This document shows, piece after piece, positions 1 through 13,925 of a DNA stretch of 13,925 nt (position 1 is the first letter of the stretch; each line of letters starts with the position of its first letter). The notes beneath the pieces are model-generated. The model was given only the letters and a program-made list of their open reading frames with translations. It was not told the origin of the DNA and ran no database searches. The translations under genes and the position numbers were made by a program. The stretch is taken from positions 1 through 13,925 of the forward strand of contig CAYRPF010000036.1 in NCBI GenBank assembly GCA_964426185.1. The letters run 5' to 3'. The stretch is from an uncultured archaeon. GTDB lineage: Archaea > Asgardarchaeota > Lokiarchaeia > Sigyniarchaeales > Promethearchaeaceae.

Positions 1-2
1 AT

Positions 3-2414
3 ATGCTTTGGTATGATTATGATGATGACGGAAACGATGAAATGATATTTTTAGATCATCTCAGCGGGCGTATAAAGTTAATAGATGAAACCGGAGATCA
101 AGTCTGGAGTTTTCTATATGGTGGTGGATACAGTCGTTCTCCCATTTTAGCGGATATTAATAATGATACCGTTCCTGAAATATTATTTGCAAAGCAGAAC
201 GGCTATCTTTATGTGCTGGATCTGAAAACCGGAGCCCAGCTGTGGAACCGTTCAAACTCTGGTGGTAGTGGAGGAGGACACATAGAAGCAATTGTGGTAG
301 GTGATATAGATAACAGCAGCATGCCTGAAATTCTGTATGCAGATGACTCAGGATGGCTCACGATATTGGATTATCAAGGCAATTTCACTGCAGAATATGA
401 TTTAAATGGTGGTAGTGGAGTATATGCCGTATATTCTGCCGCTTTGGGTTATTTCATGTCATCTACAAATCTTTCTCTTGCATACGGCAATTCCCAAGGC
501 ATATTACGGGTAATAAATCCACTTAACGGTAGTATCCTATATGAAAGTCCGACAAATATTATATATGGTACCGGATCAATGGATTCTCCGCCGATAATTC
601 CTAATGATTTTGATGATGACGGATTGGATGAAATCATTATCGGTGATTATTGTCTTAGGATGGTCGATCCCGCTGATAATGCGATTGTTTACAATTCTAC
701 ATTCTATGGAAAAGTAAGGTATAATATGTTAATGGACAACTTTGATAACGATGACGGCTTAGAAATTCTGGTTCAAACAATGGATAACGGTATTTTCTTG
801 TTTGATATCGAAGGGCGCCAGACTAAATGGCATTATAAACCCAATGCAGGAACAATTTATGATATTTCTCTAGGTCATCTGCAAGAAGATGAAGGAAATG
901 ACGTGGCTATTGCTACATCTTTGGGTTACATTATTGCTGTTGATGGTTTGACTGGAAACATGATCTGGTTCAATTATACCGGGGATCAGTATATGGGAAT
1001 TGCATGTTTGTCCAAATCCAACTCAAATATGTTTTATACAACCGTATGGGATAATGTAGGTTTAATCCATCAATTCGGCTCGTATCGTATCAATTGGACT
1101 GAAACACCCCCAGCATTTGTAGAACGGGCGTTGGATTATACGGTAAATGTAAAAACTAATGATATTACTCTTTGGAGTAAAGACATCAACGCAGATGGCA
1201 TCGATGAATTGATTTGGCTGGCTGACGATGATTATTTGGTTGTTTGGGATTATATCAAGCGGGAATCCATTTGGGAATTTCAATTCGAGAAAAAAGTGGA
1301 TTTCATACGCTTTGGGGATTTAAATCAAGATGATCCAGACTTAGAATTAGTGGTGGTTCTTAATAACGGTTTAGTTCAAGTATTTGAGGTATTGAAGGAT
1401 CAAATGCTGGTTGAAATAAAACCTGACGAATATTACAGCGCAACCGAAGTTTTAATTGCCAATTTCGATGCAAATTACCAAGGTGATGAGTTAGCGATCC
1501 TTTACGAGAAGTCCGAAGGTGCTGATAATGCCATGATCGAATGGTTTGATTCTTTGGGCAAGCTGCTCCATCGGAGTGAATATAATTACTCCAATTTAGG
1601 TGTTAAAATGGTTCCCATCCACGACTCTTCCTTAACAACTTGGGATATCGCCACAGCTGGTTATTTTGGATATGTGGATGTTTTCAATGGGCAAGACGGG
1701 AAACGTAGTCATCATTTCCCTTATGGGTCAAGTGTTTACGAATTAATTGCGGGAGATTTTAATGGAGATGGCTATAGTGAGCTGGTTACCTCCAATTCAA
1801 TTGATACTTTAGTCTACTGGGATCTTACTGGTGGAGGTGGTTCTTTCTTAAGTCTAGCTTTTGGAACCGGTAATGTTCTCCATATGGAAATGGCTGATAT
1901 TTTCCAGAACGATTCTCGCCAAGAGTTGGTTGTAATCCAAGATGAAGTGGGTGTGGTGGCTTACGAAATGTCGCCGAGTTCTATAAGCGATTATAAATGG
2001 ATCTACCATGCTCCCCTAATTATTGGAGAAAAACACTGTCAGATGATGATTGCGGACCATAATCACGATGGATACCTGGATCTTTCCTTTAAAAACTATA
2101 ATTATTGGAACGTAATAGACGGCAAAACAGAGCGGTTATTATGGCATTATCAAGCTGATACCCCTCTGGAAGATTTCACACCGGGATTTTTCGACGAGAA
2201 AGGAGAGATGATAGGAATGGCCTATCGGGTAAATAACACCGTCAATTTCATATCACACAAGCCCACAGAGATTCCAATGGGCGGTCAAGGTGGTGGAATT
2301 CCTGCAAATATAATGGGAATTACTCCAGAACAAATTACAATGATCGCATTCTTTTCAGCCGTTCCTTTGACCTTGGGAATTATCTACGTGATAATGAGGA
2401 AAAATCGCAAATAG
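3..2414 (+). CDS. FG-GAP/PQQ-repeat beta-propeller cell-surface protein with C-terminal membrane anchor (probably 5'-truncated by the window edge)
   Basis: About 12 Dx(D/N)xDG-like Ca-binding loops (DYDDDGNDE, DINNDTVPE, DFDDDGLDE, DINADGIDE, DFNGDGYSE, DHNHDGYLD). PQQ-like motifs LDLKTGAQLW, VDGLTGNMIW and IDGKTERLLW. Gly-rich linker, then hydrophobic helix IAFFSAVPLTLGIIYVIM and basic tail RKNRK. No signal peptide at the visible start and no upstream in-frame stop within the window. Confidence 0.85.
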   Translation: MLWYDYDDDGNDEMIFLDHLSGRIKLIDETGDQVWSFLYGGGYSRSPILADINNDTVPEILFAKQNGYLYVLDLKTGAQLWNRSNSGGSGGGHIEAIVVGDIDNSSMPEILYADDSGWLTILDYQGNFTAEYDLNGGSGVYAVYSAALGYFMSSTNLSLAYGNSQGILRVINPLNGSILYESPTNIIYGTGSMDSPPIIPNDFDDDGLDEIIIGDYCLRMVDPADNAIVYNSTFYGKVRYNMLMDNFDNDDGLEILVQTMDNGIFLFDIEGRQTKWHYKPNAGTIYDISLGHLQEDEGNDVAIATSLGYIIAVDGLTGNMIWFNYTGDQYMGIACLSKSNSNMFYTTVWDNVGLIHQFGSYRINWTETPPAFVERALDYTVNVKTNDITLWSKDINADGIDELIWLADDDYLVVWDYIKRESIWEFQFEKKVDFIRFGDLNQDDPDLELVVVLNNGLVQVFEVLKDQMLVEIKPDEYYSATEVLIANFDANYQGDELAILYEKSEGADNAMIEWFDSLGKLLHRSEYNYSNLGVKMVPIHDSSLTTWDIATAGYFGYVDVFNGQDGKRSHHFPYGSSVYELIAGDFNGDGYSELVTSNSIDTLVYWDLTGGGGSFLSLAFGTGNVLHMEMADIFQNDSRQELVVIQDEVGVVAYEMSPSSISDYKWIYHAPLIIGEKHCQMMIADHNHDGYLDLSFKNYNYWNVIDGKTERLLWHYQADTPLEDFTPGFFDEKGEMIGMAYRVNNTVNFISHKPTEIPMGGQGGGIPANIMGITPEQITMIAFFSAVPLTLGIIYVIMRKNRK

Positions 2415-2426
2415 CTGAGATAAATC

Positions 2427-2448
2427 ATTTTTTGATTATTTTTTTTTC
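2427..2448 (+). terminator. Putative archaeal oligo-T terminator
   Basis: T-rich run (ttttttgattattttttttt) beginning about 12 nt after the TAG stop at 2414. Confidence 0.45.
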
Positions 2449-2516
2449 CTTCCAACTCCATTCAAACCAAAAAAAATATATTTCATCGACCTTTGCATTG
2501 CATAGTTGAAGATCAA

Positions 2517-2762
2517 ATGAGAAGCCCCTCTCTTCATTTACACTTTAAATCCTTATATGGAAAGGAAGTTAAAATTCGAGTAAGACTCTATCAGACCTAT
2601 ATCAAGGGTCATCTCGAATCAGTGGATGAATTTTCCAATGTCCTCCTCAAAAATGCAATAGAATTTCAAAAAAATGAAGAAACGGGTGAATTGATCGAAA
2701 AAGAAAAGTTTGACACCTTGCTATTACGGGGTGACTCTATAATCAACTTAGCAACAAATTAA
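2517..2762 (+). CDS. Sm/Lsm-family RNA-binding protein (SmAP1 locus)
   Basis: Sm1 motif GKEVKIRV...KGHLESVDEFSNVLLKNAIE and Sm2 motif LLLRGDSI. Lies directly upstream of rpl37e, the conserved archaeal arrangement. ATG at 2517 preferred over the TTG at 2493. Confidence 0.92.
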   Translation: MRSPSLHLHFKSLYGKEVKIRVRLYQTYIKGHLESVDEFSNVLLKNAIEFQKNEETGELIEKEKFDTLLLRGDSIINLATN

Positions 2763-2777
2763 ATTAATGCAACACAC

Positions 2778-2782
2778 GGTGA
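2778..2782 (+). promoter_or_regulatory. Shine-Dalgarno-like GGTGA for rpl37e
   Basis: GGTGA lies 6 nt upstream of the ATG at 2789. Confidence 0.55.
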
Positions 2783-2788
2783 AAACTT

Positions 2789-3040
2789 ATGGGTAAAGGT
2801 ACACCATCATTTGGAAAGCATAATAAAGCTGCAACACATTCTATTTGTCGTCGATGTGGTAGCCGTTCGTATCATAAAAGGAAAGGAGTCTGTGCTGCTT
2901 GTGGTTTTGGACGGACAGCTCGCTTACGCACTTACAATTGGAATGTAAAAATTCGAGCGGCTAATGGTCAAAAAGCGCGCAATGGTCGAAAAGAAATGTT
3001 CATTCGGAAAGTAAAAGGCAAGCATACGAAGAAACATTAG
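2789..3040 (+). CDS. rpl37e: 50S ribosomal protein L37e (eL37)
   Basis: [11 protein letters not shown]-terminus, zinc finger CRRCG...CAACGF and RTYNW motif. Confidence 0.97.
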
Positions 3041-3065
3041 TTGCTTTACTTTCGTGTAATATAAT

Positions 3066-3113
3066 TGTAATATTAATAACTACAATAAAAAAATATTACA
3101 GCGGTACTTTTTT
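3066..3113. terminator. Inverted repeat plus T tract between the convergent rpl37e and ABC permease genes
   Basis: TGTAATATT (3066-3074) and AATATTACA (3092-3100) form a perfect 9-bp inverted repeat. An A run lies in the loop and a T6 run follows. Confidence 0.4.
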
Positions 3114-3146
3114 ACTCCCTTCTTTATTCAGCAAATTATCTTCAAA

Positions 3147-3818
3147 TTATAACATTTTACGGTCAATGACAAATGCGATGGCAATATTGACAATAAGCGC
3201 AAGTACTATTCCCACAGAAAGTGAATAAAGAACCGTGTTTACTTCGGAGAAGAAAATTCCTGGCAGAACTGCTACCATACTGAGTTGATTTCCTGCGTAA
3301 ATAGCTAAAATTGCCGCTACCATGGTTGAATTTACTAATAATCCGATTAATATGGAAAAAGAGCAAGATATCGCCATAGTGCTCATGCTTACTGCCAATG
3401 AATCCCATAATCCATCTAGCAAAATATCAACATGAATATCCGTTTTTATCAAATCCACCACTAATCCTAGTAGAATGCTTAAAACAGTGGCAATCATAAT
3501 GCACACATATACCGCCACAAATTTAGAAAACATCAAATGCCAGCGTTTCACGGGCCGAATAAGGAATAAATCATAAACGTGCCGCTCTTTTTCGGAAACA
3601 ATGGTTGTGCTGAGCATAACCGCAGCTAGTGTACCGCTTAATGAAGATACCATCAAACTTACAAATACACTCAAAGGAATTTCCTCTGTGTCTGGGCTTA
3701 AATAACTAATTACCAAACTAAGAAGGGGCATACCAATCCAGAGAACCATCATTACTTTAGATTTGTAAAAACCCTTAAATTCATCCCGAATCAATAATCC
3801 TAAGCTCATTTTAGTCAT
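3147..3818 (-). CDS. ABC-2 type transporter permease
   Basis: About 6 hydrophobic segments. Motif IVSEKERHVYDLFLIRPVKRWHLMFSKF matches the ABC-2 E(K/R)E.G....L..P..R....K pattern. Overlaps or abuts the ATPase stop (start 3818 or 3809). Confidence 0.92.
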   Translation of the reverse strand: MTKMSLGLLIRDEFKGFYKSKVMMVLWIGMPLLSLVISYLSPDTEEIPLSVFVSLMVSSLSGTLAAVMLSTTIVSEKERHVYDLFLIRPVKRWHLMFSKFVAVYVCIMIATVLSILLGLVVDLIKTDIHVDILLDGLWDSLAVSMSTMAISCSFSILIGLLVNSTMVAAILAIYAGNQLSMVAVLPGIFFSEVNTVLYSLSVGIVLALIVNIAIAFVIDRKML

Positions 3819-4830
3819 CTTCCTCTACATAGCGCAAGTAAACTTCTTCTAAAGAGGGTTGAAGGAGATTAAAACTCCGCACGATGCATTTTTGATTGGT
3901 AAGTTCATTCATGATTGAAACCAAAGCTTGATCGAGATTGATCTTTGGTTTTAGAGTCAATACGGTCTTGTTTGCTGAAATTTTTTTCGTATGAGCTACT
4001 TGAGGTATTTTCATGAAATCAGGCAAAATTTTCTGATTTTCACCAAAAATAATTTCAATTTCATTTCCTACATTGAATTTGGCTTGAAGTTCTTGAGGTG
4101 TCCCCACATTGAGAATTTTACCGTGATTAATAATCGCAATTCGATCAGCAATATCTTGGACATCAGATAAAATGTGACTACTGAGGAAAATTGTAATATT
4201 TTCATCTGCCAATTGCCGAATAATTTTCTTCATTTGATAGCGACTGGATGGATCTAAACCCGTCATGGGTTCATCTAATACTAAGAATTGGGGTTCATGA
4301 AGCAGAGCTTGGGCTAACCTTAATTTTTGCTGCATACCGCTTGAGAGATGCACAATTTTCTTGTGTTTCACATCTTTAAGACCTACTTTCTGAAGAACAT
4401 CATCAATTCGAGCGGGTAGCTTATCAGTATCATATCCCGATAGACGACCAAAAGTATCTAAGAGATGGTAAACTGTTCGCCATGTTTGAAAACCCACATC
4501 TTGAGGTAAGTATCCTAAAATTTTGTGAATTGAGTTCTCCAATTTATTCACCGTTTTCCCGTCAAGTAAGATAGTACCTTTATAAGATCGGATTAATCCC
4601 ACAATAATCTTCATGGTAGTTGTCTTTCCTGCACCGTTGGGTCCAATATAACCTAAAATTTCTCCCCGTTTCAGCGAAAGGTTGAGATTATCCAAAGCGG
4701 TAAAATCGCCGTAGAGTTTGGAAATTTGCCGCAGTTCTAAAAATGGTTGTCTATCAGTTGGATGTTGTATCAAATCATCGCTTTTTGAAATATTTGAGAT
4801 TTCTGGATGTTTAAGGAATTTTGTTGACAT
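3811..4830 (-). CDS. ABC transporter ATP-binding protein (CcmA/DrrA-like exporter)
   Basis: Walker A GPNGAGKTT, Q-loop GYLPQ, signature LSSGMQQK, Walker B LVLDEP, H-loop SSH and C-terminal PSLEEVYL. ATG at 4830 is preferred, with AAGGAG upstream at 4845-4850. Confidence 0.95.
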   Translation of the reverse strand: MSTKFLKHPEISNISKSDDLIQHPTDRQPFLELRQISKLYGDFTALDNLNLSLKRGEILGYIGPNGAGKTTTMKIIVGLIRSYKGTILLDGKTVNKLENSIHKILGYLPQDVGFQTWRTVYHLLDTFGRLSGYDTDKLPARIDDVLQKVGLKDVKHKKIVHLSSGMQQKLRLAQALLHEPQFLVLDEPMTGLDPSSRYQMKKIIRQLADENITIFLSSHILSDVQDIADRIAIINHGKILNVGTPQELQAKFNVGNEIEIIFGENQKILPDFMKIPQVAHTKKISANKTVLTLKPKINLDQALVSIMNELTNQKCIVRSFNLLQPSLEEVYLRYVEEDD

Positions 4831-5100
4831 TTTATCGAAGTTATCTCCTTGTAAGAATAAAAACAAATTTTGAGTATTTAAATATAAATGTTATATGCCA
4901 AATTTTTTAAACATTGGTATATATCATTTTATGTAAATAATGGGATAAAACAAATATAAAGTTTGCGATCATGCATTGAAAACAGCTTATTGGGTGCAAC
5001 TGCGCACGAATTCTGAAATATGAAGGATTTTATCATGACAGATAATAAAAATCGGAAAATAAGTGGAAAAATTTTGAGAAATGGGAAAAAAGGTGCAGAG

Positions 5101-5748
5101 ATGAATAAAGAAGAAATATTCAAGATACTAAGTGACGAGACAAATTTTGAAATATTGATGGCACTTTTTTCCCGTAATGAATTGATATTAAGTGAATTAG
5201 ATGCTATCATTGCCAAGAGCCGTTCCACCATCCACCGTCATATTCAAGATTTAATTTCATCAGGATTTATCCTTGAATCTAAAGAAAAAGTGATAAAAGG
5301 TCCAATTCCAGCAAAATATTATAAACTTAATTTCAAGAAATTTGTTTCAATTCCTTCACTTTCTATGGATCAAGTTCAAAGTTTATCAGAGGTTGAACGA
5401 ATTAAAATTTATTCGCAAATTAAGCAAACATATTATACCATGATTACATTTTTATCAAAGATTTTAGTTAAAATCCAAACCTTTTTACAGAAATTAACAC
5501 CTGAGAATTCTACAAATTTTGAAGAGATGCTTAATTTTAATGATCCCAGGTTTTTTGCTACACTTAACTTGCTGACTGAACCGCAAAAAACACTCTATCT
5601 GCGGAGATTTCAAGAATTTTCTCAATCATTCATGCAAGAAATAATGGAAAAAAATATGTTTGACCCTCAAGATCCATTCAAAGATCCAAAGCCTTTTCTT
5701 TTAACGACTTTACTTGCTCCAATCCAATCGCTTTTCAAAAATGAATAA
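5101..5748 (+). CDS. ArsR-like winged-HTH transcriptional regulator with C-terminal helical domain
   Basis: FKILSDETNFEILMAL...LSELDAIIAKSRSTIHRHIQDLISSGFI...KYYKL. Divergent from the ABC operon. Start is uncertain (5020, 5035 or 5101). Confidence 0.85.
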   Translation: MNKEEIFKILSDETNFEILMALFSRNELILSELDAIIAKSRSTIHRHIQDLISSGFILESKEKVIKGPIPAKYYKLNFKKFVSIPSLSMDQVQSLSEVERIKIYSQIKQTYYTMITFLSKILVKIQTFLQKLTPENSTNFEEMLNFNDPRFFATLNLLTEPQKTLYLRRFQEFSQSFMQEIMEKNMFDPQDPFKDPKPFLLTTLLAPIQSLFKNE

Positions 5749-6029
5749 GGATCACGAGAGATATTCCTTCCTTTCTTGATAAAGGTGTAGTAAATAATTA
5801 AAACACTACAGAGGAAGCGCTGCTCCCTCAAGTTAATACCTTTTTTCATCAAAAAGGAACTGGTCAATAACCCACAAAATTCCCTTTTCGTGCTTTTTTT
5901 TTTCACTTTTCAAGCATATCATTTCCCACTTTGATCACATCTTTAAAACCCCTCCTCTTTAGTATACATGATCCTTTAATGTTTAACATAATCGATGGTA
6001 TTCGGGATCGTTAGTTAAAACTCAAGGAA

Positions 6030-7295
6030 ATGAGACATATGTCATCTGAAACCAATCCCTTTCAAAATGCATTAAAACAATTGCGTCTTGCTTGCGATGC
6101 GATGGGCATCAATGAAGATATTTATACTTATTTGTCTAATCCAACCAGAATGGTACAAGTTGCTGTTCCCGTAAAAATGGATGATGGTCATTTAAAAGTA
6201 TTTGAAGGTTTTCGTGTGCTTCACAATTCTGCCCGCGGCCCGGGAAAAGGAGGTATCCGTTACGCCGCAAATGTCGACTTAGATGAAGTGAAAGCTTTAG
6301 CTATGTGGATGACCTGGAAGACCGCTTGCGTAGGAATTCCCTACGGTGGTGCCAAAGGTGGTGTACGAGTCGACCCACGACAATTATCCGATGCAGAATT
6401 GGAGAGACTAACCCGCCGATTCACTGCAAATATTATCAATGTTATAGGTCCTGAGACTGATATCCCCGCTCCTGATATGAACACCGGACCACGAGAAATG
6501 GGATGGATGATGGACACCTATTCTATGCAAAAAGGTCATGTTGTACACGGGGTTTGCACCGGAAAGCCGGTTGAGATTGGTGGTTCATTGGGCCGAACTC
6601 AAGCCACTGGACATGGAGTTGCTTTCATTGCTCATGAATATGCCAAACGACATGGATTTAAGCCAGAAGAATCAACCATGGTTATCCAAGGTTTTGGTAA
6701 TGTCGGTCAATACACCGCTTTAACCGCAAAAGAATACGGCTATAAGGTTATTGCAGTTTCTGATATTTCTGGAGGATACTACAATCCTGATGGATTGGAT
6801 GTGGATGAAATATTTGCCTACATCTCTGATCCCGCCCACCGTACCTTAGAAGGATATGAAAAAGCTCAAAAAATCACCAATGAAGAATTATTGACCTTAG
6901 AATGCACCATTTTGGCTCCTTGTGCATTAGAAAACCAAATTACTCCCGAAAATGCTCCGAAACTCCGCTGTAAAGCAATTGTTGAGGGTGCTAACGGACC
7001 AACCACTCCGGAAGCCGATAAAATTTTAGAAGAACGCGGTATTGATGTAATTCCCGACATTTTAGCCAACGCTGGTGGTGTTACTTGCTCCTACTTCGAA
7101 TGGGTGCAAGATCGTATGGCTCTTTTCTGGGATTTAGAACGTGTGAATGAAGAATTAGATAAAATAATGTTACGGGCATTTGATTCAGTTTATCAGCTGG
7201 TTCAAGATAAAAAGATCAGTTATCGTATGGCTGCTTATTTTGTAGCAGTAGAACGTGTGGCCAAAGCCATTGAAATGCGCGGAATTTATCCATAA
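6030..7295 (+). CDS. gdhA: Glutamate dehydrogenase, NAD(P)-dependent (Glu/Leu/Phe/Val dehydrogenase family)
   Basis: GPGKGGIRY, MTWKTA, GGAKGG, DIPAPDMNT, TGKP, GGSLGR, QGFGNVG (Rossmann), EGANGPTT and ANAGGVTCSYFEWVQ. An alternative start at 6039 follows AAGGA at 6024-6028. Confidence 0.96.
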   Translation: MRHMSSETNPFQNALKQLRLACDAMGINEDIYTYLSNPTRMVQVAVPVKMDDGHLKVFEGFRVLHNSARGPGKGGIRYAANVDLDEVKALAMWMTWKTACVGIPYGGAKGGVRVDPRQLSDAELERLTRRFTANIINVIGPETDIPAPDMNTGPREMGWMMDTYSMQKGHVVHGVCTGKPVEIGGSLGRTQATGHGVAFIAHEYAKRHGFKPEESTMVIQGFGNVGQYTALTAKEYGYKVIAVSDISGGYYNPDGLDVDEIFAYISDPAHRTLEGYEKAQKITNEELLTLECTILAPCALENQITPENAPKLRCKAIVEGANGPTTPEADKILEERGIDVIPDILANAGGVTCSYFEWVQDRMALFWDLERVNEELDKIMLRAFDSVYQLVQDKKISYRMAAYFVAVERVAKAIEMRGIYP

Positions 7296-7340
7296 TTTAT
7301 CAGTAATATATTCAATATGATTTGTTTTGATAAAATATAC

Positions 7341-7358
7341 CTTTTTTTCCCTTTTTGT
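7341..7358 (+). terminator. Putative oligo-T terminator of gdh
   Basis: ctttttttccctttttgt about 45 nt after the gdh stop. Confidence 0.4.
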
Positions 7359-7378
7359 ATGATTTCTATTTGCTCTAC

Positions 7379-7521
7379 AACATTATATCTTCTTAACATT
7401 CGAATAGTTGAAGCTATATGATTGAATTACATCAAATTTATTTGTTAACATAACATTGTATCTTCTTAACATTCGAATAGTTGAAGCTTTATGATTGAAT
7501 TACATCAAATTTATTTGTTAA
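7379..7521 (+). repeat. Tandem direct repeat, 2 x 70 bp (period 73), covering the upstream region and first 10 codons of the 7TM gene
   Basis: Copy 1 is 7379-7448 and copy 2 is 7452-7521. There are only two mismatches (A7385/G7458, A7416/T7489). Confidence 0.97.
7418..7453 (+). other. 11-codon upstream mini-ORF MIELHQIYLLT* created by the duplication
   Basis: ATG at 7418 to TAA at 7451-7453. Its first 10 aa are identical to the N-terminus of the 7491 CDS. Translation is unproven. Confidence 0.5.
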
Positions 7522-8378
7522 TTGCCAAGATTGTAGAATTGGCTTTATATTTTTATGCCGTTTTTGCATTGAATAAAAAATATCATGGAGTAAAATTTTC
7601 AGATAGACCAGCCTTGCATCGATTTTTCATTACAGGGTTAAGCGGTTGGATCATTTATTTGTTTTTTGATTCGATAATATATGTAATCGCTCCATTATCC
7701 ATTCCAGAATCAGCAACAATTAATGCAGTTAACGTTGTCTTTTCTGGTTATGATTCTGCTTATCCTTCATTATTGTGGGCAAATATTTTACGTGATTTGG
7801 CTATCCCCGGTGCACTTTTTATGGCATGGACATATTGTGGTGCTTCAGTTCTAATTAATCGAGGGACAAACATTAATGAAGATTTTCTTTTTTCTGATGA
7901 TCTAGTGTTTCCAAAACATTGGAAGATTCCTATTAAGAAGAAGCAATTATACCCAGTATTAGCGTTTCTATTTATATTGCTAATGGTTTATTTAGATCGA
8001 ATTGAAGTTCACGTCATAGCTGATGGAAAAATTCATGTAACCTCCGCATGGGGTATAATAAATTCACTCTCACTTATATTGTTCTTTACATTTGCCACTA
8101 TCTTGATGGTTCAACAGATGAGATTTCTACGAACCAGGTCAATGGAACTTGAGTACAAGCGTCGAGCACTATTTTTGGGATGGGGTATCATTTCTTTTAC
8201 TATCGGATTATATTATTGGGCGTTAACGGGAATCATATTTCAAAATATGACTGCTTCTGAGACTCTAATTTTAGTATTTCTCTACTTAGGGCACGTGATT
8301 TGGAGTTCTTCGGCCATATTTATCTTTTTTGCGTTCCATCAAAAAGGAAAATCTAAGGAAAATAATATAGAATCATAA
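7491..8378 (+). CDS. Hypothetical integral membrane protein, about 7 TM helices (stand-alone receptor-like)
   Basis: Seven hydrophobic stretches (approx. aa 7-27, 45-67, 94-122, 153-168, 187-207, 226-250, 259-282). Basic loops 1, 3 and 5 and a basic C-tail. Confidence 0.8.
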   Translation: MIELHQIYLLIAKIVELALYFYAVFALNKKYHGVKFSDRPALHRFFITGLSGWIIYLFFDSIIYVIAPLSIPESATINAVNVVFSGYDSAYPSLLWANILRDLAIPGALFMAWTYCGASVLINRGTNINEDFLFSDDLVFPKHWKIPIKKKQLYPVLAFLFILLMVYLDRIEVHVIADGKIHVTSAWGIINSLSLILFFTFATILMVQQMRFLRTRSMELEYKRRALFLGWGIISFTIGLYYWALTGIIFQNMTASETLILVFLYLGHVIWSSSAIFIFFAFHQKGKSKENNIES

Positions 8379-8482
8379 ATAGAAAGTAACAGATTTATTA
8401 ATTTTAATTTCTCTGTGAAAAGGAGATAAAAAAGAATCTTTTATAACTTTTATTTCTTATTTTTTCATTATTTCATCTATTA

Positions 8483-10027
8483 TTATGATTCAACGGCAAG
8501 ATCTTCAATTTCATCGTATGTAATTGTACCACGCAGCAATCGGGAAGCAATTGAAACCAATTCTGCTTGAGAGATCCGCTTTTGAGACATATCCTCAATA
8601 CTGCGAATGGTTAAGGTATTATCATCTAAGGTTTGATGATCTATCGTAAAGGCATAACGAACACCCACTTCCTCAGTTCTACGGTATCTTTTCCCAATCG
8701 AACCTGTTTCGTCATAAATCGCACTGATATCATTATCAATCAATTGTTGATAAATTTCAAGGGCAACTTTGCTCAATTCTTCTGGTTTTTTCATCAAAGG
8801 AAATACGGCAAAAGGAATGGGTGTTATCTGAATCGGAAGATCTAACACATTACGCTCTTCTTCAAAGGAAAAGGCTTGTTCTAAGCAGAAAAAGAACAGA
8901 CGGCCCAAACCAAATGCAATTTCAAGAATGTGCGGAATGATTTTTTCACCCTTATTCGGTCCAGGCACTTGCAGTTGTTTCTTTTTTGAGAATTTAAAAT
9001 GGCGTCCCAAATCGTAATCCCCTCGATCATGAATTCCACAAACTTCAGTCCACCCATATATTTTAGAGTTGATTTCCAAATCCCACGCATCATGGGCGTA
9101 ATGCGCCTTTTCATCATTTTTATGTTGACGAAGTCGAATATTTTCTTCAGGGATCTCTAAACCTTTGACCATATCGTAAGCCAAATACAACAACCATGCG
9201 TAGGCGGGTTTTTGCAAGACTTTCTTATCAATTGCTTCTTGAAGTGAAAAAAATTCAACTTTATCGTTTCCTGCAATTTGTTGAGATGCGGACAATAGCG
9301 GAATTTTTTCCTCTTTGTATAATGAATGAAGTTTAAAATCCATTTCTTGTTCTGGTGTAATAAAAATTTGTCCTTCACATTGTTCAAATTCTCGGGTACG
9401 CAGAAGCATTTTTCGGGGGGAAATTTCATTGCGGAACGCGTATCCCATCTGGAAAACGAGAATAGGCAACTTGGTTCGAAAATACTGATATAAGCGGGGA
9501 AATAACAGATAAGTGGTTGTTGCGGTTTCTGGACGTAGGATGAATTCTTTAGCAGGAAATCCCAATTGGGAAGTTACCATAAGATTTTGTGTGGTTACTT
9601 TTCCCAGTTTTCCTTCACAGTCGGGACACACGATATTGTTTTCATCTATAATTTTCTGAAATCCTTCCAAGCTGAAATTTAAGAGGTTGTAACCTAATGA
9701 TTCTAAAAGAGTATCCGCACGATGCACGTGTTGGCATTTTGGATTACAACACTGGACAATATAATCGAAAAATCGTTCTGCATGGCCAGATGCCTTCCAA
9801 ATCATATCCGAGCCGATTAAAGGGCATTGAACTTCCCAGAATTGGAATTTACGAAATTTTTTCCGTATATAATTTTCCAAGTTTGTTTTCATCAATTTTC
9901 CTAAGGGTCCAAATTCGTAAGAGCCTTTTACGGGATTGTAAATTTCTGGTGATGGCCCCCAAATAAAGCCTCGATGGGACATAAGCATCAGAATTTTCGT
10001 TGCATCATCATCTAACTTTTCCGACAT
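8483..10027 (-). CDS. glyS: Glycine--tRNA ligase, archaeal/eukaryotic alpha2 type
   Basis: YEFGPLG, WKASGH, LRPETA, FRNEISPR..LLRTREFEQ, RLRQH..DEKAHYA, GWTEVCGIHDRGDYDL and anticodon-binding GSIGKRYRR. Cys-rich insertion CCNPKC...CPDC. AAGGAG upstream at 10039-10044. Confidence 0.93.
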   Translation of the reverse strand: MSEKLDDDATKILMLMSHRGFIWGPSPEIYNPVKGSYEFGPLGKLMKTNLENYIRKKFRKFQFWEVQCPLIGSDMIWKASGHAERFFDYIVQCCNPKCQHVHRADTLLESLGYNLLNFSLEGFQKIIDENNIVCPDCEGKLGKVTTQNLMVTSQLGFPAKEFILRPETATTTYLLFPRLYQYFRTKLPILVFQMGYAFRNEISPRKMLLRTREFEQCEGQIFITPEQEMDFKLHSLYKEEKIPLLSASQQIAGNDKVEFFSLQEAIDKKVLQKPAYAWLLYLAYDMVKGLEIPEENIRLRQHKNDEKAHYAHDAWDLEINSKIYGWTEVCGIHDRGDYDLGRHFKFSKKKQLQVPGPNKGEKIIPHILEIAFGLGRLFFFCLEQAFSFEEERNVLDLPIQITPIPFAVFPLMKKPEELSKVALEIYQQLIDNDISAIYDETGSIGKRYRRTEEVGVRYAFTIDHQTLDDNTLTIRSIEDMSQKRISQAELVSIASRLLRGTITYDEIEDLAVES

Positions 10028-10139
10028 CTATTTCTTTACTCCTTATGGCAATTTAGTGTTGCTTTTTTCTTTAACATTTCGTTGCTAATATTTTCGTGGA
10101 AAAATTAATCAATCTAATTATCAATACTATATTTGAAAC

Positions 10140-13121
10140 ATGGTTGAATTTGATGTAAATGAGAACCATTTCGAATACAAACCGAAATATCAAGTTTTTC
10201 ATAGCCTAATGAAGCATCGGATCAAAGAGATCTTGTTGGTTTCCAGTATTTATGATAATTTCATTTTGGAAGAAGATGGGCGCTTATCGGATCAAATTTA
10301 TGCTGAATTCCTGGATTTAAACCTCAGAACCCTCCCACATTTTACTAGAGTTTCATCCGCCCAAGAAGCATTTGATCTTTATAAAAAAAGAGAATTTGAT
10401 TTAGTTATAACCATGAGACGTTTGTATGATTCCGACCCATTTGAATTTGGACAGCAGATTAAAAAGATCCGAGACATTCCAGTAGTTTTATTGTTGACCA
10501 GTCTTTCAGAAATTAATTATTTGCCAGATTTTACCAAAAAGAGAGAAGGAATCGATTTAACCTTACTTTGGAATGGTGATAGTGCTATTTTCATATCGCT
10601 TACTAAGTTATTAGAAGATCGCCTAAATGTGGAAGAAGACACGAAAAACGGTTTAGTCAGGACCATTATTATTATCGAACATTCCATCCGGTTTTATTCC
10701 TTGTATTTACCTTTAATTTATGGAGAAATTATGCGTCAAGTACAATATCTTATTCAAGAAGGATTGAATGATTACTATCGATTACTCCAAATGAAAGCAC
10801 GTCCCAAAATTATTCTTACCCATACTTATGAAGAAGCCATGGAGTATTATAAGAAATATAAGGATTTCATTATTGGAATTATTTCTGAAGTAGAGTTTCC
10901 CCGAAATAACGTTATGGATAAAAACGCTGGAATTGATTTTCTTACAAAAATTCGGAAGGAGTCTCCCACTATCCCCGCAATTTTACAATCTAATAATTCT
11001 GAGTGCCGGAAAAAGGCTGAAGAAATACAAGCACATTTTATCCACAAGAAATCTAAATCACTTTTGAAAGATATTAGGGAGTTTATGCTACAATATATGG
11101 GGTTTGGAGATTTTATTTTTCGTTTAGAAAATGGAGAACAAGTTGGAAAAGCATCCAATTTGCATGAATTTAAGGAGGCAATTAGGCAAGTTCCCCTTGA
11201 ATCATTATATTATCATGCTTCTCACGATAATTTTTCTGGTTGGTTGATGGCGCGTGGCGAGTTTCACATGGCTTCTATTCTAAAATCCAAACATGTAAAT
11301 GATTTTGAATCTAAAGAGGCGATTCGTGATTTCTTACACGATTCGACCCAGTTTTTAATAGAACAGAAGAAAAGAATCGTAGTAGATTTTCGAAAAGATA
11401 GTTATCATCCTGATTCCAATTTTATTCGATTACGCCCTGGATCTTTAGGAGGAAAAGGTCGGGGTCTGGCATTTATGATGTTTCTGTTAGATCGATTCGA
11501 TTTTTCCCTTTATCGCCAAGTAGATATCACCATTCCGCAGACAATTGCTATTGGAACTGATGAATTTGATAATTTTATGGAACAAAATAATTTGCACCGA
11601 GTTTCCCAATCCCAAGATCTGGATGATCAAGAAATCTATAGGATTTTCAAGAAAGCTAAACTTTCTCATCAATTAAAAGAAGATTTGAAGTTTATTTTGA
11701 AAGATTGGCAAGGCTATCCGATTGCGGTTCGAAGTTCTTCAATTGTGGAAGATTCTCAATTTCAACCTTTTGCGGGAATTTTTGGCACTTACATGTTGTC
11801 CAATCAAGAAAAAAGTCTAAATGTGTGCTTGGAACGAGTTTGTGAAGCAATTAAGTTGGTATATGCTTCTACTTTTTCACAATCTGCCAAATCGATTCGA
11901 AAAGCAATGGGTTTGCGGATTGATGAAGTAAAAATGGGAGTATTGGTTCAAAAGGTAGTGGGGAAAAAGTACTCTGATGGAAAGTATTTTTATCCTAATT
12001 TTTCAGGAACAGCAAGCAGTTTTAACTATTATCCAATTGGAAAAATGAAATTTAGTGATGGAATCGCGTCTCTTGCATTAGGTTTGGGGCGAATTATCGT
12101 CAACGGAGGAAAAGTAAGAAGTTTTATCCCGACACATCCTAAGGTCAATTTCTTTTCAAGTGTGCAAGAAATTGTGAAAAACAGCCAAAATGAATTTTTT
12201 GCCATAGATTTAACCAGAAAAGTCAAACAAATAGCAGATGAAGAATCATATTTGGTTAAAATGAACATTTTAGAAGCTAAAGATGATGAGAATTTGGATT
12301 TGATTGCGGACACCTACAACCATGAGAATGATGTGATTCAGTCCGGTCTTTGGGAAAATAATCCAGGATTTCCCGTAATTACTTTCAATCGGCAGCTTTT
12401 ATTTGATAAAACTTTCCCTCTCCCTGAAATCCTGTTAGAAGTATTAAAATTGGGTGAAAAAACCATGGGTTCTCCCGTCGAGATTGAATTTGCTTGTAAT
12501 TTTCAAAAAAATCCTAACGAGAAGCATTCCATGAATCTGCTACAAATTAGGCCCAGTTTTGAGATACCCAATAATGAATTAGAAGAAATTGAATCTTTAG
12601 ATATAGGAGATGCATTGGCATATACTGATTACTTTTCTGGAAATAGCATTTTTAAAAATATTAGGAACATTGTGTATATCAAATCTTCATCATTTGATAA
12701 TCTTAAAACCCTTGAAATGGCAAATGAGATTGATTACTTTAACCGGAAATTGACTGAACTGAAACAACCTTATCTCTTAATTGTGTTTGGTCGGTTGGGA
12801 ACATTTGATAGATTTTTAGGAATTCCAGTTAAAGAGTATAATATTACTGGAGCAAAGGTTATTATTGAAACCGGAACGAAAGACTTTCAGATTGAGCCAA
12901 GTCAAGGAACCCATTTCTTTCAAAATATGATAAGTGCAAAAACAGGTTTTCTTTATATCAGAAATGGGGTAAAGAATGAGTTTCTTGATTGGGAATGGGT
13001 GAAGAATTGTCCAATTGCGGAAGAAAAACAATTCTTTGCACATGTTGAGTTATCATCTCCCCTATTTATTGTATTAGATGGTAAAAAGAAACTTGCTGTG
13101 GTGAAAAAGCAAAAAAATTAA
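10140..13121 (+). CDS. Receiver-domain-fused PEP synthase/PPDK-like ATP-grasp protein (REC-like x2, DUF5752-like, PPDK_N, putative His-swivel domain; no pyruvate-binding barrel)
   Basis: ATP-grasp motifs GSLGGKG (434-440), AVRSS..ED...FAG, MGVLVQKVV, LGLG..IV.G, EIEFA (781) and LQIRP (801-805). N-terminal CheY-like segments FDLVITM...IPVVLL and IISEVEFP...GIDFL..IR...PTIPAILQS. C-terminal PSQGTHFF with H925. Confidence 0.85.
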   Translation: MVEFDVNENHFEYKPKYQVFHSLMKHRIKEILLVSSIYDNFILEEDGRLSDQIYAEFLDLNLRTLPHFTRVSSAQEAFDLYKKREFDLVITMRRLYDSDPFEFGQQIKKIRDIPVVLLLTSLSEINYLPDFTKKREGIDLTLLWNGDSAIFISLTKLLEDRLNVEEDTKNGLVRTIIIIEHSIRFYSLYLPLIYGEIMRQVQYLIQEGLNDYYRLLQMKARPKIILTHTYEEAMEYYKKYKDFIIGIISEVEFPRNNVMDKNAGIDFLTKIRKESPTIPAILQSNNSECRKKAEEIQAHFIHKKSKSLLKDIREFMLQYMGFGDFIFRLENGEQVGKASNLHEFKEAIRQVPLESLYYHASHDNFSGWLMARGEFHMASILKSKHVNDFESKEAIRDFLHDSTQFLIEQKKRIVVDFRKDSYHPDSNFIRLRPGSLGGKGRGLAFMMFLLDRFDFSLYRQVDITIPQTIAIGTDEFDNFMEQNNLHRVSQSQDLDDQEIYRIFKKAKLSHQLKEDLKFILKDWQGYPIAVRSSSIVEDSQFQPFAGIFGTYMLSNQEKSLNVCLERVCEAIKLVYASTFSQSAKSIRKAMGLRIDEVKMGVLVQKVVGKKYSDGKYFYPNFSGTASSFNYYPIGKMKFSDGIASLALGLGRIIVNGGKVRSFIPTHPKVNFFSSVQEIVKNSQNEFFAIDLTRKVKQIADEESYLVKMNILEAKDDENLDLIADTYNHENDVIQSGLWENNPGFPVITFNRQLLFDKTFPLPEILLEVLKLGEKTMGSPVEIEFACNFQKNPNEKHSMNLLQIRPSFEIPNNELEEIESLDIGDALAYTDYFSGNSIFKNIRNIVYIKSSSFDNLKTLEMANEIDYFNRKLTELKQPYLLIVFGRLGTFDRFLGIPVKEYNITGAKVIIETGTKDFQIEPSQGTHFFQNMISAKTGFLYIRNGVKNEFLDWEWVKNCPIAEEKQFFAHVELSSPLFIVLDGKKKLAVVKKQKN

Positions 13122-13175
13122 ACAAAATATGTTATTTTCGAATATTATGCAATTTTTCTGCTCGGAATGTTCACT

Positions 13176-13640
13176 CTATTTAGGTTCTTTTTCTTCTTGA
13201 GGTTCAAGAAGACTGAGGATTAGATTAGTTCCGAAAATTATGGCTTCATCACATCTCTTCTTACGGTCTGATTCGCGTTCTTCTATTGTCTGATGATTTT
13301 CATCTCGAAATTCATTTGTCAAGCCATAACATGTGATTGAACTGAATTTATCATGGAATTTTTTTCTAAATTGCGCGCTTTTGTCGAAAATATTATCTTT
13401 ATCAAATCCTTGACTATGAAGAAGATAACTTAAAGCGGCTAAACAACCAGAAACAATACCACATACATCTCCTTCATCAAAACCTCCGCCAAAGGGATAA
13501 AACGAATGATAGCAGACCTGAGCTTGCGAATTAAATTGAAATCGTTCCAATATTCCGGCGGCACAAGATTGAGCGCAGTTGCTGTTGTTTGACCAATATT
13601 GAGCAACTTCTGGGATTAACTTATTTGTTTTCTCGTACAT
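13176..13640 (-). CDS. C_GCAxxG_C_C family putative redox-active protein
   Basis: NCAQSC, FGGG....DVCGIVSG, SITCYGL and KRCDE give the four-Cys pattern of the family. Confidence 0.88.
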   Translation of the reverse strand: MYEKTNKLIPEVAQYWSNNSNCAQSCAAGILERFQFNSQAQVCYHSFYPFGGGFDEGDVCGIVSGCLAALSYLLHSQGFDKDNIFDKSAQFRKKFHDKFSSITCYGLTNEFRDENHQTIEERESDRKKRCDEAIIFGTNLILSLLEPQEEKEPK

Positions 13641-13723
13641 TTTTAGAAGAGATAATTAATTATTCCTTAATTATTTTATTTAAAGATAATTATAACTATT
13701 CCGCACTCGCAGAAGTAAGATAT

Positions 13724-13800
13724 TGGTGGGAAAGGGATGATTCGAACACCCGACCACTTGACCCCCAGTCAAGTATCATACCAAGCTAGACCACTTTCCC
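13724..13800 (-). tRNA. tRNA-Pro(GGG), intron-less, CCA encoded
   Basis: Reverse complement is GGGAAAG TG GTCTAGCTTGGTATGAT A CTTGA CTGGGGG TCAAG TGGTC GGGTG TTCGAAT CATCC CTTTCCC A CCA. This gives a full cloverleaf with anticodon GGG, G1-C72, A73 and G15. Confidence 0.97.
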
Positions 13801-13925
13801 ATGAAAATTGAGTTCTATGTGGAATTAAGAAAAGAATTCTATTAAAATTTTTGATAAGCGTTATAGCTGTTGATAACCAATTTGCTTGTGTTGGTGAAAA
13901 TATTCTTTAGGAACTTATTTCATCA

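Follow-up and report, generated by a model that had tools for sequence, protein, structure and literature searches.

The window, by which we mean the whole 13,925-nt stretch of Asgard archaeal DNA analysed here, carries on its forward strand an open reading frame (10140..13121, +) encoding a protein of 993 aa, whose domain layout agrees with that given in a preliminary description made from the sequence alone. From the N-terminus, the protein consists of a pseudo-receiver (REC1, aa about 25-172; 10212..10655, +), a receiver-like domain (REC2, aa about 173-308; 10656..11063, +), a middle domain composed of a beta-hairpin and helices (aa about 309-430; 11064..11429, +), a PPDK_N-type ATP-grasp (aa 431-805; 11430..12554, +) and a swivel-like C-terminal domain of 188 aa that bears a conserved histidine (aa 806-993; 12555..13118, +). 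A Pfam search of the protein matched PPDK_N (PF01326) at aa 435-813 with an E value of 3e-38 and Response_reg weakly, and gave a faint match to DUF5752 in the middle domain that fell under the Pfam cut-off; a literature search on DUF5752 found no papers. Neither PEP-utilizers (PF00391) nor PEP-utilizers_C (PF02896) had a Pfam match anywhere in the 993 aa. A literature search for PPDK_N combined with a receiver returned nothing relevant, and the best scores in an ESM Atlas feature search (0.88) were under the level at which that search counts a match as more than a lead.

A glutamate dehydrogenase (GDH) paralogue of 421 aa (6030..7295, +) lies 2.8 kb upstream, separated from the dikinase gene by two genes. 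It shares only 35% identity with the GdhA-type protein that accompanies the family elsewhere, and its belonging to the dikinase system is uncertain. The genome's own GdhA-type GDH is on contig C81, together with a hybrid histidine kinase, while a receiver-less paralogue of the dikinase is on another contig and the gene described here on a third.

An ATP-grasp core without a barrel

The preliminary description had considered the ATP-grasp motifs intact, and the alignment of 53 diverse orthologues bears this out: K439, R531, E781/E783, Q802 and R804 are invariant (numbered K9, R101, E351/E353, Q372 and R374 in the alignment of aa 431-993). These catalytic residues, together with the PF01326 match, are what characterises the nucleotide domain of PEP synthase and pyruvate phosphate dikinase (PPDK), and some pipelines call relatives of the protein ‘phosphoenolpyruvate synthase’. 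That the protein is a true PEP synthase or PPDK borrowing a barrel in trans is nevertheless extremely improbable, as all NCBIfam PEP-synthase matches are partial and far under the cut-off (62 bits vs 883) and the sole PEP-utilizers_C barrel of this 92%-complete genome sits inside a complete, canonical PPDK of 897 aa. The earlier claim that a PEP/pyruvate TIM barrel is missing thus holds for the protein and extends to the genome, which has no stand-alone barrel. In short, the protein shares with PEP synthase and PPDK the ATP-grasp with its Lys, Arg, Glu and Gln/Arg, as well as a carrier fold as its best structural match, but it has neither the barrel nor a PF00391 domain and occurs in a genome with a complete PPDK of its own.

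The C-terminal domain contains the motifs G-R-x-G-T, G-I-P-V and S-Q-G-T-H925-F-F, the last within SQGTHFFQN at 12900-12926 (H925 codon, 12912-12914). Across the family, this last motif reads S-x-G-[ST]-H-F-F. H925, proposed earlier as the phosphocarrier, is invariant in 118/118 orthologues and, with its flanking S, G and [ST], in 152/152 domains, which are 50%-identity representatives collected by phmmer and not by motif. In the family-wide comparison the domain always directly follows PPDK_N while the N-terminal parts vary, and this copy has the invariant S, G, H and FF in that same position, as do the GDH-linked members.

The suggestion that this is a divergent swivel domain was supported at the level of fold only. 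An AF2 model (pLDDT 90.4) shows a swivelling beta/beta/alpha fold whose best structural matches are carrier domains, while homology to PEP-utilizers was undetectable in sequence: when the domain profile was compared by hhalign with 14 canonical mobile domains, the probability was 0.3%, showing no relation. With VIA-align the best match was the phosphoryl-carrier domain of PPDK 2fm4 (Z 7.3, rmsd 3.7, 117 aligned), followed by maize PPDK (1vbg, 377-511; Z 7.1), the C-domain of Bacillus pyruvate kinase (Z 6.8), DRTGG (Z 6.7), the His domain of rifampin phosphotransferase (RPH; 5hv1, 756-867; Z 6.6) and Enzyme I N-domains (Z 6.3, 5.7 and 5.6), although Z values of about 7 are in a range common among models without a clear match. 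Foldseek found no match in the PDB at E <= 1e-3, and its weak matches are largely what we take to be other swivelling beta/beta/alpha superfamilies (SCOP fold c.8). Profile matches to PDB sequences of the longin domain (VAMP7; E 0.03-0.08 over 65 residues) were judged to be due to chance. As modelled, then, the domain is similar in fold to swivel domains that carry phosphohistidine, namely those of PPDK, RPH and Enzyme I (Z 6.3-7.3). In the model a strand and a loop lead into a helix (model residues 120-127) that opens with H925, presumably the same placement as that of the catalytic histidine of PPDK, and from the order of secondary structure and the interpolated aligned ranges H925 may correspond to the catalytic histidine of the carriers, such as His455 in PPDK and His825 in RPH.

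These data could also describe a swivel-like domain that binds a ligand or serves for docking, with H925 not a phosphocarrier and the ATP-grasp acting as a ligase or an ATP sensor. The lack of sequence homology to PEP-utilizers would fit, as would the indecisive Z values, given that DRTGG and the pyruvate kinase C-domain score like true carriers. We consider this unlikely, since the histidine is invariant throughout the 152 domains, the ATP-grasp keeps all its catalytic residues, and H925 sits at a helix N-terminus, as does the carriers' catalytic histidine. Moreover, the characterised PPDK_N-type ATP-grasps (PEP synthase, PPDK, RPH, glucan water dikinase) are all known to phosphorylate a histidine.

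Two receivers without an acceptor aspartate

That the N-terminus holds two CheY-like domains is supported by their fold. Using an AF2 model of aa 1-432 (pLDDT 82.6), Foldseek gave as best match the tandem-receiver protein PleD (E 4.5e-8, about 300 columns), along with other tandem-REC structures, in a range of E from 4.5e-8 to 1.6e-5. The phosphorylation chemistry usually associated with such domains is another matter, as this copy lacks both the acceptor Asp and the acidic pocket of response regulators. In REC1 the acidic pair is replaced by S35/S36 and the acceptor Asp by T91 (10410-10412), a pseudo-receiver state common to the whole family. REC2 has the family consensus E180-D181, D250, S284 and K303, with D250 present in 116/118 orthologues, the one from Promethearchaeum among them; in this copy E180, S284 and K303 are kept, but residues 181 and 250 are H181 (10680-10682) and E250 (10887-10889). 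Among the orthologues compared, the combination of D250E with D181H is confined to this lineage, and at T91/E250 no alternative letter is seen in contigs from three to four runs. Judged from its residues, the absence of an acceptor Asp from both receivers (T91; D250E with D181H) is new for this window. Like the PleD-type regulators, the protein places a receiver and pseudo-receiver pair ahead of an enzymatic output; unlike them, it has the pseudo-receiver first, a dikinase-like output instead of GGDEF and, in this copy, no Asp in the second receiver either.

Against a 79% identical relative, every measurable domain, REC2 among them, has a dN (0.10-0.19) much lower than its dS (1.5 or more). 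In this comparison dS is saturated, and undefined for two domains, so that our claim is limited to dN being far below dS. By this measure, the lineage with D250E is under purifying selection.

These findings bear on the phosphorelay envisaged in the preliminary description, in which H925~P would pass its phosphate to an Asp of the protein's own receiver, the relay being powered by a dikinase and not by a GHKL kinase. At the level of the family, His-to-Asp transfer is chemically possible, as REC2 of most members keeps the consensus pocket. In the protein studied here, however, neither acceptor position holds an Asp, in a lineage under purifying selection, and an own-receiver phosphorelay is therefore excluded for this copy. 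Receiver-less paralogues, in this genome and in others, keep the His motif, which means that a receiver cannot serve as the general acceptor, and a PAS histidine kinase (PAS-HisKA) encoded beside gdhA in Asgard loci is an ordinary candidate donor. Overall, we regard a dikinase-driven relay to the receiver as very improbable.

Linkage to glutamate dehydrogenase and a proposed role

The strongest functional clue, absent from the preliminary description, is the linkage of the family to GDH. The family is found in at least 590 species genomes, cultured Flavobacteriaceae among them, and its one conserved neighbour, a GdhA of the E. coli type, lies within 10 kb in 54/87 loci, directly adjacent in 45/87 (co-directional in 37 of these 45) and within 3 kb in 39 of the 60 loci with full flanks. 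The second commonest neighbour occurs in 7 of the 87 loci only. The loci come from many bacterial phyla as well as from Asgard and Thermoplasmata, and the linked GDH forms one subfamily, 55-79% identical across domains. Cultured carriers in which the two genes adjoin include Gillisia limnaea DSM 15749 and Lutibacter oceani. The copy in the window departs from this family trait, as its gene is not adjacent to a GdhA-type GDH; in a complete genome of the same genus (G001), the dikinase gene and the GdhA-type GDH are likewise 292 kb apart. Related genomes have a GdhA-type GDH in 19/21 cases and the receiver-type protein in only 3, so the GDH does not depend on the protein. Literature searches found no papers on a pyruvate-binding domain together with glutamate dehydrogenase, and a wider one on GDH and response regulators found nothing relevant.

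Structure prediction hints at direct contact. Modelled together with the GdhA of this genome, the core (aa 431-993) scored an ipSAE of 0.53 (runs 0.53, 0.58 and 0.51; best control 0.00); 88% or more of the contacts agreed between runs, and the pLDDT of the partner was at least 85. The pass mark is reached by 58/80 solved complexes and 2/110 mismatched pairs, and scores at or below 0.60 come from only 7 of the 80 solved complexes plus both mismatches above the mark. This predicted complex, for which no interface was returned, weakly supports an association of the dikinase core with GdhA.

One explanation of the linkage is that the protein is a small-molecule dikinase, like RPH, PigC/RedH or flavonoid phosphate synthetase, in which a metabolite, perhaps one related to the GDH reaction, would receive the phosphate from H925; the two genes would then share a pathway, and regulation would not be involved. 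RPH and PigC/RedH indeed have the same order of ATP-grasp and C-terminal swivel His domain with no TIM barrel, the NCBIfam models for PigC, RedH and RPH match the ATP-grasp (only partially and far under the cut-off), and the additional invariant elements G-R-W-G-T, G-I-P-V and E910 could form a ligand site. However, RPH holds its antibiotic substrate in a dedicated inserted domain, no counterpart of which was identified in our protein, and has no signalling domains, whereas the N-termini here are of signalling type (REC, or other sensor-like domains in paralogues) and suit a regulator better. With no further pathway genes conserved nearby, and with the weak pass of the complex with GDH pointing to protein contact, we give a metabolite as acceptor a rather low probability.

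A regulator derived from a dikinase has a published precedent, as does the idea, raised in the preliminary description, of a dikinase-derived histidine kinase outside the GHKL type. VadK (Rv1127c) of Mycobacterium tuberculosis is a truncated pyruvate phosphate dikinase of about 490 aa that lacks receiver domains, autophosphorylates on His422 with ATP and Mg2+ (a site located by superposing the protein on known structures of PPDK), and binds metabolic enzymes, its partners being the enzymes of the methylcitrate cycle, which are regulated by direct interaction (PMC13400623). Going by that paper's description, both proteins have an ATP-grasp and a His domain but lack the PEP/pyruvate barrel; the protein studied here differs in its two receiver-like N-terminal domains, in its linkage to GDH and in a carrier domain remodelled past sequence recognition. 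By analogy, VadK offers the closest functional parallel for the conversion of a dikinase into a regulator. The reading that we favour, at a probability of about 0.5, is that the protein is a VadK-like, barrel-less, PPDK-derived and histidine-autophosphorylating dikinase that works on GDH or together with it, its chemistry and target being what we infer.

Based on this, we can sketch a mechanism. The ATP-grasp would bind ATP and, as happens in PPDK, PEP synthase and rifampin phosphotransferase, hand a phosphoryl group on to H925 in the swivelling C-terminal domain. The charged domain could then act on, or alter its binding to, the GdhA-type GDH, in analogy to VadK and the methylcitrate-cycle enzymes. 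In most family members the pair of pseudo-REC and REC would gate the dikinase step via phosphorylation of Asp250, for which the PAS histidine kinase whose gene adjoins gdhA in Asgard genomes would be the probable donor. In the lineage described here, in which the gene would have moved away from gdhA and its kinase, D250E and D181H would make REC2 unphosphorylatable, so the gate would be either locked or read in another way. A more far-reaching and still tentative interpretation is that these proteins form a new class of post-translational GDH controller, an AMP-forming, dikinase-type protein-histidine kinase that is normally receiver-gated and docks on GdhA to phosphorylate it or switch it allosterically. 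Such a class might be conserved in lineages as far apart as Bacteroidota, Acidobacteriota and Asgard archaea and have been passed to Preaxostyla eukaryotes (the eukaryotic homologues were placed by tree, single-HSP BLAST being ambiguous owing to inserts), with the copy described here as a variant whose gate is fixed by the Asp-to-Glu change.

Implications for Asgard metabolism and the dikinase family

GDH links carbon with nitrogen metabolism and has a central place in the amino-acid fermentation by which Asgard archaea have been proposed to live. If our reading is correct, a conserved, ATP-driven and signal-gated partner of GDH would represent an undescribed layer of control, and the idea exemplified by VadK, of a dikinase converted into a regulatory histidine kinase, would extend to a much larger and older family. 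The copy in this window would then offer a natural experiment, in which the acceptor Asp has become Glu and the gene is parted from gdhA and the histidine kinase, while purifying selection appears to persist.

Domain anatomy and the C-terminal domain

The dikinase gene (10140-13121, + strand) is an ORF of 993 aa from an Asgard, Lokiarchaeia-type archaeon, and the window also encodes an Sm-like protein and ribosomal protein L37e. The dikinase is most similar to proteins of Lokiarchaeota and Promethearchaeum (68-79% identity), with Heimdall, Hod, Thor and Odin proteins next at ~50% identity. Pfam places a PPDK_N ATP-grasp at aa 435-813 (E 3e-38), with a weak receiver match and a faint DUF5752 match, and finds neither a PEP-utilizers mobile domain nor a barrel in the protein; the NCBIfam PEP-synthase, RPH and PigC models cover the ATP-grasp only partly, with scores far under their cut-offs. 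The ATP-grasp residues listed in the preliminary description (K439, R531, E783, Q802 and R804) are, together with E781, invariant among 53 diverse orthologues. H925, its proposed phosphocarrier, is invariant in 118/118 full-length orthologues and in 152/152 C-terminal domains (50%-identity cluster representatives retrieved by phmmer), where it lies in a common S-x-G-[ST]-H-F-F-[HQ]-N motif. Domain anatomy and conserved residues are thus as originally observed for this ORF.

The AF2 model of the C-terminal domain (aa 806-993) is confident (pLDDT 90.4). Foldseek returned no match to it at E <= 1e-3; the weak matches were to RraA, PPDK, fumarase beta, chaperonin apical domains and LD-carboxypeptidase, which we take to share a swivelling beta/beta/alpha fold. 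An exhaustive structural search (VIA-align) matched the domain to the PPDK phosphoryl-carrier domain 2fm4 (Z 7.3, rmsd 3.7, 117 aligned), maize PPDK residues 377-511 (Z 7.1), the Bacillus pyruvate kinase C-domain (Z 6.8), a DRTGG domain (Z 6.7), the rifampin phosphotransferase His domain 756-867 (Z 6.6) and Enzyme I N-domains (Z 6.3, 5.7 and 5.6), with Z ~7 being a range that the tool flags as common. In the model H925 opens a helix that comes after a strand and a loop, presumably the same placement as that of the PPDK catalytic His. Linear interpolation of the aligned ranges, rather than superposition, would put H925 near His455/458 of PPDK and His825 of RPH. Compared profile to profile with 14 canonical mobile domains of related genomes, the domain shows no sequence relation (probability 0.3%). 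The fold similarities support a swivel-like fold for the modelled domain, with the common Z range and the profile result as cautions, and we infer a putative phosphocarrier role for H925. The swivel-His interpretation therefore stands on fold and conservation, but not on sequence homology to mobile domains.

No separate substrate barrel was found either: in this 92% complete genome, the sole PEP-utilizers_C barrel sits inside a complete 897-aa PPDK on contig C3. Two proteins in the genome carry the C-terminal domain, namely the window protein and a receiver-less paralogue of 881 aa (contig C41, L116:7998-10643) with the same ATP-grasp and His-bearing domain, the same G-R-W-G-T and S-L-G-T-H-F-F motifs, and an N-terminus of 300 aa without an assigned domain.

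Receivers without an acceptor aspartate

The two CheY-like domains described at the N-terminus were borne out by the AF2 model of aa 1-432 (pLDDT 82.6), whose matches include PleD (E 4.5e-8) and other tandem-receiver proteins. The first is a pseudo-receiver family-wide (S35, S36 and T91), and the second has a full receiver set in the family (E180-D181, D250, S284 and K303). Glu250 occurs in only 2/118 proteins, the window protein and its 79% relative, in which position 181 is His or Asn; the window codons are cat (181) and gaa (250). No alternative letter is seen at the changed sites in contigs of three to four public runs, two of which may be the source sample. Public marine and hydrothermal-vent metagenome runs of several studies contain contigs identical to window positions 10640-10940; some of these runs may represent the assembly source sample.

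Comparison with the 79% relative gives a dN of 0.10-0.19 and a dS of at least 1.5 in every measurable domain, including the second receiver. Since dN is far under dS, the window protein is, by this comparison, maintained rather than decaying. Judged from its residues, the window copy offers neither a kinase nor its own His a receiver aspartate to phosphorylate; a phosphorelay to its own receiver, one of the acceptors first proposed, is thereby excluded for this copy, with T91 and E250 replacing the acceptor Asp. A survey of aspartate-less receivers found PPDK outputs enriched among them (PMC4395418).

Linkage to glutamate dehydrogenase

The C-terminal domain is found in 1038 representative clusters, always with PPDK_N directly ahead of it and with variable N-termini (REC-REC, DUF5752-like, none, or a tandem duplication). 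The family is present in at least 590 species genomes from many bacterial phyla, Asgard and Thermoplasmata. In the metagenomic protein P0137 (1639 aa), both PPDK_N and the stretch matching the C-terminal domain are present twice, and two members lie side by side in 15/87 loci. Long members on large nuclear contigs occur in Preaxostyla (P0193, P0308 and P0309; Blattamonas nauphoetae, Monocercomonoides exilis and Paratrimastix pyriformis). A quick ML tree unites them in a single clade (SH-aLRT 99), apart from the monophyletic 22 top matches to the window protein (Asgard where named); the clade nests among sequences that, where named, are bacterial, and this suggests transfer from bacteria.

A glutamate dehydrogenase (GDH) gene lies within 10 kb of the family gene in 54/87 loci and directly adjacent (gap < 600 bp) in 45, co-directionally in 37 of these 45; the runner-up neighbour cluster reaches just 7/87. 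In 39 of the 60 loci whose flanks both extend 3 kb or more, a GDH lies within 3 kb. Adjoining pairs occur in Promethearchaeum, a Heimdall genome, a Thor genome and a Bacteroidales MAG, and 48 of 64 linked GDHs belong to an E. coli-GdhA-like subfamily with 55-79% identity across domains. In some bacterial loci (L027, L045, L048, L053, L066 and L081) two GdhA-type genes flank the dikinase gene. Our literature search found no papers connecting the barrel-less PPDK_N dikinase family with GDH.

In the window's own genome the GdhA-type gene is on contig C81 (L117:7953-9296) and shares 79% identity with the one next to the dikinase gene of Promethearchaeum. It is convergent with a hybrid histidine kinase gene (9530-11161; PAS-HisKA-HATPase-REC) truncated by the contig end. 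Genes for PAS sensor proteins likewise lie beside gdhA in Heimdall, Thor and Hermod loci, and the C81 kinase is a candidate for the original phospho-donor of the family receiver. The window itself holds a 421-aa GDH paralogue (6030-7295, + strand), separated from the dikinase gene downstream by 2.8 kb and two other genes. It has 35% identity to the GdhA type and 43% to the third GDH of the genome (contig C57). We roughly put the chance of such proximity (within 3 kb) at ~0.5%, given three GDH genes and 3.26 Mb, and the 70% relative (L119) does not share the arrangement. A 295-aa ORF without a Pfam match (7491-8378, + strand) lies between this paralogue and a class II aminoacyl-tRNA synthetase gene (8483-10027, - strand).

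Across 21 related genomes, GdhA-type GDH is present in 19 and the receiver-less paralogue in 17, directly beside gdhA by coordinates in at least eight; the far rarer receiver type is present in only three. The module parts are hundreds of kilobases apart in a complete same-genus genome. In the 79% relative (L120:4199-7869), the dikinase gene and a C_GCAxxG_C_C gene are separated by five extra genes that the window lacks, including ParB_N and PAPS_reduct/DUF3440; they resemble an inserted island.

A proposed regulatory dikinase acting on or with GDH

Co-modelling of the dikinase core (aa 431-993) with its own GdhA gave an ipSAE of 0.53 (runs 0.53, 0.58 and 0.51) against 0.00 for the best control, with at least 88% of contacts agreeing between runs and a partner pLDDT of at least 85. 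The tool's mark is passed by 58/80 solved complexes and 2/110 mismatched pairs; scores of 0.60 or below comprise only 7 of the 80 solved complexes and both passing mismatches, and the tool's verdict on the predicted complex is weak support. Combined with the strong prior from gene linkage, this result would modestly raise the odds of physical contact between dikinase and GdhA.

Among characterized systems, M. tuberculosis VadK comes closest: this truncated PPDK autophosphorylates on His422 and binds enzymes of the methylcitrate cycle (PMC13400623). The reading we favour for the window protein is a VadK-like regulatory dikinase acting on or with GDH, all of its chemistry being what we infer. 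What the window newly adds to this family is a second receiver lacking its Asp, a module whose genes are scattered within genomes of this genus, and a nearby GDH that is not of the conserved partner type.
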